Shown: piece after piece, positions 1 through 64,000 of the stretch
How the letters are laid out: every line of letters starts with the position of its first letter
Numbering within the stretch: position 1 is the stretch's first letter
DNA from: Naegleria gruberi
Taxonomy: Eukaryota
DNA length: 64,000 nucleotides
Direction: 5' to 3' (one strand)
Assembly: GCA_000004985.1 (NCBI GenBank)
Contig: GG738870.1
Position numbers and translations under genes: made by a program
Notes under the pieces: model-generated
Databases searched by the model: none
What the model saw: the letters and a program-made list of their open reading frames with translations, nothing else
What the model was told of the DNA's origin: nothing

Positions 1-1351
1 CCAACTCAATAGGATGTCTTACTATGGGAAAAAAAGATTCATAATTGTGATATTGAGCAATCTCTTCCGTCAAGTCTATCTTGATTGCTACCTTGAATTT
101 GATCAATAAGTCATTAGTAAAGTGTAGAAATAGAGAAATTAATTGTCTCCCTTCATTTGCTAAATTATAAACATTGAGGAAGTGTAAATAGAAATTAAAG
201 TATTTGAAAATTGAATTGTACATGTTTTGTGGGTAATAATCCATGTGGGTATTCTTTGGAGTTTGGCTATTTGAAATGGAAATTCCCATATTCATGTACA
301 ATTCCAACGACTTTCTGAGATGGTTTCCAATTTTTTCTACAATTTCTGGTGAGGCCTTTCTGCCATGTACTCCAACAAGAAATTGGGCCATGTTGAAGTG
401 AGATTCTGCATTGAATGGAAATATTTCCTCAGTGCACATTGTTAATACCATCTCTGCATGTGAAAACTCAAACATCTTATACAATATCCAAACATAGAGT
501 AATACTGGTTGCATTCTAATAGATGAATTCGTACTTGATCCATTCAGTGATTCCAAAAATCCTTTTTTCTCCTTATTCATCATTAAATTAATACATTCTT
601 CACAATTATTGAGAGCTTCTACATAATCTTCGAGTAGAAAATAACACAAACTTTTCATATAATAAAGTAAATAATCTCTTCCAAATGAAGAAACATCATT
701 TCTCGTCAGCAAAGCTATTCCCTCTAAACATTGTATGTATTCTCCTTCCAGAAGATGTCTATAACTATTAATAACATATCCTCTATTGGTACCATCAAAA
801 TTGAAATTCAAAAATCTCAAATCATTAATAATTTGTTGTTTTGGTATTTCATCGTCTGATTTAACAATCATTGGAATTTTCAAATCAAATATTGAACGTT
901 GAAAAGCATTTCTTTCCTTTGCCAAATCGAGTGGCATTGGTAAATAGAGTCCATAATAATCAAACAGTAGAGAAAATGGACCAAATGACACTCTTTGATT
1001 GTTTCCAACATTAGATTCATTCACATTTTCCATTGAATTATTATCCTTCAAATTTTCCAAACACTCTTTCATCATCTCTTGTGTTGATTTTAATAATTTT
1101 CCAAATAATTTCGGATCAGTCTTTGCCTGTTCATCATAACTGCTGCTCATCACTGCTGGAAAATTAAATTGTCTTTTATAAAATTCCATCGATGAATCAA
1201 TAATTGATGTTGAATTATTCTGCTTCTTCATTTCGGGAATTAATTGATGAATAATTCTTTCCAATCTTTCTCTCTTCTTTTGAACATCTTGATTGCCATT
1301 GAAAATTAAAGGCTTCCTTGTAGATGGCGATGATTGTATTTGATCTTTCAT
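1..1351 (-). CDS. Hypothetical protein, 5' portion only (about 450 aa in window). ATG at 1351; the ORF runs off the window edge at position 1.
   Basis: Uninterrupted minus-strand reading frame from ATG (plus 'cat' 1349-1351) to position 1 with eukaryotic codon usage. Absent from the ORF track only because it has no stop in the window. No recognisable domain. Confidence 0.5.
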   Translation of the reverse strand, partial: MKDQIQSSPSTRKPLIFNGNQDVQKKRERLERIIHQLIPEMKKQNNSTSIIDSSMEFYKRQFNFPAVMSSSYDEQAKTDPKLFGKLLKSTQEMMKECLENLKDNNSMENVNESNVGNNQRVSFGPFSLLFDYYGLYLPMPLDLAKERNAFQRSIFDLKIPMIVKSDDEIPKQQIINDLRFLNFNFDGTNRGYVINSYRHLLEGEYIQCLEGIALLTRNDVSSFGRDYLLYYMKSLCYFLLEDYVEALNNCEECINLMMNKEKKGFLESLNGSSTNSSIRMQPVLLYVWILYKMFEFSHAEMVLTMCTEEIFPFNAESHFNMAQFLVGVHGRKASPEIVEKIGNHLRKSLELYMNMGISISNSQTPKNTHMDYYPQNMYNSIFKYFNFYLHFLNVYNLANEGRQLISLFLHFTNDLLIKFKVAIKIDLTEEIAQYHNYESFFPIVRHPIEL

Positions 1352-1404
1352 TTCATTTTTTTTAATAATAAAATAAATTTAATAAAAATAATTAAATTAG
1401 GAAT

Positions 1405-2425
1405 CTAGTCAATTGAAACATGCTTAGCAACAACTGGTTGGAGTAATGAAGCAACAGATGATGGGCAACAAAACATGATATAATCATTACCAGTTCTAGT
1501 TCCATCGAAGAAAACTGGTTGACCATTCTTTCTTAATAAACAACCACCAGATTCATCCAAAAGTGCAGTAGGAGCTGCAGAATCCCAATAACTACTCTTA
1601 CAACTGAAATTGAAATATAAATCTCCAACTCCACTTGCAAGTAAAGCAACTTTTCTTCCAAAACTTCCACATGGAACTCTTTGGTCAACACCCAATTCAT
1701 TCAAAATATTTTCAGTTGGCTTATCATAATTTGATTTGGAAATTAAACATTTAGCTTGCTTTACAGTTTCTGGTGTGAATTGATTCATTGAAATGGTTGA
1801 CTTTTCCTTCTTATCTTTAATAACATAAGCTCCATAACCCTTGACTGCAAAGTACATTTCATCTTGAGGAGCACAATAAACACATCCCATCACTGGTTTA
1901 CCATCCTTACATAATCCAATCATTACAGCCCATTCACCAGTATTTGCAATAAAATCTCTAGTTCCATCAATTGGGTCAACATAAAATACAAGACCTTCTG
2001 ATAAATCCTTTGTGGCATCTGTGTTTCTAGAACTCACACCTTCTTCACCAATAATTCTAATATCTGATGAATTTTCTGTTAAGAAATGCTTTTCCAATTC
2101 TCCAATTAAAAACAAATTGACCTTTTTATCAACAATAGTTACTAAAACGAAACTTTCAATTCCCAAGAACATGGAAAATAAACAAACCTGGTGAATCATC
2201 TTTTTTAATTTCAATATCCAAACTAGCACTATTCTTACGATCAATACAAAACTTATTAGCTAACAATCCGGCTTGATAGGCCATGATCAGACATTTTTCA
2301 AGTGTTTCATCATATTCCGATCCTAATCCAGATGCCAATTCCTTGACGATCTTTTCATAGATATCTCTTGATGGAATTTCCTCTGGAGTAAAGGCAACAA
2401 CTTCTTCCTCGTTTGATGATGGCAT
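1405..2425 (-). CDS. Inositol monophosphatase / 3'(2'),5'-bisphosphate nucleotidase family protein; 2 exons (2188..2425, 1405..2141) with a 46-nt intron 2142..2187
   Basis: Motifs 'YVDPIDGT' and 'WDSAAPTALLDESGG' are typical of the Li-sensitive phosphatase (FIG) superfamily. Two track ORFs (2156..2425 and 1405..2244) are joined in phase 1 by a gtttgt...ttttag intron, giving ...KKDDSP|VTIVDKK. Confidence 0.7.
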
Positions 2426-2503
2426 TTTTTTTGTTATTTATTATAATTTAATAAGTTTTAATTATTGAATTTGAATCTTCATATCTGACCATTCTTAATT
2501 TAC

Positions 2504-4084
2504 TTAAATGATATTATCGGAGGGAGGGAAAAGTCCAGTAATGAAAACTTCTAATCTATTTGAAACCAATGATTGATACTGAATTTCACTCAATCTCCTC
2601 ATTGTTCCAGCCATTTTAGGAAAGATGGATCTACATTCATTAGCTAGCTTTCTGTTATTTGAGAAGAGAGGGCGGCCATTGTAGTTTCTGTGTGAAAAGC
2701 AAGCTGTTAGTAAATAATAAATATTGTACAATAGATGAATGCAATCATAGCAACCAACATCTGAAAAATGTTCAAATTGACTAAGTTTCTCCTGTGCGAA
2801 TTGGATAGTTTTTAAAATTAGTTCAGCCTCAATCTTTTCATTGGAATTATGTACAATTTGAGAAACATTCATTGGATTGTCAATGACTCTAGTGAGGATG
2901 GGTAAGAGTAATCTCTTGAATAGCTTATTTACAAGTAGTGAGTGATGAGTCCACGACAAGGTTGATACAAATTGTGAGAATGTTGGTGTCAAGACTGAGG
3001 TGATGATTGTTGAAATACTGCTTGTGTCAAAATCATCATATTTGAATATTTGACAAAGTGTAGCAATTACTTTTTCTTGTGTTGGAAATTCTCTTTCCAT
3101 TCTTTCTAATAAATTATGGATTAGTGGTAATATTTTCCCAAAGCTTAAAGGATCTACAATATTCATGTTGTATTCAGTCTTGAAGGAAAGTACTTTGATT
3201 GAAAAGTAGGTACGTAATAGAAATACAGTTGCTTCGAATAGCTCTTCCTCTGTTAAATCATCAATTTTAGATGAAATAAAATCCAAACATTTCTCCATAT
3301 TGAAAGCAATAGATGTTATTACATGTTGAGGCAGATTATAATATTGAAATTGCTCAACCCTACCCTCAAAATTGTAAGAGATTGCAAATTTTTGGAGTAA
3401 ATGCTTCATAGATGGAATGTTATCGATTTTTGATTCATTCAATGTCTTAATATCCTCCTTCGATAGATTGTTAGATGTTAAGAGATCTATATCTACGAGA
3501 AAATATTTTGTAATGTCCTTTTCCAAACAATCCTTCCTCATTTTCTCACAATGATCTCCATAACTAATTGTATTTTCTGAAAGATTCAAATCATCTATTA
3601 ATTCAGATCCAAAATATTTTGACATGATTTCTTTCTTTTCGTCTTTAGTAAGAACCGTTTTTGATTTTTTATCCAGCTCCTCAATTTGTCTATCTAGCTC
3701 AGCATGGAGCTTCATAATTCGTTTGTTTTCATCAAAATCCCTTACACTATCCATTATTTCTTTCAATCCTCTTTCAAAATAATCATCATTCACAATAACA
3801 GATTCATCCCACCTTTGCTGATGTGATGATGGTTTAATTGGGCTCAAGGAAAGAGGATCATAAAATAACAAATCATCACTTGCAATACTTAAATGACTAA
3901 TGGATTTTTTGTCAATCTTTTTCTTAAAACAAGACAGACTCATGGAAGATCCTAATTTCTCTCTCATCAAAGCTGGTTTCCGATTGACAGTGTCTCGTAA
4001 GCAAGCAAAATGCCGATGAGAAAGCGGTTGCAATGAATTTGTATTTGAAGTGGTGGTGAGTGAATTATTTTTGTGTGGCGTCAT
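2504..4084 (-). CDS. Hypothetical protein, 526 aa, single exon
   Basis: Long ORF with ATG at 4084 and AT-rich flanks; no recognisable domain. Confidence 0.55.
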   Translation of the reverse strand: MTPHKNNSLTTTSNTNSLQPLSHRHFACLRDTVNRKPALMREKLGSSMSLSCFKKKIDKKSISHLSIASDDLLFYDPLSLSPIKPSSHQQRWDESVIVNDDYFERGLKEIMDSVRDFDENKRIMKLHAELDRQIEELDKKSKTVLTKDEKKEIMSKYFGSELIDDLNLSENTISYGDHCEKMRKDCLEKDITKYFLVDIDLLTSNNLSKEDIKTLNESKIDNIPSMKHLLQKFAISYNFEGRVEQFQYYNLPQHVITSIAFNMEKCLDFISSKIDDLTEEELFEATVFLLRTYFSIKVLSFKTEYNMNIVDPLSFGKILPLIHNLLERMEREFPTQEKVIATLCQIFKYDDFDTSSISTIITSVLTPTFSQFVSTLSWTHHSLLVNKLFKRLLLPILTRVIDNPMNVSQIVHNSNEKIEAELILKTIQFAQEKLSQFEHFSDVGCYDCIHLLYNIYYLLTACFSHRNYNGRPLFSNNRKLANECRSIFPKMAGTMRRLSEIQYQSLVSNRLEVFITGLFPPSDNII

Positions 4085-4922
4085 TTTTTTTAGTTTTTGT
4101 TGTTTTGGTGGAATCGAGTAGACACTGGAACAACAATAAATTATTGTTCTGTTGAATCATTTCAAAATTCAATTCCAATGCTTGTTTTTTTCAGATACTG
4201 ATGGTTCATTGTGTGGTCATGCTTCAAATGCTTTGTGAGTATTATCTCATTCAAGCCTTTCAAAGATGAAACACAAGAAGACACCTTCTAGATGATCTTC
4301 AAATCAACACAACATTAATTACTTCCACAATATTATCCCATTGCATTAAAATTAATATTATTATTGGAAAGATATTATATTCTATTTTATTGGCCCTTTC
4401 TGTTTGTTCCAGTATTAATATGCTTACATGAATTGCCTCTTAATTGGTCTACAATAGCACTAAGAAAGAAATTCAAAATTCTTAGAGGAGTTCTTTTCAG
4501 TTTTACAATATCTCTGGCTGTTATCATATTTGGAATTTGTGTGGTAATGTTAGTGTGACTGAAAGATATGGAAATGCTACCACCACAGGTTATTTGACAT
4601 TAATTTCAATCATTTGATAACTTACCCTCTGAACACTCCCAAAAAAAACATCTGTATTTTGACAGAACTCGAATTCTTAGGTGAATGAACCAAAACTTTT
4701 GTTCTTTTACATTTTCAATAAAACGCTAGAAAATCAAACAAGTGCTATCATCAACTATCAATGTGCAAAAATATTGGTAAAAAAAGCGAACACATCATCT
4801 TCTGTAGTTTCGCCGATTGTTGTTGTTCATTCATTTGGAAAACATAATATTTTGATCAACAAGTTTTATTGATCAAAGAGTTTAATTTATTCAATTTATC
4901 CATACAATTATTGTACAAAAAG

Positions 4923-7900
4923 ATGCCTCCAAGAAGAACAAGATCATCAGGTAAAAAGCGATCCACTAAATATGTAGATTATTCATCGACTGATGCTGAG
5001 GAAGATCTTGATGAATATGTTACATCTGATGAGGAAGAAAAACCAAAAGTAAAGGCACCATCACGTGTTCCTAAAAAGAAATTAAAAAAGACAACAGAGG
5101 AACGTATTAAAGAAGTAGTCGGAGATTCACAAAATGTTGAAGAGGAAAAAATGATGAAATGGTTGATGAAGGTGAATCTGCCAATATCAATACTAAACGT
5201 TTATTGGATGCCAGAAGTAAAAAAGCTAAAAGAATGGATTGGGTAAGTTGTTATCTGTGAGTGACGAAGAATTAATATCTTTTGATTGATTTCTGATAGG
5301 AACAAGGATTTTTCTATTTGCCAAAATTTGATTGTTATTTACCAAGACATATTCTACACATGATACTTGAATATGTACCTCCATTCCCATACTTTTTAAA
5401 TATTAGAAGTATTTCGCAACAATGGTTGGACGATTTTGATACTGTTATTTGTCAAAATGTAAAAGAACTTGACTTGGTTCAAAGAAATGATATTGATTAT
5501 GAATTAGTGAGATACAAGTTTCCGTGGTATGATTCAAATTGTACCACTAGAAGAAACAATGACTGTATTAGATTCTTAGCAATTTTATTTCCTAACATTG
5601 AAAAGTTAATTGTTCCTGCTATTGGTGCCACTGTTCGTGTTCCTAATAATATCTTGAAACTTTTCCACAAGTTACAAACTATGGAGATATTTTATGTTTC
5701 CCCACTTACTTTGGATGTTAGCTATAATCCTGCTGAAATTCCTCTCACTTATAGACAAGATATTACAAATATTCAAAACATTACTTATAATAGATATTTG
5801 ACGCAATTTACTTCATCCCTTGTCATGGTAAAAGATGACAACTCATCTCTTATTACATTATCAAATTCACTTATTCCTGAGAATGTAATTTCTTTATTTA
5901 AGTATCTTGTAAAGGAGCAACACTTCTCTCTCAAGAGATTGAATGTTCTATCATTGCCAGAAAATCTGTATAGCAAGGCATTGATTGACTTTATTTTAGA
6001 AGAAAATGTAAAGCATGTAGAAAGAGGATATGGCTCTCCAGAGCTTACCACAGGTTCAAATAGTATTTATATTACCAATGAAGAAATTGCTGATTACATG
6101 TATGAAAAGCAATTTTTCAAAACTCTAATCTCTCCAACAGATATTACATCATACGATTGGGATTTTATTTCTCAAATCTTATCTGGTGTATCCAATCTCC
6201 AAGTATTTAAAATGTTATTTGAACAGGCTAATTTTCCACTAGTTTTTGATGCAGAAATCAACCCATTATTATGGTTAATTCAGAACAATGTATCCAGACA
6301 ATTACCACAAATTATTGAATTCTTATGTACTCGTAATCCATCACTTGTCACATTAGGTAATTCTAAAGGATTTTTGAATGGAGATGAAAAAAATGTAAAT
6401 ATTTTACATTTATACATCACATGTAGTAATGAATACGAAATTAATGAGGATGTAATTGCAACCTTAATCAAGATTGGTTGTGATATCAAGTTTGTTTGTC
6501 CAACAACAGGTAACAATCTCATTCATATTCATCCATGCTCTCCATGTATGTTTATTTTTAATTATTTGACTATTCTAACTCTTAATAGCTCTTATTGATG
6601 CATTACCAGTAGACTTTATTCAAATGAAAAATAATAAGGGTTTTAACCCTTTAGAACGTTTAATCAAAAGAATTGAAATTGAAAATAATATCAGGAATAA
6701 TGATATTTTTTCTGCAATTGATGCATTTGGTAAAGTTTACACAAAATTTGGTTTACCAATCAATGATTTGAAATTTGATAAGAATCAAAACTTACTTCAC
6801 AAATTTATTATCATATCAAAAAATACTGGTATTGTTAACAAATTGATTACTCACGGAGTTGACGCTAATGCTATTGATGAAAGTGGAAATATTCCACTAT
6901 TCTACTATTTAGAAAATGGTTGGCGATCAGATATAGATTTTACAGCAATTATGAATGCAATTTCAGAAGAAACATTGACTAAACAGTTTAACAACAAATC
7001 TTTACTGACCAATGTAATAGAGAGATTCCAACCAGACGAAGCGAATAATTCATTTTACTATTTTGGTAGCTCTTCCTCCAGTAATATTTCAACTCTCGAT
7101 TTGATAGAAAGTCTTCTCTCTAGAGGATGTAATCTAAATGAAGCTCTTTCAGAATTATCTGGAACATATTATGAAAAGGATAATCTTGAACTCAACAGAC
7201 CTATATTTTTGATGCAACTTCTACACTCCATTAGCTCTTCAACCTTGGAAACATTAAGAAAAATCTTTAAACGTTTTGATGATTTTGAAGATATTCTTAT
7301 CAAGCCATGCACTGTGAAAGGTACCCTCATCTCACCACTTTTGTATTTATTATCAATGTGGAAAAACTTTAGATCCAATAGACAAACTGAACTTCATCAA
7401 ACTTTCCACTCTGATGACCCCCTCATTCCTGCAAAATTACTAGAAAACATTATTGACATTCCAAACAAGAAAATCGATGCACTCTTTTACACAATCATAT
7501 CTAGTTCATCTGCTGTAAATTGGCAATATCTTGAAGGTATTTTGGGCGTAACAATTGATACCACATCAGGAGCTTGGTGGTATAGACCAACAAAATTTAC
7601 AGATATTGCAACAAACCTTGCATCCTACAGATATGAAGATGAAGTTTTTGGCAATATTAATGTTGTCCAACTCGCAACAATTATGGGAGCAGACCATTTT
7701 CTCAGACAAATTGAGCAAGTTTTCTCTCAAGCCAACTCTATCCATGTATTAGATACTCTCACCAACGAGCCATTCAAAAATGGTACATCAGTTTTAGATG
7801 AACTAGCAAAGAGAGGACTATTTACTGTTGGAAATATCTTTGTGCGCAAGACTAAAAGTCAATCCAATCCAATAGAATGGACAACGAAACATTTCAGATT

Positions 7901-8984
7901 AGCATTCGAATCAAATAATTTTGAATTCTGTTATCAAACTATTGCCAACTCATTAGATTACATGAATGACTTTACAAAGGAAGAGATTTTACAAATACTC
8001 ATTGGATGTATTGTAGAAGGAAAAAATAGATACATGGAGGATAAGACTTCTCAATTAAGCATTGCCGATTTAATAGCAAACCACTTTAATGGTTTGACTC
8101 CTGAAGAGAGGTTTAAGATGTTTAGTACACGTTTCCAAATTACTGTAAACAAAGAGAGAAAAGATGAAACCCCAGCTTATCAACATTACAGTAATAATTG
8201 GGAAAGCATTTTAGGATCAGCCCTATTTGAAGCCAAGACTGCTTGGTCCAAGACACAAGCCCTCAATTCACCAGAGCCAAAGGAATACTATCTCAGTCTC
8301 TTTGATATATGTTATTTGAAAGGTTTAATTTATCTCTTTTTATATCTTGCACTTGAGGATACAACTGGTAGAAAGAAGAAGAATATTCTTGTACATTCAG
8401 AGCTGAGTCAAGACATTTTAATTTCTTGGCTGACTACTAAGTGTGAAGCTACAGGGAAAACTTGCCTCCACATTATTTGTGAAGATTCTACTCATAATTA
8501 CTATTCTGATAATTATTCATGCAAATGTGATATGATTAATGATTTGGTCAAATATCTTTCCTCAATTGATAGAGAAGATGTGTTTAATATTCAAGATAAT
8601 GAAGGTAGAACTGCAGCCTTTTATGCACTAGAATCAGGAAACTGTGTTGAAACCTTTTTCAAGGCAACAGACCTTTCCATTAAGAATAATAATGGTGAAA
8701 CTGTTAAAGATCTCCTAGATGATCAAGAAAAGGTAACCTATGCCAGATTCTTTGAGGTAAAAGAAGAGAAGAAAGAAAAACCAAAACCAAAGAAACCAGC
8801 CCCAAGAAAAAAGAAAAAGAAATCCAGTGAAGAGGAAGAGGAAGAAGAAGAAAAACCAAAGAGAAGAAGCACCAGAAGAAAAAAGAAGCAAGAAAGCAGT
8901 GATGAAGAGGCTGAAATGGATGATAGCGATGACGATTACGAAGATAAACCAAGAAAGAAGAGAGCAACCAGAAAGAGAAAATAA
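4923..8984 (+). CDS. Ankyrin-repeat protein with K/E/S-rich acidic C-terminal tail; 3 exons (4923..5242, 5300..6545, 6589..8984). An apparent 1-nt frameshift lies in an A6 run near 5145-5150.
   Basis: ATG 4923. The GTAAGT donor at 5243 and acceptor at 5299 join only the third frame of exon 1 (..NDEMVDEGESANINTKRLLDARSKKAKRMDW) to exon 2; that frame is reached from the N-terminal frame by one extra A in the 'gaggaaaaaatg' homopolymer. Intron 2 (6546..6588, gtatgt..aatag) joins in phase 1. Ankyrin-like repeats appear around ...GNNLIHIHPCSP|SLIDALPVDF...LLHKFIIISKNTGIVNKLITHGVDANAIDESGNIPLFYY. Confidence 0.6.
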
Positions 8985-9006
8985 ATATACTGTTATTATT
9001 ATCTTT

Positions 9007-10053
9007 CTAAGATGCACTTAACTTTCTGTAAACTATGGAAGGGCCAAAATCTGAGAAATCCTTATGCGAAATCCATTTTTGGTGGAATGTCGATAATGAA
9101 GTTAATATTGATCCTCCAATCCATACACTCTTTTCACGATCAGGTGGTGTTATCACTCTACTTTTAAGTGTTGGAGCTGCAATTGCCCATTTTTCTTTCA
9201 TTTGTTCTTGCAATTTTGCATCAAATCCTGCCATTAGTGAGCTTCCTCCACCCAGAACAGTGTTGTTAACAAACAAATATCTTTGGTCAATCTCAGCACT
9301 GAGAGCAGATTTTAGTATCATATCAGGTATAGATAATTCATCTCCACAAATAGGGCTTGGATCAAACAATAAATTAGCTGCCCTAACAGATTCATCACCA
9401 ATTTCGACTGTTCCACCACCAGGTAAATCATAAATCTTATCACTGGAATCTCCCTTACAATTACACAATTTTTCCTTAATATTATTTACAATTTTCTTAT
9501 TGAAATTCAACTTTCCACTCTCTTTCAATAACTTCATAAGATAGAGTGTGATATCACTTCCTCCAAAATCACTTCTATACAATCCTCTTGTCATCAAATA
9601 ACCCTCATTAATTGGCAAAGCATGACAAGTACCATCTCCGCACATAATAGACAAAGCACTTCCTCTCCCAGATGCATAAATGTTCAATAAACCTTCCCAA
9701 ACAAATTGTGTATAGGGAACTTGAAACGATTCAAATAGAACCTCCACCATTCTTTCTCTATTCGATTTTGGATTTAATATGGTTTCAGTCAGTAAAACAG
9801 CAGAATCTGATGGATTACAACTAACAGCTTGATAAGCATGATTCCAAACTGTTTCCATTCGTTCCCAATCTAAAACAATTCCTCTCTCCATCGGACTCAC
9901 ATAATTATCATCATTGCCATGATCAGAACCCACAACTACTTGATGATCATCAAGTGAAACAATGGATCTACATTTGTATTCACAATCATCTTCTCCCGAT
10001 CGCCCAATCCTGCAATAATAACCTCCATTATCTATCACATATGAATTTTCCAT
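9007..10053 (-). CDS. Divergent actin-related protein (Arp/actin fold), 348 aa
   Basis: Actin-family signatures: N-terminal 'VIDNGGYYCRIG', 'MCGDGT', 'LPGGGT', and C-terminal 'SVWIGGSILTSLSTFHQKWISHKDF' (compare actin WIGGSILASLSTFQQMWI). Confidence 0.65.
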   Translation of the reverse strand: MENSYVIDNGGYYCRIGRSGEDDCEYKCRSIVSLDDHQVVVGSDHGNDDNYVSPMERGIVLDWERMETVWNHAYQAVSCNPSDSAVLLTETILNPKSNRERMVEVLFESFQVPYTQFVWEGLLNIYASGRGSALSIMCGDGTCHALPINEGYLMTRGLYRSDFGGSDITLYLMKLLKESGKLNFNKKIVNNIKEKLCNCKGDSSDKIYDLPGGGTVEIGDESVRAANLLFDPSPICGDELSIPDMILKSALSAEIDQRYLFVNNTVLGGGSSLMAGFDAKLQEQMKEKWAIAAPTLKSRVITPPDREKSVWIGGSILTSLSTFHQKWISHKDFSDFGPSIVYRKLSAS

Positions 10054-10266
10054 TTTTTTATTTTCTTTCTTTTAATGTTATCCGGTGATGTGTTCGATAG
10101 TTCGATAATCTACATCAATTTAGAACATTAAGTTGTCTATTTTGAGGCAACAACATCAAAGCTTCCGGTTCTTTCTTCATCTTTAGGCAGATTTTAATGT
10201 CAAAGTATTTTTTAAAGTTTAGATTTTACGAGTTCGAGTTGGCATTAGAATTTTAATTCAAAAAAA

Positions 10267-11786
10267 ATGTCGCAACTCAAAACTCCTATGAAAAGCCATG
10301 AAAAATATGTGATTATTCATCTTGATTTGGATTGTTTTTATGCTCAAGTTGAGGAGGTTGAAAATCCAAAATATAGAGATCTTCCTCTTGGTATTCAACA
10401 AAATCAAACAATTTCAACAGTCAACTATTGTGGTAGAATCAAGTATAAAATACCTAAAATGACGAGAGTAAAGCAAGCCCTTGAAATGTGTCCAGAATTG
10501 ATTGTAATACCAGCAAGAATGGAAATTTACAGAGAAGAAAGTAGAAAGATCTTTGATGAATGTATTGGAGAGTGTGTTAATTCATTTCATGGAGATTGTG
10601 TATTGGAAGTTTGTGGAATTGATGAAGCTTATATCAATGTGACTGATGAAGTAAATTGGAGATTGGAAAATGCCACAGAGCTTGGAATTGATGTGAAAGA
10701 TCATAGAGGCAGAAAAGTATCCAAATCAGTCAATTCACAGGATAATCATCTTAATATTGGATCTCAAATTGCAGAGGAAATTAGATGTAATGTATTCAAT
10801 AGCTTGGGTTATACAATCAGTGCTGGAATAGCCCATTCAAAATTTCTCTCCAAACTTGCCTCTAAAAAACAAAAACCAAATGGACAAGCATTAATCTATT
10901 CAGAATCATTTGATGAAGAAATTAACTCTCAAGATGTTTCCATAATTCCCAATGTTGGATATACCACAAAACAAAAATTAGCTGAATTATGCCAAATAAG
11001 TACAGTCAAGCAATTACGAGCACAGACCTATGTGAATATTATCAAATGTTTCAATTCGGATAAGGCTGCAATCAAGGTATTGAACATTGCCAATGGAAAG
11101 TTTGATGAAGAATATGATAGAGTTGTTTCCAAAGGTCCTCCAAAATCTATTGGTTCTGAATTAACGTATGTAGAATTATATTATTATTATTTAACCTCCT
11201 AATCCATCATCTACTCTTAATCTCAAGATTTCTTACCATCCAAACTTATGAGGATTTTGAACAAAAGCTTCGGACCATCACTGGAGACTTGTTTACTCGT
11301 ATTCAAAGAGATTTGAAGAGGAATAGTAATCGATATGCAACCAAACTCACACTTCGTTATTGTCATGGAAGTTACAGAGATCCATATCATTCAGTCAGTT
11401 GCAAAATTACTTCCAACATTTATAATAATTTGAATAATTATGAGGAGAAGGATGAATCCAACATTCATAGTTTGGTCATCAAGATGTTCAAGCAAAAAGT
11501 TTCCCTTCCGTTCAAACTTCAAAGGATGGGAGTGAGTGTTTCTGACTTTGTTGAACCACCAAAATTTGCCACTCCGAAAACATCTACTATTGGTACAAGT
11601 AAAATTGTCAATGAAGAAGAGAAGAGAGAAGGAAATTTGTTGTCCTCATTTTCCCAACAGAGCAGCAACACGAATAAGAAGAGGAAAGCAGACTCTGTAA
11701 GCAATGGAAGTCAGGGAAGGCAAACAAGTATTACTAGTTTTCTAAAAAACAAAGGGGCCTCTCCAATAAAGAAGACAAAACAATAG
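10267..11786 (+). CDS. Y-family DNA polymerase, Pol iota-like; 2 exons (10267..11165, 11228..11786) with a 62-nt intron
   Basis: N-terminal 'IIHLDLDCFYAQVEEVENPKYRDLPLGIQQ...' matches the Pol iota/eta catalytic motif (human POLI: VHVDLDCFYAQVEMISNPELKDKPLGVQQ). 'IGSQIAEEIR...GYTISAGIAHSKFLSKLASKKQKPNGQ' matches the POLI thumb region. The intron is gtatgt..ctcaag in phase 2, giving ..PPKSIGSELT|FLTIQTYEDFEQKLRTITGDLFTRIQRDLKRN, colinear with human POLI. Confidence 0.7.
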
Positions 11787-11973
11787 TTGTTTTACATTGA
11801 AAGAAATATTGTTGTTACCGTGTGATTTATCCCTTGGCAGCATTTTCTTTAAGACAGCATTGGAGAGGAAGCCTTCAAAGCAAAAATACCCTGCAAAATT
11901 TTCTATTGTAAAATAATATTGACGTACTCAACTCGAATTGCTGAAAAAATTTGTTGAAAAAAAATACATTAAA

Positions 11974-12666
11974 ATGAAGCTCAAGATCTCTGACCCTTCC
12001 ACCGGCATGACCAAGATGGTCGTTATTGAAGAAGATGCTGACATCAAATTGAGAGCCTTCTTTGACAGAAAGATGTCTGAAGAAGTTGAAGGTGACAACA
12101 TTGGTCCTGAATATAAGGGATACGTCTTCAAGATTGTTGGTGGTCAAGACAAGTCTGGTTTCGCCATGAAGCAAGGTATTTTGGCTAACACCAGAGTTAG
12201 ACTCCTCCTCGAAAGAGGTTCTATCGGCTTCCAAAAGTGGAGAGGTAGAGACGGTGAAAGAAGAAGAAAGTCCGTCAGAGGTTGTATTGTTGGTCCTGAT
12301 CTCTCAGTTTTGTGTTTGACTGTTGTCAAGAAGGGTGATGCTGAATTGCCAGGTATTACTGATTCCGTTAAACCAAGAACCCACGGTCCAAAGAGAGCCT
12401 CCAAGATTAGAAAGCTCTTCAACTTGACCAAGGCTGATGATGTCAGAAAGTACGTTATTAAACGTGAAAGAAAGGTCGCCAAGAACAAGAAGGTTCTCAA
12501 GGGTGTTAAGGTCCAAAGATTGGTTACTCCAGACAGAATTAGAAGAAAGGCCAAGGAAATCAAGAGAAGTATTAAGAGAGTTGCTGCTTCCAAGAGCGAA
12601 AAGAAGGCTTATGCTAAGCTTTTGGCTAAGAGAAAGTCTGAAACCACAAAGGCTACTACCCACTAA
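11974..12666 (+). CDS. rps6: 40S ribosomal protein S6 (eS6)
   Basis: 'MKLKISDPSTGMTKM...KSGFAMKQGIL...RKSVRGCIVGPDLSVL..KKGD.ELPGITD...GPKRASKIRKLFNL.K.DDVRKYVI' is colinear with eukaryotic eS6. Codon usage shifts strongly to C-ending codons (AAG, ATC, GAC, TCC, ACC), as expected for a highly expressed gene. The true ATG is at 11974; the track ORF starts at an upstream TTG. Confidence 0.9.
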   Translation: MKLKISDPSTGMTKMVVIEEDADIKLRAFFDRKMSEEVEGDNIGPEYKGYVFKIVGGQDKSGFAMKQGILANTRVRLLLERGSIGFQKWRGRDGERRRKSVRGCIVGPDLSVLCLTVVKKGDAELPGITDSVKPRTHGPKRASKIRKLFNLTKADDVRKYVIKRERKVAKNKKVLKGVKVQRLVTPDRIRRKAKEIKRSIKRVAASKSEKKAYAKLLAKRKSETTKATTH

Positions 12667-12804
12667 ATCATTTTCCTTCCAAAATATAAACACAAAAAAT
12701 TCTAAAATTAATTTATTTTATTGTTAAGATATTTAACATTGAAATGGCTTACTGATGTTGTGATTAAATAAGCTGGGTTGTGACTACTTAAACTTTGATT
12801 AATC

Positions 12805-13870
12805 TTATTGATAGTTTATTTCAATGTCATCTTCGGAATCATCTTCGTAATGTTGTTGGAATTGCCCAAAACTAACTTCTTCATCCTCTTCCTCGTCATC
12901 ATTGTAGTTTGTTTGAGTGATTGGATTGATGGTTGGTGTAGTTATTTGTGAGAGTGGTTCTTCAGTCTTTTCCTTAATAGTTGATTGTGAAACACTATTG
13001 CTAGTTGAACTGTTGTTGATTTGATTTGGAGCAACTTGTTTGGAAATCAAATTATTAGATTGAGGAGTATTATTATTGGTTGAGGTGGATGGTTGAGTGA
13101 CAATTGGAATGTCAACTTCTTCCTTCAAAGGTTGAAAAGTTGTGAAATTATTATTCAAATTAACATTATTGAATTGGTTCATTACTTCCATAAATTTGTC
13201 TTGTTGTGTTGTTTCAAAAGTACTTTGATTATTAATAACAGTTGCTGTTGCAGTTGATTGAGTTTGTCTAGGTGTTTCAGAACCTGTTGGCTCCCTATGA
13301 ATATTCCTATAGGAGGTATCTTTGAATTTAGAATAGACAGTTTGTTCATCCTTGTGCAGAATTGTTGTTGCATTCTCTAGTGATTGATTTAGGTAGGATT
13401 CCAATTCATCATGATGTGACAAACCTCCATGTTTATGATCTAAAATTGTCTTCTCCTGACGAATAATTCTACTCTCATCCATTTGATCATCAATAATATG
13501 TGTGGTGGAGGGATTATTATAAAGATCATAGTCATCATCATCATTCTGAATCGGAATTGCCTCCAATTAATAGTGATGAAGTTTCGTCTCTTGTTGGTGG
13601 TTTTACATCTACTATTGCAGATTGTTGTGAAGGTACAATTCCAAATAATAACAAGAAGGGAGCAAATAATTGATAGAGACATCCCGAATTAACCATTGTC
13701 ATATCACTTTCGTATTGTTTTAATTTGTTGTGAGCAATTTGTTGTTTCTGTTGTTGGATATTCACATTACTAGTATCTAGTGCTGCAATGTTCATAGGAG
13801 GTGTATCATCAGAACTTTTTGACAGTTTAGTTTCTGTCTGACTGTTGTTGGTCTTGTCATCGTGGGTCAT
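12805..13870 (-). CDS. N/Q/S/T-rich low-complexity protein; two ORFs (13541..13870 and 12805..13566) in different frames, joined by an intron or an indel that cannot be resolved here
   Basis: ATG at 13870. Downstream frame: ...NDDDDYDLYNNPSTTHIIDD...QSTATATVINNQSTFETTQQ...DDEEEDEE. A candidate in-phase donor ATG|gttaat at about 13677 with acceptor ggag|GCA at about 13563 would remove a hydrophobic read-through segment, but the donor is weak. Confidence 0.45.
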
Positions 13871-13981
13871 TTTGTTTTCAAAGATGAAAAATCCAATGGA
13901 CTATTATAAATCGTAATCAATTACATTTACAAAAAAATTAATTTTAATGTGTGATAGCATTGTTGGGTTTATAAAAATCAA

Positions 13982-15792
<1,811 letters not shown>

Positions 15793-16100
15793 TTTTTAAA
15801 TATTTGAAATCACCAAAAGAACCAAAGCCAGCCTTGAAGCAAAATTTAGACAAAAACAAAAATACAACAAGCCTGCCCGCACTGCTTAAAAGTTTTATAA
15901 AATCTTCAATTATGGAGGATATTGAATTGAATCAATTATTGTTGTTGGCATTATTAAATTTTAAAATACAAGGAAAGAAAACTACTTGAAATCCTTACTA
16001 CTTGATAATGATTTCAAATCACTGACATATCCCAATCAAAATCTTGATCACAAGAAGATAAATCTTTTGTAATGCAACATGTCCGTGATTTTGAAATGGC

Positions 16101-17171
16101 ATGATTCAGTGTTTGCAACCCATCAAGGTTTTGAAAAAAATGTTTAACAGACACATCAAATCTATTGTTAAACTGAGAATTTTTACTGGTAAATTGGGAT
16201 CAAATTCATTAACCCTTCCAAACATGGTACACATGATGGAGAGAAGGAATTTTCACACTTGTTTTTCATCACAATCCACCACAATAACTCCACAACAATT
16301 TCATGAGAAGGAATCCGAAGAGCAACAACTCATCATTAAACTCAAGATGGCTAAATCAAAAGGTGGAGCTGCTCTCAACAAGAAGGAGGTGAATTTATTT
16401 GTGGAATTGAAATTAAACATTAATGATCTAGGTAAACTAAAGAAGGAAATTGATCAAGTGGAATTTCAAAAAGCAATTGAAAAATTTAATAGAAAAATTG
16501 TTGAAAAATCAAAACATATGGATGAGAGGATGAATGAAAAGATTGACATGACACAATTTTCAATCAAATTGGGAGAATTTGTTATTCAAAAGAATGTCAA
16601 GAAAAGTAATGTTGTTGAATTTCCAATCAACTTTGAGAATTTTCAAGATTGGAATAAGAAGAGAACTCTTTTATTGATGAAAACTCCAACTTTAAGAGAT
16701 GGAGCTGGTTTAACAACAAAAGAAATTCAATTCCTCAAACAATTCCATTTTGATGGAAAGGTTCTCCAGTCCATTGTGAAACATATAGAAAAGAAACCCA
16801 ATAATATGAATTTTGATCGAGTGTTGTATAATAACTTATCAAAGGCAAAAATCAAACCAACTGTTAAAACAGTTACTAAAATATTAAGCTGGATTGAAGC
16901 TCACTTGATTGGGGTTGATCTAAACAAGAGAAAACACACAATAGGGCGTAAGAAAGAACAATCAGTTTCAAGAAATATTGAGGAAAAAAGAAGAGAAAAC
17001 ACAAGCTTGCTTGAGGAATATGAAACTGAATTGGAAGAATTGCAAGAATCCATTGAAAATCACCTTCTTTCAGAAGATGAATCTTCTCACTTGAGAAAAC
17101 TTTTGAAAGAAAAGGAAGAGCTTATCTCAGAATTGAAAGAAACCCTGAAAGAGTTGGCTGAAAAATATTGA
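16101..17171 (+). CDS. Hypothetical K/E-rich coiled-coil protein, 356 aa; alternative ATG at 16140
   Basis: ORF with ATG at 16101, C-terminal heptad-like E/K/L-rich segment, no recognisable domain. Confidence 0.5.
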   Translation: MIQCLQPIKVLKKMFNRHIKSIVKLRIFTGKLGSNSLTLPNMVHMMERRNFHTCFSSQSTTITPQQFHEKESEEQQLIIKLKMAKSKGGAALNKKEVNLFVELKLNINDLGKLKKEIDQVEFQKAIEKFNRKIVEKSKHMDERMNEKIDMTQFSIKLGEFVIQKNVKKSNVVEFPINFENFQDWNKKRTLLLMKTPTLRDGAGLTTKEIQFLKQFHFDGKVLQSIVKHIEKKPNNMNFDRVLYNNLSKAKIKPTVKTVTKILSWIEAHLIGVDLNKRKHTIGRKKEQSVSRNIEEKRRENTSLLEEYETELEELQESIENHLLSEDESSHLRKLLKEKEELISELKETLKELAEKY

Positions 17172-17369
17172 AATTGACTTGAATATTGAACTCGAAAATG
17201 AATTTGACGCCGAAGAAAGTATTTTCTCAGGTGATGGTGATGATGGTTCGTTTTTTGATGGTTTCTTAGACTAAGCCAACTATGCAATTTTGAAGTAATC
17301 AATTTTCATTGTAAAACATTCAATTTCAAAAAAGAGTTTCAATTTGATAAAAAAAATTAAGAAAAAAAA

Positions 17370-18446
17370 ATGAATCAATTACCACAAGAGATAATTGGTC
17401 ATGTTTTTGATTTTCTTGATAGGAATGATTTGTATGCCATGCTGAAGTGTTATCCAGGATTTGTATCTAATTGTTGTCATCATATTCGATTCAAATTGAT
17501 GTATAATTTTATTTCCGAATTGGAATATGATAATAGTCATCAGCCAACATTCAAGTCTAAACGAAAGAAGCGCACTCGTATCAGACACAGACATTTTAGG
17601 AGAGGAGAAGAATATTGGGAAAATTCGAAAAAATTCACACCACGACAAACTTTAATGATTTTTTATCCAAAGAAGAGCCTGAAAGTTCTATTCGAAACTG
17701 TTGGGCCATATTTATTGAGCAAGATCAATAATTGGAAACCATTTGTGGAGAGAGATGAAAAAATGATTAAGAAGTTTTATTATCATTTTTATAATATCAA
17801 GCTTTCATTAGAATTATTCGAATCTAGAATTTGTAATTCAACTATTTATTGTAGGACTTCGTTTAGTTCAAAATCCCTGGAAACTTGCTTGGATATTACC
17901 AAAATTTACAAAACAAGATTACTCAAGTTAAATACCATTATAGCCACTGAGCATTTGGAGAATTTAAGGAATGAATTCTATGCAGCATACACCAAATTAG
18001 TGAAAGAATATAAGGTCAATAATGAATTTTTGGAGGTTTGGAATGAGAAATTTAAATTGACCAACAATATTCTGAGCTATTCGAAATCAGTCCAAAATTC
18101 AAAGAAAGCCATTTCATTTATTATTACAACTCTGTGGACTACCCATGATAATATGTTAGATTTTCTACCCCTCCTTAGAGGTTTGGATAGAACCAATAGC
18201 TCTAAACGTACAGATGCTTCGAGAATCCTTCTTGACATATGCGCCTCCAAAACAACCATTAGTGTTAACTCAGATCAGCATCTGAAAAGAATTCAAAATC
18301 TATTGGAATGTTGCTCCTACTTTAAGCACTCAATTTCTGAATTCAAAACATTGTTGGAACGATTTTTTGATAAGATGGTGGTTGTGCCAGAAATGAAAGA
18401 AGAATTGAACTCTCTTAAAACTCGAGTATTTAATAAATATGAATAA
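17370..18446 (+). CDS. F-box domain protein, 358 aa
   Basis: N-terminal 'LPQEIIGHVFDFLDRNDLYAMLKCYPGF' fits the F-box consensus (LPxEIL..I...L....L......V...W). Confidence 0.6.
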   Translation: MNQLPQEIIGHVFDFLDRNDLYAMLKCYPGFVSNCCHHIRFKLMYNFISELEYDNSHQPTFKSKRKKRTRIRHRHFRRGEEYWENSKKFTPRQTLMIFYPKKSLKVLFETVGPYLLSKINNWKPFVERDEKMIKKFYYHFYNIKLSLELFESRICNSTIYCRTSFSSKSLETCLDITKIYKTRLLKLNTIIATEHLENLRNEFYAAYTKLVKEYKVNNEFLEVWNEKFKLTNNILSYSKSVQNSKKAISFIITTLWTTHDNMLDFLPLLRGLDRTNSSKRTDASRILLDICASKTTISVNSDQHLKRIQNLLECCSYFKHSISEFKTLLERFFDKMVVVPEMKEELNSLKTRVFNKYE

Positions 18447-18778
18447 CAACTTGAAAGATTTATTAAATAAAAAAATGTCTGTTAATACTACACCTAGATT
18501 TGGATTCAATGCCATTGTTTGCGTCTTTTCATGCTTTCTTTATTATTCAGTGTGGTTACTAGTGACAGTATGTACTACAACTTGTTCCGATTATTGAAAA
18601 TTTCTTACACAACAACAAGCCATTTATTCACAAGGATCAAGAGTGGTTTCTTCAATTCTTTCCGAAGAGAGAATATGCAATCATGTCTATTGCAATATTA
18701 GGTCTTACAATATTATTTGGATTGAGTATAATAATCGGAATAATGATGATCAAGAAATCAATTAAATCATCATAACAA

Positions 18779-19399
18779 TTACAATTTAATGTTTAATTTC
18801 TCCTTGACAAATAATTTTAATTCATCGAATGTTATTGTTTGATGAATTCCTGCATTATTATTTACAAAATGGCACATTTCAACAATTTGATCCTCAACTA
18901 AATTCTCTCCCAATGTTCTAGAGAAAAAGTGAGATATTTCTGCCTTTCCGATTGTTCCCGATTGATTAGCATCCAACAAGTTGAAAATTTCCTTCAAATA
19001 TAAATCATGAATTTCCTCTTTGGTTAATCTATTCTCATCAAGGAATCTAGTATTAATACATTTAATAAAAGTTGGAAAATCTACTTTAATCTTTTCAACT
19101 TTTCTTTCGTTACTTTCATTATTCAAAGCTTCAACCATACTTTCAGGTGAGAAAAATTGAACTAAATCCATCAATTCTTCAATATCCATCACAACTCCGA
19201 TATTTGATCGAATTAAACTGTGCATATCCTTCAATGAAACTTTATTTTCCTTCGCATACATTTGAAACATGACTAATAATTCTTGCTCTTGTTCTTTAGA
19301 TAATGAATGATTTAACGAATTCTTTAATTTATCCATCAACAAGCTTGTAATATCTTCTTGATTTGATGCTGTTCCGATCTGTTGTTGTTGTTGATTCAT
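18779..19399 (-). CDS. EF-hand calcium-binding protein, 206 aa, poly-Q N-terminus
   Basis: 'DANQSGTIGKAEISHF' is a canonical EF-hand loop (DxNxSGxIxxxE); N-terminal QQQQQ. Confidence 0.55.
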   Translation of the reverse strand: MNQQQQQIGTASNQEDITSLLMDKLKNSLNHSLSKEQEQELLVMFQMYAKENKVSLKDMHSLIRSNIGVVMDIEELMDLVQFFSPESMVEALNNESNERKVEKIKVDFPTFIKCINTRFLDENRLTKEEIHDLYLKEIFNLLDANQSGTIGKAEISHFFSRTLGENLVEDQIVEMCHFVNNNAGIHQTITFDELKLFVKEKLNIKL

Positions 19400-19588
19400 T
19401 TTTTATAATTAATTAATAATAAAAATAATTTCAACAATTAAGAATTTGAAATGATGAGAACATTAGAATGATTTACAAATTGAAGAGTGAATAATTGTAA
19501 CTTCCTTAATACATCCACTGTTTTTCACAAACACCAGAGATATCTGTATAAGTGTACTAAACGTGAGAAAAAAACAATAATAAATAAT

Positions 19589-20362
19589 TTATTTTGCCCA
19601 ATGCTTTTCAGGTGTCTTTTTCAATTATTAAGGGTTGTAACAAATCAAAACATGAAACTTACCTTTCCCATTTCTTCTAGTTTCTTATTGTGTTCCTCAA
19701 ACATTTTGTGATAGTGTGGTTTAAGTAATTCTGGAATTTCCATTGGCTAGTAGTTTTGAATTGATTCAATATATTATTCCAAGTCCAATACTTCATCAAA
19801 TACTAACCTCATTAAACCAATGGTGTTCTTCCTCATTTAAAATCTTTTGAACTTCCAAATTAATTCTGTTTGCTTTTGTTCCGTATGAAAAATCAGCTGT
19901 GAAAATTCAAACAAATCATAAGAAATTAACAACTAATTAAAACTGGATCCAAAAACATACTCAAATAGGCCATCCAAAAAGGAACCACCAACATTGGAAT
20001 ATAATTTAATGGCAGAGGATCAAATTGCCTTATCCGTATCATTCTTCCAACAGCAACAGTTGCCATCAATGAATAAAATCCTACACAATATTTTGCATTC
20101 ATTCCGAATTAAATAATATGATAAATTAAAAACACAAATAATTATTATCATTGTGGTGAATATTCCATCATGTAATTTCCATACCTCCGAGCCACCATAC
20201 ACGATCCCTCATTGTTGCCATACGTGTGGCAATTTCAAAATCTCTTCTCCTTTTCAGTGTCTTGAGTTTTAGTAATTGTTGTTGAATGGCTGCATCACGT
20301 TGTTTATCTTCAATTTGTTTGAGAATCGGAGTGGTGAAATATCCAACGATTGATTGACCCAT
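19589..20362 (-). CDS. Small 5-exon gene encoding a hydrophobic membrane protein of about 175 aa, unknown function; exons 20185..20362, 19961..20080, 19808..19896, 19663..19746, 19589..19615
   Basis: All junctions have gt..ag introns in consistent phase (gtatgg..gtgtag 102 nt; gtatgt..tcacag 64 nt; gttagt..actag 61 nt; gtaagt..aaaaag 47 nt). Product: MGQSIVGYFTTPILKQIEDKQRDAAIQQQLLKLKTLKRRRDFEIATRMATMRDRVWWLGGFYSLMATVAVGRMIRIRQFDPLPLNYIPMLVVPFWMAYLSMTDFSYGTKANRINLEVQKILNEEEHHWFNEPMEIPELLKPHYHKMFEEHNKKLEEMGKTPEKHWAK. Confidence 0.55.
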
Positions 20363-20518
20363 TTTTTAATTAATCTCAATTCAACACTGGAGATGAATTC
20401 CAGTAGCGAAATGGAACAATATTAGGTTTCTGATTAGTAGTAGGTGAAATGGTTAATAATATGATATAACAAACTCATTGTTTGCACATATATTCCTTTA
20501 TTTATAATAACATATGAA

Positions 20519-20588
20519 AGGGAGATAGTTCAGTGGTAGAACATGGGATTGTGGTTTTAAGATCAGGGTCCGATTCCCTGTCTTCCTA
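20519..20588 (+). tRNA. tRNA-like Pol III gene with a non-canonical anticodon arm (possible tRNA pseudogene or derived element)
   Basis: aGGGAGATAGTTCAGTGGTAGAACA...CAGGGTCCGATTCCCTGTCTTCCTA has a 7-bp acceptor stem, T8, a GTTC/GAAC D-stem with AGTGGTA loop (A-box), a CAGGG/CCCTG T-stem with B-box-like loop, and a T6 terminator 4 nt downstream. The 20-nt segment between D and T arms (TGGGATTGTGGTTTTAAGAT) cannot form a 5-bp anticodon stem. Confidence 0.5.
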
Positions 20589-20725
20589 CACCTTTTTTAA
20601 CACAGCTTTTTTGCTTCTTTACACAAGTGTAGTTTTTTGTCCTTTTTTTAAGTTTATTCTAAATGGTTTTTTGCCTTAATTCTAAGATTAATTTAGTTGG
20701 GTTTATTATTAATAAATAATTGATT

Positions 20726-21301
20726 TTATTGACATTTAGTTTCTTCTTCAACCAAAACAATGTGATAACCGTGTTCTGTCTTGAAGATCTTACTGACTTC
20801 ACCTACAGGAGTATTGAAAGCAACCTCACTGAAAGGTCCAACCATTTTAGTTCTTCCGAACCAGCCTATATGATTAGTAATTGTTGAAATGGATCATAAT
20901 TATTTGCATACTTACCAAGATTACCACCCTTGTTCTTTGATGAACAATCAGAGTATTGTTCAGCAAGTTTACCAAATTCAGAAGATGGAACTTTAACATC
21001 TCTTGAGAGCCATCCTTCTTGAAGCTATATTAAATTATTATTATTAATATTTGATCATCAAATTATTATTCCGCATTCATCAATATGATATTGTCACAAA
21101 TAAATTCAACAAATCCGAGAAATTTACCTTCTTCATGACTTCTTCAGCCTTGCCCATCTTTTCGCACAAAATATGACGAGCTTGGACTTCCTTTACGGTA
21201 CCAAGTTTGTCGTCCTTTCCAGAGCTCTTGTCGTTTCCTCCTTTCTTTGCTCCTCCCTTGTCTCCTCCTTTCTTATTGTCAGCAGCCTTCTTTGGTGGCA
21301 T
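20726..21301 (-). CDS. pin4: Parvulin-type peptidyl-prolyl cis-trans isomerase PIN4/Par14; 3 exons (21128..21301, 20916..21024, 20726..20864)
   Basis: MPPKKAADNKKGGDKGGAKKGG...VQARHILCEKMGKAEEVMKK|LQEGWLSRDVKVPSSEFGKLAEQYSDCSSKNKGGNLG|WFGRTKMVGPFSEVAFNTPVGEVSKIFKTEHGYHIVLVEEETK is colinear with human Par14 (..[61 protein letters not shown]...KFGYHIIMVEGRK). Introns are 102 nt and 51 nt, gtaaat/gtaagt..atatag. Confidence 0.85.
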
Positions 21302-21505
21302 TTTGAATTTTTTTTAATTTATTTTTATTAATAAATTGAATTAAACAATGGCTTTCTAAGATTTACCAATGATTGGAAAATGACTTCAGTTGATCATCAA
21401 TTAATAAATCGGCAGTTAGGTTTTATTATTTTCGGTTCGATTGGTCTTGGTTGAATGGAATCAAACAAATGTTCTTAAAATAAATAATTACCAATTCCGA
21501 AAAAA

Positions 21506-21916
21506 ATGATGTACTCCCCTGTTGCTGCCTACGAGCAAGATTTCAAACAATATGAAATTCCTGAAAAGCCATCAAAATTAACAACACAATACATTAAACA
21601 ATTAGTTAACATCAAGGATGAAATGGAAAAGGAAATTTTACATTTAAATCTTTCATTGGATAAGTTAGGGGTTGGATTAAAAGGATCTCTTCTTGATAAA
21701 GATGGTTTCCCAAGATCGGATATGGATTTAAATGATGTTGCTTCAAAGAGACATAGAATTGCTTGTTTGCAAAATGATTTTTCATCACTAATGGATACAA
21801 TTCAAAATTATTTATTTGAATTACATGAAGAAACAAGAGCAAATAATCCAAATTCTCAGGTAATTGATATTAAACCATTTGACGTTGAGAGTTTATACAA
21901 TGAAGATGAATTGTAA
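21506..21916 (+). CDS. PSMD9/Nas2-like proteasome assembly chaperone N-terminal domain protein (136 aa; no PDZ domain found in this ORF)
   Basis: 'LLDKDGFPRSDMDLNDVASKRHRIACLQNDFSSLMDTIQNYLFELH' parallels human PSMD9 '[46 protein letters not shown]'. Confidence 0.55.
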   Translation: MMYSPVAAYEQDFKQYEIPEKPSKLTTQYIKQLVNIKDEMEKEILHLNLSLDKLGVGLKGSLLDKDGFPRSDMDLNDVASKRHRIACLQNDFSSLMDTIQNYLFELHEETRANNPNSQVIDIKPFDVESLYNEDEL

Positions 21917-22231
21917 TATGTTATTATATTAGAAAGTACAATAGTTCAGATTGTTAAATTATAATTTTCATGAACATTAATTGCTAAGGTTGTATTGTTG
22001 GTAAACTGACTTTCCTGTCTCTTTTAACCATAAGGTCACATCACTGACAAGTGATTGATATAAATTTTCAATTCCATCATTAAAAAAAATCCTTCAAAAA
22101 ACCAACACCTGTTTCATCATTACTTTTTGTTGCTGATCATCAAACCTTGTCGACAACAAACAAATAATTGAAACATTTATCTTCTCGCTAGAACACTGAA
22201 TTGGAATAACAATTTTTTGAGGAAGGAAAAT

Positions 22232-23146
22232 ATGAAAACTTTTAACCGCCCAAATTTTGTAGTGTTTGCCTTGTTGTTGGCCGTTATTTTGGTTTCAACT
22301 TGTGTTTTGGAAATTTACGGAAAAAAACAATCACAACTGGCTCATACCTTTGATACTCAATTTGAAAAGATTTTAAAGTCGGATTTGAGTGGTCTTTCCT
22401 ATGCCGAACAACAAAAAGCTCTCCAAGAGCAAATGAAATCAATTAGCAAACTTACTAAAAATCAATCTGATTTGAAAGTTGCTTGGCAATCATTGGATTC
22501 TGTGGAGGCTAAAATTAAAAAGGAATATATGGAAAATAACAAGAAGGTTATTGTTGCTCATGCAAAGGTTTCAAAGGCTTGCAAACTTGTTCAATATTAT
22601 AAGAATTTGTTGAAGAAATTGCAAATTGAAATTGTCAAGATTAAACTTACCATCAAGAAGACTAAATTGACTAAATCATATCTCAAACTCATCAAAAAGT
22701 ACAAACTTGAAATGAAGAAGGCTTATGAAATTTACATTTCCATTGTTAAGGTATACAGAGAAATCTATAAGGAATACCTTATTTCCAAGAAGGAAATGTC
22801 CAAGCAAATTTCTACCATCAAGATGCAATTGAAGATAATCAAGATTATGAAGCAAAAATTGTACTCTACTCAAAGTTTGGAAATTGAAATTACCAAGTTG
22901 GTTGAAGATTGGGAACACATCATTCATGAAGAAGAAATTGAATACATCCATGAAAAGGAAAAGTGTCATTGTCCAGTTGAGTATAGGCCAGTTTGTGGTG
23001 TTAATGGTCTCACTTATGGAAGTGCTTGTACTGCAAGATGTGCTGATGTTTCTATTCACTATTATGGGGTATGTAAATGTATTCCACAAGAAGTTATTGT
23101 CGTTAAGGAATCTTCCTTGACCTCAGCTATTTCTTCAAGTCAATAA
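22232..23146 (+). CDS. Secreted coiled-coil protein with C-terminal Kazal-type serine protease inhibitor domain
   Basis: ATG 22232; signal peptide MKTFNRPNFVVFALLLAVILVSTCV; long K/E/I-rich heptad region; C-terminal 'CHCPVEYRPVCGVNGLTYGSACTARCADVSIHYYGVC' matches the Kazal cysteine pattern. Confidence 0.65.
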   Translation: MKTFNRPNFVVFALLLAVILVSTCVLEIYGKKQSQLAHTFDTQFEKILKSDLSGLSYAEQQKALQEQMKSISKLTKNQSDLKVAWQSLDSVEAKIKKEYMENNKKVIVAHAKVSKACKLVQYYKNLLKKLQIEIVKIKLTIKKTKLTKSYLKLIKKYKLEMKKAYEIYISIVKVYREIYKEYLISKKEMSKQISTIKMQLKIIKIMKQKLYSTQSLEIEITKLVEDWEHIIHEEEIEYIHEKEKCHCPVEYRPVCGVNGLTYGSACTARCADVSIHYYGVCKCIPQEVIVVKESSLTSAISSSQ

Positions 23147-23611
23147 ACATGTTGTTTAGTGAATCGGCAATAATCTTATTTGAAAGGTTTAAACAAATAT
23201 TGTACTGCCTAGGTATAATGGTTATGGAATCAACCACGATCCATTTACAAATACTTTCATAACCTTGGTATATTCTTGACAATGCACTCTTCAATTAAAT
23301 TAGTAACTCTATGTAATGAAAGATCAAGAAGATAAAAAGAACAATAAGAGATAATCTCTAGAAATGTGAAATACTCATTGACTCATTGACGTTGTAATCT
23401 AAATGGTTAGGTCCACAATCCAGACCTCAAGACAGAGATGTTCTAGTTATGTTACAACATTAACATATCCTTGTGACACATTCAAGATTAAAGTCATGAT
23501 TGTGTGAATCAGTATTTGAGAAAATTTGATCCTAGTAATATTATTGAGTGCTACTACTGGTGTACATTATAATTTAACAAAGTACATGATAATTTACTTG
23601 AATGTGAATAA

Positions 23612-25440
23612 TTAAACTGAAATACTGCTTTCGGCATAGTGAGTAACTGTTTGATCAGTGTCCAAATCTTCAACAAGTCCTTCGAAATTCTTCTTGGTTT
23701 TTTCCAGAGAAAATTCCTTGATTGTTCCATCTCTTGTTGCAACGTAGAGAACATTGTTGGTCTTTCCTCTACATATACTAGTGAATGGCTTTCTAACTTT
23801 CAATACCTATATTATAATTTCCACAAGTTTCGAATAGTTCAGCACCAAATTGAAATATTAACATGGATCATAATAATTAAATCATTGAATAGTTCAATGT
23901 CTACTACTTACACAAACGGTCTTTCCGTGTTTCAAATCCCAAATTCTGACTTCATTGTCATCACCTCCACTAACTAGAATTCTTCCTTTAACCATAATGT
24001 TCTTAATTTTAGTAGAGTGACCTTTCAATTCTCTCTTGAATTCATCACCTTCATCGACACGATACTCTCTAATAATACCATCCCATGAAGCAGTGATTAG
24101 ATGGGTTCCACCTAGTCCATCAATATTCTTTGCAACAGCAATACGACAAACACAATCCTTGGCTTCTTCCATAACTTTCATGCATTTACCAGTTGTGCAA
24201 TTCCATTTTCTAACAGTCCTATCTTGACTACAACTATACATGTGAAATCCATCTTCCATAACTACGAAATCCCATACCCATGATGTGTGTCCTGCAAAGG
24301 TCAATAAAAGTGTACCATCTTCAGTATTCCATTTACGAATGGTTTTATCAGCACTTGAACTGTAAATGTAATCATTTTTAACAGCAATACCAGTTACAAT
24401 ATCTGTGTGTCCTCTAAAAGTTTGTAAACATTCACCAGTTTCAGCATCCCATTTACGAATATCATTATCAAAAGATCCACTATATAAGTGTTTCTTTCCG
24501 TGCAATGTCAATGATGAAATTGTTTTAGTGTGACCTTTAAAGAAATGAAGAATGACTTGACGTTCAGCTGCCCATGATCTTATATCACCATCATCTGATC
24601 CTGTATAAATAACACCTTCAGGTGATGTAATCATCGCAGAAATAAACTTTCCATGTCCTTTAAAGACAAAGAGACATGATCCACTTGGATCCCTATTATT
24701 ATTACAAATTATTATTATTATTATTACAATTGATTGTTATAATTGATTGTTATAATTGATTGTTATAATTGATTGTTATTAAATTGTTATCAGCAATTGA
24801 GTTGGTTACATTGTTAATAATGGATTGTTTTAAAAAAGTGTGTTTGTTGGTTAATAGTAGTAGTATATTAGTTGTATTGGTAGTAGTAGTAGTAGTAGTG
24901 TTAATAACATTCATTATTTTGTTTACAAGTTTGGAAAGTCATATTCAAAGTAGTAATAAATTAATATTATTGTAATCGTTATGAATAATGTCAAATTGAA
25001 CACAAGTTTGTTGTTATTATTGTTTGATGAGTAATTCATCATCATCATTATTCGATAGTGGTAGAATAACAATATTTCATCATCATCAAAATTAATTGAT
25101 ACAAAAAAGAACAGATGAAGAATAGGATGTTGTTGTTGTTATACGAAAGTAATTATCACATCATCGTGATGAAACCCATCATCATCATTGTATTTTCCAT
25201 AGAAAAAGGAATGGTAACAAATAGATGAAATATACACAGATTAAATTATAAGAACTAAACAATATTCGAAACAACAACATACCATTGTCTGAGAGTCGCA
25301 TCATGAGAACCAGAATAAAGCTTTCCATTGAAATATTGAAGTGTGGAAATACTCTTGGCATGTCCAGTAAATTCCTTGCTAGACTCCAACTCATCAGGTG
25401 TTGTACTCTGATCATTGTCAAATGTCAATATATTGATCAT
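23612..25440 (-). CDS. WD40-repeat protein; 3 exons (25283..25440, 23912..24691, 23612..23806). Intron 1 is 591 nt and microsatellite-rich; intron 2 is 105 nt.
   Basis: Repeated GH..(S/T)...WD units: 'FTGHAKSISTLQYFNGKLYSGSHDATLRQW|DPSGSCLFVFKGHGKFISAMITSPEGVIYTGSDDGDIRSW...FKGHTKTISSLTLHGKKHLYSGSFDNDIRKWD..'. Donors gtatgt/gtaagt and acceptors aatag/tatag are in consistent phase. Confidence 0.75.
24728..24779. repeat. Tandem repeat (AATTGATTGTTAT)x4 inside WD40 intron 1, flanked by (ATT)n, (GTA)n and (CAT)n microsatellites across about 24690-25250
   Basis: Direct reading: aattgattgttat repeated four times; tagtagtagtagtagtag at about 24879-24897; attattattattatt at about 24707-24722. Confidence 0.85.
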
Positions 25441-25886
25441 TGGCAGATTAAATTCACAAATAAATGTTTAAATGACATTTTGATGATAAATTTTATCGAT
25501 AATACAACAACACGTACATTTTGTCCCATTTTTTAAATGTTTTAAAGTGGTACAACCGAAAGACTACTTGTCAATACAGTGAAAAAATTCCATTTATCTT
25601 CCGACCCATCACTACATCAACATTAAAAATTTCAACATCAATTTCATTAAAATTGGATAGTCTATTTTACTCCTTAGAATGAGTACTCAGTGTGTGTGCT
25701 TATTCAGAATTGATTAATAAGATTTTATTAATAATTTTAATGTTACTCATTTACGCAATTTGTAACTAATGTCACAACTTTGAATGGTTCATGAGCATTC
25801 TTTTAGACTATTATTTTGGCTAGATCAGTAATCTTAAATCTTGTTAATTTCAAAAATTTCAAATTAAAAATAAAAATTAATTCAAT

Positions 25887-27265
25887 TTATTTCTTTCTGT
25901 AGAGAGTCTTATTAACAGCAGAAATGATAACATCAGCATTTGGCCAACAAGCTTGTTCAATATTTTCAGCATATGGCACTGGAACATCAACACCAGTACA
26001 TCTGTAAGCTGGAGCATCCAAATAGTCAAAGGCTTCTGATTCCATAACTTGGGCAATGATTTCAGCACCAATACCACAAGTTGGCCAACCTTCTTCAACA
26101 GTAACTAATCTGTTAGTCTTCTTAATAGAAGCAATGATTGGAACCATATCCATTGGACGAATAGTACGCAAATTAATAATTTCAGCACTAATTCCATTTT
26201 GAGCGAGCTTATCAGCAGCAGCAAAGATGTGATTCATGGCACGACCATAACCAACGAGGGTAATGTCCTTACCTTCACGTTCAACCTTTGATTTACCAAT
26301 TTCAATAACAAAGTCCTTATCATTATAAATACTATCAGAGAGTTCAAAAGTTTGACCATACAAAGATTCACTTTCCAAAACAACAACTGGGTTATCATCA
26401 CGAATAGCAGCCTTCATCAAACCCTTATAATCTTCAGCACTCCATGGACAGACAACCTTCAAACCTGGACAGTTGGCATACCAAGCAGCATAATCTTGAG
26501 AGTGTTGAGCAGAGACAGCAGGTGGAGCACCGTTTGGACCACGGAAAACAATTGGACAACTGATTTGACCAGCACTCATATAACGACCCTTAGCAGCACT
26601 GTTAATAATTTGATCGATAGCTTGCATAGCAAAGTTGAATGTCATGAATTCACAAACTGGTCTCAAACCACCCATAGCAGCACCAACAGCAATACCAGCA
26701 AAACCCATTTCGGTAATTGGAGTATCAATGACTCTATGAGCACCATACTTGTCATAGAGACCCTTTGTAATTTTATAAGCACCATTGTATTGAGCAACTT
26801 CTTCACCCAAAATGAAAACTTTTTCATCACGGGCCAATTCTTCATCTAAAGCCTTGTTGGCAGCATCTCTGTTGGTAATCTATTATTGTTGAATAAATGT
26901 AATTATAATTAATATATATTTAGTATTATTGTTGTGTTTGCATTATCATTTGTTGTTGTTAATCCAATCAAAATGGTTAATAAACATTCCATCGATAAAG
27001 TAAATTTCATAAACATCCAAAGAATACAAAGATCATCATTATCCACATCATATATTGTAGCACAAGTAAATATTAAAACAATCGGGTCGTAATCATTCAT
27101 ACATGAAAAAAACAAAAATACAAATTTACAGTAAATTAATTCATCCAATGAAGATATACATACAGCAATTTGAGTAGTATTATTCTTTGTTGAGAAGTTT
27201 CTAGCAGCGTTAACAATGCTAGCTGATTTATTATTCTTGCGCAAGAGGGTTGAAAAGGCTTTCAT
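25887..27265 (-). CDS. pdhB: Pyruvate dehydrogenase E1 component beta subunit, mitochondrial; 2 exons (27164..27265 presequence, 25887..26879) with an intron of about 284 nt
   Basis: Exon 2 '[97 protein letters not shown]...' is colinear with PDHB. Exon 1 [34 protein letters not shown] resembles a mitochondrial targeting peptide. Donor GCT|gtatgt and acceptor aataatag|ATTACC are both in phase 0. Confidence 0.85.
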
Positions 27266-28247
27266 TTTTTTAGTGTCGATTTTTGGTCATCTCCGTTGTC
27301 CTTCATTTGAAGCAAAACAAAAAAGCCTCTCATCCATTAAAAAGTACTCTAGAACTCTCTAGATTGCATTCTCTCAATATTTTGCTAGAGGCTTGGGTAA
27401 TATATTGTTGTTGGAAAAGATAACAAATGATACTACTTTTTGCTTGCAATATTTTGAAAGAAACACTAGGATGATTTTATTGAACAAGCAAAAAATCGTA
27501 TTGTAAAGTTCGGTTCAGTTTCAACACGTCAATCATAGAATGCAGAATCCTCTGGCAAGTATATTGTTTGCAAATTCAATATTAAAAAACACACAATATT
27601 CATCAGCTAGGCAATTCAAACAATTCAATGCAAGCTATTACTTGATATTGTTGTTTTTCAATCTTCAACATTTTCATTTTTGGTATAATTCACATAAATG
27701 TACATGTTGATATTTTTGAACAATTTTCAAAATATTTGAAAAAATTCATTTCATGATTTTTAAGAGTCACCACCCACTGGATCAAAAACGGTACGTTCCT
27801 CTCTAAGATGATCAAAAATTGTATATTGATTTTTACAAGGTCCCAAGTTGGACCATTATCACGAGTAAGCAGCAGAGAATCAACTCAGGTCTGATCTGTG
27901 GAACGACCAGTTTTTTTCCTTTTCATATTTTTTGTGAAGGTTTTTGGGCTCTTTGTGATTTCGTTTTTTATTCTTGTTTTTGAAAAAAATTTGCATCATT
28001 TGATAATTGCTACTACTCGTATCATCATCATCGCTGTGTTGTAGGGAGAGGAGAGGTTTACACAAATAGTTCTATTGTTGTTTTTCTTGTTGTGGATTTT
28101 GCAAGACTCTCTCAATTATATATAATTTATATATTCATCAGTGTAGTAAAATATATCATCCGATAATAATAGAAAATTGGTGGTGTGATTTTGTGGATAA
28201 AATTACTTTAAACAAGTAGTAACAAATATAAGCAATAGACCAAAAAA

Positions 28248-29183
28248 ATGATTGATGAATCTTCAAGTACAATAACATCATCGTTATCTGATAGCAAGGA
28301 GGATGCTAATGGGTTGATTTCATGTTCTTGTTCATCAAAAACAACAAGATATCGTTTTCTTGCATCAGTATATGGATTTTCTAAAATACAATACTATGAT
28401 TATTCGGATCTTTCAAAATTACGAGAGGACGAATTAAACCTTGGAGAAGATTTTTACTTTTATACTAATTATTATTTAGGAGTTTCCGATGGTGTAGGTG
28501 GTTGGTCATCATATGGAGTTGATTCATCTAAAGTGAGCAGAGATATAATGAATAATTGTAAATATTATGCAAGTGAGGAAGAAAAATGTTTAATTAATTC
28601 TCACAATGGAACAGTATTGAAACCAAATGAAATTTTAACAATGGCATATGACAAAGAATTAGAATATTATAATCAATTGAATATTGATAAACCTCTTGGT
28701 AGTACGACGGCATGCGTGCTACACCTTGATAGTTTAACCTGTTCTCTAAGTTATACCAATATTGGAGATAGTGGTTTTATGATTTTAAGAAAATCTGAAA
28801 TAGAAAATCAACAACAGACATTATTTGTTGCTAAGGATCGTTCACGTATTATTAATGGTTTAGGTAAAGCACCATATCAATTAAGCTTTTTACCTCCAAG
28901 AATGATTGAAACAAAAGAATATTTTCATGATAGCCCTTCAGATGCTGTGACAGAAACTAATATTATAACTCTCAAAGAAGAAGATATTATTATAATGGGA
29001 AGTGATGGACTTTTCGATAATATCAAAACTGATTATGTGGCAGAATATGTGAATGAAATATTTCCAAATGGTAGCATAGATGATGTTCCAAAGTTAGCGA
29101 GGGAGCTTGCAGAAATTGCAAGAAACCAACACCGAAAAATAGATGACATAGTTTGTCTTTGTGCAAAAGTTGTAAAACATTAA
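28248..29183 (+). CDS. PP2C-family protein phosphatase, PTC7/PPTC7-like
   Basis: Motifs 'GVSDGVGGW', 'GSTTACV', 'NIGDSGFMILR' and 'GSDGLFDN' match PPM/PTC7 catalytic signatures; single exon. Confidence 0.75.
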   Translation: MIDESSSTITSSLSDSKEDANGLISCSCSSKTTRYRFLASVYGFSKIQYYDYSDLSKLREDELNLGEDFYFYTNYYLGVSDGVGGWSSYGVDSSKVSRDIMNNCKYYASEEEKCLINSHNGTVLKPNEILTMAYDKELEYYNQLNIDKPLGSTTACVLHLDSLTCSLSYTNIGDSGFMILRKSEIENQQQTLFVAKDRSRIINGLGKAPYQLSFLPPRMIETKEYFHDSPSDAVTETNIITLKEEDIIIMGSDGLFDNIKTDYVAEYVNEIFPNGSIDDVPKLARELAEIARNQHRKIDDIVCLCAKVVKH

Positions 29184-29224
29184 ACAATTTAAAAAAGTTT
29201 TCTCCATTCAAGATTTATTTTTCC

Positions 29225-32200
29225 TTAAACGAATGAATCTTCCCCTAAGAATAATCCATCCATCTCAGATTGATCTTGTTGTTGAGAAGAAGATCCCATT
29301 TGATTAATGATTGGTTGTTGAGGATTTTGCATGGCAACAGTTTGTTGCATGAGAGGATTAAATGTTTGGAATTGTTGTGGTTGTGGTTGTGGTTGTGGTT
29401 GTTGTGGTTGCTGTGGTTGAGCAGCAGTATTTTGTTGGAGAAGTTGAAGAAGTAATGAGCTTTGATTTTGGGATTGAATTTGCATTTGAGGAGGATTAAG
29501 AATGGTAGGTTGGTTAATGGTTGGATTAATTACTGTTGGTGCATTATTTACAGTGTTTTCTGGTGGCTTATTCAATATTATCTTATTAAGATTTGTCATT
29601 CCTTGTGGATTTTGAGGTAGTTGTTGTTGTGGATTCTGTAATTGTTGACTTTGTAATTGTTGTTTACGATACTCGTTCATTTGTGCCAACACGTTCAATT
29701 GTCCTGGTGTTAAAGATGAAAGATTTTGAACGTTTCCAACGTTTGAAATATTCGACATATTTTGAACTCCAGCAATATTTTGTTGTTGCATATTTGCTTG
29801 TTGTTGAGCTTGTTGTTGCTGAACAGCTCTCATTTGGAGAGCTTGAAGGATTTGTTGTTGCTGGGAAGGGTTATTCTGGAGAGCAAGCAAAACTTGGTTA
29901 CGTAAGGCAGGGTTTTGTGCTAATTGCTGTTGAAGAGCATTTCTAGACATTTGTTGCTGTTGTTGGATCATTTGATTTCTAAGCATATTTGAGCTTTGGG
30001 CATCTCTCAAATTATTTTGAATTGTTGAACCTGTCATAATGACTGTTTGAGGCTTATTAACTCTTTGTTGCATAATATTCCTATTTTGTTGCATTTGCTG
30101 CATAACATTACCAGATCTATTCAAAGGATTAAAATTCACACCACTAACATTAGTGAACGAATTTTGTTGAACATTTCTTTTTGTGGGATCAGCCTTGAAT
30201 TGAGTAAAATCGACTTTTTTGGAATTTCCTTTCTTTGATGCTTTCGATTTCTTTTCTTCATATTCTTCTTCCTCCTCTTCTTCTTCTTCCTCTTCAGAAT
30301 AAAAGTCTTCATCATCATCTTCATCTTCATCTAGAACAAATTCAGCATCCTTATCAGCCTTCTTATCTTCATCTTCTGCTTCCTTGTAAGATTTCCTCTT
30401 TCTTGGTCTAAGACTTCTTTTAGACTCATCTAATTCGTCTTCATCCACAAGGGAAGTAAAATCTTTCCTAATAGATCTTCCACTTCTTGAGACAGTTTGA
30501 TTATTTTCACTTGATGCGGCTGGTTCTGCTTGTTCAGTTTCAGCAGGTTCAGGCTCTTTGAATTCTTTAACTTCACTCTCATTTTGCTTCTCTATTTCTT
30601 CTTCTCTCTCTTTTGCAACTATAGTGAGATGTTCTTCTCTGGATTTTCTCTTTTCTTCAACACTTAATGGTTCTTGCTCAGGTTCAGGTTCAGGCAACTC
30701 GTTAACTATTGCTTCCAGAGAGGATATTAAAAGAGGTACAGATTTGGCTTCTTCACTATTCTCTTCGAGTTCCTCACTAATCTTTTTGAGCTCCTCAATA
30801 AAATCTTCAAACTCTTTTTTAGTGGAACATTTAATTTCCCAACGAGGTTTTGTTTCTGAATACAGTGATGCAGGTAATTCTGCAAAAAGCTTACCAATAC
30901 TGTCGTAGTACCAATATTTAATACCATCCTGGTCCGATCCAATAGGATCAACAAGCATTGTGATGCCATATTTGCTTCTAGAATAGTCATAAACTCTTTG
31001 ATTTGTTTCAAATTTCCATTCCATGAGAGCTTTGATTATTATCAGTCTCCATGCTGGTGTTAAATCATAGTACTCGTATAAAATGAGAGGATTGACTTTC
31101 CATAACCAATAAATTGGAGGGAGTGAATCTAACTTATTTTTCAGAACAGTCTTCCACTTATCACATTTTGGATCCAAACTTACGAGAGTTTTTCTATCTA
31201 TGGCAGGTCCTTTAACTAACCTTATAAATATATCTGCCAGTAAGCCATTACACTCTCGAGGATTAATTAGAGAATCTTCAAACTCATCAAAATCGAACTC
31301 TGTAATTTTAAGTATTGGCCTTAAAAGTTGAAAACCAACAAAAACATATGGTAATTCCCACATTGATCTTAAAATTTCCAAACTCGTTCTCTTTTCTTCC
31401 TTTTCATATTCTTCAACAATTTTCTTTTCTTCCTTTGCCTTTTTAGCTCTTTCTTTGCGTTCATTATCTATTGGTTGAGCGAGTTCCAATTCTACCTTTT
31501 GTGGAAGTTTGATTTGTTTTTCCTTGTAAATTTCTTGAACTTCTTCTATGGTATACATGTTAAATTTCAAATAAATTTTTTCATTATGACCACCATAGGC
31601 TGAAATATTTTCAGTATAGTTAGTAAATTGATATTCTCGCAGTGTAGGTAATGGTTCTCTATACATCTTATAGACCGGTTCAGAGAGACGATCATCATTC
31701 TCAAAGTAAATTGGATCACAGAAATCAACGGTTGGTTCCTTTTCTTCCATTTCTTCATCTATTATTTCTTCCTCAATTTCTTCTTTTTTAACCTTTTTCT
31801 TTTTCTTTATAGGTTCTTCCTCTAGTTCCTCTTCAAGAGCATCGTCTACAATTTCCTTTTTGACAGATCTTTTTCTCTTAGGTGTCTCTGTCTCTTTTAC
31901 TTCCTTCTTTTTTCTTCCTCTTTTTGGTGTAACTGTTTCAGTTGCTTCTGTAGTTTCAACCTCGTCATTATTTGAAAACTTCTTTTTGTAATTTACACAT
32001 TTATCAGCATTTGGCAACATTTCAATTAATTGTCTAATCCTAGCATTTGAAAGGCCATAATATTCAGGACCAGATACTGTACATGTCTTTGAATTTTTCT
32101 TTCTTGACTCATTTACTTTCTTAATTACGAGTGACCATACCCCACTAGGTGTTGATGATGTAAATGAATTGTCGTCATCAGCTGGTGTAATTTTAAAAGT

Positions 32201-32740
32201 TGGTCCTTCTTCACCTCCATCTAAAATTTCACAAATATAAACAGTCTTATCCCCTGGATTTTTGTAAGACATGTAGTTTTTCTCTGCCTTATATCCAATT
32301 GGGAATATGTATCTATCATTGTGATAATTTTCATTTTCAAATTCAATTTTACCAAGAGCAACAACTTGTGACGTTCCGAATTTTACAGGAAGTTGATCTT
32401 CAGCTGGAATATTAGGATCTATTTCAACTATTTTCCTTGATCTTCTTCGCTTACGTTGTGTTTTTTCCTCTTCAATATCTTCCTCATCCGACATTTCTTG
32501 CTCATCTTCAGGTTCATCTTTACTTGATGATGGTTCTGCAAGTTTAACAGTCACTTTAACAACTTTTTCCTTTGTTTTTTTCTTTGGTGTTTTCTTTTTC
32601 CTAGTGGAACCTTTTTTCCTTTTTCTTTTCTCCTTTGAAGAATCATAATCACTACCATCATCACCATCAGCTATTTTAAGAGAATATTCTTCTTCATCCT
32701 CTAAATATTCTTCCTTGTTACTATCACTATCCTCGGCCAT
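29225..32740 (-). CDS. Large chromatin-type protein (1171 aa) with basic/acidic N-terminus, DDT/WHIM-like central region and long Q/N-rich C-terminus
   Basis: 'LPYVFVGFQLLRPILKITEFDFDEFEDSLINP...LLADIFIRLVKG' and 'ILYEYYDLTPAWRLIIIKALMEWKFE' resemble DDT and WHIM1 motifs of BAZ/WSTF-type remodeller accessory proteins. The C-terminal poly-Q/PQ is encoded by (TTG)n on the plus strand at about 29300-30000. Single long ORF; domain assignment is tentative. Confidence 0.5.
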   Translation of the reverse strand: MAEDSDSNKEEYLEDEEEYSLKIADGDDGSDYDSSKEKRKRKKGSTRKKKTPKKKTKEKVVKVTVKLAEPSSSKDEPEDEQEMSDEEDIEEEKTQRKRRRSRKIVEIDPNIPAEDQLPVKFGTSQVVALGKIEFENENYHNDRYIFPIGYKAEKNYMSYKNPGDKTVYICEILDGGEEGPTFKITPADDDNSFTSSTPSGVWSLVIKKVNESRKKNSKTCTVSGPEYYGLSNARIRQLIEMLPNADKCVNYKKKFSNNDEVETTEATETVTPKRGRKKKEVKETETPKRKRSVKKEIVDDALEEELEEEPIKKKKKVKKEEIEEEIIDEEMEEKEPTVDFCDPIYFENDDRLSEPVYKMYREPLPTLREYQFTNYTENISAYGGHNEKIYLKFNMYTIEEVQEIYKEKQIKLPQKVELELAQPIDNERKERAKKAKEEKKIVEEYEKEEKRTSLEILRSMWELPYVFVGFQLLRPILKITEFDFDEFEDSLINPRECNGLLADIFIRLVKGPAIDRKTLVSLDPKCDKWKTVLKNKLDSLPPIYWLWKVNPLILYEYYDLTPAWRLIIIKALMEWKFETNQRVYDYSRSKYGITMLVDPIGSDQDGIKYWYYDSIGKLFAELPASLYSETKPRWEIKCSTKKEFEDFIEELKKISEELEENSEEAKSVPLLISSLEAIVNELPEPEPEQEPLSVEEKRKSREEHLTIVAKEREEEIEKQNESEVKEFKEPEPAETEQAEPAASSENNQTVSRSGRSIRKDFTSLVDEDELDESKRSLRPRKRKSYKEAEDEDKKADKDAEFVLDEDEDDDEDFYSEEEEEEEEEEEYEEKKSKASKKGNSKKVDFTQFKADPTKRNVQQNSFTNVSGVNFNPLNRSGNVMQQMQQNRNIMQQRVNKPQTVIMTGSTIQNNLRDAQSSNMLRNQMIQQQQQMSRNALQQQLAQNPALRNQVLLALQNNPSQQQQILQALQMRAVQQQQAQQQANMQQQNIAGVQNMSNISNVGNVQNLSSLTPGQLNVLAQMNEYRKQQLQSQQLQNPQQQLPQNPQGMTNLNKIILNKPPENTVNNAPTVINPTINQPTILNPPQMQIQSQNQSSLLLQLLQQNTAAQPQQPQQPQPQPQPQQFQTFNPLMQQTVAMQNPQQPIINQMGSSSQQQDQSEMDGLFLGEDSFV

Positions 32741-33241
32741 AATTAAATAGAGTGATCAAAAATTAATAATCTTTAATATTTAAAATACTATGAGCAACCC
32801 TTTTTGCGGAGTTTATTGTTGAAATATACTACTACTATTAATATTTAATGTTAATGTATGTATAATACAACAACAAAAATCAATGATGGTTGTCCAATAT
32901 ATTCTTCAGCAATAAAAGCTTGCAATTTTTTTACTCTAATTTTATTTAAAAATTTACTCGTTGCATTTCTTCTTGCGCGAGGAAATAAATTTTGTATTCA
33001 TCTTTTACTTGTTTATTTCTTGTCTTGTTGATGTTTAATATTATTACTTTGCAATGTTTTACAATATTGTTAATGTTGATATGATGTCCAATTTTCCGGT
33101 GTTTGCCATATTATGTGTGAGATGATTTGGAAAAAAACCATTCTTGATGATTTTAAAAAAAATTAAAGAACAATTCGTGTTTCTTTCTCTCGCTAATTTA
33201 CATTTAAATTTGTTGTCAATGAGTTACAACAATAACAACAG

Positions 33242-35538
33242 ATGGATGTTTACGATGAGGAACTTATAGAGGAGGAAGATGATTCCGAACTTTTGGAGTC
33301 AAAGGAATCTAGTGGGATTATGAACAAATTGATGAAAATTAGAAAGAAATTAAGACAATATTATAAAAACGTAAAGAATATTCCGAGTATTGTCATTTAT
33401 ATTTTACATGCACTTTCTAGTAGAGAGTTATTTCTTAAATTTTGTGGAGAAATTTGGGATCATTTGAAAAACACACCAGTTGTTGTTTTTTATGGATATT
33501 TATGGAAAACAAAGAAAGTACAATTCTTCATGAATTTATTTGTTAGTTATGGACTTCCAATTTTATTAGAATCTCTTCCTTGGTATTTCTCTAGAAGAAA
33601 AATTGGTAGAAATTTAAGAACTCAGAAAAATACAATTACAAATACCATGATTGATAGAAAATCATTTAATTGGGATTCATCAAAATCATATATTTTCCTT
33701 ACTGTACTATATACTCTTTTGGAAAATATTGAAAGACATTTGAATTATAAAGTTACAGTAATGAATAGACTCTATGTAAAGAGATTGGTTTTAGAAAAGA
33801 TTTTATATAGTGAGGTTTGGGCATTTTCTGAATTCCAAGGAAGAGAATTGGAATATAGAATTTCTACTGAAATTCATAATACTTTGAGACTTTTCAGTTT
33901 TGTGGTACCAAACATTTTATCATCACTCTATGCTATTATGAGAGAAAGTATTGAACTCTATGATGGAAGAGCAAAACTTGATTGGTTATTAATTGCTAGA
34001 CCAATTGCATCAATGATAACTTGGAGAATTATAGATTGGACAAAGACTCAAATGACAGGAAAGAGAGTAAGTTTCAAAAAACGCATTTCAATTCTAATCT
34101 AATTTTAAATAGAAAGTTTTAGCTAATCTCCAAAGTAATCAAAGCGTAGCAGTTTTATTTGATCAAATAACTGAAGGATTAACTGAAATTCAATTGAACA
34201 ATATTCAACAAAAGAAATTAATAGAGTATGATAATATTGTTCAAAGTGAATTTGGAGTATTTGAAGATTTGAGATTATTTTTCAATCGTTTATATAGTTC
34301 TTTTACAAATAGAAGCGTATTTGATTTTCTATCAGAAACATTTGTTGCATCAATGATAATGGAAAAGAAAGATTTAAATTATGAACAATATAGAAAATTA
34401 CAAATAGACATTGATCACTTGGTGTAAGTTTTTAATTAATGATGTGCTTACTAATTAAATTAGAAAATTGGTAAGAAGAACAGGAACCTATGTCTTGCAA
34501 GCAACCAGAAGTGTTGAAAGACAAACAAGAGTTGTAAAATTAATGAAACTTCCAAACTTCCAAGATGAGATTAATGATGAGTCATTGATAAAGGTGGATG
34601 ACTTTAATGATATTACACTACACAATATCACATTCTCTTACCAAAAGGGTGGTAAAAAACCATATGCTTTGAATTTCTCTGGAAAAATTACAGTATGTAT
34701 CATTTTGAATATTTATTTCAAGTTAATACTTCCATTACAGTTTGAGAAAAATTCAATTTATGCTATTATTGGACAAAACAGAAGTGGAAAGAGTACTCTT
34801 GTTAATTTAATTACCAAGCTATATGCCCCACAAGAAGGAACAATGACATTCAATAATATTCCATACAAGATGATTAATAGAAATTCAATTAGAGAGATAG
34901 TTTACTATGTAGCCCAAAAAGCTTATGTTTTTCCTGGTACAATCAAAGATAATATTTGTGTTGGTATCGATTATATTCCAACAGATAAGGAAATTATTAG
35001 AGCTGCAAAGTATGCTGGTGTATTTACATTTGATGAGGCATCTATCAATTCCAATGGATTTACGACAACAACAGTTGAATCTAATCCTGTTGCAATACTT
35101 CCTAATGAAAAGACAATAGATGAGCTTTTACTTGCTGATCAGCCAAAGAAAAAACTCTCCAAAAAGAAAGTTAAGAAAATATTAGAAATGAAAACAGAAT
35201 CTAGAGGAAGTAATCTTAGTGGTGGCTTTGCACAATCTGTGGCATTGGCAAGAATTTATCTGCAAAAGAGGGCCAAAATTATTATTCTAGATGAAAGTAC
35301 AAGTGCTATGGATCCAATTAAGAAGAGAGATGTTATTTTCCCAAATTTATTCAAGCATATTAGAAAAAATCAATTAACCCTCCTAATGATTTCACACGAT
35401 ATGACCTATCTTGATCAAGTAGATAAGATTGTACTTCTTTCAAATGGTAAAATTGCTGGACAAGGATCTCATCAAGAATTGGTGGAACAAAACAATGAGA
35501 CCTATCTCAAAATGCTTGGACTTTCATCAAAATTGTGA
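33242..35538 (+). CDS. ABC transporter, half-size (TMD-NBD); 4 exons (33242..34066, 34113..34423, 34464..34692, 34741..35538)
   Basis: NBD motifs: Walker A 'GQNRSGKST', signature 'LSGGFAQ', Walker B 'IIILDESTSAMD', H-loop 'ISHDM'. N-terminal exons are hydrophobic TMD. Introns of 46, 40 and 48 nt (gtaagt/gtatgt..atag/ttag/acag) are all in phase; the third removes a hydrophobic read-through inside the NBD. Confidence 0.75.
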
Positions 35539-35849
35539 ATTTGGTTACAAAAGAGAAAACGAAATTTTACGTGATTTTCCAATCTAAAAATATCACCAAA
35601 TAATTACTAAGTGGAAGATCAAAATCTTGTTGAAATCCACAACATTATTGTTGAATATCTCTTCTTATCCATGGATCAAATAAAGATAATACAACTTCTT
35701 GGATGATATGGAATGAAAATACTTCTAAAGACAAGTAGAAGTGGATTACAATTAAAATTTCCTGCGAACATAAGATTTTGTTTTGGCGCGTTATTGAATA
35801 AATTCCTCACAAAAGTGGTAAATTTCTTAGGCTCATAATTTGAAAAAAA

Positions 35850-36929
35850 ATGTTCGAACATATGCCTACGCAATGCTATAACTTGCCTAAACTACAGGCT
35901 CCGCTTACCATAACAGTAATTCCTTCTCACTCACTGAAGAGGAAGAAGGAAGATGAAGAAGAAATTGACGATCATGACGAAAATAATTCTCTTATAATTA
36001 CTCCTTGCATACAAAGACAATCACGATATTCAACAGGAGTTTATTCATCTCCAACAAAAATACATTATCCATCACATCAAACCGACTGTACAATAATACC
36101 AACACATTCATCTCAAATACCAACAACAGAAGAAGGACAGCCTAAAAAATTAAAACAATATCATGAACAAACTAACGAATGCTCTACAACAGTTGCTAGT
36201 AGTAGTTTAATTATGAATTCACCATTTCAATTATTTTACAAGCCACAATTAACCGATCCATGGTTTTCAAAATTTAATATGGAAGAATGTGTTATGAATT
36301 TTAATAGATATGTAGATGACATGCATGATGTTAATGTGATCAAAATGAGTCCGCAAGAATATTTTAATTGTTGTTATGATTTTAGTTCATCTTTCAATGG
36401 ATCAGGTTTACTAAGGTTATATAGAGATCTTGGTTTCAAATCTTTCTTTGATTATAGATATTTCATATTTGTATTCTTATTTAATTTCAATACTAAACTT
36501 TCCATATCAAGAAGTGAATGGACATTTGGAATGTTCAATTTACAATGTGATAATGTACAGAAACTCAGATATCAAATTGATAAAGTTGCAGAAGAATCTA
36601 AAACATGGAACAATGATCAAATGAAGAATTTGTTCACTGTTACATTTAAAATATTGAGAGAATCTGAAAAGAGTAGATCAATTGATGCAACTGTAGCAGG
36701 ATATGCTTTGAAAGTATTAATGACAGGTAGAAGTCCTTTCACAGAATCATTTTCTAATTTTTTAATTTCATCAAATAATCCAATTAGATCAATTAATTTA
36801 GATCAATGGAAAATATTTGTTGATTTTTCATCTAATATTTCTGCCAACCTTTCAAATTATGATTCTAATGATGCTTGGCCATCACTTTATGATAATTATT
36901 TGAGTTGTTCATTCGGATTAAAATATTAA
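35850..36929 (+). CDS. DCN1-like (defective in cullin neddylation) PONY-domain protein
   Basis: C-terminal 'INLDQWKIFVDFSSNISANLSNYDSNDAWPSLYDNYLS' parallels DCUN1D '[39 protein letters not shown]'. Confidence 0.65.
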   Translation: MFEHMPTQCYNLPKLQAPLTITVIPSHSLKRKKEDEEEIDDHDENNSLIITPCIQRQSRYSTGVYSSPTKIHYPSHQTDCTIIPTHSSQIPTTEEGQPKKLKQYHEQTNECSTTVASSSLIMNSPFQLFYKPQLTDPWFSKFNMEECVMNFNRYVDDMHDVNVIKMSPQEYFNCCYDFSSSFNGSGLLRLYRDLGFKSFFDYRYFIFVFLFNFNTKLSISRSEWTFGMFNLQCDNVQKLRYQIDKVAEESKTWNNDQMKNLFTVTFKILRESEKSRSIDATVAGYALKVLMTGRSPFTESFSNFLISSNNPIRSINLDQWKIFVDFSSNISANLSNYDSNDAWPSLYDNYLSCSFGLKY

Positions 36930-36952
36930 ATATATTCTTATTTATTTACAAA

Positions 36953-37915
36953 TCAGTCTTTATTACTCTTTTTAGATGATTTTTCATCTTCTTCCTGTTC
37001 TTTCTTTTTCCTTTCTTCTTCCTCTTGTTGTCTTGCTCTTTCTTCTCTCATCTTTCTCACTCTCTCCCATTTTTCATCAGCAAGCCTCTTTTCCTCGTCC
37101 TCAAATTCTTTTTCTTCCTTTTCAATTCTTGAACATAAGGTTTCTAAATCCTTTTCAATTTGGCTACTGAGCCAATCCAATCCTTTCACTATATGTTCGT
37201 CAGTCTTATTCTTCGTCAATTCTCTTTTAGCAATACATGGCAAAATGTTGAAACTGGAAACATATTCGGTCAACTCGTGTAATTGTAATCGTTCTGAAAT
37301 TTCTGAAGGCTCTAATGAATTCGGTAAATCTTGCTTATTTGCCAATCTAATTGAAATGTTAACTAAATTTTTAAATAATAGTCAAACATACAATAGGAGA
37401 GGTTTTCCTTTAAAGTATGGATGCTTTATACTGTCCACAAGTGTTTGACGAGACTCTTCCAATCTTTTTTCATCTGCAGAATCAATAACGAAAATAGCTC
37501 CGTGAATCTAATTAGATATTTGTATTCAAATCATCACCAATGAAATTAAACTTACTGATGGAAAATAATTTGGCCAAATGGCTCTAATATTTGCACCACC
37601 TCCAACATCAAAATATGTAATTTCATAATGTTCATGTTTCAACACTTCTCTGTTGAATCCAACAGTTGGCATTGGTTTAAAATCCGCATGTCCCTTAAGA
37701 GAGGCTAAGAATGTTGATTTACCAGCATTATCTATTTTGTATTTACAATTTTAATCCAATAATTAAATTGATGATAATTAAAAATACAATTGATTAGACC
37801 TTCAGAATTCTAATTTCTTCTTCTACTCACCCAAACCAATAAGCATCACCGTTATTTTCAACTCATCCTTCTTCTTCTTCCCGAATCCGAATAAATTCTT
37901 AAAGAGTGATAACAT
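36953..37915 (-). CDS. ARF-like small GTPase of the ARL13 type (ciliary) with coiled-coil K/E-rich tail; 4 exons (37831..37915, 37556..37731, 37392..37507, 36953..37346)
   Basis: MLSLFKNLFGFGKKKKDELKITVMLIGL|DNAGKSTFL...MPTVGFNREVLKHEHYEITYFDVGGGANIRAIWPNYFPS|IHGAIFVIDSADEKRLEESRQTLVDSIKHPYFKGKPLLL|LANKQDLPNS...VKGLDWLSSQIEKDLETLCSRIEKEEKEFEDEEKRLADEKWERVRKMREERARQQEEEERKK. It has G in place of the catalytic Q ('DVGGG'), the 'LDNAGK(S/T)' P-loop and the coiled-coil tail as in ARL13B (FDLGGGIRIRGIWKNYY...ANKQD...[25 protein letters not shown]..). Introns are 97, 48 and 43 nt. Confidence 0.75.
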
Positions 37916-38145
37916 TTTTTGTTTGATTTGATATTTTTAAAAATTCTCGATAACTATAAAACAATGAAACCACTCTCTGATTATACAGTGTACTTCTTTC
38001 AACAAACATTTCAATCTGTAAATATTTTGGCGCGAAATTTTAATTCGCATAAATTTTGCAGAGCACTACAAATGTATTACACATTGAAGTTTGTTGTAGT
38101 ATTGTGAAAAAATATAAACATTGCATGTTATCTTGAATTTCTAAA

Positions 38146-39279
38146 ATGTTAACTGTAGTTCAAATATACAAAATAAGAAACTGCCATAATTGTAAAAAAA
38201 AAAGAATGAAAAATTCACAACGATTTTTAAACCTTCTTTTATTGTTCACTCTTTTCTTTATTGGATTTATCATCATATCTAAGGCATCTATCAACACAGT
38301 CTCTTTCGGATCCTTCGCATGTGATGATTCAACCTCAACCACTCGATGCACGTCTGCCTCATTAGAAATTGTCAATAATGCTTCCTCCAATTCATTTGAT
38401 TCTCTTTCCTATTCATCTTATGATAATAATGGAGAGAAGATTGATTTGGGAACCACTCTTAAATTTGACACAAAAATCATCTCATCTAGGGCAAGAGTTT
38501 TCTTTGCCAAAGACAATCAAATCATTTACAACAAGTATGAATTGTTTGAGCCAAGTATTTCATGTGCAGTGAATCCGATGAATAAGTGTTTTGAAGCTAA
38601 ACGAGTATTGTGCTGTTTGAATGGCAAGAGGGGAACAGGAGTATTTTGTCTGAAGGAAGAAGAGCCCTCTTCATACACTGGATTAAGGAGAGCCTACCAG
38701 GTCTATAGAATGGTTGGAAAGAAGTACATTTACAAAGTCACTATGAAGATTTCTCAAAATGGTCGTAGTAGGGATTTCACTTTTAGTGAAGATAACACCA
38801 TTGTTTCAACCTCAAATGTTCAGGCATCGATTTTTTATCAACATCAAACTGAACAACAAACTATCTTTTCAAATTTACAAACAATTTCAGATAATTATGT
38901 GCTTATGAGAATGATGCATCTTGGAACTGCTTCAGGTTATAATCAAATTCAACCAAGTGAAGTGTTGCTAGTAGAGAAATTGTCAAACTTTTTAACAAAT
39001 CAGTATTCCTATTATGTTAAGGCAACATGTAATACTGAATTTGGTCAAGCAACTCAAACCCATACTAATTCAGAAAACAAAGATGATCAATTCTATAATT
39101 CGGAAAATCTGTACGGTATTAAGAATGTTCTGAATCAAAAATTTGAGATTCCTAAGGTAGATACTACAAGTTTTGGAAATACAGTTGGAGATGAGTCTGG
39201 AGTAGATTATTTTGAGTTTGACATTAATACGCCATCTATTTCATTGAATTTATTAATTAATAATATATACGATATATAA
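38146..39279 (+). CDS. Secreted or type-II membrane protein, 377 aa, unknown function (likely ATG at 38206)
   Basis: Hydrophobic segment FLNLLLLFTLFFIGFIIISKA near the N-terminus; Cys-containing S/T/N/Q-rich ectodomain; no recognisable domain. Confidence 0.5.
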   Translation: MLTVVQIYKIRNCHNCKKKRMKNSQRFLNLLLLFTLFFIGFIIISKASINTVSFGSFACDDSTSTTRCTSASLEIVNNASSNSFDSLSYSSYDNNGEKIDLGTTLKFDTKIISSRARVFFAKDNQIIYNKYELFEPSISCAVNPMNKCFEAKRVLCCLNGKRGTGVFCLKEEEPSSYTGLRRAYQVYRMVGKKYIYKVTMKISQNGRSRDFTFSEDNTIVSTSNVQASIFYQHQTEQQTIFSNLQTISDNYVLMRMMHLGTASGYNQIQPSEVLLVEKLSNFLTNQYSYYVKATCNTEFGQATQTHTNSENKDDQFYNSENLYGIKNVLNQKFEIPKVDTTSFGNTVGDESGVDYFEFDINTPSISLNLLINNIYDI

Positions 39280-39331
39280 TTATTTCAAACTATTCCAAGG
39301 AAATGTAAATAATTGTAAAATTGAGTAATAC

Positions 39332-40211
39332 TTACGCAACATAGTTTCTACGTGGCTTTGTAATTATAAATTCAAATAAAAGACCTCCTAAAGCACCTCC
39401 AATGAATGGTGCTGTATAATAAACCCATGAATTTGAGTACCATGTCCATGACAATATTTGAGGACCTAAGGCACGGGCTGGATTCATACAAGCATTAATT
39501 AAGGATCCTGCTCCTATTGATAATGCCACTGGAGCAGCTGCAACAACTGAACTGATTGGTTCCAATCCTGTTTCTTGACTCAAATGTTGTGATTTTATCA
39601 ACGATCCAAATATAGAAATAACAACAAAAAATCCTGTCACAATTTCTAAGGCAAACACTCTAAAAGCATCCCCAATATCTTCTGGAGGCTGAAACACAGC
39701 AGGTTGAGCTAATAAATTTAATGATATATCACTGTAATAGAACTATCATCACACTTACTTGTTTTAGTAACTAGTAAACAAAAACTTGCACCAATAATTC
39801 CACCAATTAATTGCATTACTATGTACAAAATTCCGGAAAGTATTCCAACATTTCTCGTTATCATGGTTGCAAAAGTTATAATCGGATTGAAATGTGCTCC
39901 ACTAACTATTAATTGTCAATAAACTATTTTACTATTATTATGAGAAACTACATACTTGGTGCAAATATATGGAAGCAGGCTAATTGAGCAAATAATTGAC
40001 TTAGCGATGATTGAAACAATTCTCCCGAAGATAATGATGCAGCAGTTGTTCCAACAAATATATACTATTTATCATCACACAAATAATTTTAATTTCATCA
40101 TCATATAAATCCACATACCAAAGATGTTCCTACCAACTCTGCTATCAGTGATCTCCATTTAACATTAATATCTGGATGACTCCTCAGTTCTCTACATTCC
40201 GCGCAATTAGA
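39332..40211 (-). CDS. Aquaporin (MIP family); at least 4 coding exons (39332..39708, 39759..39905, 39956..40064, about 40211..40119). The 5' end and start codon are unresolved.
   Basis: 'ELRSHPDINVKWRSLIAELVGTSL|YIFVGTTAASLSSGELFQSSLSQLFAQLACFHIFAP|ISGAHFNPIITFATMITRNVGILSGILYIVMQLIGGIIGASFCLLVTKT|TQPAVFQPPEDIGDAFRVFALEIVTGFF...GAGSLINACMNPARALGPQILSWTWYSNSWVYYTAPFIGGALGGLLFEFI'. The second NPA box is 'NPAR'; the first box reads NPI. Introns are 54, 50 and 50 nt. Confidence 0.75.
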
Positions 40212-40742
40212 GTCATCACTTTTAAAGTTTCATCTACCTACCTCGAATTAATCGACAACATTTTTCCCTACAATTTACGTTCCTATTTTTTTCAAATTTT
40301 GTTTGTGGATATTTCTAACGATATTTTGGTCTCAACTTGCAGCAAGCTAGCACCTTGCTAGGATTCGACCCTTTGATAACAATGTTATTGGTCCACTTCA
40401 TTGAGGATTTATCGGAGAAAAGTGGTCCATTCATTTAGTAAAATTTCAAAATTTGAAAATCTTTGCCTGATCAGTTCAAAGTTAATTCATTTTAAAATCT
40501 AAAGAGAATTTCTCAAATTTAAAGAAGTCTTTATTAAAATTTAAAAAGACGAAACAATTCAACAGTAATTCTTTAAATTAAATTGGTAAGAAAATTAATT
40601 ACCAAAACATCAACAATTCAATAAATTTACTCTCAAATCAGCATGATAAAACATTAAAAAAGCCAAATAAAGAATTTCAAAAACTAGATTGAATATTTAT
40701 TAATAATTCAATAAACAATGTAAAAATTGAAGAGTGAAAAAA

Positions 40743-42557
40743 ATGCCTCTCAACCTCAACTTTTTGCAGGATTCATCATCGGATGAAGAGGAGGACATGA
40801 ACATTGTCTCGAAAAATCAAAAACCACGTGATTTTATTAGTTTTGATGATAGTGATGACGATAATGATGACGGAGAGGATGTAAAAATTGTGGAAAAGGA
40901 AGAGAAAGTAGTTGAAAAAGAACCAGAACAACAAAAAGAGGAAGAAAAAGTAGCAGAGAACGTTGATAACAAGATTGCTCAAGTCACAAAGACTAGAGAC
41001 AATATTTTGTCATTATTCTCTAGTGCTCAATCTCAATGGTCTCATCACTATAACATTGATATGGCTTTGCAACAGAAAATTGATGGAAAACCAATTTTAT
41101 CAAATTCCATGAAGGAAAGGCTTGCTGCTATTAAAAGTAAAAAGAAGGAAATTAATGGTAATATAACAATTAACAAAGAAGTCACACCTACAACTGTTGC
41201 CACTAATAGTAGTACAACTAGTAGTGGTACATTGGAAACAAATGAAGAAGAGAAGGTAATTGATGAAAAACCAAAGTATATTGAACCAGAAAGTCCATCA
41301 GTGGTTGTTGATAATGATGATGTTATTGAAATTAAAGAGAATAATGAAGAGGAAAGTACAGAAGGATTCATCAAAATTGATGATACCATTTCTAACCACC
41401 AATATAACTATGAAGCTCATAATGCCTATGCTAAATATCAAACAACAATTCCATGGCAAACTCAAGATTATTCTTCATATCCTCCTCCTTTACGTCTTCA
41501 TTATGAATTAATTGACTTTTATAATTTTGTAAAACAAACAAAAGAAGAAGAACTTGTTAGAGAACGTGTATTGGAAAAGGTTATGAGATTATGTAAAAAT
41601 GTGGATCCTAACTGTAGAATCCAAATGTTTGGTAGTTATCCTGCTGGATTAATGTTACCTGGTAGTGATTTGGATTTACATGTACTTTCAAGATCACTCT
41701 CTCAAAAAGTATTTTTGGAAAAGTTGAACAGAGAATTGAACAAATCAACAGAATTTGTTGAAATTAATTTCATTAGAAATGCAAATGTACCAATTATCAA
41801 GTTTAAGGAAGCAATTTCACTTCAAGAAGTTGATGTATCTTGCAATAATGCTGATACAGATTCAAGTGTAGAATTTATTAGAAGAAGTAGTGAAAAGTAT
41901 CCTGCCTTTAAATATTTATGTTACTTTTTGAAATATTTCTTAAAACAAAGAAATTTAAATATGGTTCTTTATGGAGGACTTTCTAGTTATGGATTAAGTT
42001 TGATGATTGTTAGTCATTTACAAATGCATACAAGTAACTCTAGTATTGAAGAAAGAGATGTTACTTCACTAGGCACCTTACTTTTGGACTTTTTCGCACT
42101 CTATGGAAGATATTTCAATTATTATTTCGCTGCAATTAGTCCAAGTCACGAAGGTAAATATTTACCATACCAAATGAAAATCAGATCAGGTTATTCATCC
42201 TCTCTCAAATTCACACCAAACATTATTGATCCAACTAATCCATCTAACAATGTATCAAAGGGTTCTAGTGCTTTACTTTCAATTAGAAACTCATTTAGTA
42301 ATGCCTTCGATGCATTAATTTCTCCAACTAATATCAATAAGGAATCTTTATTATCAACTATTTTGCGAGTTAGCCCAGATTTGTGTTGGAGAAGGATTTA
42401 CATTCATCAAGATCAATCCTTCTTAATCACTTGTAAACAATTTGCCAAATATTTCAATTCTTACATCACCAATGATGAGGAAGATAACAAATATAGCAAT
42501 AGTAAGAAACGTCAATATAAGGGAACATTTACACAATCGAAGAAAAAGAAATTTTAA
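40743..42557 (+). CDS. Non-canonical poly(A) polymerase / terminal nucleotidyltransferase (Cid1/Trf4/GLD-2 family), acidic N-terminus
   Basis: Catalytic 'MFGSYPAGLMLPGSDLDLHVLS' (GS..DhD nucleotidyltransferase motif) followed by a PAP/25A-associated-like region '..GGLSSYGLSLMIVSHLQ...LGTLLLDFFALYGRYFNY..'. Confidence 0.7.
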   Translation: MPLNLNFLQDSSSDEEEDMNIVSKNQKPRDFISFDDSDDDNDDGEDVKIVEKEEKVVEKEPEQQKEEEKVAENVDNKIAQVTKTRDNILSLFSSAQSQWSHHYNIDMALQQKIDGKPILSNSMKERLAAIKSKKKEINGNITINKEVTPTTVATNSSTTSSGTLETNEEEKVIDEKPKYIEPESPSVVVDNDDVIEIKENNEEESTEGFIKIDDTISNHQYNYEAHNAYAKYQTTIPWQTQDYSSYPPPLRLHYELIDFYNFVKQTKEEELVRERVLEKVMRLCKNVDPNCRIQMFGSYPAGLMLPGSDLDLHVLSRSLSQKVFLEKLNRELNKSTEFVEINFIRNANVPIIKFKEAISLQEVDVSCNNADTDSSVEFIRRSSEKYPAFKYLCYFLKYFLKQRNLNMVLYGGLSSYGLSLMIVSHLQMHTSNSSIEERDVTSLGTLLLDFFALYGRYFNYYFAAISPSHEGKYLPYQMKIRSGYSSSLKFTPNIIDPTNPSNNVSKGSSALLSIRNSFSNAFDALISPTNINKESLLSTILRVSPDLCWRRIYIHQDQSFLITCKQFAKYFNSYITNDEEDNKYSNSKKRQYKGTFTQSKKKKF

Positions 42558-42668
42558 TAAATTTCATTATTTCAATATTTATTCTTAAATATAAGATGAA
42601 TAAGAACATGGTGATAATTCATTAATGAATTTCAAATAATGTGAACTCCCTAGATCTAGAACTACAAT

Positions 42669-43950
42669 TTACACACTTACACATTGCGAAGATGGTGTTT
42701 CATTCAGTGGATTCGTCTGTGCAAGTTCTGTTGTCTCACCACTCGAAGTTACTGATCTTCCATCATCAATTGAGGCTGCCATTTGTTTCTTCCTTTCTGC
42801 TCCCTCCTTCCTCTTTTCAATCTCATTCAATGCATTTTCAGTGTCCATAAACAATGGATAAAAGAGGAAAATAATCAACACTCCAAAAATCAAAACAGCA
42901 GCACAATTCAATGCCTGCCAAATCAATTTCACCTCCTCAACATCTGCTGCAATGGAAGCCACTGCAATTGCAATCAACTCCAAAATTACACAAATAATTA
43001 AACCAATCAATAATCCGAAAGTAATTTTGAATGGAGATTGAACTCTTCTCTCAAAACTGGCCTTATCAATAGATGTTCTTAATTTGCTACTATCGGCCGA
43101 TAATAAATCAGTTTCCTTTAGTTGTTGAGATTTGACTGCTTGTAAAACATTTCGAGAAGTTTGACGAATTGTCTTGATTACAAGAACTCCAGAAATGATA
43201 ACCATCAATGCAACAAATACAATCATAACAGCAGCTGCAGCAAAGGCAGAAGCAAATACTGCTGTCATTGCTTGTGATGGGACGAAATTAAACTTTTTTA
43301 ATCCTGCCACCACTGACATGACAATAACTAGAAGAGTTCCAAATACTATAAACAATCCTTCCATTATCATCATGACTATTCCTATTATCTTTGAAGTATT
43401 CTTATTGACAGCTCTCATGATTGTTGCTGTTTTCCAACTAAGTGAAATTTATGTGAATATAATTAATCCAATAAGAAAAGATTATTGGAAACAACATTTC
43501 GAATAAGTCTACTTACAACATTCTCTGTACGAAAAACATGATAACCATCAAAATTACAAAGTTGATCAACATGAAGAAGGTAATTATACCTGCAAATATT
43601 TGCACAGCCAAGAATAAATCCCAGCCCACTAGCTCCTTCCTCTCTGTTAGAATTCTCGACTCAATCTGAAGGGCATCAGAAACAATTCTCGTGATTAACA
43701 AGATGATTTGAACGAGAACGAATATTGTTGTCATGCTGAATAATATTTTGTGATTTCTCTTGAGTTGCACTTTCCTCGTGACTCTTATTAGAAAGGCCAC
43801 TAATCCTATCATGTAAATTGTGTACAGAAATAAAAAGACACCAGAGTTTGCCATTGTCAATCCACTGGACCAAAGTGGTTTAAAGTAGTCAGAGGTTACA
43901 TTGACATAACCGTTCTGATTAATAACTTGTGTAACAACCATTCGAATCAA
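42669..43950 (-). CDS. Multi-pass membrane protein, unknown function; 2 exons (43517..43950, 42669..43437) with a 79-nt intron
   Basis: Both exons encode several hydrophobic helices. Donor TT|gtaagt and acceptor cacttag|T are in phase 2, giving ...FFVQRMF|WKTATIMRAVNKN... Confidence 0.55.
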
Positions 43951-44359
43951 AGGTTTGTGAAGAGTTTTTTCTTGTTGATGAAATTTGTGTTGTGAACCTT
44001 GTTGGATGGCTTTGATGATGGCCCATGTTCGTGCAATAGAAGGAGTCAGCTTCCTTCTCTGGGTATTTCATAATTTACACGTTTATGATTTTTGATTCCT
44101 CAAAGCTAAATTATATGAATGAGGTTCAGAAACAACTCAATGTCAACTCAATTTTTTAACACAATTCAAAATTGTTCTATTCCTATAAGAGGAAAATTCA
44201 AAACACATTATTATCTCGAGAGAACAAGTAACGGTTGGGATTATATCACAACCATCTGAAGAGGACTTTGCAAAGAAAAGAATAATTTGATGAAATAGCT
44301 TTAATGGAACAAACAGCTACCGATTGATTGTTAGAGGTTTTCCCCAAAACCTTTCGTTT

Positions 44360-44626
44360 TTATCCATGCACTCTTTTTGACAAAACTTGCCTCACAACTT
44401 CGTAATGCGCAACTACTCTCCTTTCAATTTTCATTTTGTTTTCTGTTCTTTGGAATTCTATGTTAGAGCGGATAGCATCTAAGTTTGTTTCATCAACCAT
44501 CTTAACTTCATTTGCATAAAAAGGACAACTACTAATAATAAATAATTTATTGGAGCCATAATAGTGCTCTTGAAAGAAAATGAAAATCTCATTACAAAAA
44601 ATTAAAGATTTTTGATGAAATCCCAT
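44360..44626 (-). CDS. Small hypothetical ORF (88 aa), possibly spliced; weak
   Basis: ATG-initiated ORF between two genes; no domain or expression support; could be spurious. Confidence 0.2.
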   Translation of the reverse strand: MGFHQKSLIFCNEIFIFFQEHYYGSNKLFIISSCPFYANEVKMVDETNLDAIRSNIEFQRTENKMKIERRVVAHYEVVRQVLSKRVHG

Positions 44627-44705
44627 CTCTGTGTTGGATGCACTAGAAAGATCAGCATGTCAACATCGTTTGTGGGATGAGAAACTATTTACAAATTGAG
44701 TTTTT

Positions 44706-47700
44706 TTAGACTCTATCTTCATCATCAGATTCGTCTTCAGGATGATTCTTGGTTGTGGTGAACCCCATTTCAATACTATCTTCATCGTCGCTGCCTTCGA
44801 GTTCCAATTCACCAAGGCCACCTGGGCTCATCTCAAATTCATTTTCCTTTCCACCAACTCTTTCGTATTGACTGTACAATTGCTTGTTCTTAAAGTAGAA
44901 GAATATGATAACAGCAACCAGACAGACGAAAACAGAACCGAAAACGAAAAGAGCAGTCACTGCAGTTAATTTTCCAATTTCAAATTCATCACAAGTAATG
45001 CTTCTATCTGCAGGTAAACTTTCACCATCAAGACAAATCTTTGGTTCCTTCCACACGTACTTGATAGTAGAACGTCCATTTTCACACTTTGTTTCTACTG
45101 TTGTGTAATCTTCAGCAGCACAGACAGTACAAGGAACGAGTTCTGATTGAGGAAGAGAAGTTGACATTGGAGCATAAGGATAGCAAGTTGCTCCTGGCTT
45201 AAGGTACCAAGTTCTCTTTCTTTGTCCATTTTCACATTCTGGTTGCAAAACACTCTCATAATCGTACATTGTACAGACTGGGCATGCTACATTACTTTCC
45301 CAAAGAATATTGGTTGTACAAACGTCATCAACAGTGGCATCAGGATTAGCTCCAGTGAGAATAACTGGCTTTCCCAGACCTACTTTTGGATTACATCTGA
45401 GATCTATCTTTGTGTTATAGACACCACCATTGTTTGGACATCTATAATCGGTAGAGAACATAACCTTAATACCATTTCCAGTGGAGGCATCATAGGATAT
45501 TGTAGAACCCATATCACCACTTGGCTTGTATTTCAAGTTTGCGTAAGAAACATCCTCAATGCATGAATAGGTTCTATATCCCTTTCTACGATTCTTGTTA
45601 GTAACTTCCCTTCTTTGCTCTTCCAAAACTACAGATCTGGATTCTTTAGTACAGAATTTGGTATTGGCAGTATCAAATTTTTGACACAAACTAAAGTAAA
45701 GATTGAAGGTGGAATTTGGTAGAGCGAGAGGTCCTATAACACCTAATTCCCTGTCAAGAGCTTCTTGAAGGTCAGTGATATTATACATGAGCTCAGTTCC
45801 AGGAACATTGTAGGTGCATGTATTAATACATTCAGCACTTCCTGTATCAGAGTATGTTCCAGTTCCGCAATTCAAACATCTGTTTTGACCCCATTTGTTT
45901 TGGAAAGTGTTTCTGTAGCAAGACATGCAATATTCTTGTTTGAGATTAGAATAAGTACCAGGTTTACATGGAAGATATTCATCAGTAGCTTGAGTACAAT
46001 AGTGGCCTTCCTTACATTCGGCACAAGTATGTGCTGCTCCGTACTCTTCACCTTCAATAACAATTGATCTAATTCTGAATGTTGATTGCTTGTAAGGTGT
46101 ATCGTACTTGTCGTAAGCAAAGCTAAGAAGGTGACGACCTGGAGGATAGTACTTGGATTTATAAGTACCCTTATTAGCTGGTGAGTTATCTCTAGAGATA
46201 TCAGTCTCCAAAGTCTTATTCACAAAGAATAGCAAAACGGATGTGTCATCCTTATTATTATTATCAGGCAATTCCCATTGGAATTCAATAGTACCAAATG
46301 TATGCAACTGAATAGGAATAGTAAGCACAGTTTCATCTCCATAACCATTTCCAGCAGCATCCAAGTAAGCTTCATTAGTTTCAGCATTTGAATTAAAAGT
46401 CCATCCATTATTGGATTTATCACATTCTCCAATACATTTTGTAGTCCAAGATTTTGGCATTCCATTAATTTCGTTGAAATAATTTTGGTCATATCTTAAA
46501 TATTTGATAGCAGCATAATTTTCATAACAAATCTTGCATGTCTTTAAAGTGGTATCATAATATTCTCCCTTACCGGAACATCTTTGACAGACGTCATTTT
46601 CTCTGTACATACCCAATGGACATTGACTACATTCTTGATTGAGTTTCTTTTCTGGTAAAGCAACACCCCCAGAACAGATTCTAGGACTCTTCCATTCATA
46701 AACCAATGTTCTCTTTCCATTTGAGCAAGGAGTATGATAAGCATAATAGTCATTTGAAGTGCATTCTTGCTTTGGAGTACAAGAAGTAGATCCTTCATAG
46801 GCAAACTCATTATCAGGACATTGCTTACATTGACTTTGTCCTGATTGATCATTATAGGAACCAAAAGGACATGGTTTACATGATTCCTTACCCTTCTCAT
46901 CATTAAATGTTCCTTTTGGACACTTGCTACATTTTTCAACTGCAAGCTTTTCTCCATAAACTTTGATCCAAGTTAAATAGGCCATTTCCTTTGAAGAACT
47001 ACTTGGAGGAGTTCTATTATATCTCCATTCCAAAATATGAGGACCCTTTGCAAGTGGGAAACTCTTGACAATATATTCGTGAACATAACCTGTTCTTTCC
47101 ATTACTAATGTATTGTCAATGTAAAATTCCAATCCATCATTAGCATCTGCATCAACTCTAAAATTGAATTGAACTTCTCCTGCTTCTTTCAAAATATTTA
47201 CATAATAAGTCAAACTTGAAGTAACAATACCCAATGATCTAGATTGATCTCCAGAATAAAAGTATTTAGAATTTGCTGAAGCTTTCCAAGATGCACACCT
47301 AAATGATTTTCCACCTTCTGAAGTACAACTAGTTTTGAATGACTCTGGTAAATCACTCCAATCATTAATCAATGTTCCAGAAAAACTATATTCACCAGCA
47401 TTACATGGTTCACACTTTGTACTTGGTGGACTTAAAAAGTAACCATTGTCACAAACCAAATCTTTGAATTTTAGAATATTCAAATCCTAAACTCTACTTA
47501 CTACATGGAAATTCTTCTTGAGAAACTGGTAAAGGAACGCCTCCAGTACAGTTTGTTTTTTTATAATAGACAACTCTTCTCAAATCTTTAGGAGATGAAC
47601 ATTCTGTATAAATGGATCCATAGTCGCTCAATGTACATTCACGTCCTGTTGTTGTGGTGGTTGTTGGTGTATTTGTTGAGGTGGTAGCTGATGTTGGATT

Positions 47701-47844
47701 TGTAGATGATGACGATTGACTTGAACTTTGTTCAGTAGTAGTGGTTGAATTGGTAGCAGAATAAACAAAAGTCAAACAAGTTACCAACAAAATCACACCT
47801 ACTAAAAGATGTGATCGAGTGAAAGGTCTCTGACTTTTAACCAT
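44706..47844 (-). CDS. ELAPOR/EIG121 (KIAA1324, UPF0577)-like type I membrane receptor; 2 exons (47502..47844, 44706..47461) with a 40-nt intron
   Basis: Signal peptide, Thr/Ser-rich linker (TNSTTTTEQSSSQSSSSTNPTSATTSTNTPTTTTTT), repeated C.xCP.G(T/S)(F/Y) ephrin-receptor-like Cys modules, one TM helix (LTAVTALFVFGSVFVCLVAVIIFFYF) and an acidic tail. Colinear blocks with human ELAPOR1: 'CEPCNAGEY'~'CSFSCNAGEF'; 'ECTSNDYYAYHTPCSNGKRTLVYEWKSPRICSGGVALPEKK'~'[46 protein letters not shown]'; 'YVWKEPKICLDGESLP'~'YVWREPKLCSGGISLP'. The intron gtaagt..caaag joins in phase 1 (..FPCS|NLVCDNGYF). Confidence 0.75.
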
Positions 47845-49183
47845 TATGTGTTTTCAATAAATAAATTAAACTTCCGAAGATCAAAATCCTTCTTTAAATA
47901 AACAATGTACCAGAGTTGATACTTGAACTTGGTTAATCAAACAACTCTAGAAGATAATCTCTCTGATGACAATATTTAAACGATCAGAAAATCCTACACA
48001 GCAGAAGAGAGAAGGATATCCAAGTGTGTTTGTTGTTTGGTTAATTTTTTTGATATGAAAGTCGCCGTAATTTAGCATGTCGTCAAGTGGAAGTGAGGAA
48101 ATCTGAGTAATCAATTCCCTAGAAATTTAGCTTGTTTTCGATTCATGTTGTTTGGAATTGAATGTTATCTTTTCAGATATCTATCATGATAGATATGATT
48201 GTGCATCAATGTTGGTTGCTAGAGTTGGACTTTTTACATCAATCGGATCTAAATTACTGTGCATGAAACTAATTGTCTAATACTTCGAGTGATATGAATG
48301 ATAATCCTTCCCTGACTGTTACAACTATTCATGAATTAATCCAACCCTACTAATACATGAATTAATCATCACATAGCTCTTCAGATTATATCAACACCAA
48401 ACAATATCATCATTCGCTGGATTAATATATCAACAAGCAAATTCAATTTTTAAAAAATTCAGGAAGAAAAAATATTTTTAAATGACTGTGCTCACAAACG
48501 CCTTTGAAATTGTATGTGCATCAAAAATTATTGTTTGATGATGACTTTTTGTTGCGGATTGTTTGGATGATAATATTCGGAATTGTTGGATGTTTTATTA
48601 TTTAATGAATAGAATTGTTCTGGGACGGAAGGAGATCATGTGTCATTAGAAGTTTGGAAAATTAAAGGAGACATTACAAGTTTATACAAATTTATCAAGG
48701 AATTGGAGAAGACTAATAATTTAATAACTTATGCACTTCTTGTTCCGAATCATTTGTATATTTTCTTTGTTGTTAGGTGTCACTTATCATTAAAACAAAA
48801 TATTCAAACAATTATTGATGAACAATCGGATTTATCAGGTTAGTAATAATATAAACAAAATTTACCAAAAACAAAAATAGTTGAAAAAAGGCAATTCAAT
48901 GATTTCAAGGAATTAAATAGTGAGGAAAGCAAGTTATTAACAGTGTCTGTCAAAAATTGGATTAGAAAGTATGTGCAAAATTACAAAAATTAATTAATAA
49001 TATTATAGTACTTTAATTATTGAGCATTCTCACAAAGCACAAGGATCATTTATTTATCCTTCAAATAGTGAAAAGTATTTCAGCACAGAAAATGGCACTA
49101 TGGTATCTATTTGTGGATTCACTTTGTCGTGTATCATCTTCACTAATTTATCATTGAAGGTTTTTATCAATTTGAAGAATAAG

Positions 49184-52100
49184 ATGTTTAAAAAGATAAA
49201 TACAGACGAATCAAGCTTAAGATCATATTCTAAGAATAAGACTCCTTCTTGGGGTAAGTTGACTTTTAATAGTTGTTATTAACTTTTTAAAGTTTTGACT
49301 CCATTTAAAGGAATTCTTGGTAGATTAACAACCAAAGAGAAGGATAAATCGAGAAGTAATGAAAATTCTAATATGCAAAACCAAGTTACTGTACTTCTTG
49401 AGGGTACACCTATTTCATTCGAGTGTAATGATTATCTATTATCTTTGGACAGTAATGATCAAAGTTTAGAAAGATATTTCCCTTCACAGAGAAATTTACC
49501 TCGTCAAAATCCTCAATCTAGATCCAAAATTCAAAAACAAAAAATTTCCTCTACACCATCCAATAATGCATCAAAAAATAACAAAAGAACATCAAACGAT
49601 GCATCAACGAATGGAAAAAATACATCTTCTAAGAAGACTAAAATGCAATCTGAGACAGACATGGCCAAAGAAGAGGTTTTACCAGCCTACATGTATAATA
49701 GAAAAGAAAAGAAAAATACCACGAATAATTTAACCCTATCACCTACTCTTAATAATGTGACAGATCCAATATCTAGCATTACTGAAAGTGCTATAGATGA
49801 ATTTGCAAATATTATTAATAATCCAATACCTCAACCATCATCTTCGTTAATGGATGCAACTATTCCACCTGAACCTAGTTCACAATCTCAAAGAGCTGAA
49901 GTAGATGCTCAACTTTTGACAGCAGATCAGTTTAATGAGCTATTAGACTCTTTTGATTGTTGGGGACCTTCAGATGCAGAGATAGCATCTCAACCTGAAC
50001 CTCAACCAACTCCACAAATCAAAACTGAATCCATTGTGGAAACTCCTGTCGACATTCAACCTCTAAATAGCACACCTTTTAATCCCCAAACTCCCTCTCA
50101 ATCAGTGACTTCAACACCAAACAGACCGTACGAAGAGATCAAACAATTTAAAGAAATTTTAGAACATAGAGAATCTCAGAGAAAAAATGTTCAAGACCTA
50201 CAAAGAGGTCTCACTCAAATGAATTTAAATTATGAACCTGAAGTACGACAAACTCGCCAATACTCCAGTTTTACATCCAGTTTTGTTGGAATTAAAGACG
50301 AAAGATCAAGTAATCAAAAACAAGAAATTGCTAAAAATGATTACTCCTCCTATTTCACTAATCCATGTTATAATTCATCTTCAAATGAGGATAGAATATA
50401 TCCAACAAGAACTAATTTTGTCCCAACTTCGAATTATCCAGAAAATCGTTTATTCAACCTCCCTCAAAATGAATACGCACAAATGTTAAAAGAACAAGAA
50501 AGAAAGTTAAGAAAAGAAAAGAAGGAAAAAAAGGAAAAGAAAAAGAAAGAAGAAGTTAAAGAAACTAATGATCAAGCAGTTCCTTCAAATGTTGAAGAAT
50601 CATTTGAGGAAGAAATATTTTTCTATGATTTCTGCCATAGTGATGCCACTGATATGTTTGAAATAATACCTCAACAAAATAGTCAATGGTCGCTATCTGA
50701 AATTTTGAAAAAATCATTAGAGTTAATATCAAACGAATCAGAATTTAACAAGAGTGATATTCTATCGTTCATAATGGATGGTTGCTGGAAAGATTCTGAA
50801 ACTCCTTGTGAATACCCACAAAAATCCGTCAAATTATCTAATAATACTATGGAAGTAATTCAAGTTGTTTCTAGATGCAATTTCCAAACAGATGATTTAT
50901 CAAATGATTTAACACTAACAGATGAATCTCTACCAATACTTTACAAGGTTTCTGATATTCTATCTAGGGTTGGTGATGAAACAATTAAGGGACCACTAAA
51001 AGATATTTCTTCCATTTTACAACTAGATACTCCAACAGTACGAGTGGGATATATGGAACAATGGTTAGATTCACAGCCAGATATTATATCCGAATGGGAA
51101 AAATCTCTTTTGGAGCCTTATGCATCACCAAAGAGGATTAATTTCTGTGTTATTGGTGTGGAACCTGCACAATTTAATGTAAATGATGGTGTATACTCGG
51201 ATTTGTATGGTTTCTTTGAGAATCTTAGTACTATTTATGAAATATGCAAATTGGGAACACATGTACCCATTCATAACGAGTTTATCACAGATGGTATCGT
51301 ACCAATAGCTTACAAATATTCTCAACCTTCTCCATCTGGAACTAAGTCACAAAAAATTCAACTTGAAGAATTCATAGAACAATTCCAAAAATCAGCAAAG
51401 AAAGTCGAACAAGGAATAATCAACTTTTATAACAATTATAGTAAGGAAGAATGCGTTTTAATTTATGTTGTTTTCCCATTCCACTTGATTGAAAAAATTG
51501 AGGCTACAAGTACAGCAAGTGTATCCACAATTTTATACAATGTGTTTGGAACCATAATTGATAATTTACAACTTGAAATACCCGATGTCATTCCATTCAT
51601 TCACTTTGTTGATCAAAAATTAGTTGATGAGCCATATATTCACCGACCTATTGCAACTCTGAAACATATCTCACTTTCAGCTTTTAACAAGTGTAGAAGA
51701 CAGCAAAAGAGATGGAATAATTGGAATGGATATTCATCATTACTTCATGAGCCATCTGTTGTTCTTACACCAATGGTATTAAATCAAGATACAAGTAGAA
51801 ATCCTTCTCCTTATGCAGAATTGCAGAGTCTAAAACTCATACTTTTCTGCGCTTACAGTATTACAGAAGTAGAAAATGGAGAATTTTTCGTTACTTGTGT
51901 TTGGACAGATTATCCTGGTAATTTATTGGAGTCAGCAATATTTGAAAGCTCTGAATATATGACAGATGAAGGAAGGAGAAGTAATGTCATTGATGCCATT
52001 ATTCAAAAAATTCATGAGCAAAGTACAACATACATGTCAAGTTTGGCATTAGGCAATCAATTGGATCTTTTCTGGGAGTACACCATTTGCAAAGTAGCAC

Positions 52101-52597
52101 CAACAAATAAGTGTACCTCTGTACACATGTCAGAGGAAGAGTTAAATGCTTGGACAAAAGTTAGAGCAAGTGTTTTAAAAGGTGCCATGTATTTAACATC
52201 TTTGAATGACAATCCATCAACACAATTTTTCAAGATTAGCTCTCCTGAAAGCACACCCTCTCTTCACTTCCATGAGGATTATGGTTATATCTTCACTCCG
52301 TCAGAAGAAGAGGCAAGAGTTGATAGAGTTAATCAAGACCAAGATTCTTCTAGACAAGAAGTTGTCGTTTACCCTAAGAGTGTATTGGAAGTAAGATTAT
52401 TTGTTAAGGAAACTGAAAAGAATTTGCATACTTTCAATGTTAGGCAAGTTTGTAAACAATTATTCAATTTGAGTTGGTTGACAGTTTCTCCATTATACCC
52501 TAGTAGATATACTGTCCTTCCTATTCATATTCAATTACTAAGAAATATTAATACGAATATTAACAGATATATCCAATACAAGTCATCACAGAAATAA
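49184..52597 (+). CDS. Large S/T/P/Q-rich protein (about 1125 aa), unknown function; 2 exons (49184..49253, 49293..52597) with a 39-nt intron
   Basis: ATG 49184, MFKKINTDESSLRSYSKNKTPSW, then gtaagt..ttaaag in phase 1 into the long ORF (VLTPFKGILGRLTTKEKD...). The N-terminal half is low-complexity; the C-terminal 600 aa is ordered and conserved-looking but was not recognised. Confidence 0.5.
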
Positions 52598-52600
52598 AAT

Positions 52601-54033
52601 TTACTTTTGTTCTTCGAATATTAAATTTTCGTCTGTTTGCAAATATTTGGCATCTCCTGTTAAAGCAAAAGCAGAGTGATTAGAAGCAATTACTCTTAAT
52701 ACTGTTTTGTCTGCCAAAATGGCCAGTTTTTCAGGATAATCAACCATCTTGGCACTGTCTTTACCTAGGCCAGTTTCACCATATCTTCCTTTTCCAAAGA
52801 CAAAAACTTCTCCTTTTTCATTTACAACATAATTACAGGTTTCTGAACAGGCTACCCAAACAATTTTTTGTGAACTAAAGAAATGGTTTCTATATACAGT
52901 AAGGTCGTTTTTCTTTAAAATATACTTTCCAGTTAAATCCAAATTTTTTTCAGAAAGAGATCTTTCAGAATCCACAAGGAATGGCTTGTGAATTATATTC
53001 TCATCGCTTAATTCAAGATTTTTCAATAATCTTACATAACCAGCGTTATCTAAGGTATAACCCCAACAGTAAACACTTCCATCGGATGTTCTAGCAAGAG
53101 CATGATTAGTACTTGCTGCTACTTGCACAATTCTTCTTCCATTTAAGGAATGCATTAATAGTGTTGGAACTGTCATAATTTCGCGTTTGTCATCTCCTCC
53201 AGCAACATTTTTACCTCCCCATTGATAAACTGAAAGATTGAAGCATTGGTATCATGTGATACTTAAATTGTTTACATACCTTCATATGTTGAACTTAGGG
53301 CAACATTTACATGCTCCTTGGTGGAACAGGAGGAACAAAGCCACTCAATATCTTCAATCTTCTTAAAATATGGTTGGTCTGCAAAATCACCATGGCCTAA
53401 TTGTCCAAAAGATCCCAATCCAGCTGTATAAATCTTTCCTTTTCCAGTTATTAATACAGTGTGTCTTGCTCCACAAACAGCCCTTCTTATTTTTCTAGAA
53501 ATCATTTGATCCACCAACACTGGTTTTGACATGTTAGTGTTATGACCCAAACCTAATTGATAATTGAAATTGGCTCCACAAACATAAACTCTTCCTTTAT
53601 GAGTAAGGAACACTGTATGCCTGTCTCCACAAGAAACATTAACAATATAATCATCCACAACATCAAAAACCACTTTCTTTGGTGTTGGGGAATCCTCAAA
53701 TGATCCTATTCCCAACTGTCCATTTTGATTCCTACCAAATGCATACACATTACATTGGTCTGTTACTATAACTGTATGACTGCCACCAGAACTAACGTGG
53801 GCAATCTTTTCTCCTTTGACGAGGAAACTTTCTTGCTTCATTCTTGTTGGCTGTGATACAAAATTAATTAATTCATGTTCATTAAATGCACCCTCAACAC
53901 CTAGTTGATTGTTATTCATTCCCCACGAATAACATTCATCAAATTCATATTTTATGATGGTATTTGAAGCGGAGGGAGTTGTTGTATTGAGGCTTTGCAT
54001 TTTTAAAGCTTTTTTTTTAAAGTTTGGCGCCAT
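52601..54033 (-). CDS. RCC1-repeat (regulator of chromosome condensation-like) protein; 2 exons (53280..54033, 52601..53229) with a 50-nt intron
   Basis: Repeated 'G..HT(V/A).....G.V(Y/F).(F/W)G.N..GQLG.G' blades: 'YSWGMNNNQLGV..', 'YAFGRNQNGQLGIGS', 'YVCGANFNYQLGLGH', 'YTAGLGSFGQLGHGD', 'YCWGYTLDNAGYV', 'FVFGKGRYGETGLGK'. Intron gtatgt..tttcag in phase 1. Confidence 0.75.
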
Positions 54034-54315
54034 TTGTAATTAGCGCTAAATTAAAATACAACACAACCCTTCTTCATTTGGAAGCCTCATAAACCGAATC
54101 AGTTAGTGGCTTTCTCCACAATTTTTGAATTGATGCCAGATCGTGAGATGAAATTTTAAGGATTTGGCACTTGAAAAGATTTCAAAGTTGGCTCAATCTT
54201 CAGCTAATTATCAAAAGATTGTTGTTTGATTTCTTCTAGAAAACCCAATTTTTTTAAAGATAACAACTGTTGGTCTACTTATTCTATGCAATTTTTTAAA
54301 AGATATTAACGTGAA

Positions 54316-54387
54316 GGGACCATGGTCTAGTGGTATGATTCTCGCTTTGGGTGCGAGAGGCCGTGGGTTCGATTCCCACTGGTCCCC
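54316..54387 (+). tRNA. tRNA-Pro (anticodon UGG)
   Basis: GGGACCATGGTCTAGTGGTATGATTCTCGCTTTGGGTGCGAGAGGCCGTGGGTTCGATTCCCACTGGTCCCC gives a perfect cloverleaf (7/4/5/5 stems) with anticodon loop CTTTGGGTG; near-identical to metazoan tRNA-Pro; T-rich terminator follows. Confidence 0.9.
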
Positions 54388-54432
54388 GATGCATTTTATT
54401 TTGTTATCTTTTTTGTTGCATACGTCATCCAT

Positions 54433-54482
54433 NNNNNNNNNNNNNNNNNNNNNNNNNNNNNNNNNNNNNNNNNNNNNNNNNN
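54433..54482. other. Assembly gap (50 N)
   Basis: Run of 50 n characters; truncates the 3' end of the adjacent minus-strand gene. Confidence 1.
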
Positions 54483-54931
54483 CGTTCAACAATTAATAGG
54501 GCTTTTTTTTTGATGTTGTCTTCGAATAACTCATCTCTTTCATCCGTCTCTTCCTCAACAGAAGAACAAATTCTAGTTACCAATTTTGCTACCAGAGCAT
54601 CTTTTCTAAGATTACCTCCTGTCTCTCCAAATTCACTCTTCAAAAACTCCTTCAAAAACTTGACATTTTTCATTGTCAATTGATCACGGATTGCCTCTTC
54701 CACATTCTCAAACTTTCGTTTTGTTCCTTTTTTTAGCTTCTTTGGTTTTTCTTCTTTTTTCTTGCCTGGTGTTTTTTCATCTTTCTTTTTACTGGGTGTG
54801 TTATCTGGTTGATCTTGTGTACAGGTCCATGAAGGAACTTGAGATACTGAAGGTAGCAAATCTATTAAATTGCTATAGCTGGAGAAGCTTTGTGGTGAAG
54901 TGTCATAGCTACTCGATTGCTTGTTTGACAT
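54483..54931 (-). CDS. SAP-domain protein, K-rich; 3' end lost in the N gap (partial)
   Basis: ATG 54931; 'LTMKNVKFLKEFLKSEFGETGGNLRKDALVAKLV' fits the SAP motif (L..L.V.eLK.eL...gL...G.K..Li.RL). The ORF runs into the N run. Confidence 0.5.
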
Positions 54932-55265
54932 TTTATAAATTTATTGCTTCTTCTGCTGATTGGAAGTTTTGATGTGTGTTTTGCAAGTTTCTTGATCAAA
55001 GTGGAAATTTATATTTAGACTTTCTTGCAGTTCGTCAGCAAGTAATTGTACTACATTGTAGAATTGCTTGTAGTTCAAAAAATAATTGCTTGCATTTCAT
55101 TGTAGAATTGCTTGCACTTCATTGCGTAACCACAGTACGTCACCCATTCACTATTTTTAAATTATCACCAAAACTAATTAAAAAATCTCTGCTCGAGATC
55201 CTCTCTGTTGCTTCATCATCGGGATCTCATCACATATTAAATTATTTAATAATCACCAATAATTC

Positions 55266-56087
55266 ATGCCAACCTTACAAAAACTAACATACACTAAAAA
55301 CGACATGAAGGATAGTGAACAGTGGTTACTTGTTTTTAATGATGTTACAAATGCGTTAAATATATTAGGAGAGGAGGTTGATAAAAGAAACAAATTATTT
55401 AAAACTTCTCCCAACTCTGGAGACTTGACAAAAATCAGCTCGGAAATCAGAAGACAATTTAAATCAATTGAAAGAGTTTTAATAGATTTAAAGGAAACAT
55501 TACCAACAATTGCAAATGAAATTTCTAAAAAGGAAGCATTGAGAAGGAAGGACGAATTACAAACACTAATCCGAAAGGAACAAGATTTTAAAAAGATGTT
55601 TGATAATCCTGCAACTGCAAGAAATGAGTTGTTTGAGGATGATGTACCAATAATTGTCAAAAAGAATTATTCAAGAGATGAGGAACCAGAATCAATAAGA
55701 GATTTGGAAGGTCATCAGATATTATCTTATCAAAAGAAGGTAATGGATGGTAGGTTTTAAATTTCTTCTTGGAACTTATTGGAATTTTAAATTATTTTAG
55801 ATCAGGATAAGAGTTTGGATGCTCTGAGTAATGCCTTGTCCAGAACTAAACAAATTGGATTGAGTATTGATGATGAATTGGATGAACATACACGTTTATT
55901 GGAAGATATTCATGAAAATGTAGATATTACTGAATCTAAAATCAAGGTTCAAACCAAAAAGATGGTAAATCTTGCCAAGAAGAACTCGTTCACTTGTTGG
56001 GGAATTATTATAGCCGTCATTTTATTTGTAATTATTATTGCCCTTTTGATTGTGTTATTTACAACCACAAAATATTTCACAAAATAA
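55266..56087 (+). CDS. Qc-SNARE (syntaxin 8/6-like t-SNARE) with C-terminal TM anchor; 2 exons (55266..55749, 55801..56087) with a 51-nt intron
   Basis: SNARE heptad motif 'LDALSNALSRTKQIGLSIDDELDEHTRLLEDIHENVDITESKIKVQTKKM' followed by the TM helix 'WGIIIAVILFVIIIALLIVLF'. Intron gtaggt..ttttag in phase 1 (..KKVMD|DQDKSLDAL). Confidence 0.7.
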
Positions 56088-56183
56088 AGATTGAAATATT
56101 ATTGTAACCTATTGAGAGAATTTCATCAACTCAGTTTCATCTTGTTGAAAAATAAAACTTTATTTTTAGCAAGTAGATAAAAA

Positions 56184-57430
56184 ATGAGTTCTGTTCGGTC
56201 CTATCCAATTAATGGAGGTGTTGGTGAGCAGGATTACGTGATTCATCTGACCATTCCTGATAGTGTGCTTTCGAACATTGTACAAAATCCTGACCAATTA
56301 AGTTTGAAATTCACATCGGATCCACTTGATAATGATATTGTAAGTTTATTGACTTGTGATGATTTTAATTGTTGTTGTTATTATTGTTGTAGAAATTCGA
56401 ATTTTCGTTTGGTTCTAACAAGATGGAATTATCAGCAGCATCAAAGAATGAATGTCCTGATCTTTATTGTTTGTCTGATAACAAATTTGAACATATAGGA
56501 ATGATTAAACATCGTGCAAATTTAAATTTGGATATGATGAAAGGGAGGGCTCCTAATCCACCTACTCTCACAAAGTCAGGTTCAAAACAATTTGGAAGTA
56601 AAGGTAGTAATTTAAATATAAGAACAGATAGAAAAAAGATTAGTGCATCATCGGCAAATCCTGATTCCATTGCTGCAAAATTCAGGAGAGATGTAGATTC
56701 ACCTGTAGTAATGAGAAAAACAGTTAGTCAAGCGAGTACATCATCAAATAATGAACAACAATCATCAAAACAAACAGAAAAAGTATCAAATAGTCAGTCA
56801 TCATCACAAGCATCAAATGTTATGCCCGAATCACCAAGATCAGATATGGATTCATCACCTATTCGTGGAGATGATTTCGGAAATGATTCTATGCCAGTTT
56901 CACCTTCCAATGAAGAAGAAGTGGAATCTAAGAATGAGTTTGATAGAACAAGTTATCCTCACAAACCACCTGTAAAAGCTAGACCTACAAGTAGTACATA
57001 TACAGTTAAAGTAGGAACAAAACAATTGCAAGCATTTAGTTTATTAACTGTTGCTATTGGTAGTGGAATTACTATTGGAGATACAACTGTAAAGCGACCT
57101 AACATTTCAAAAATTGAAACTTTTGAACAATATAACCAATACAAGAAGGAATTTAATGAGAACTACAAAAAATACAAGGAATTGGATAAAATACTGAATG
57201 ATAATGTAGAATACTTTAAGGGTTTAGCTAGTGAATGGAAAACACTTCCAAATGATGAAAAGACTGAATCCAACAATGAGATACAAAAACTATTTAACAG
57301 AAGAAAAACTGATGTTCAAACACTTACAAAAAAGTTTAACGCTATGCATGAAGAGTTAGATTGCATAAAGAAACTTTTGTTGGAATATGCCACTAGAAAT
57401 GCATCCAATGGAAAATCGAATGACATATAA
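56184..57430 (+). CDS. Hypothetical S/N-rich protein, about 400 aa; 2 exons (56184..56339, 56393..57430) with a 53-nt intron
   Basis: ATG 56184; gtaagt..tgttgtag in phase 0 joins ..DPLDNDI|KFEFSFGSNKMELSAASKNECPDLYCL...; middle is Ser-rich low complexity; C-terminal K/E-rich helix; no confident domain. Confidence 0.5.
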
Positions 57431-57498
57431 AGTACAATATAATAATTTATTCTTCCCTCCACCTCTGTAATAAAGTCTTTGTGAATATTATTAATGTT

Positions 57499-58377
57499 TT
57501 ATCCATTAGGTTTAACTGCACAGTTAGAAATCAAGTGAGAGAGTTCACTTTCTGGTTGACAGAGAGAAACTTTGCTCAAGACTTCTCTCATTTGTTCAGC
57601 CAAATATTGTGCCATTGCTTTTCTAATTTGGAAGTAGCTGTGGGAAAGCGTCTGCAATTGTTTCACTCTCTTCCTTTCCAAAACCTCAAAGTGAGTCAGA
57701 ATATTGTAAACACTTCTGTCAACTTTTTGAATCAGTTCTTCTTGAGTTTTGATAACTTGCTTATCCTCGGCAATATAGGTTTCTAAATTCTTGACCTCAA
57801 AATCAATTTTTGTCTTTTCAGCTATTGAGGTGAGTGGAGCACTTTTAATTTCCTGCAACTTTTTCGATCGTTCGGCGCATCTCTTTCTCAATTTATCTAA
57901 TTCTTTAAGAGAGCTTGTTTTTTGTGCTTCCAAAATTTTAAACTCTGATTTTCCAGCCTTTGTGAGATCTTTAATTGTTTGAACAAGAACTCCAACTTTT
58001 TGGTATAAATCATCCAATGCAGAACACGGAGTGAATGGATCCTTAGTGAGTGTAGTCATTCCTATGCACATTTTGTGAACAATATTTACATCTTCTGGAG
58101 GGTTTTTGTGCAGGTTTGTATTTGTGGTAAAGGCCTCTACACTTGTCAGTGTTGCCTTATTCATTGTTCTATAATATTCCGAAGTTTTCTTAATTGCTTT
58201 TCCAAAACTTTCCACCTCCTCTGCGTTCTTCTTTAATAAACTCAATACATCAGGAACATTATTAATTAACCTCATTGAAAATTTCGATTCTCCTCTCAGC
58301 TCATCCGAAGGAGAATTGCCCAATATTAAACCAACATCAACAACAAGAGGTGCTTGTTTCGATACTATACCACCCAT
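57499..58377 (-). CDS. N-myristoylation-motif coiled-coil protein (MGGIVSK...), 292 aa; paralogue of the N-terminal module of the divergently transcribed calpain-like gene at 58558
   Basis: N-terminal MGGIVSKQ (MGxxxS/T N-myristoylation consensus). Shares with its neighbour the blocks 'ILTHFEVLERKRVKQL..L' ~ 'ILTHLEIMEKKRFIELKEL' and the overall coiled-coil layout. Confidence 0.6.
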   Translation of the reverse strand: MGGIVSKQAPLVVDVGLILGNSPSDELRGESKFSMRLINNVPDVLSLLKKNAEEVESFGKAIKKTSEYYRTMNKATLTSVEAFTTNTNLHKNPPEDVNIVHKMCIGMTTLTKDPFTPCSALDDLYQKVGVLVQTIKDLTKAGKSEFKILEAQKTSSLKELDKLRKRCAERSKKLQEIKSAPLTSIAEKTKIDFEVKNLETYIAEDKQVIKTQEELIQKVDRSVYNILTHFEVLERKRVKQLQTLSHSYFQIRKAMAQYLAEQMREVLSKVSLCQPESELSHLISNCAVKPNG

Positions 58378-58557
58378 CTTTCTCTATGATGATGATGATT
58401 TCATTCAGTGATGGAAGATGATTTTAGAAAGGTATTGTGATGGTTTTTTTTCGTTTTGGGCGCAGTATATACTACAACGAATGCCTTATCGCACTCAACA
58501 CATGTCTTTTTAGCCCGAATAAAAAAGCACAACCAACAATACAACAATAACATCATC

Positions 58558-60892
58558 ATGGGAGGCATTGTAGCATCGAAACCGACTATTAATCTCTCAG
58601 AGGAACCTCTCACTACACTAGTGGATCCAACCTTCCCGAAATTGTTGTTTGATCACTTTGATAAGGTTACTGATTTTTTCAATGATAAGATTGCTGAAGT
58701 TGAATGTTTTGAAAAAGTAGTGGAGAATTACTCTCATTACTATCACAATATTTATGATATTCATTCTTTTAAAAAAAAGTTGCAGTAAGTGGGTAATATT
58801 GAGGAAATTTAATGACTAATTTGTTTGAATTAGAAAAACCGAAAATGTTCCATCACATTTGGATATTTGCCGTAAGGTTGCTCAAGGATTCGAAGATTGT
58901 GGAAAGGATTATTATAAAATTTATGAAGATTTGGATTCCATTTTGACAAAAATTAGGTTGTTGAAAATAACATTAAAGGAATATGTAAATAGTGCAAAAG
59001 TTGAGGAAACAAATTTGAATTATGAACTGGAAAATGCTAACAAGGATGTTGAAAATTCAAAATTAAAAGAAACCAAATTAACATTATCAGTAATTGAGGC
59101 CCAATCTGAGAACGACCAACCTAAGGTTGACCGACTTCAAATTCAATTGAAACAAGCAAATTCTGACACTGAAAGTTTTGAAAAAACTTTTGAAACTATC
59201 AACAATCAAAGAAAGAGGAAACTAACCAACATTCTGACTCATCTTGAAATAATGGAAAAGAAGAGGTTTATAGAGCTCAAAGAACTAGCTTCGAATTTCT
59301 CAAAAGTACAATTCGATGTTCTTGAATTTGAATCCCATACAACTGAAACATGTGAAAAAGGAATTGATGATATTTCAGAAGAATCAGAAATTAAATATTT
59401 CATTGCAAAATGTACAAAGGGAGATATTAATCAAATCAAAGATGATGTTCCAACTCCAAAAATTCAAATTGCACAGATAGCCTATTTTAACAAAATTCTT
59501 TCTGACCCAGAGGATCCAGACAAGGTTGATTTGGGTGTTTGGCTGAAAAACTCTAGTGACAAAGTTAAAGAGGAAATTGAATCAAGCAAACCCTTTACTG
59601 ACTCTGAATTTCCACCAAATCACAATTCCGTCGTGGGTTTACAAACAATTACGAAGAGATTAGATTTAACCTGGAAGAGAGCTACTGATGTCTACAAGCA
59701 ACTAAAATTTGGAGAGTTTTCACCAGACAATATAGCTCCAAGGAAAGGTGACTCATGGTTACTTTCATATCTGTACTGTATTGCCCAAAAACCAGAATTG
59801 GTTTCAAAATTATTTTCAGTCAACGAACTTAACACTGCAGGAATTTATGAGGTAAATTTATGTGTTGGTGGAGAGTTTACTAAGGTAATTATCGATGACC
59901 ACTTCCCTTTCGATAAAGATAATGTTCCACACTTTGGTGCAAGCAAGAAGGAAGAGCTTTGGGTACCTCTAGTAGTGAAAGCTTTTGCAAAGGCAGTTGG
60001 ATGTTTTTTGAAATTGGAGGCAAACTTTTATTATCTTGGATTTCAAGTACTCACCGGTTATCCAAATTATGACATTATATTCAATGATACAAACTCAAAG
60101 AAACCTTCCTTCCTTGATGCCTGTTGGACAGCAGTTAACCAAGCACCAAAGAAGGGTTATTTGATTAATTGTTTCTCAAGATTTGATGTTGATAAGGGAT
60201 TAGATCCATCAGCTTCTTATATAGTTCTTGACAGTTATTCAAAAGACGATGTTAAATTACTTCAACTTGCAAACCCATGGAAATCAACTCAATGGAATGG
60301 GGATTGGAATGATTCAGATCCAATGTGGACAGAAGAGATGAAGTCTTTAGTTAGTTTCAAGCAAGATAACGAACGATCTTTCTGCATGGCATTCTCTGAC
60401 TTTGTCAAGTGTTTCTCTCATATTAATATTTGTAGATACAATCCTTCATTGAAAAGAAAAACACTTTCAGTTCGAGTTCAGCAATTAGAAAATAATGTGG
60501 AGAACGAATATCCGGTCATTGAGTTCAGTTTCTCAACAGATTCAAATGAATGCTACTTTGGAATTCACCAACTTCACACAATATTTAAGGATGCACCATT
60601 CTCAAATTCAGTTATGGGATTTGTAGTTGTAAATAAGGAGCAAGCCAAAGAAGTTACCAAGTTCATTACAACAACCACTGAGAAGGAGTATTCATTACAA
60701 AAGAATTTGAAAGCAAACACAGTTTATCAGTTAGTCCCTCTACTGTTCCAAAAATTGGCAGATCTTAAAAAGATAGTGATAAGTGTTCAGCAAGCAGACG
60801 AAAAGTTTAGTTGGAAATTGCTAGAAAAATCTCAAGTTATTATTGGCAAGCAAGAAATGACAAAAGCCCAGTTAAAAAAGATGGTTTATTGA
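58558..60892 (+). CDS. Calpain-like protein with N-terminal MGGIVASK myristoylation motif, coiled-coil module and C-terminal calpain protease-core homology lacking catalytic Cys and His (likely non-proteolytic); 2 exons (58558..58784, 58834..60892) with a 49-nt intron
   Basis: Calpain core blocks: 'RKGDSWLLSYLYCIAQKPELV' (calpain QGxLGDCWLLAA, with Ser at the Cys position), 'GIYEVNLCVGGEFTKVIIDDHFPF', 'ELWVPLVVKAFAKAVG', 'SASYIVLD' (calpain GHAYSV, His replaced), 'LLQLANPWKSTQWNGDWNDSDPMW' (calpain RNPWG..EW.G.WSD.S.EW, Asn retained). Intron gtaagt..aattag in phase 2. Confidence 0.65.
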
Positions 60893-63837
60893 AGAGAGTA
60901 CTTCTCTTTCTCTGCTAGCAGTCTCAATTTTTCAGCAAATTCCTTTTCCAATTCCAATCTTCGTTCTTCTAATTCACATAACACTTGCAATACATCATTA
61001 TTTTCATAGCTGGTATTGGAATCAACAAAAGATTTCATGAGCATTACCTTTTTGTCTTGCTCTATGACAGCCATTTTTTGATCTTCATACTTTTGTAATG
61101 CAAAAGTTCTCCTAGGTTTGACAATAAAATCATTTTCAGTAAAGCTAGAGCTAATGCCTAAATCATCTCTTGTTCTCTTCTTTTCATGAATTGATCCTCT
61201 GTTCAGTAAATAATTACTGAAACCATCAATAGAAGATTCCAAACGTTCTTGCTTATTAAATTCATAGGTTTGAGGATTGTTTTGAACTATGGCTTGTTCA
61301 ACAAGTAACTTGTTGTAGTATTTACCAATCTTGATAACATAGTTCTTCAACTTTTTGAATGCCAAGGTCATGAATTCTGGTGAATTATCAGTTAGTAAAG
61401 AGTCACCAATGTCTAGCACTTTGTAATCTTCAAAGTAAAAATCTTGTGTTACAGCTGTGAAATTCTTTCTCATATTTGATACATAAGGTTCCATACGATG
61501 CTTCTCCATATCATTCTTAGTGTAGTACAATAAACAGTACAAGTAAACACCAGCCATAAAACATGGAACAAGTTCCTTAACCTCCAAATAGTACAAAATA
61601 TAATTGATATCGTTGGTAAGGAAAACCTCTTTCAAATTAATTTGAACATTTCCAACGAGTGTGCCCACAGTTACAGGGGTGCCATCAAAGGCCAGATTCA
61701 TCAATGCCTCCAAAGTATCAATATTAATTGGAATATTACTCTTACTTTCAACAATTGAAAAATAGCCCCTAGAATAAATCAAACCAAGAAGAACAGCCAA
61801 ATAACTTGGATGCTCATTGACTATTGGTTCATAATTCAACCATCTTTCTATTGAGGATTTGGCCAAATTTTTTACAACTGATTCATTGAATTTTAAGAGG
61901 TCAAATCCATCCTCCTCTTCAATCTTTGGTGTTTGGATAGGTTGACTTGGTGACTTTTGATTGGTTTTCTCAGAAACTACATCAGAAGTTTCATCCATAG
62001 CCGAACTGCTTGGAGTAAAGTTGTTGACAACATTTTTAATGTCTTTCATGACATCTAATGGTTGTGTGACAACAGCGTCTGCAGCATCTTGAACACTTGT
62101 ACAAAATCTTGTAATAGGTTGATAATGTGAGTGAAGTAAATCATCCAACTTGAGAATGGAATGATTATTCAAAAAGTCATGATATTCAATTGGTTTAGAA
62201 ACATCACAAATAACAGGTTCTCTAATGAGAGGAAGTTTCTCACGACCTGCCTTCTTTCTAAAACCAAATCTAACTTCTTGAACAAAGGCCTTATCGAATT
62301 GAGCTGTTTCATCAGCAGTTACACCAAAGAATGAATTACCAGATTGTTTCAAAAAGCTTTCCTTGTTCATTCTGTAGGCAATAATGAAACCACAATGTTT
62401 CACTAAATCAGCACTGCACTTTCTACCATAAGTTCCAATAGCAATTTGTGCACTGTAATCTTGTGGATTGACTGATTGTGAGTAGAATGTTTCCAAATGT
62501 GTTAAAACTTCTCTCTTTTTTGATGAATTTTCACAGAATACTACAAATCCAAAAATTGCAATTTCATTCAAATTAAGTTTTGGAATGAGTTTTTCAATTT
62601 CATTGCATTGATACATTCTATTTTGTGTCATTTGGAAAATTGAATTTGTAGGATTTTGATTCAAGAAGAGTTTCAATGTTACTTTTGCAGTTTGAACATT
62701 GTAACATACAGGAAAACCTGCGCGTTGTTGATTAATTTTACCATTTAAAGTTGCTTTAGAAACTGCAGTTGGAGGATAGGCACTCATTGAAGCACTTGAA
62801 GAAAAGAAGGAGGAGAAAACATTTGGTTGTAAATGTTGTTGAGAATATGAATGGGTTGTTTGATCAACATTTTGTTGCATTAAATTATTTCCTGACAGTA
62901 ACAAAATTGGATTGTCATTATAATTATTTGTTGCATTTGATTTATCTTGAAGAAGTGAATTAATTGATTGTGGAGGAAGCATTTGTGTGGAGGATGAATT
63001 TGAAGAAGGAGGTGATGATGAAAGATTTGAATGTTGAGGTGTTTGCACCAATGTGACAGTATTCATCAATTGAGTTAATTGATCAGGAGTTAAACCATTT
63101 GGTGATCCATAATTACCTAAATTAGGACTTGTAGAATTAACTGGTGATGGTGTATTCAAGTGATTTGGTGAATAGTTTGGATAAAAATCAAAAGTACTAT
63201 TGTAATTATTGTAATTATTATTATTTAAACTATTTAAAGCTTGATGATTCAAATTAAATTGAATATTTTGTATCAATGATGACAAATTATTGTTATTATT
63301 ATTAGGATAATCAGTTAATTGTTGTTGTTGTTGTTGTAATAATTGATAAATAGCATTAGTATTATAAATAGTAGTATTATGATGATGTGGTTGAGTAGTA
63401 CCACCAACAGCACCAGTATTATACATTGATTGTGCTTGCTGTTGTTGAATGGTATGATTATTAGGTTGACCACCATTAATCATCATATTCGAATTATTAG
63501 TAACAGTAGTAGTAGCAGTAGTATTATTGGATACTACTAGGGAAGGTGATGATGAAATCATTCCTCCAACAATACCAACACCACTACTTCCCACCACTGA
63601 TGATGATGGTGCTGATGATGATGATGATGGAGTGTTTGCTGACGATGATGATGATGGTGTAGTATTGCTCATAACAATGTTATTAGTAAGTACTGCTGCA
63701 GTTGTATTATTATTATGATGATGATTAGTACCTCCAGAATTCAAAACAACGTGATGAGGTATAACAGTTTGTGTTGTTAATGAGGATGGTGGTCGTTGAG
63801 TTTGATTTGAAGTAGTGGCTGTGGGTGGTTGATTCAT
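60886..63837 (-). CDS. Large N/Q/S/T-rich protein (983 aa) with ordered, conserved-looking C-terminal 600 aa; unknown function
   Basis: ATG 63837; poly-N, poly-Q, poly-S/T and HHHNN tracts in the N-terminal 380 aa; then a non-repetitive domain and a C-terminal coiled coil (LELEKEFAEKLRLLAEKEKYSLQ). Its stop (60886-60888) lies 1 nt upstream of the stop of the convergent calpain-like gene (60890-60892). Confidence 0.55.
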   Translation of the reverse strand: MNQPPTATTSNQTQRPPSSLTTQTVIPHHVVLNSGGTNHHHNNNTTAAVLTNNIVMSNTTPSSSSSANTPSSSSSAPSSSVVGSSGVGIVGGMISSSPSLVVSNNTTATTTVTNNSNMMINGGQPNNHTIQQQQAQSMYNTGAVGGTTQPHHHNTTIYNTNAIYQLLQQQQQQLTDYPNNNNNNLSSLIQNIQFNLNHQALNSLNNNNYNNYNSTFDFYPNYSPNHLNTPSPVNSTSPNLGNYGSPNGLTPDQLTQLMNTVTLVQTPQHSNLSSSPPSSNSSSTQMLPPQSINSLLQDKSNATNNYNDNPILLLSGNNLMQQNVDQTTHSYSQQHLQPNVFSSFFSSSASMSAYPPTAVSKATLNGKINQQRAGFPVCYNVQTAKVTLKLFLNQNPTNSIFQMTQNRMYQCNEIEKLIPKLNLNEIAIFGFVVFCENSSKKREVLTHLETFYSQSVNPQDYSAQIAIGTYGRKCSADLVKHCGFIIAYRMNKESFLKQSGNSFFGVTADETAQFDKAFVQEVRFGFRKKAGREKLPLIREPVICDVSKPIEYHDFLNNHSILKLDDLLHSHYQPITRFCTSVQDAADAVVTQPLDVMKDIKNVVNNFTPSSSAMDETSDVVSEKTNQKSPSQPIQTPKIEEEDGFDLLKFNESVVKNLAKSSIERWLNYEPIVNEHPSYLAVLLGLIYSRGYFSIVESKSNIPINIDTLEALMNLAFDGTPVTVGTLVGNVQINLKEVFLTNDINYILYYLEVKELVPCFMAGVYLYCLLYYTKNDMEKHRMEPYVSNMRKNFTAVTQDFYFEDYKVLDIGDSLLTDNSPEFMTLAFKKLKNYVIKIGKYYNKLLVEQAIVQNNPQTYEFNKQERLESSIDGFSNYLLNRGSIHEKKRTRDDLGISSSFTENDFIVKPRRTFALQKYEDQKMAVIEQDKKVMLMKSFVDSNTSYENNDVLQVLCELEERRLELEKEFAEKLRLLAEKEKYSLQ

Positions 63838-64000
63838 AGAGTTTCAAACTCTTTTTTTTTCTTGTGGGGAAATTCGAGCATCTCTTGCGCTTTATTTTGA
63901 CAAGTAATTGGAATTTGTTGATTATAATCACAGTTTGTTGTTATCAGTTTCTTCACACACAATTAATAAGAGAGGATTGAGAACGTTGATGGGGAGTTGA

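Follow-up and report, generated by a model that had tools for sequence, protein, structure and literature searches.

In eukaryotes, the G at position -1 of cytosolic tRNA-His(GUG) is added by Thg1 opposite the discriminator A73; bacterial and organellar tRNA-His encode this G-1, paired with C73. Human and yeast tRNA-His have a D arm of the GTATAGTGGTTAGTAC type, and a first acceptor pair A1-U72 is unusual for tRNA-His. In cytosolic class I tRNAs, neither a 3-nt variable region together with a G·A mismatch nor a 6-nt anticodon loop is normal, and the standard T loop reads T54-Psi55-C56-R57-A58, with a near-universal U at position 55. In Pol III units of type 2, the A box lies at tRNA positions 8-19 and the B box at 52-62, the consensus of the latter being GGTTCGANTCC. 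Finally, a SINE derived from a tRNA is characterised by many dispersed copies, a tRNA-unrelated body, a 3' tail and target-site duplications.

For the genome of Naegleria gruberi, 924 tRNAscan-SE hits have been reported, 41 of which were flagged as pseudogenes (PMC2888827, supplement 2). Our literature searches turned up tDNA counts alone, and nowhere in them did we find a description of a Naegleria tRNA-His or of the locus presented here. The window that we analysed, i.e., the whole 64-kb stretch of DNA, is eukaryotic nuclear DNA of N. gruberi (~32% GC), with a gene content that includes Mediator Med13, FYRN/FYRC, calpain, ELAPOR1-like, TUTase, SNF1-like kinase and Nas2 genes. It contains two tRNA genes, a tRNA-His-like gene at 20519-20588 and a tRNA-Pro(UGG) gene at 54316-54387. 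The former, with a GC content of 46%, is, as far as can be judged from its sequence, probably a tRNA-His(GUG) gene copy of the nuclear (cytosolic) type that has degenerated.

Identity and conserved parts of the tRNA-His(GUG)-like gene

The His-like gene lies on the plus strand, as do all its parts described below, and comprises 70 nt including the discriminator A73 (20588). ARAGORN called a tRNA-His with anticodon GTG at 20519-20589, and the Rfam tRNA family RF00005 matched 20519-20588 at full length (model positions 1-71) with 50.8 bits (E = 6e-8), above the curated gathering score of 29. A sequence-only reading of the window had placed a tRNA-like gene here and recommended a check with Infernal and the Rfam tRNA model; the two calls confirmed that this gene is real. 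Its score was lower than that of the canonical tRNA-Pro of the window (62.4 bits with the same family), whose anticodon stem consists of five Watson-Crick pairs. With a permissive Rfam threshold, we only obtained chance-level overlaps (ceN67 snoRNA, 23.9 bits vs. 70) and no further tRNA-like match in the window.

In the ARAGORN fold, all 16 pairs of the acceptor stem (7 bp, one of them G·U), the D stem (4 bp, 20528-20531 with 20539-20542) and the T stem (5 bp) were standard, as in a class I cloverleaf, and U8, A14, G18-G19, A21, G53, U54, C56, A58 and C61 could all be read from the sequence. The A-box-like segment TAGTTCAGTGG covered 20526-20536 (tRNA positions 8-19), including U8, A14, G18 and G19. 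Within the T arm (CAGGG-TCCGATT-CCCTG, 20564-20580, found with both Rfam and ARAGORN), the B-box-like segment GGTCCGATTCC at 20567-20577 agreed at 10 of 11 positions with the consensus GGTTCGANTCC. The T loop, UCCGAUU, departed from the standard one at 20570, where U55 is replaced by C. The sequence-only reading had described all of the acceptor, D and T arms as canonical; this stood for the three stems, but not for the T loop and the B box. As GGGTCCGATTCCC, which carries C55, is also present in predicted phage tRNAs, this change alone is not disabling. A T6 run, likely the Pol III terminator, was confirmed at 20593-20598, 4 nt beyond A20588 (intervening CACC), and more T6/T7 runs followed at about 20608, 20634 and 20644. 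Labelling the locus a Pol III gene is reasonable, given its eukaryotic host and the presence of both boxes and of the T-run; from the same three signals, it is probably transcribed by Pol III.

The anticodon loop UUGUGGU was intact, with U33, the anticodon GUG (GTG at 20551-20553) and G37. This loop, combined with A73 and with no G encoded at -1 (the base at 20518 is A), amounts, at the sequence level, to the signature of a eukaryotic cytosolic tRNA-His. Other isotypes were also considered, using 5-bp registers with loops of 3-11 nt, and were discarded; the His reading was the only one to give both U33 and a purine at position 37. The first acceptor pair was A1-U72. No second tRNA-His was present in the 64-kb window.

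The anticodon arm and its predicted folding

The anticodon arm (TGGGA-TTGTGGT-TTTAA, 20544-20560) was defective according to ARAGORN, Rfam and an enumeration of every 5-bp stem with a loop of 3-11 nt over positions 25-45 of the gene. This enumeration recovered no Watson-Crick 5-bp stem in any register. To that extent it bore out the initial claim that the 20-mer between the D and T arms (TGGGATTGTGGTTTTAAGAT, 20544-20563) cannot form such a stem, but the claim was too strong once G·U pairs were permitted. All five pairs were then formed in the Infernal alignment (U26-A41, G27·U40, G28·U39, G29·U38, and A30-U37), with a 6-nt loop and a 4-nt variable region (AGAT, 20560-20563). The ARAGORN fold retained the 7-nt loop UUGUGGU with four of the five pairs, two Watson-Crick (U26-A42 and A30-U38) and two G·U, the remaining position being a G·A mismatch, and had a variable region of 3 nt (GAT, 20561-20563), compared with 4-5 nt in class I tRNAs. 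Sliding the 3' strand by one base along the T-run is enough to switch from one register to the other, and a 5-bp stem and a 7-nt loop are not obtained together. The 3' strand of the stem is this T-run (TTTT A), and none of the three G's on the 5' strand lies opposite a C, their partners being U (or A).

A covariance-model fold combining a normal anticodon stem with a defined isotype had been put forward as the result that would overturn the initial reading. We recovered half of it: the ARAGORN and Infernal folds both yielded a defined isotype, His (GUG), yet the stem was normal in neither. Moreover, a stem with five Watson-Crick or G·U pairs and a 6-8-nt loop arose in 40% of the shuffles of the same 21 nt, and the wobble stem is thus at chance level.

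The arm also appeared to be too short. The distance from the D stem to the T loop was 26 nt, compared with 27 nt in three phage His tRNAs (L010, L012, and L014) that share its D arm and have an almost identical T arm; by this comparison, the anticodon arm lacks one base relative to the canonical geometry. Rescue by an intron was ruled out, as the initial reading had proposed: the interval between the D and T arms (21 nt vs. the canonical 22-23) is shorter than normal, not longer, and leaves no room for one, and ARAGORN returned the same fold when introns were allowed.

Folded alone, the 21-nt arm had a dG of 0. For the whole molecule, cloverleaves with any of the anticodon-stem registers had predicted energies of -12.3 to -15.2 kcal/mol, compared with -16.0 kcal/mol when the anticodon arm was left open, the stem costing the cloverleaf +0.8 to +3.7 kcal/mol. 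An arm repaired in silico (one extra U and UUU changed to CCC) gave a cloverleaf of -23.5 kcal/mol, which sets the deficit of the stem at ~8 kcal/mol. In terms of these modelled energies, the original statement that the arm "cannot fold" seems fair. The minimum free energy of the unrepaired molecule (-23.5 kcal/mol) corresponded to a non-cloverleaf fold, in which a predicted hairpin of 12 pairs (positions 25-56, 20543-20574) replaced the anticodon and T arms. This hairpin uses C55 and C56 and contains two G·G mismatches; the pair probabilities were 0.99 for its pairs G28-C53 and G29-C52 and ~0.001 for the T stem. The fold was 7.5 kcal/mol below the best cloverleaf-like structure, C55 contributing about 3 kcal/mol to the hairpin, and its energy was only modestly better than that of shuffled sequences (z = -2.3, 4 of 200). 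Such predictions leave out modifications, Mg2+ and tertiary contacts, and even the good tRNA-Pro of the window lost its D arm in silico and formed no full cloverleaf.

The state of the arm is central to whether the locus could be a functional tRNA-His(GUG) isodecoder, either with an arm formed by U27-A43, G·A, G·U, G·U and A31-U39 around a 7-nt loop or with one T missing from the assembly. The His anticodon loop, A73, the acceptor, D and T helices, the promoter boxes and the terminator are all intact, the Rfam score is far over the threshold, and each G of the 5' strand is still able to pair with U. One additional T would even produce the canonical geometry, with 5 bp, a 7-nt loop and a 4-nt variable region. 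However, the anticodon stem adds no stability in any register, and its geometry is always compromised, the 7-nt loop requiring the 3-nt variable region and the G·A mismatch and the 5-bp stem requiring the 6-nt loop. The replacement of U55 by C, the strong competing fold that is predicted and the A1-U72 pair (unusual for a tRNA-His) point in the same direction. We therefore consider it rather unlikely that the locus is such an isodecoder and, jointly with this, that stacking on the D stem, modifications and Mg2+ would stabilise its arm, Thg1 would add G-1 opposite A73, and the tRNA would be charged and used.

Genomic setting and search for related copies

The His-like tDNA sits in a 364-nt spacer between the 3' end of a PIN4 gene and a PLGRKT-like gene. 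The latter, a PLGRKT/DUF2368-like gene whose first exon is at 20168-20362 on the minus strand (from the ORF list; DUF2368 was assigned from the orthologues in L001 and L024), is the divergent neighbour, and its ATG at 20362(-) is 157 nt away from the 5' end of the tRNA. The convergent neighbour, a PIN4-type parvulin gene with three exons (20726-21301, minus strand), has its stop 138 nt past the tRNA 3' end; the protein was 100% identical to N. gruberi XP_002676845 and 89% identical to the protein of N. lovaniensis.

Around the tDNA (20168-23146), the gene order in the window was DUF2368(-), tDNA, PIN4(-), Nas2(+), and Kazal(+). The order in N. lovaniensis (L001, 10001-15952) and N. fowleri (L024, 10001-20746) was PIN4(+), Sacchrp_dh(-), ..., Nas2(+), Kazal-like(+), and DUF2368(+), and the His-like tDNA was located exactly at the gene-order breakpoint with respect to these two species. 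Between Sacchrp_dh and Nas2, N. fowleri has non-LTR retrotransposon genes (RNase_H; Exo_endo_phos_2 with RVT_1; L024, 12389-17889) that are missing from the orthologous interval of N. lovaniensis (L001). The latter species has a dispersed 5S rRNA gene (104.9 bits; L001, 16444-16562) ~490 nt downstream of its DUF2368 gene, without a counterpart in the N. gruberi window.

Neither the tRNA nor a remnant of it was found at the PIN4 loci of N. lovaniensis (L001), N. fowleri (two assemblies, L024 and L025) and Willaertia magna (L002). The canonical tRNA-Pro, taken as a control, was equally absent from its own syntenic loci, L026 and L027 (W. magna), and a missing tRNA at a syntenic locus thus says nothing on function. 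The first of these control loci is a Naegleria-like metagenome contig (ENA ERZ27315067, contig k141_1564119) that shares the TUTase-ELAPOR1-Med13-RCC1 order with the tRNA-Pro region, matching the window at 40.7-54 kb, and whose RCC1-like protein was 67% identical to that of the window. The positions of tDNAs are not conserved among the Naegleria and Willaertia compared. In ~80 kb of non-redundant DNA from the relatives, we found no tRNA gene, vs. two in the 64 kb of N. gruberi. The absence of both tRNA genes of the window from the syntenic loci of relatives and the 924 tDNAs reported suggest that tDNAs may have spread specifically in the lineage of N. gruberi.

A regulatory RNA or an insulator tDNA had also been offered in the initial reading, and the gene could have been kept for a non-translational role, as a boundary bound by TFIIIC/Pol III, as a promoter-proximal modulator, or as the source of a tRNA-like small RNA formed via the alternative hairpin. 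The lesions are concentrated between the A and B boxes, sparing these boxes and the helices that overlap them, and the tDNA is both upstream of a divergent Pol II gene, at the distance given above, and at the breakpoint with N. lovaniensis and N. fowleri; the energy gap between the hairpin and the cloverleaf, together with the contribution of C55, would also fit such a role. However, the sparing of the boxes is also expected of a young pseudogene, and the B box itself bears the C55 change. The alternative hairpin is not conserved anywhere it could be checked, and the whole-molecule fold is only modestly more stable than those of shuffled sequences. A role of this kind seems to us improbable. 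It is very improbable that the locus encodes a "slippery" tRNA-His-like RNA, in which the all-wobble T-run stem and C55 would favour the hairpin (25-56) in the service of a non-decoding role, the gene then not being a decaying one. If this were true, the product could be a regulatory small RNA or a decoy for Thg1/HisRS, or the locus a Pol III/TFIIIC element controlling the PLGRKT-like promoter.

No further copy or fragment of the His-like gene was present in the 64-kb window. Pattern scans were run over JGI metagenomes (two scans), 185,579 bacterial and archaeal genomes (two scans) and the viral contigs of IMG/VR (four scans). The 5' half of the gene retrieved only two unrelated phage tRNAs from IMG/VR and no exact match from the 185,579 prokaryotic genomes, the anticodon arm pattern had no match in the viral contigs, and the two metagenome scans retrieved nothing related. 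A 20-mer made of the D arm plus stem had four matches in the prokaryotic genomes and IMG/VR, none of them continuing as a tRNA: the three bacterial ones apparently belonged to one conserved coding gene, and the one in IMG/VR was not a tRNA either. The additional copies that the initial reading had suggested looking for were thus missing from the 64-kb window, from the loci of the relatives and from the viral, prokaryotic and metagenome collections. Its suggestion that the gene might be the seed of a tRNA-derived SINE found no support: the gene is single-copy in the window, the terminator follows it directly, no copies occurred in the public collections scanned, and the 8-nt direct repeat in its flanks does not exceed chance as a target-site duplication (p about 0.4), leaving no sign of a SINE or of a recent insertion.

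These searches also bear on the native status of the gene, which could alternatively be a fragment of mitochondrial tRNA-His DNA inserted in the nucleus, an element that founded a SINE of tRNA origin, or an artefact of sequencing or assembly within the T-run. Bacterial- and phage-type His tRNAs do have D arms and loops similar to GTTCAGTGGTAGAAC and UUGUGGU, and no feature of an assembly is more prone to error than the length of a homopolymer. An organellar origin is at odds with the A's at -1 and 73, where organellar and bacterial tRNA-His have G-1:C73. The GC content of the gene also argues against a non-native sequence, as do the restriction of the tRNA-like sequence to just 70 nt within ordinary nuclear intergenic flanks and the lack of an exact match to the 5' half among the prokaryotic genomes, whereas a SINE founder is disfavoured by the absence of copies, fragments and significant flanking repeats reported above. 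We regard all these non-native origins as hardly credible.

The surroundings of the second tRNA gene showed features of their own. A perfect 11-nt inverted repeat (AAAGATAACAA at 54256-54266 and TTGTTATCTTT at 54401-54411), of a length reached in 0 of 2000 shuffles, flanks the tRNA-Pro(UGG) gene, and a 22-nt motif is repeated upstream of it, at 54246 and 54289. These repeats might serve as a promoter element or be what a mobile unit has left behind. TGAA directly precedes +1 in both tRNA genes of the window, with an (A/T)ATAAC-like motif a few bases upstream (20505-20518 and 54302-54315), which may represent a shared Pol III upstream or start-site motif, with n = 2 only. A run of N (scaffold gap) starts at 54433, 46 nt downstream of tRNA-Pro, within the ORF 54425-54931(-). 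Elsewhere in the window, two tandem ORFs of similar size (16101-17171 and 17370-18446; 356 and 358 aa), the second with a weak N-terminal match to F-box, may be a local pair of paralogues.

Origin of the gene and comparison with known systems

Among the explanations first proposed for this locus, that of a tRNA pseudogene fitted best with our results, i.e., a short arm that does not stabilise the molecule, C in place of U55 and a covariance score that is low but significant, with a His-type loop that is intact. With Pol III control regions that are essentially intact (A-box-like segment, B-box-like segment and T6), binding of TFIIIC and transcription would probably persist. The transcript would have no stable, correctly spaced anticodon arm and, according to the predicted folds, would tend to misfold into the hairpin that consumes its T arm; it would therefore likely be processed inefficiently or removed by tRNA surveillance, with little or no part in the decoding of CAU and CAC. 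The simplest history of the degenerate copy would start from a stem of the TGGGA/TCCCA type and comprise C-to-T transitions on its 3' strand, a one-base slip in the resulting T-run and a change of U55 to C, this ancestral state and the number of lesions being putative. The setting would be a favourable one, an AT-rich genome (32% GC) in which about 900 reported tDNAs would provide ample redundancy. Crippled copies are expected with a redundancy of this size, some of the reported hits being flagged as pseudogenes.

Some observations count against pure decay. The changes in the stem all preserve G·U pairing, and the other 16 helix pairs as well as most of both boxes were spared. Selection, acting on a functional variant or on the promoter boxes, could also have produced this uneven pattern of lesions.

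The locus should be annotated as a tRNA-His(GUG) of low confidence or as a pseudogene of it, and be excluded when tRNA gene copies are counted to estimate codon adaptation in N. gruberi. A spread of tDNAs in this species would be a process expected to leave crippled copies such as this one.

Several known systems can be compared with the locus. The tDNA boundary elements and TFIIIC sites of yeast and other eukaryotes resemble it in that an element with an A box and a B box lies between two closely spaced Pol II genes, but at the His-like locus this likeness is one of position only. Some tRNA-like RNAs adopt folds other than the cloverleaf (e.g., pre-tRNAs entering small-RNA pathways), as would the transcript of the His-like gene, in which a predicted hairpin replaces the anticodon and T arms; the hairpin has, however, only 12 pairs and its two G·G mismatches.

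With the eukaryotic cytosolic tRNA-His(GUG) genes, the locus shares a loop of the UUGUGGN type with GUG, U33 and G37, and A73 with no G encoded at -1. The variable region is short in both (4 nt in His tRNAs), and both have internal promoter boxes, A and B, and end in an oligo-T terminator. The His-like gene differs from them in its anticodon stem, which has no G-C pair and is one base short, in the C that replaces U55 and in A1-U72. Its D arm is of the GTTCAGTGGTAGAAC type and not of the GTATAGTGGTTAGTAC type of human and yeast tRNA-His. Finally, like the pseudogenes flagged by tRNAscan-SE and other low-scoring tDNAs (41 of 924 in N. gruberi; PMC2888827), the gene combines the remnants of a cloverleaf with one damaged arm, a reduced score and a lineage-specific position. 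The damage is limited here to one strand of one stem and one base of the T loop, so that the gene, if a pseudogene, is probably a young or mild case.

What the first reader, a model, noticed from the sequence alone, without database searches (positions are those of the whole stretch)
36953..37915. ARL13-type ciliary GTPase in a genome that otherwise looks dictyostelid-like
The spliced product is colinear with ARL13B. This includes the hallmark DVGGG (Gly replacing the catalytic Gln), the LDNAGKS P-loop, and the long coiled-coil basic/acidic tail. ARL13 is essentially restricted to organisms that build cilia or flagella. The poly-N/Q proteins, codon usage, short AT-rich introns and gene density would suggest a non-flagellated social amoeba. 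Either the source organism is a flagellated AT-rich lineage, or this is an unexpected retention with a non-ciliary role.
Basis: partly seen in the sequence, partly recalled or inferred. Interest (0 to 1): 0.55.

Follow-up and report, generated by a model that had tools for sequence, protein, structure and literature searches.

The report
Naegleria gruberi ARL13 ciliary GTPase gene
The gene is a genuine ARL13-type ciliary GTPase, but the window comes from Naegleria gruberi, an amoeba that grows flagella on demand, so its presence is expected and has already been catalogued.

Summary
A four-exon gene on the minus strand (36953-37915) encodes a 256-aa protein with an LDNAGKS P-loop, DVGGG in place of DxxGQ, NKQD, and a long charged C-terminal helix.

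The ARL13 assignment also holds:
- The best solved-structure match is Chlamydomonas ARL13B (E 1e-53; ARF1 7e-33).
- Reciprocal best hits are to human, Chlamydomonas and Trypanosoma ARL13.
- The ARL13 clade has 90% bootstrap support on the G domain alone.
- The AlphaFold model superposes on 5DI3 chain B at 1.7 Å.
- Most residues tested for ARL3-GEF activity are conserved.

The "dictyostelid-like genome" premise is wrong. The protein is 100% identical to Naegleria gruberi NAEGRDRAFT_68064 / XP_002676849. Four other ORFs spread across the window exactly match N. gruberi proteins from the same 418-kb scaffold.

Naegleria is an amoeboflagellate that builds basal bodies and flagella de novo. Vargová et al. 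2021 already list this exact sequence as NgrArl13, alongside NgrArl3 and NgrArl6a/b. So there is no paradox and nothing new.

One minor open point remains. Heterolobosean ARL13s lack the N-terminal palmitoylation cysteines, the RVxP motif and the proline-rich tail, so how they reach the flagellum is unknown.

The parts
36953..37915 (-). Complete ARL13 gene (CDS with three introns) of Naegleria gruberi, NAEGRDRAFT_68064 / XP_002676849.1, listed as 'NgrArl13'
   Evidence: The spliced translation is 100% identical over 256 aa to P0001. The same sequence appears as NgrArl13 in the supplement of PMC8358228.
37831..37915 (-). Exon 1: residues 1-28 plus the first base of codon 29. It covers the N-terminus MLSLFKNLFGFGKKKK (no Gly2, no Cys) and the start of strand beta-1.
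37556..37731 (-). Exon 2: P-loop GLDNAGKS, switch I (PTVGF, with F54 matching CrArl13B F53), DVGGG, and switch II (R78, W81, Y84).
37392..37507 (-). Exon 3: core of the G domain, from IHGAIFVIDSAD to KGKPLLL.
36953..37346 (-). Exon 4: the NKQD guanine-specificity motif, the rest of the G domain, and the long C-terminal helix (residues 176-255) carrying R199, K218 and R221. The TGA stop is at 36955-36953.
37732..37830 (-). Intron 1: 99 nt, GTGAGT...AG, 21% GC.
37508..37555 (-). Intron 2: 48 nt, GTAAGT...AG, 23% GC.
37347..37391 (-). Intron 3: 45 nt, GTATGT...AG, 18% GC.

Best explanation
This is the single-copy ARL13 orthologue of the amoeboflagellate Naegleria gruberi.

Inferred mechanism, by homology with Chlamydomonas and human ARL13B: the protein binds GTP but hydrolyses it poorly, because Gly74 replaces the catalytic Gln. 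It is therefore mostly in the GTP state. In that state it uses switch I, switch II and the long C-terminal helix alpha-6 to bind ARL3 on the face opposite the nucleotide pocket, and it acts as the ARL3 guanine-nucleotide exchange factor inside the flagellum. ARL3-GTP would then release lipidated cargo from its carriers there.

What is shown here: gene structure, orthology, fold, conservation of most GEF-interface residues, and the presence of an ARL3 orthologue in the same genome.

What is inferred: GEF activity, flagellar localisation, and induction during the amoeba-to-flagellate differentiation.
For: Source organism:
- The protein is 100% identical to N. gruberi NAEGRDRAFT_68064. Next are N. 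fowleri at 87% and Willaertia magna at 74%.
- Four ORFs at about 2.5, 9, 29 and 61 kb of the window are exact N. gruberi proteins (XP_002676840, 841, 848 and 854) on the same 418,085-bp contig.

Orthology:
- Against solved structures, Chlamydomonas ARL13B (5di3_B, 4m9q) scores 185 bits, E 1e-53, aligned over residues 20-247. The best ARF1 scores 117 bits.
- Human ARL13B, Chlamydomonas ARL13 and Trypanosoma ARL13 each choose this protein as best hit among 10 N. gruberi ARF-family paralogues, at 160, 160 and 134 bits. The next-best hits score 117, 120 and 87 bits.
- A neighbour-joining tree on 162 G-domain columns recovers the ARL13 clade, including the query, in 180 of 200 bootstraps.

Structure:
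- The AlphaFold2 model has mean pLDDT 90.2 and pTM 0.81.
- Its top four PDB fold matches are CrArl13B chains. 5di3_B aligns over 205 columns at rmsd 1.7 Å with target TM-score 0.93. That is about 30 more aligned columns than any other ARF, owing to helix alpha-6.

GEF residues tested by Gotthardt et al. 2015 (PMC4868535), mapped (Chlamydomonas to Naegleria):
- F53 to F54.
- R77 to R78 (human Joubert R79).
- Y83 to Y84.
- R194 to R199 (human Joubert R200).
- R213 to K218.
- R216 to R221.

Genome context and literature:
- Vargová et al. 2021 list this exact sequence as NgrArl13 (classified by IQ-TREE). They also list NgrArl3, NgrArl6a/b and NgrArl16 in N. gruberi, and none of these in Dictyostelium discoideum.
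- Naegleria assembles canonical basal bodies and two flagella de novo (PMC4819266).
Against: - No experiment on the Naegleria protein was found. Its accessions occur in no searchable main text.
- One salt-bridge residue of the Chlamydomonas interface is not conserved: CrK210 is Ala215 in Naegleria, Willaertia and Andalucia.
- The aligned positions of the CrArl3 acidic partner residues are not clearly acidic in NgrArl3. The paper's own numbering of these residues is inconsistent, so that mapping is uncertain.
- The protein lacks every described ARL13 ciliary-targeting or anchoring device: N-terminal Cys for palmitoylation, RVxP, a proline-rich tail, and the euglenozoan DD_RI_PKA domain. Flagellar localisation therefore rests on orthology alone.
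- I could not retrieve the differentiation time-course expression data.
Confidence: 0.9

Rival explanations
1. ARL13 has been retained by a non-flagellated, dictyostelid-like social amoeba and serves a non-ciliary function.
For: The window is 32.4% GC, and 72% of it lies in stop-free stretches of at least 150 codons.
Against: - The window is N. gruberi by exact protein identity at five loci on one scaffold.
- Naegleria is flagellated (PMC4819266).
- D. discoideum has no Arl3, Arl6, Arl13 or Arl16.
- Poly-N/Q runs are only 5-6 residues long, and there are just four of them.
Confidence: 0.01
2. The gene sits on a contaminant or mis-assembled contig that does not belong to the surrounding genome.
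For: None found.
Against: - Exact N. gruberi proteins lie on both sides, at 2.5, 9, 29 and 61 kb. Their RefSeq numbers run consecutively, with XP_002676848 immediately before XP_002676849.
- Composition is uniform at 29-37% GC across the window.
- Orthologues at 87% and 74% identity exist in N. fowleri and Willaertia.
Confidence: 0.01
3. It is an ARL13 orthologue by descent, but in heteroloboseans it has a changed mode of action. It might be cytosolic or axoneme-associated rather than membrane-anchored, or it might also act in amoebae. The reason to consider this is that it has lost the palmitoylation site, RVxP and the proline-rich tail.
For: - All eight heterolobosean-type sequences are short (237-277 aa).
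- None has Cys within the first 20 residues, an RVxP motif or a Pro-rich stretch.
- Trypanosoma ARL13 shows that targeting can be rewired, there through a DD domain (PMC6140319 abstract; PMC8358228).
- CrK210 is replaced by Ala.
Against: - The N-terminus keeps a hydrophobic-plus-polybasic character (LFKNLFGFGKKKK, net charge +4), similar to other ARF-family N-termini that bind membranes.
- The GEF-critical F54, R78, Y84, R199 and R221 are conserved.
- Vargová et al. note that 11 of 70 ARL13 genes depart from the canonical tail, so a short tail is not unusual.
Confidence: 0.08

Closest known systems
Chlamydomonas reinhardtii ARL13B (PDB 4M9Q; 5DI3 chain B in complex with ARL3)
   Same: - The G domain plus the kinked helix alpha-6 superpose at rmsd 1.7 Å over 205 columns.
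- Sequence identity is about 40%.
- The DxGGG motif is shared.
- GEF-relevant residues F53, R77, Y83, R194, R213 and R216 are all matched.
   Different: - The Naegleria protein ends at residue 256. It lacks the roughly 270-residue Pro/Ala/Gly-rich tail.
- It lacks Cys12, which Vargová et al. predict to be palmitoylated.
- CrK210 is Ala215 in Naegleria.
Human ARL13B (Joubert syndrome 8 protein)
   Same: - About 40% identical over 238 residues.
- LDNAGK is shared, and DLGGG in human corresponds to DVGGG here.
- The Joubert residues R79 and R200 are conserved as R78 and R199.
- The ERVRK(L/M)REER stretch in the coiled coil is nearly identical.
   Different: The Naegleria protein has none of the following:
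- Cys8/Cys9 palmitoylation site.
- RVEP ciliary-targeting motif.
- Proline-rich C-terminus.
Trypanosoma brucei ARL13
   Same: Both are discobid ARL13 orthologues with DLGGG and a short tail. The two are reciprocal best hits at 134 bits.
   Different: - TbArl13 carries an N-terminal DD_RI_PKA docking domain that targets it to the flagellum (PMC8358228). Naegleria has no such extension.
- TbArl13 lacks the equivalents of R199 and R221 in the alignment.
ARL3, ARL2 and ARL6
   Same: They share the ARF fold and the P-loop and NKxD motifs, and are 31-37% identical to the query.
   Different: - They keep the catalytic Gln (DxGGQ, or DMSGQ in ARL6).
- They lack helix alpha-6.
- They score 77-120 bits, compared with 177-187 bits for the human, Chlamydomonas and Andalucia ARL13 proteins.
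- They fall in separate clades.
- N. gruberi has its own ARL2, ARL3 and ARL6a/b genes.

Membership tests
ARF family small GTPases (Pfam PF00025) | Match to the Arf profile above the curated cut-off, with G1 GxxxxGK[ST], G3 DxxG and G4 NKxD motifs. | tested here: met
   PF00025 scores E 1e-42 at 146 bits (cut-off 22.3), covering residues 16-189. GLDNAGKS, DVGG and NKQD are all present.
ARL13 | Orthology: reciprocal best hits and monophyly with established ARL13 proteins, to the exclusion of other ARF and ARL paralogues. | tested here: met
   - The top PDB sequence hits are CrArl13B.
- Reciprocal BLAST against 10 N. gruberi paralogues picks this protein.
- The ARL13 clade is recovered in 180 of 200 NJ bootstraps on the G domain.
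- An independent IQ-TREE classification as Arl13 is published in PMC8358228.
ARL13 | The catalytic Gln of switch II (DxxGQ) is replaced, typically by Gly (DxGGG). | tested here: met
   The query has Gly74. Across 17 ARL13 sequences the position is Gly in 14, Ser in 2 and Asp in 1. In other ARF-family members 21 of 27 have Gln. Gly74 is more than 90% conserved in alignment A1.
ARL13 | A C-terminal extension forming a long helix or coiled coil (alpha-6) that packs on the G domain and is needed for ARL3-GEF activity. | tested here: met
   AF2 predicts helices 176-191 and 193-255 at pLDDT of roughly 88-97, falling to about 71 in the last few residues. The model superposes on 5di3_B including alpha-6. 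CrArl13B truncations at residue 202 or 213 abolish GEF activity (PMC4868535).
ARL13 | Conservation of the residues shown by mutagenesis to support GEF activity towards ARL3 (Cr F53, R77, Y83, R194, K210, R213/R216). | tested here: met
   F54, R78, Y84, R199, K218 and R221 are conserved. K210 is Ala215. That is six of seven, with one salt-bridge partner lost.
ARL13 | N-terminal S-palmitoylated cysteine(s) for membrane anchoring (shown in C. elegans and mammals; predicted in about half of ARL13s). | tested here: not met
   There is no Cys in the first 20 residues of the query or of any of the eight heterolobosean-type orthologues. According to PMC8358228 this feature is common but not universal, so it is not strictly defining.
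ARL13 | A proline-rich region and RVxP ciliary-targeting motif in the tail (animal ARL13B). | tested here: not met
   No RVxP motif is present, and the richest 30-residue window has 4 prolines. Vargová et al. report that some ARL13 genes lack the Pro-rich region, so this is a lineage-variable feature.
ARL13 | Phyletic co-occurrence with cilia and with ARL3 in the same genome. | tested here: met
   - N. gruberi has Arl3 (1 gene), Arl6 (2), Arl13 (1) and Arl16 (1).
- D. discoideum, Acanthamoeba and Entamoeba have none of these four.
- The heterolobosean Neovahlkampfia lacks Arl3, Arl13 and Arl16 but keeps two Arl6 genes (PMC8358228, supplementary table 3).
- Naegleria builds flagella (PMC4819266).
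ARL13 | Biochemical GEF activity on ARL3, and localisation to the ciliary membrane. | not testable with these tools
   This needs recombinant protein and imaging. No published data on the Naegleria protein were found.

The most novel reading that the evidence does not exclude
Heterolobosean ARL13 proteins (Naegleria, Willaertia, Acrasis and related environmental sequences) form a 'minimal' ARL13. They have only a G domain and helix alpha-6, with no palmitoylation site, RVxP motif, proline-rich tail or DD domain. They may therefore reach and stay in the flagellum by a so-far undescribed route, for example an N-terminal hydrophobic and polybasic segment or direct binding to another flagellar protein.

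A corollary concerns Acrasis kona. A clear orthologue in this aggregative slime mould would mark either a cryptic flagellate stage or a genuinely non-ciliary use of ARL13.
Probability: 0.3. Interest if true: 0.35.

Novelty: already known. Interest (0 to 1): 0.08.

Why it matters
It matters little beyond correct bookkeeping. The finding shows that an ARL13 call made from raw sequence can be right while the taxonomic guess behind the apparent paradox is wrong.

[quoted passage not shown] Its ARL13, ARL3 and ARL6 set was already catalogued and used to infer that ARL13 dates back to the last eukaryotic common ancestor.

The one usable lead is that the Naegleria protein is a naturally truncated ARL13. 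It could help define the minimal determinants of ARL3-GEF activity and of flagellar targeting.

Tried and rejected
- The look-up of encoding contigs with the exact protein returned nothing on record. I established the source through the listing of cluster members on neighbouring ORFs instead. Five of the ten ORFs were not exact matches, presumably because the annotated models have introns or other start codons.
- I looked for expression data for gene 68064 during differentiation. The Fritz-Laylin & Cande 2010 paper, the genome paper and a 2011 review are not held. The 2024 RNA-seq preprint has no supplementary text held. No paper mentions the accessions.
- A literature search for IFT, BBSome and dynein genes in Naegleria was uninformative. 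I relied on PMC4819266, PMC4736243 (RABL2 present in N. gruberi) and the ARF-family table.
- The first bootstrap script timed out. I re-implemented it with numpy.
- The high-scoring angiosperm, echinoderm and Perkinsus hits looked like ARL13 in non-ciliated plants. They are tandem ARF1-ARF1 fusions whose two domains add up in score, so I rejected them.
- A test for an N-terminal amphipathic helix was inconclusive. The hydrophobic moment is 0.58, reached by 6.5% of shuffles, and AF2 gives low confidence for residues 1-18.
- There is no clustering of ciliary genes around the locus. The neighbours are actin-like, Y-family polymerase, kinase, FYRN/FYRC, DCN1-like, TUTase, ELAPOR1-like, Med13, RCC1 and calpain genes.

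Full report
**1. The observation**

Reading the minus strand of 36900-38000 and splicing by script gives a four-exon gene:

| Part | Coordinates | Notes |
|---|---|---|
| Exon 1 | 37915-37831 | starts at the ATG |
| Intron 1 | 37830-37732 | 99 nt, GT..AG, 21% GC |
| Exon 2 | 37731-37556 | |
| Intron 2 | 37555-37508 | 48 nt, GT..AG, 23% GC |
| Exon 3 | 37507-37392 | |
| Intron 3 | 37391-37347 | 45 nt, GT..AG, 18% GC |
| Exon 4 | 37346-36953 | stop codon included |

The CDS is 771 nt, in frame, and encodes 256 aa. The product carries GLDNAGKS (P-loop), DVGGG (Gly74 where ARF proteins have the catalytic Gln) and NKQD. It ends in a K/E/R-rich C-terminal third.

**2. Where the window comes from**

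The protein is 100% identical over its full length to "hypothetical protein NAEGRDRAFT_68064 [Naegleria gruberi]". The next hits are N. fowleri (87%), Willaertia magna (74%) and Acrasis kona (49%), all Heterolobosea.

An exact-sequence look-up of ten long ORFs spread over the window found four more exact N. gruberi proteins. They are XP_002676840, 841, 848 and 854, at about 2.5, 9, 29 and 61 kb. All sit on the same 418,085-bp contig, and their accession numbers bracket the ARL13 record XP_002676849. A fifth ORF clusters with kinases of N. lovaniensis and N. fowleri.

The window is therefore a native stretch of the N. gruberi genome. It is neither a dictyostelid nor a contaminant. GC is 32.4%, and the only homopolymeric N/Q runs in long ORFs are four runs of 5-6 residues. 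The "dictyostelid-like" impression was weak to begin with.

**3. Is it ARL13?**

Pfam sees only the generic Arf domain (E 1e-42), so orthology needed separate tests.

- **Solved structures.** The two best matches are Chlamydomonas ARL13B (5di3_B and 4m9q; 185 bits, E about 1e-53). They align over residues 20-247, which includes the C-terminal helix. The best ARF1 scores 117 bits.
- **Reciprocal BLAST.** I used a panel of curated sequences copied from the supplement of Vargová et al. 2021 plus database hits. The query's best hits outside Heterolobosea are Andalucia, Chlamydomonas and human ARL13(B), at 177-187 bits. The best non-ARL13 is NgrArf1a at 128 bits. In the other direction, human ARL13B, Chlamydomonas ARL13 and Trypanosoma ARL13 each pick the query as best among ten N. 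gruberi ARF-family paralogues.
- **Tree.** A neighbour-joining tree on 162 G-domain columns, with the tail excluded, groups the query with all ARL13 sequences in 180 of 200 bootstraps. The ARL2, ARL3 and ARL8 clades, each with its own Naegleria member, are recovered separately.
- **Catalytic position.** At the Gln position, 14 of 17 ARL13 sequences have Gly, two have Ser (Acrasis and a related environmental sequence), and human ARL13A has Asp. Of the other ARF-family proteins, 21 of 27 have Gln.
- **Structure.** An AlphaFold2 model from a 23-sequence alignment is confident (pLDDT 90.2, pTM 0.81). It shows an ARF G domain followed by helices 176-191 and 193-255. Foldseek against the PDB ranks the four CrArl13B chains first. 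5di3_B aligns over 205 columns at rmsd 1.7 Å with target TM-score 0.93, ahead of all ARF, ARL2, ARL3 and ARL6 structures, which align over about 170 columns.

Neither applies.

**4. How it most likely works**

Gotthardt et al. 2015 (PMC4868535) showed that GTP-bound ARL13B is the exchange factor for ARL3. It contacts ARL3 through switch I, switch II and helix alpha-6. F53A, R77Q and K210E/R216E impair activity strongly, Y83A moderately and R194C only mildly. Truncation before residue 220 also removes activity. Mapping these residues onto the Naegleria protein:

| CrArl13B | Naegleria | Note |
|---|---|---|
| F53 | F54 | conserved |
| R77 | R78 | human Joubert R79 |
| Y83 | Y84 | conserved |
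| R194 | R199 | human Joubert R200 |
| R213 | K218 | conservative change |
| R216 | R221 | conserved |
| K210 | A215 | not conserved |

N. gruberi also encodes an ARL3 orthologue (XP_002678092), which is 60% identical to human ARL3.

The most likely mechanism is therefore the canonical one. ARL13 is a constitutively GTP-loaded protein in the flagellum that activates ARL3, which in turn releases lipidated cargo from its carriers. Gene structure, orthology, fold, residue conservation and partner presence are shown here. Activity, localisation and timing of expression are inferred. I could not obtain the differentiation expression tables.

**5. Why there is no paradox**

Naegleria amoebae differentiate within about an hour into flagellates. 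They assemble two canonical basal bodies and flagella de novo, with transcription of basal-body and flagellar genes (PMC4819266).

In the eukaryote-wide ARF survey (PMC8358228, supplementary table 3), N. gruberi has Arl3 (1 gene), Arl6 (2), Arl13 (1) and Arl16 (1). Dictyostelium, Acanthamoeba and Entamoeba have none of these. The heterolobosean Neovahlkampfia lacks Arl3, Arl13 and Arl16 but keeps two Arl6 genes. RABL2, another cilium-specific GTPase, is also present in N. gruberi (PMC4736243).

The same survey lists this exact 256-aa sequence as "NgrArl13", classified by IQ-TREE. The gene is thus already known and already assigned.

**6. What differs from textbook ARL13B**

The Naegleria protein, and all eight heterolobosean-type sequences examined, is short (237-277 aa). 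It has no Cys in the first 20 residues, no RVxP motif and no proline-rich tail. It also has no N-terminal DD_RI_PKA domain of the euglenozoan type.

The N-terminus is MLSLFKNLFGFGKKKK, which is hydrophobic and polybasic. The evidence for an amphipathic helix is inconclusive: the hydrophobic moment is 0.58, matched by 6.5% of shuffles, and AF2 confidence there is low.

Vargová et al. already note that 11 of 70 ARL13 genes depart from the canonical tail. This is therefore a lineage variant rather than a new kind. How the protein is targeted remains an open, modest question.

**7. Surroundings**

The neighbours are ordinary eukaryotic genes:
- actin-like
- Y-family DNA polymerase
- protein kinase
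- FYRN/FYRC protein
- a DCN1-like cullin-binding protein, convergent with ARL13, with 23 bp between the two stop codons
- TUTase
- ELAPOR1-like
- Med13
- RCC1
- calpain

Two tRNA genes and no other Rfam matches were found. There is no ciliary gene cluster.

**8. Verdict**

The anomaly is not real, because the organism is a flagellate-forming amoeba. The gene is already catalogued in the literature, so interest is low.

Noticed in passing
Not in the window: protein P0009 (Acrasis kona): Acrasis kona is an aggregative, sorocarpic heterolobosean slime mould. It has a clear ARL13 orthologue: 249 aa, 49% identical to the query, DLGGS at the G3 motif, and placed inside the heterolobosean ARL13 clade. 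The main text of the A. kona genome paper contains no occurrence of 'flagell', 'cilia' or 'IFT'. Others report flagellate-type tubulins in Acrasis (PMC9036621), and the title of a 2025 paper speaks of cryptic flagellate stages in Heterolobosea.
   Followed up: partly
window 36929-36953: The DCN1-like gene (Cullin_binding domain; + strand ORF ending at 36929) and ARL13 (- strand, stop codon at 36955-36953) are convergent. Only 23 bp separate their stop codons, so their 3' UTRs and polyadenylation signals must overlap.
   Followed up: no
Not in the window: proteins P0008, P0011, P0013, P0014, P0016 and P0022: High-ranking hits from sea stars, sea urchins, Beta vulgaris, Salvia, Penstemon and Perkinsus outrank true vertebrate ARL13B. 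They are 344-374-aa tandem ARF1-ARF1 fusions, or merged gene models, with DVGGQ occurring twice. Their scores are sums over two domains, and they are not ARL13.
   Followed up: yes
window 20519-20589 (+) and 54316-54387 (+): Two tRNA genes, tRNA-His(GTG) and tRNA-Pro(TGG), are the only Rfam and ARAGORN matches in the window.
   Followed up: no
window 9007-10053 (-): An ORF of 348 aa matches only part of the 410-position actin profile, in two stretches, the best covering profile positions 5-190. It is an exact match to N. gruberi XP_002676841, which UniRef names 'Actin'. It may be a divergent or truncated actin-family member.
   Followed up: no
window 24708-24779 and 55046-55124: Two short tandem repeats were found: period 13 with 5.6 copies, and period 22 with 3.6 copies. 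Both lie in intergenic sequence.
   Followed up: no

What the first reader, a model, noticed from the sequence alone, without database searches (positions are those of the whole stretch)
57499..60892. Divergent paralogue pair of N-myristoylation-motif coiled-coil proteins, one fused to a catalytically dead calpain core
Two genes are transcribed head-to-head from a 180-bp spacer (58378-58557) and both start with MGGIV(S/A)SK, a textbook N-myristoylation signal. They share a coiled-coil module (ILTHFEVLERKRV.QL / ILTHLEIMEKKRFIELKEL). The plus-strand copy continues into a calpain protease-core homologue in which the active-site Cys is Ser (GDSWLLS) and the His position is Ser (SASYIVLD), while the Asn (NPW) is kept. 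This looks like a local duplication followed by fusion or loss of a pseudo-protease domain. It is reminiscent of acylated, catalytically altered calpain-like cytoskeletal proteins of kinetoplastids and ciliates.
Basis: seen in the sequence. Interest (0 to 1): 0.6.

Follow-up and report, generated by a model that had tools for sequence, protein, structure and literature searches.

The report
Myristoyl F-BAR pair with dead calpain
Two neighbouring Naegleria gruberi genes encode related proteins that carry a lipid-anchor signal and a divergent membrane-bending F-BAR domain, and one of them is also fused to a calpain protease domain that has lost its catalytic residues; this combination of known domains has not been described in the papers searched.

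Summary
The window is Naegleria gruberi. Gene A (57499..58377, minus strand, 292 aa, NAEGRDRAFT_79910) and gene B (58558..60892, plus strand, one 49-nt intron, 761 aa, NAEGRDRAFT_49404) lie head-to-head across 180 bp. Both start with a myristoylation motif, MGGIVSK and MGGIVASK.

They align colinearly over about 280 residues (BLASTP E=5e-15). B then continues into a full-length calpain core (Pfam E=2.4e-48) whose triad is Ser/Ala/Asn instead of Cys/His/Asn.

- **The C-terminus of B:** It folds as a calpain C2-like domain.
- **The family:** It was found only in Naegleria-like genomes. Members are F-BAR alone, F-BAR plus calpain (active or dead), or F-BAR plus two SH3 domains. Nearly all keep the MG start.
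- **Age and selection:** The pair is conserved in N. fowleri. Both genes are under purifying selection.

A 2012 calpain survey already listed B as a calpain homologue keeping only Asn. The F-BAR fusion is not in the literature searched. The proposed function, a membrane-anchored non-catalytic scaffold, is inferred.

The parts
57499..58377 (-). Gene A (NAEGRDRAFT_79910): intronless CDS of 292 aa encoding an F-BAR-only protein
   Evidence: ORF. A 98%-identical copy lies on a second-strain contig. Identifiers. Between strains pN/pS = 0.22, p = 0.015.
58357..58377 (-). Codons 1-7 of A (MGGIVSK): N-myristoylation motif
   Evidence: PS00008 pattern met at the N-terminus. The N. fowleri orthologue starts MGGIVSKE. 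Residues 1-33 are disordered in the AlphaFold2 model.
57520..58275 (-). Divergent F-BAR domain of A (about aa 35-286), including the NILTHFEVLERKRV motif at 57664..57705
58378..58557 (.). 180-bp spacer between the two start codons; presumed bidirectional promoter plus both 5' UTRs
   Evidence: No strain differences in 180 bp against 6.2 expected from the silent-site rate, P about 0.002. Promoter function was not tested.
58558..58784 (+). Gene B (NAEGRDRAFT_49404) exon 1; codons 1-8 encode MGGIVASK (myristoylation motif)
   Evidence: The octapeptide is identical in the N. fowleri-like contig L003 and in P0005.
58785..58833 (+). Intron of B, 49 nt, GT..AG, phase 2
   Evidence: Shared by the annotated model P0001. 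Five of 49 positions differ between strains, including a 1-nt indel. A phase-2 intron sits at the equivalent place in the N. fowleri-like B and A orthologues.
58834..60892 (+). Gene B exon 2, read through to the stop codon (761 aa in total)
   Evidence: Continuous ORF. 16 synonymous and 1 non-synonymous strain differences, pN/pS = 0.016.
58630..59416 (+). Divergent F-BAR domain of B (about aa 25-270, interrupted by the intron), including NILTHLEIMEKKRF at 59228..59269
   Evidence: BLASTP against A gives E=5e-15. Member of the family profile that matches F-BAR structures.
59594..60436 (+). Calpain protease-core homologue (CysPc, aa 330-610) with triad positions Ser383 (59753..59755), Ala536 (60212..60214) and Asn556 (60272..60274)
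   Evidence: Pfam PF00648 E=2.4e-48. PDB phmmer against m-calpain E=2.6e-25 with a residue-level alignment. Family alignment. Coordinates.
60452..60859 (+). C-terminal beta-sandwich domain (about aa 616-751), C2-like (calpain domain III type)
   Evidence: AlphaFold2 model with pTM 0.82 is all-beta here. Foldseek aligns 480-505 columns to full-length m-calpain, i.e. core plus domain III, and hits the calpain-7 C2L domain 2qfe at E=5.6e-4. A sequence profile alone found nothing.

Best explanation
This is an ancient, conserved head-to-head gene pair of Naegleria. It encodes two paralogous proteins built on an N-terminal myristoylation signal followed by a divergent F-BAR domain.

A is the F-BAR module alone. 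B is F-BAR, then a calpain core that has lost its nucleophile Cys (Ser) and general-base His (Ala), then a C2-like domain.

Shown here: the gene structures, the paralogy, the domain identities, the triad substitutions, purifying selection on both genes, and conservation of the pair and of the MG start in N. fowleri.

Inferred: both proteins are co-translationally myristoylated and dimerise through the F-BAR domain on membranes. B then acts as a non-catalytic calpain-like binding or scaffold module held at the membrane. It may bind the same partners as its catalytically intact F-BAR-calpain paralogue NAEGRDRAFT_67588. A arose from an F-BAR-calpain ancestor by inverted local duplication and loss of the calpain part.
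For: - **Organism and gene identifiers:**
- **Paralogy:** BLASTP E=5e-15, colinear. The A and B clades are sisters at 86% bootstrap.
- **Calpain core and C2-like domain:**
- **Dead triad:** Shown, and listed independently in Table S1 of PMC3563603. The N. fowleri orthologue has different residues at the same positions (Asn, Thr) and a deletion of about 30 aa around the NPW motif. This indicates that catalysis is not under selection.
- **Selection:** pN/pS is 0.016 for B and 0.22 for A.
- **MG start:** It fits PS00008 in 9 of the 10 N-termini checked, including both orthologue pairs.
- **Pair conservation:** The N. fowleri locus tags are consecutive, FDP41_013292 and FDP41_013293. Each gene keeps its syntenic 3' neighbour.
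- **Single origin of the fusion:** Family members share the linker, the calpain core and the C2-like domain through to a common QLKK ending.
Against: - No experiment or expression data were found for either gene.
- Myristoylation, dimerisation and lipid binding are untested.
- Pfam's own FCH and BAR models do not detect the module.
- Coiled-coil proteins reach E about 1e-4 in the same profile search, so only the FBP17 hit and the fold searches carry weight.
- B's F-BAR domain is acidic (pI 5.2, net charge -12). It has Glu56 where FBP17 has the lipid-binding Lys33, which argues against strong electrostatic membrane binding by B on its own.
- Parsimony alone does not separate one fusion with two losses from three independent fusions.
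Confidence: 0.7

Rival explanations
1. A and B form an obligate F-BAR heterodimer. The basic F-BAR-only subunit A supplies membrane binding, and the acidic subunit B brings the pseudo-calpain. The conserved bidirectional promoter keeps the two in balance.
For: - The head-to-head layout is conserved across the genus.
- The spacer is invariant between strains.
- The charges are complementary: A has pI 9.07 (+8) and B has pI 5.21 (-12). The same direction is seen in N. fowleri, 7.06 against 5.86.
- A keeps Lys at the FBP17 K33 position, whereas B has Glu.
- A and B are each other's closest paralogues.
Against: - No interaction evidence was obtained, and multimer prediction could not be run.
- The N. 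fowleri spacer exceeds 1.1 kb, so a tightly shared promoter is not a conserved feature.
- Most characterised F-BAR domains are homodimers (general knowledge).
Confidence: 0.2
2. The module has a BAR-like fold but works mainly as a cytoskeleton linker, like trypanosome CAP5.5, rather than as a membrane-curvature scaffold. The myristate would tether cortical cytoskeleton to the membrane.
For: - CAP5.5 is an acylated calpain-like protein with triad S-Y-N that organises the subpellicular corset. Short acylated proteins made only of its N-terminal domain also exist (PMC4181241).
- B has the triad S-A-N.
- Several family modules are acidic or neutral.
Against: - The kinetoplastid N-terminal domain (DUF1935) gives no Pfam hit in A or B at E up to 1.
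- The fold and profile evidence points specifically to F-BAR.
- Naegleria amoebae lack interphase microtubules (abstract of PMC7594500).
Confidence: 0.12
3. B is still a protease and uses Ser383 as its nucleophile.
For: Ser occupies the Cys position and Asn556 is kept.
Against: - The general-base His is Ala536.
- The oxyanion-hole Gln is Ala or Pro, depending on the alignment.
- The N. fowleri orthologue has Asn and Thr at the Cys and His positions and a deletion around NPW.
Confidence: 0.04
4. Gene A is a decaying partial duplicate (a pseudogene), not a functional gene.
For: A evolves faster than B: pN/pS is 0.22 against 0.016, and it is only 34% identical to its N. fowleri orthologue.
Against: - The ORF is intact in two N. 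gruberi strains and in N. fowleri.
- The MGGIVSK start is conserved.
- Non-synonymous changes are significantly under-represented, p=0.015.
Confidence: 0.03

Closest known systems
F-BAR (FCH-BAR/EFC) domain proteins such as FBP17/CIP4, Hof1/Imp2/Cdc15, Rgd1, GMIP and PACSIN
   Different: - Pfam FCH and BAR models do not detect it.
- It is preceded by a conserved myristoylation motif.
- It is fused to a calpain core and a C2-like domain rather than to SH3, RhoGAP, kinase or muHD domains.
- B's copy is acidic.
- Dimerisation and lipid binding are untested.
Non-peptidase calpain homologues (calpain-6/calpamodulin, Drosophila CalpC, androglobin)
   Same: A complete CysPc fold with the catalytic Cys and His replaced, kept under purifying selection (PMC4631099).
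   Different: The lineage and the domain context differ. No F-BAR or BAR partner appears among the domains catalogued in two calpain surveys (PMC3563603; PMC4631099).
[quoted passage not shown]
   Same: - An N-terminally acylated pseudo-calpain: CAP5.5 has the triad S-Y-N and B has S-A-N.
- It is accompanied by short acylated proteins made only of the shared N-terminal domain (PMC4181241).
- Both lineages belong to Discoba (general knowledge).
   Different: - The shared N-terminal domain there is kinetoplastid-specific (domain I-K/DUF1935), whereas here it is an F-BAR.
- There is no Cys for dual acylation here.
- Homology between the two systems beyond the calpain core was not shown.
Other Naegleria F-BAR-calpain family members (NAEGRDRAFT_67588, FDP41_013378, FDP41_013292)
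   Same: The same MG start, F-BAR, CysPc and C2-like architecture. FDP41_013292 is the orthologue of B.
   Different: NAEGRDRAFT_67588 keeps Cys, His and Asn and is presumably an active protease. FDP41_013378 has lost all three residues.

Membership tests
Calpain (peptidase family C2, CysPc domain) | Significant full-length match to the calpain catalytic-domain profile | tested here: met
   PF00648 E=2.4e-48, profile positions 1-297 of 297. Match to m-calpain E=2.6e-25. Foldseek E=4.5e-25.
Calpain (peptidase family C2, CysPc domain) | Catalytic triad Cys/His/Asn intact (required for an active peptidase) | tested here: not met
   The positions hold Ser383, Ala536 and Asn556. Listed as 'N' only in Zhao et al. 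2012 Table S1. B is therefore a non-peptidase homologue.
Calpain (peptidase family C2, CysPc domain) | C2-like domain III after the core, as in many but not all calpains | tested here: met
   Met by predicted structure only. Alignments of 480-505 columns to full-length m-calpain, and calpain-7 C2L 2qfe at E=5.6e-4. The sequence profile was negative.
F-BAR domain | Sequence similarity to known FCH/F-BAR domains | tested here: met
   The family profile matches FBP17 2efl at E=4.1e-10 (profile positions 20-253 against chain 5-252). It also matches syndapin at 2.3e-5, Syp1 at 3.8e-4 and Rgd1 at 5.2e-4. Pfam's own models are negative for single sequences.
F-BAR domain | Elongated three-long-helix F-BAR fold | tested here: met
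F-BAR domain | Antiparallel dimer forming a curved scaffold | not testable with these tools
   Only monomer prediction was available.
F-BAR domain | Basic membrane-binding surface | tested here: inconclusive
   A has pI 9.07 and Lys63 at the FBP17 K33 position. B has pI 5.21 and Glu56 there. The surface was not mapped onto a dimer.
N-myristoylated proteins | Met-Gly start fitting the N-myristoyltransferase consensus (PROSITE PS00008 at the N-terminus) | tested here: met
   A, B, their orthologues and four other family members all match. The first ATG of each ORF is the MG start.
N-myristoylated proteins | Actual covalent myristate on Gly2 | not testable with these tools
   This needs metabolic labelling or mass spectrometry.
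Kinetoplastid CALP/SKCRP family | Kinetoplastid N-terminal domain I-K (DUF1935) | tested here: not met
   No DUF1935 hit in A or B at E up to 1. The N-terminal module is an F-BAR.
Kinetoplastid CALP/SKCRP family | Dual acylation motif (Gly2 plus a nearby Cys) | tested here: not met
   There is no Cys in the first 10 residues of any family member.

The most novel reading that the evidence does not exclude
Naegleria has a lineage-specific class of lipid-anchored F-BAR scaffolds that hold calpain modules, active or dead, at curved membranes. In the pair studied here, the basic F-BAR-only protein A and the acidic F-BAR-pseudocalpain B would form an asymmetric heterodimer. The myristate would replace the amphipathic helix of N-BAR proteins, and the dead protease would serve as a substrate trap or a regulator of the active paralogue.
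Probability: 0.15. Interest if true: 0.65.

Novelty: new variant of a known kind. Interest (0 to 1): 0.42.

Why it matters
Calpains in protists are known for many domain partners, but a membrane-curvature (F-BAR) partner is absent from both calpain surveys read here. I found no description of an F-BAR domain preceded by a conserved myristoylation signal.

If the inference holds, Naegleria targets calpain-type modules to membranes in a way that parallels the acylated pseudo-calpains of trypanosomes but uses a different domain. That would be a case of convergent architecture within Discoba. It would also give a testable handle on membrane and cortex remodelling in an amoeba whose genus includes the pathogen N. 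fowleri.

The work also corrects two public gene models: the 3' end of NAEGRDRAFT_49404 and the start of FDP41_013292.

Tried and rejected
- **Pfam on the N-terminal module:** Scans of A, B and ten relatives gave nothing significant. The best hit was BAR_4 at E=0.036 in one paralogue.
- **Word-indexed protein searches:** Searches with B, with A and with the family profile returned almost only self or near-self hits. The exhaustive profile search was needed to find the family.
- **Annotated model P0001:** It has no exact entry in the contig index.
- **C-terminal domain by sequence:** A profile of this domain against PDB sequences gave only weak ribosomal L31 noise. Only the predicted structure revealed the C2-like fold.
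- **Literature on the genes:** Searches for the gene, protein and UniProt identifiers found no paper. The supplements of two Naegleria differentiation papers held no data for these genes. The calpain mentions in a N. fowleri vesicle paper refer to T. cruzi.
- **AFDB fold search:** The library was unavailable.
- **Kinetoplastid CALP/SKCRP membership:** Considered and rejected because DUF1935 is absent.
- **Possible E2F-like element in the spacer:** TTTTGGGCGC does not fit the canonical TTTSSCGC, so no claim is made.
- **P0015:** This repeat protein (E=3e-5) from the profile search looks unrelated and was ignored.
Full report
**What is there.** The window is Naegleria gruberi. The plus-strand protein is 100% identical to NCBI XP_002676760 / NAEGRDRAFT_49404, and the minus-strand protein is XP_002676853 / NAEGRDRAFT_79910. 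Both are annotated only as 'predicted protein'.

Gene A is an intronless ORF at 57499..58377 on the minus strand, 292 aa, starting MGGIVSKQ. Gene B starts at 58558 with MGGIVASK. It has a 49-nt GT..AG phase-2 intron at 58785..58833 and runs to the stop at 60892, giving 761 aa. The two start codons are 180 bp apart.

**The intron is real.**
- The NCBI model uses it.
- Between this sequence and a 99.4%-identical second-strain contig (L001), the 49 nt carry four substitutions and a 1-nt indel. The 2,283 coding nt of B carry only 17 substitutions.
- The N. fowleri-like orthologue has a phase-2 intron at the same place.

**Paralogy.** BLASTP of A against B gives E=5e-15 at 22% identity. The alignment is colinear over essentially the whole of A and the first 269 residues of B, with composition-based statistics. 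The similarity is therefore not just coiled-coil composition. No further copies occur in the window.

**Calpain part of B.** Pfam Peptidase_C2 matches residues 330-610 over the whole profile, E=2.4e-48. phmmer against PDB gives m-calpain at E=2.6e-25. In that alignment, and in a family alignment with catalytically intact paralogues, the key positions read as follows:

| m-calpain residue | Role | B residue |
|---|---|---|
| Cys105 | nucleophile | Ser383 (GDSWLLS) |
| Asn286 | triad | Asn556 (kept) |
| Gln99 | oxyanion hole | Ala or Pro, depending on the alignment |

Read from the same alignment, against the sites given in PMC4631099, the core Ca2+-site residues are only partly kept. Asp96, Glu175 and Asp299 are retained, Glu292 is Gln, Glu323 is Ser, and the Ile89 loop is deleted.

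Zhao et al. 2012 already list this protein (their Table S1) as 'CysPc, 600 aa, N'. The pseudo-protease status is therefore previously catalogued.

The N. fowleri orthologue has Asn and Thr at the Cys and His positions. It also has a deletion of about 30 residues around the NPW motif, within a continuous ORF. Catalytic geometry is evidently not what selection maintains. Even so, B is under very strong purifying selection: 16 synonymous against 1 non-synonymous strain difference, pN/pS 0.016, p about 1e-10.

**C-terminus of B and the public gene model.** The last ~150 residues gave no sequence-profile hit. An AlphaFold2 model of residues 300-761, built with a ten-sequence family alignment (pLDDT 78.7, pTM 0.82), is all-beta in this region. 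Foldseek aligns 480-505 columns to full-length m-calpain, which spans the core plus domain III. It also hits the calpain-7 C2-like domain 2qfe at E=5.6e-4. B therefore reads MG-motif, F-BAR, dead CysPc, C2-like.

The public 600-aa model splices out 60350..60435, an 86-nt frameshifting segment. That removes the end of the core and the whole C2-like domain. The unspliced reading is supported by the full-length Pfam match, the family alignment to a shared QLKK ending, and the fold result.

**The shared N-terminal module is an F-BAR domain.** Pfam finds nothing in A. An exhaustive profile search of 1.84 billion representative proteins, using A plus the N-terminal part of B, found only 14 proteins. 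Every hit that carries a source name is from Naegleria (N. gruberi, N. fowleri, N. lovaniensis). The remainder are unnamed environmental contigs, apart from one unrelated repeat protein, P0015.

A 12-sequence profile of the module matches these F-BAR domains:

| F-BAR domain | E-value |
|---|---|
| FBP17 (2efl), over nearly its whole length | 4.1e-10 |
| syndapin | 2.3e-5 |
| Syp1 | 3.8e-4 |
| Rgd1 | 5.2e-4 |
| Cdc15 | 0.03 |

**The family.**
- **Module alone:** A and its N. fowleri orthologue FDP41_013293; FDP41_010694; N. lovaniensis C9374_014250.
- **Module fused to CysPc and C2-like:** B and its orthologue FDP41_013292, both dead. NAEGRDRAFT_67588 and an environmental relative keep an intact Cys/His/Asn. 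FDP41_013378 and its relatives have lost all three residues.
- **Module fused to two SH3 domains:** FDP41_009000, a classical F-BAR architecture.

Nine of the ten N-termini checked start with Met-Gly and fit the PS00008 myristoylation pattern. Only the SH3 member does not. The annotated N. fowleri B orthologue appears to start at MVVSIL, but the genomic contig shows an upstream in-frame start giving MGGIVASKN. The octapeptide is conserved between species while the following ~25 residues are not. This is the signature expected of an N-myristoyltransferase recognition sequence. No Cys is nearby, so dual acylation is not indicated.

**History.**
- In a neighbour-joining tree of the module, the A and B clades are sisters at 86% bootstrap. 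Each contains both species.
- In N. fowleri the two genes carry consecutive locus tags. On N. fowleri-like contigs each keeps the same 3' neighbour as in N. gruberi. This forces a head-to-head layout there too, although with a spacer of more than 1.1 kb.
- The duplication therefore predates the split of these species.
- The F-BAR-calpain members share linker, core and C2-like domain, so a single fusion followed by loss of the calpain part in A is the more likely history. It is not proven.
- The N. fowleri-like A orthologue has a phase-2 intron within a few alignment columns of B's intron. This suggests a DNA-level duplication followed by intron loss in N. gruberi A.

**Likely mechanism (inferred).** Both proteins would be myristoylated and would dimerise through the F-BAR domain on membranes. 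B would present a non-catalytic calpain-like binding surface there, and A would be a scaffold-only subunit.

A's module is basic (pI 9.07) and keeps Lys at the position of FBP17 Lys33. B's module is acidic (pI 5.21) and has Glu there. The spacer shows no strain differences where about 6 are expected (P about 0.002). Together these observations make an A:B heterodimer an attractive idea, but it is untested (about 0.2).

**Comparison with known systems.** The closest functional analogy is to the trypanosomatid acylated pseudo-calpains and their short relatives. CAP5.5 has the triad S-Y-N, and the SKCRP/SMP proteins consist only of the shared N-terminal domain (PMC4181241). The defining kinetoplastid domain is absent here, so this is analogy and not membership.

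Neither calpain survey lists an F-BAR or BAR partner. Text searches for F-BAR with calpain, and for F-BAR with N-myristoylation, returned nothing relevant.

**Verdict.** The finding is correct and can be sharpened. The pair represents a genus-restricted family with the architecture myristoylation motif, F-BAR, then calpain. B is a conserved pseudo-protease member and A is a calpain-less paralogue. This is a new combination of well-known domains and has been partly touched by automatic annotation. Function rests on inference only, so the interest is moderate.

Noticed in passing
window 60350..60435: The public N. gruberi model of gene B (XP_002676760, 600 aa) removes an 86-nt frameshifting 'intron' here. 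This truncates the calpain core and deletes the C2-like domain. Homology and the predicted fold favour the unspliced 761-aa reading.
   Followed up: yes
L003 207..443: The annotated N. fowleri orthologue of B (FDP41_013292) starts at an internal Met (MVVSIL). The genomic ORF starts nine codons upstream with MGGIVASKN, which restores the myristoylation motif.
   Followed up: yes
window 58378..58557: The 180-bp spacer has no differences between two N. gruberi strains, against about 6 expected from the silent-site rate (P about 0.002). It contains TTTTGGGCGC at 58454 next to a TATATA stretch. The N. fowleri-like contig has TTTTGGCGC about 200 nt upstream of the B orthologue.
   Followed up: partly
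L004 about 1191..1246, compared with window 58785..58833: The N. fowleri-like orthologue of A has a phase-2 intron within a few alignment columns of B's phase-2 intron. N. gruberi A has no intron, which suggests an ancestral intron that was lost in N. gruberi A.
   Followed up: partly
window 60886..63837 (minus strand): A convergent 983-aa ORF overlaps B's stop codon by 7 nt. Its N-terminal third is rich in N, Q, S and T homopolymer runs. Its C-terminal 600 aa are 63% identical to the N. fowleri-like neighbour of the B orthologue. No function was assigned.
   Followed up: no
window 56423..57430 (plus strand): A 335-aa ORF converges on gene A. Its N. fowleri-like counterpart (35% identity) carries a weak Occludin_ELL Pfam hit.
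   Followed up: no
P0010 / P0022 (N. fowleri orthologue of B), alignment A5 columns about 606-640: About 30 residues around the calpain NPW...W motif are deleted in a continuous ORF. This is further erosion of the former active-site region in the pseudo-calpain.
   Followed up: partly
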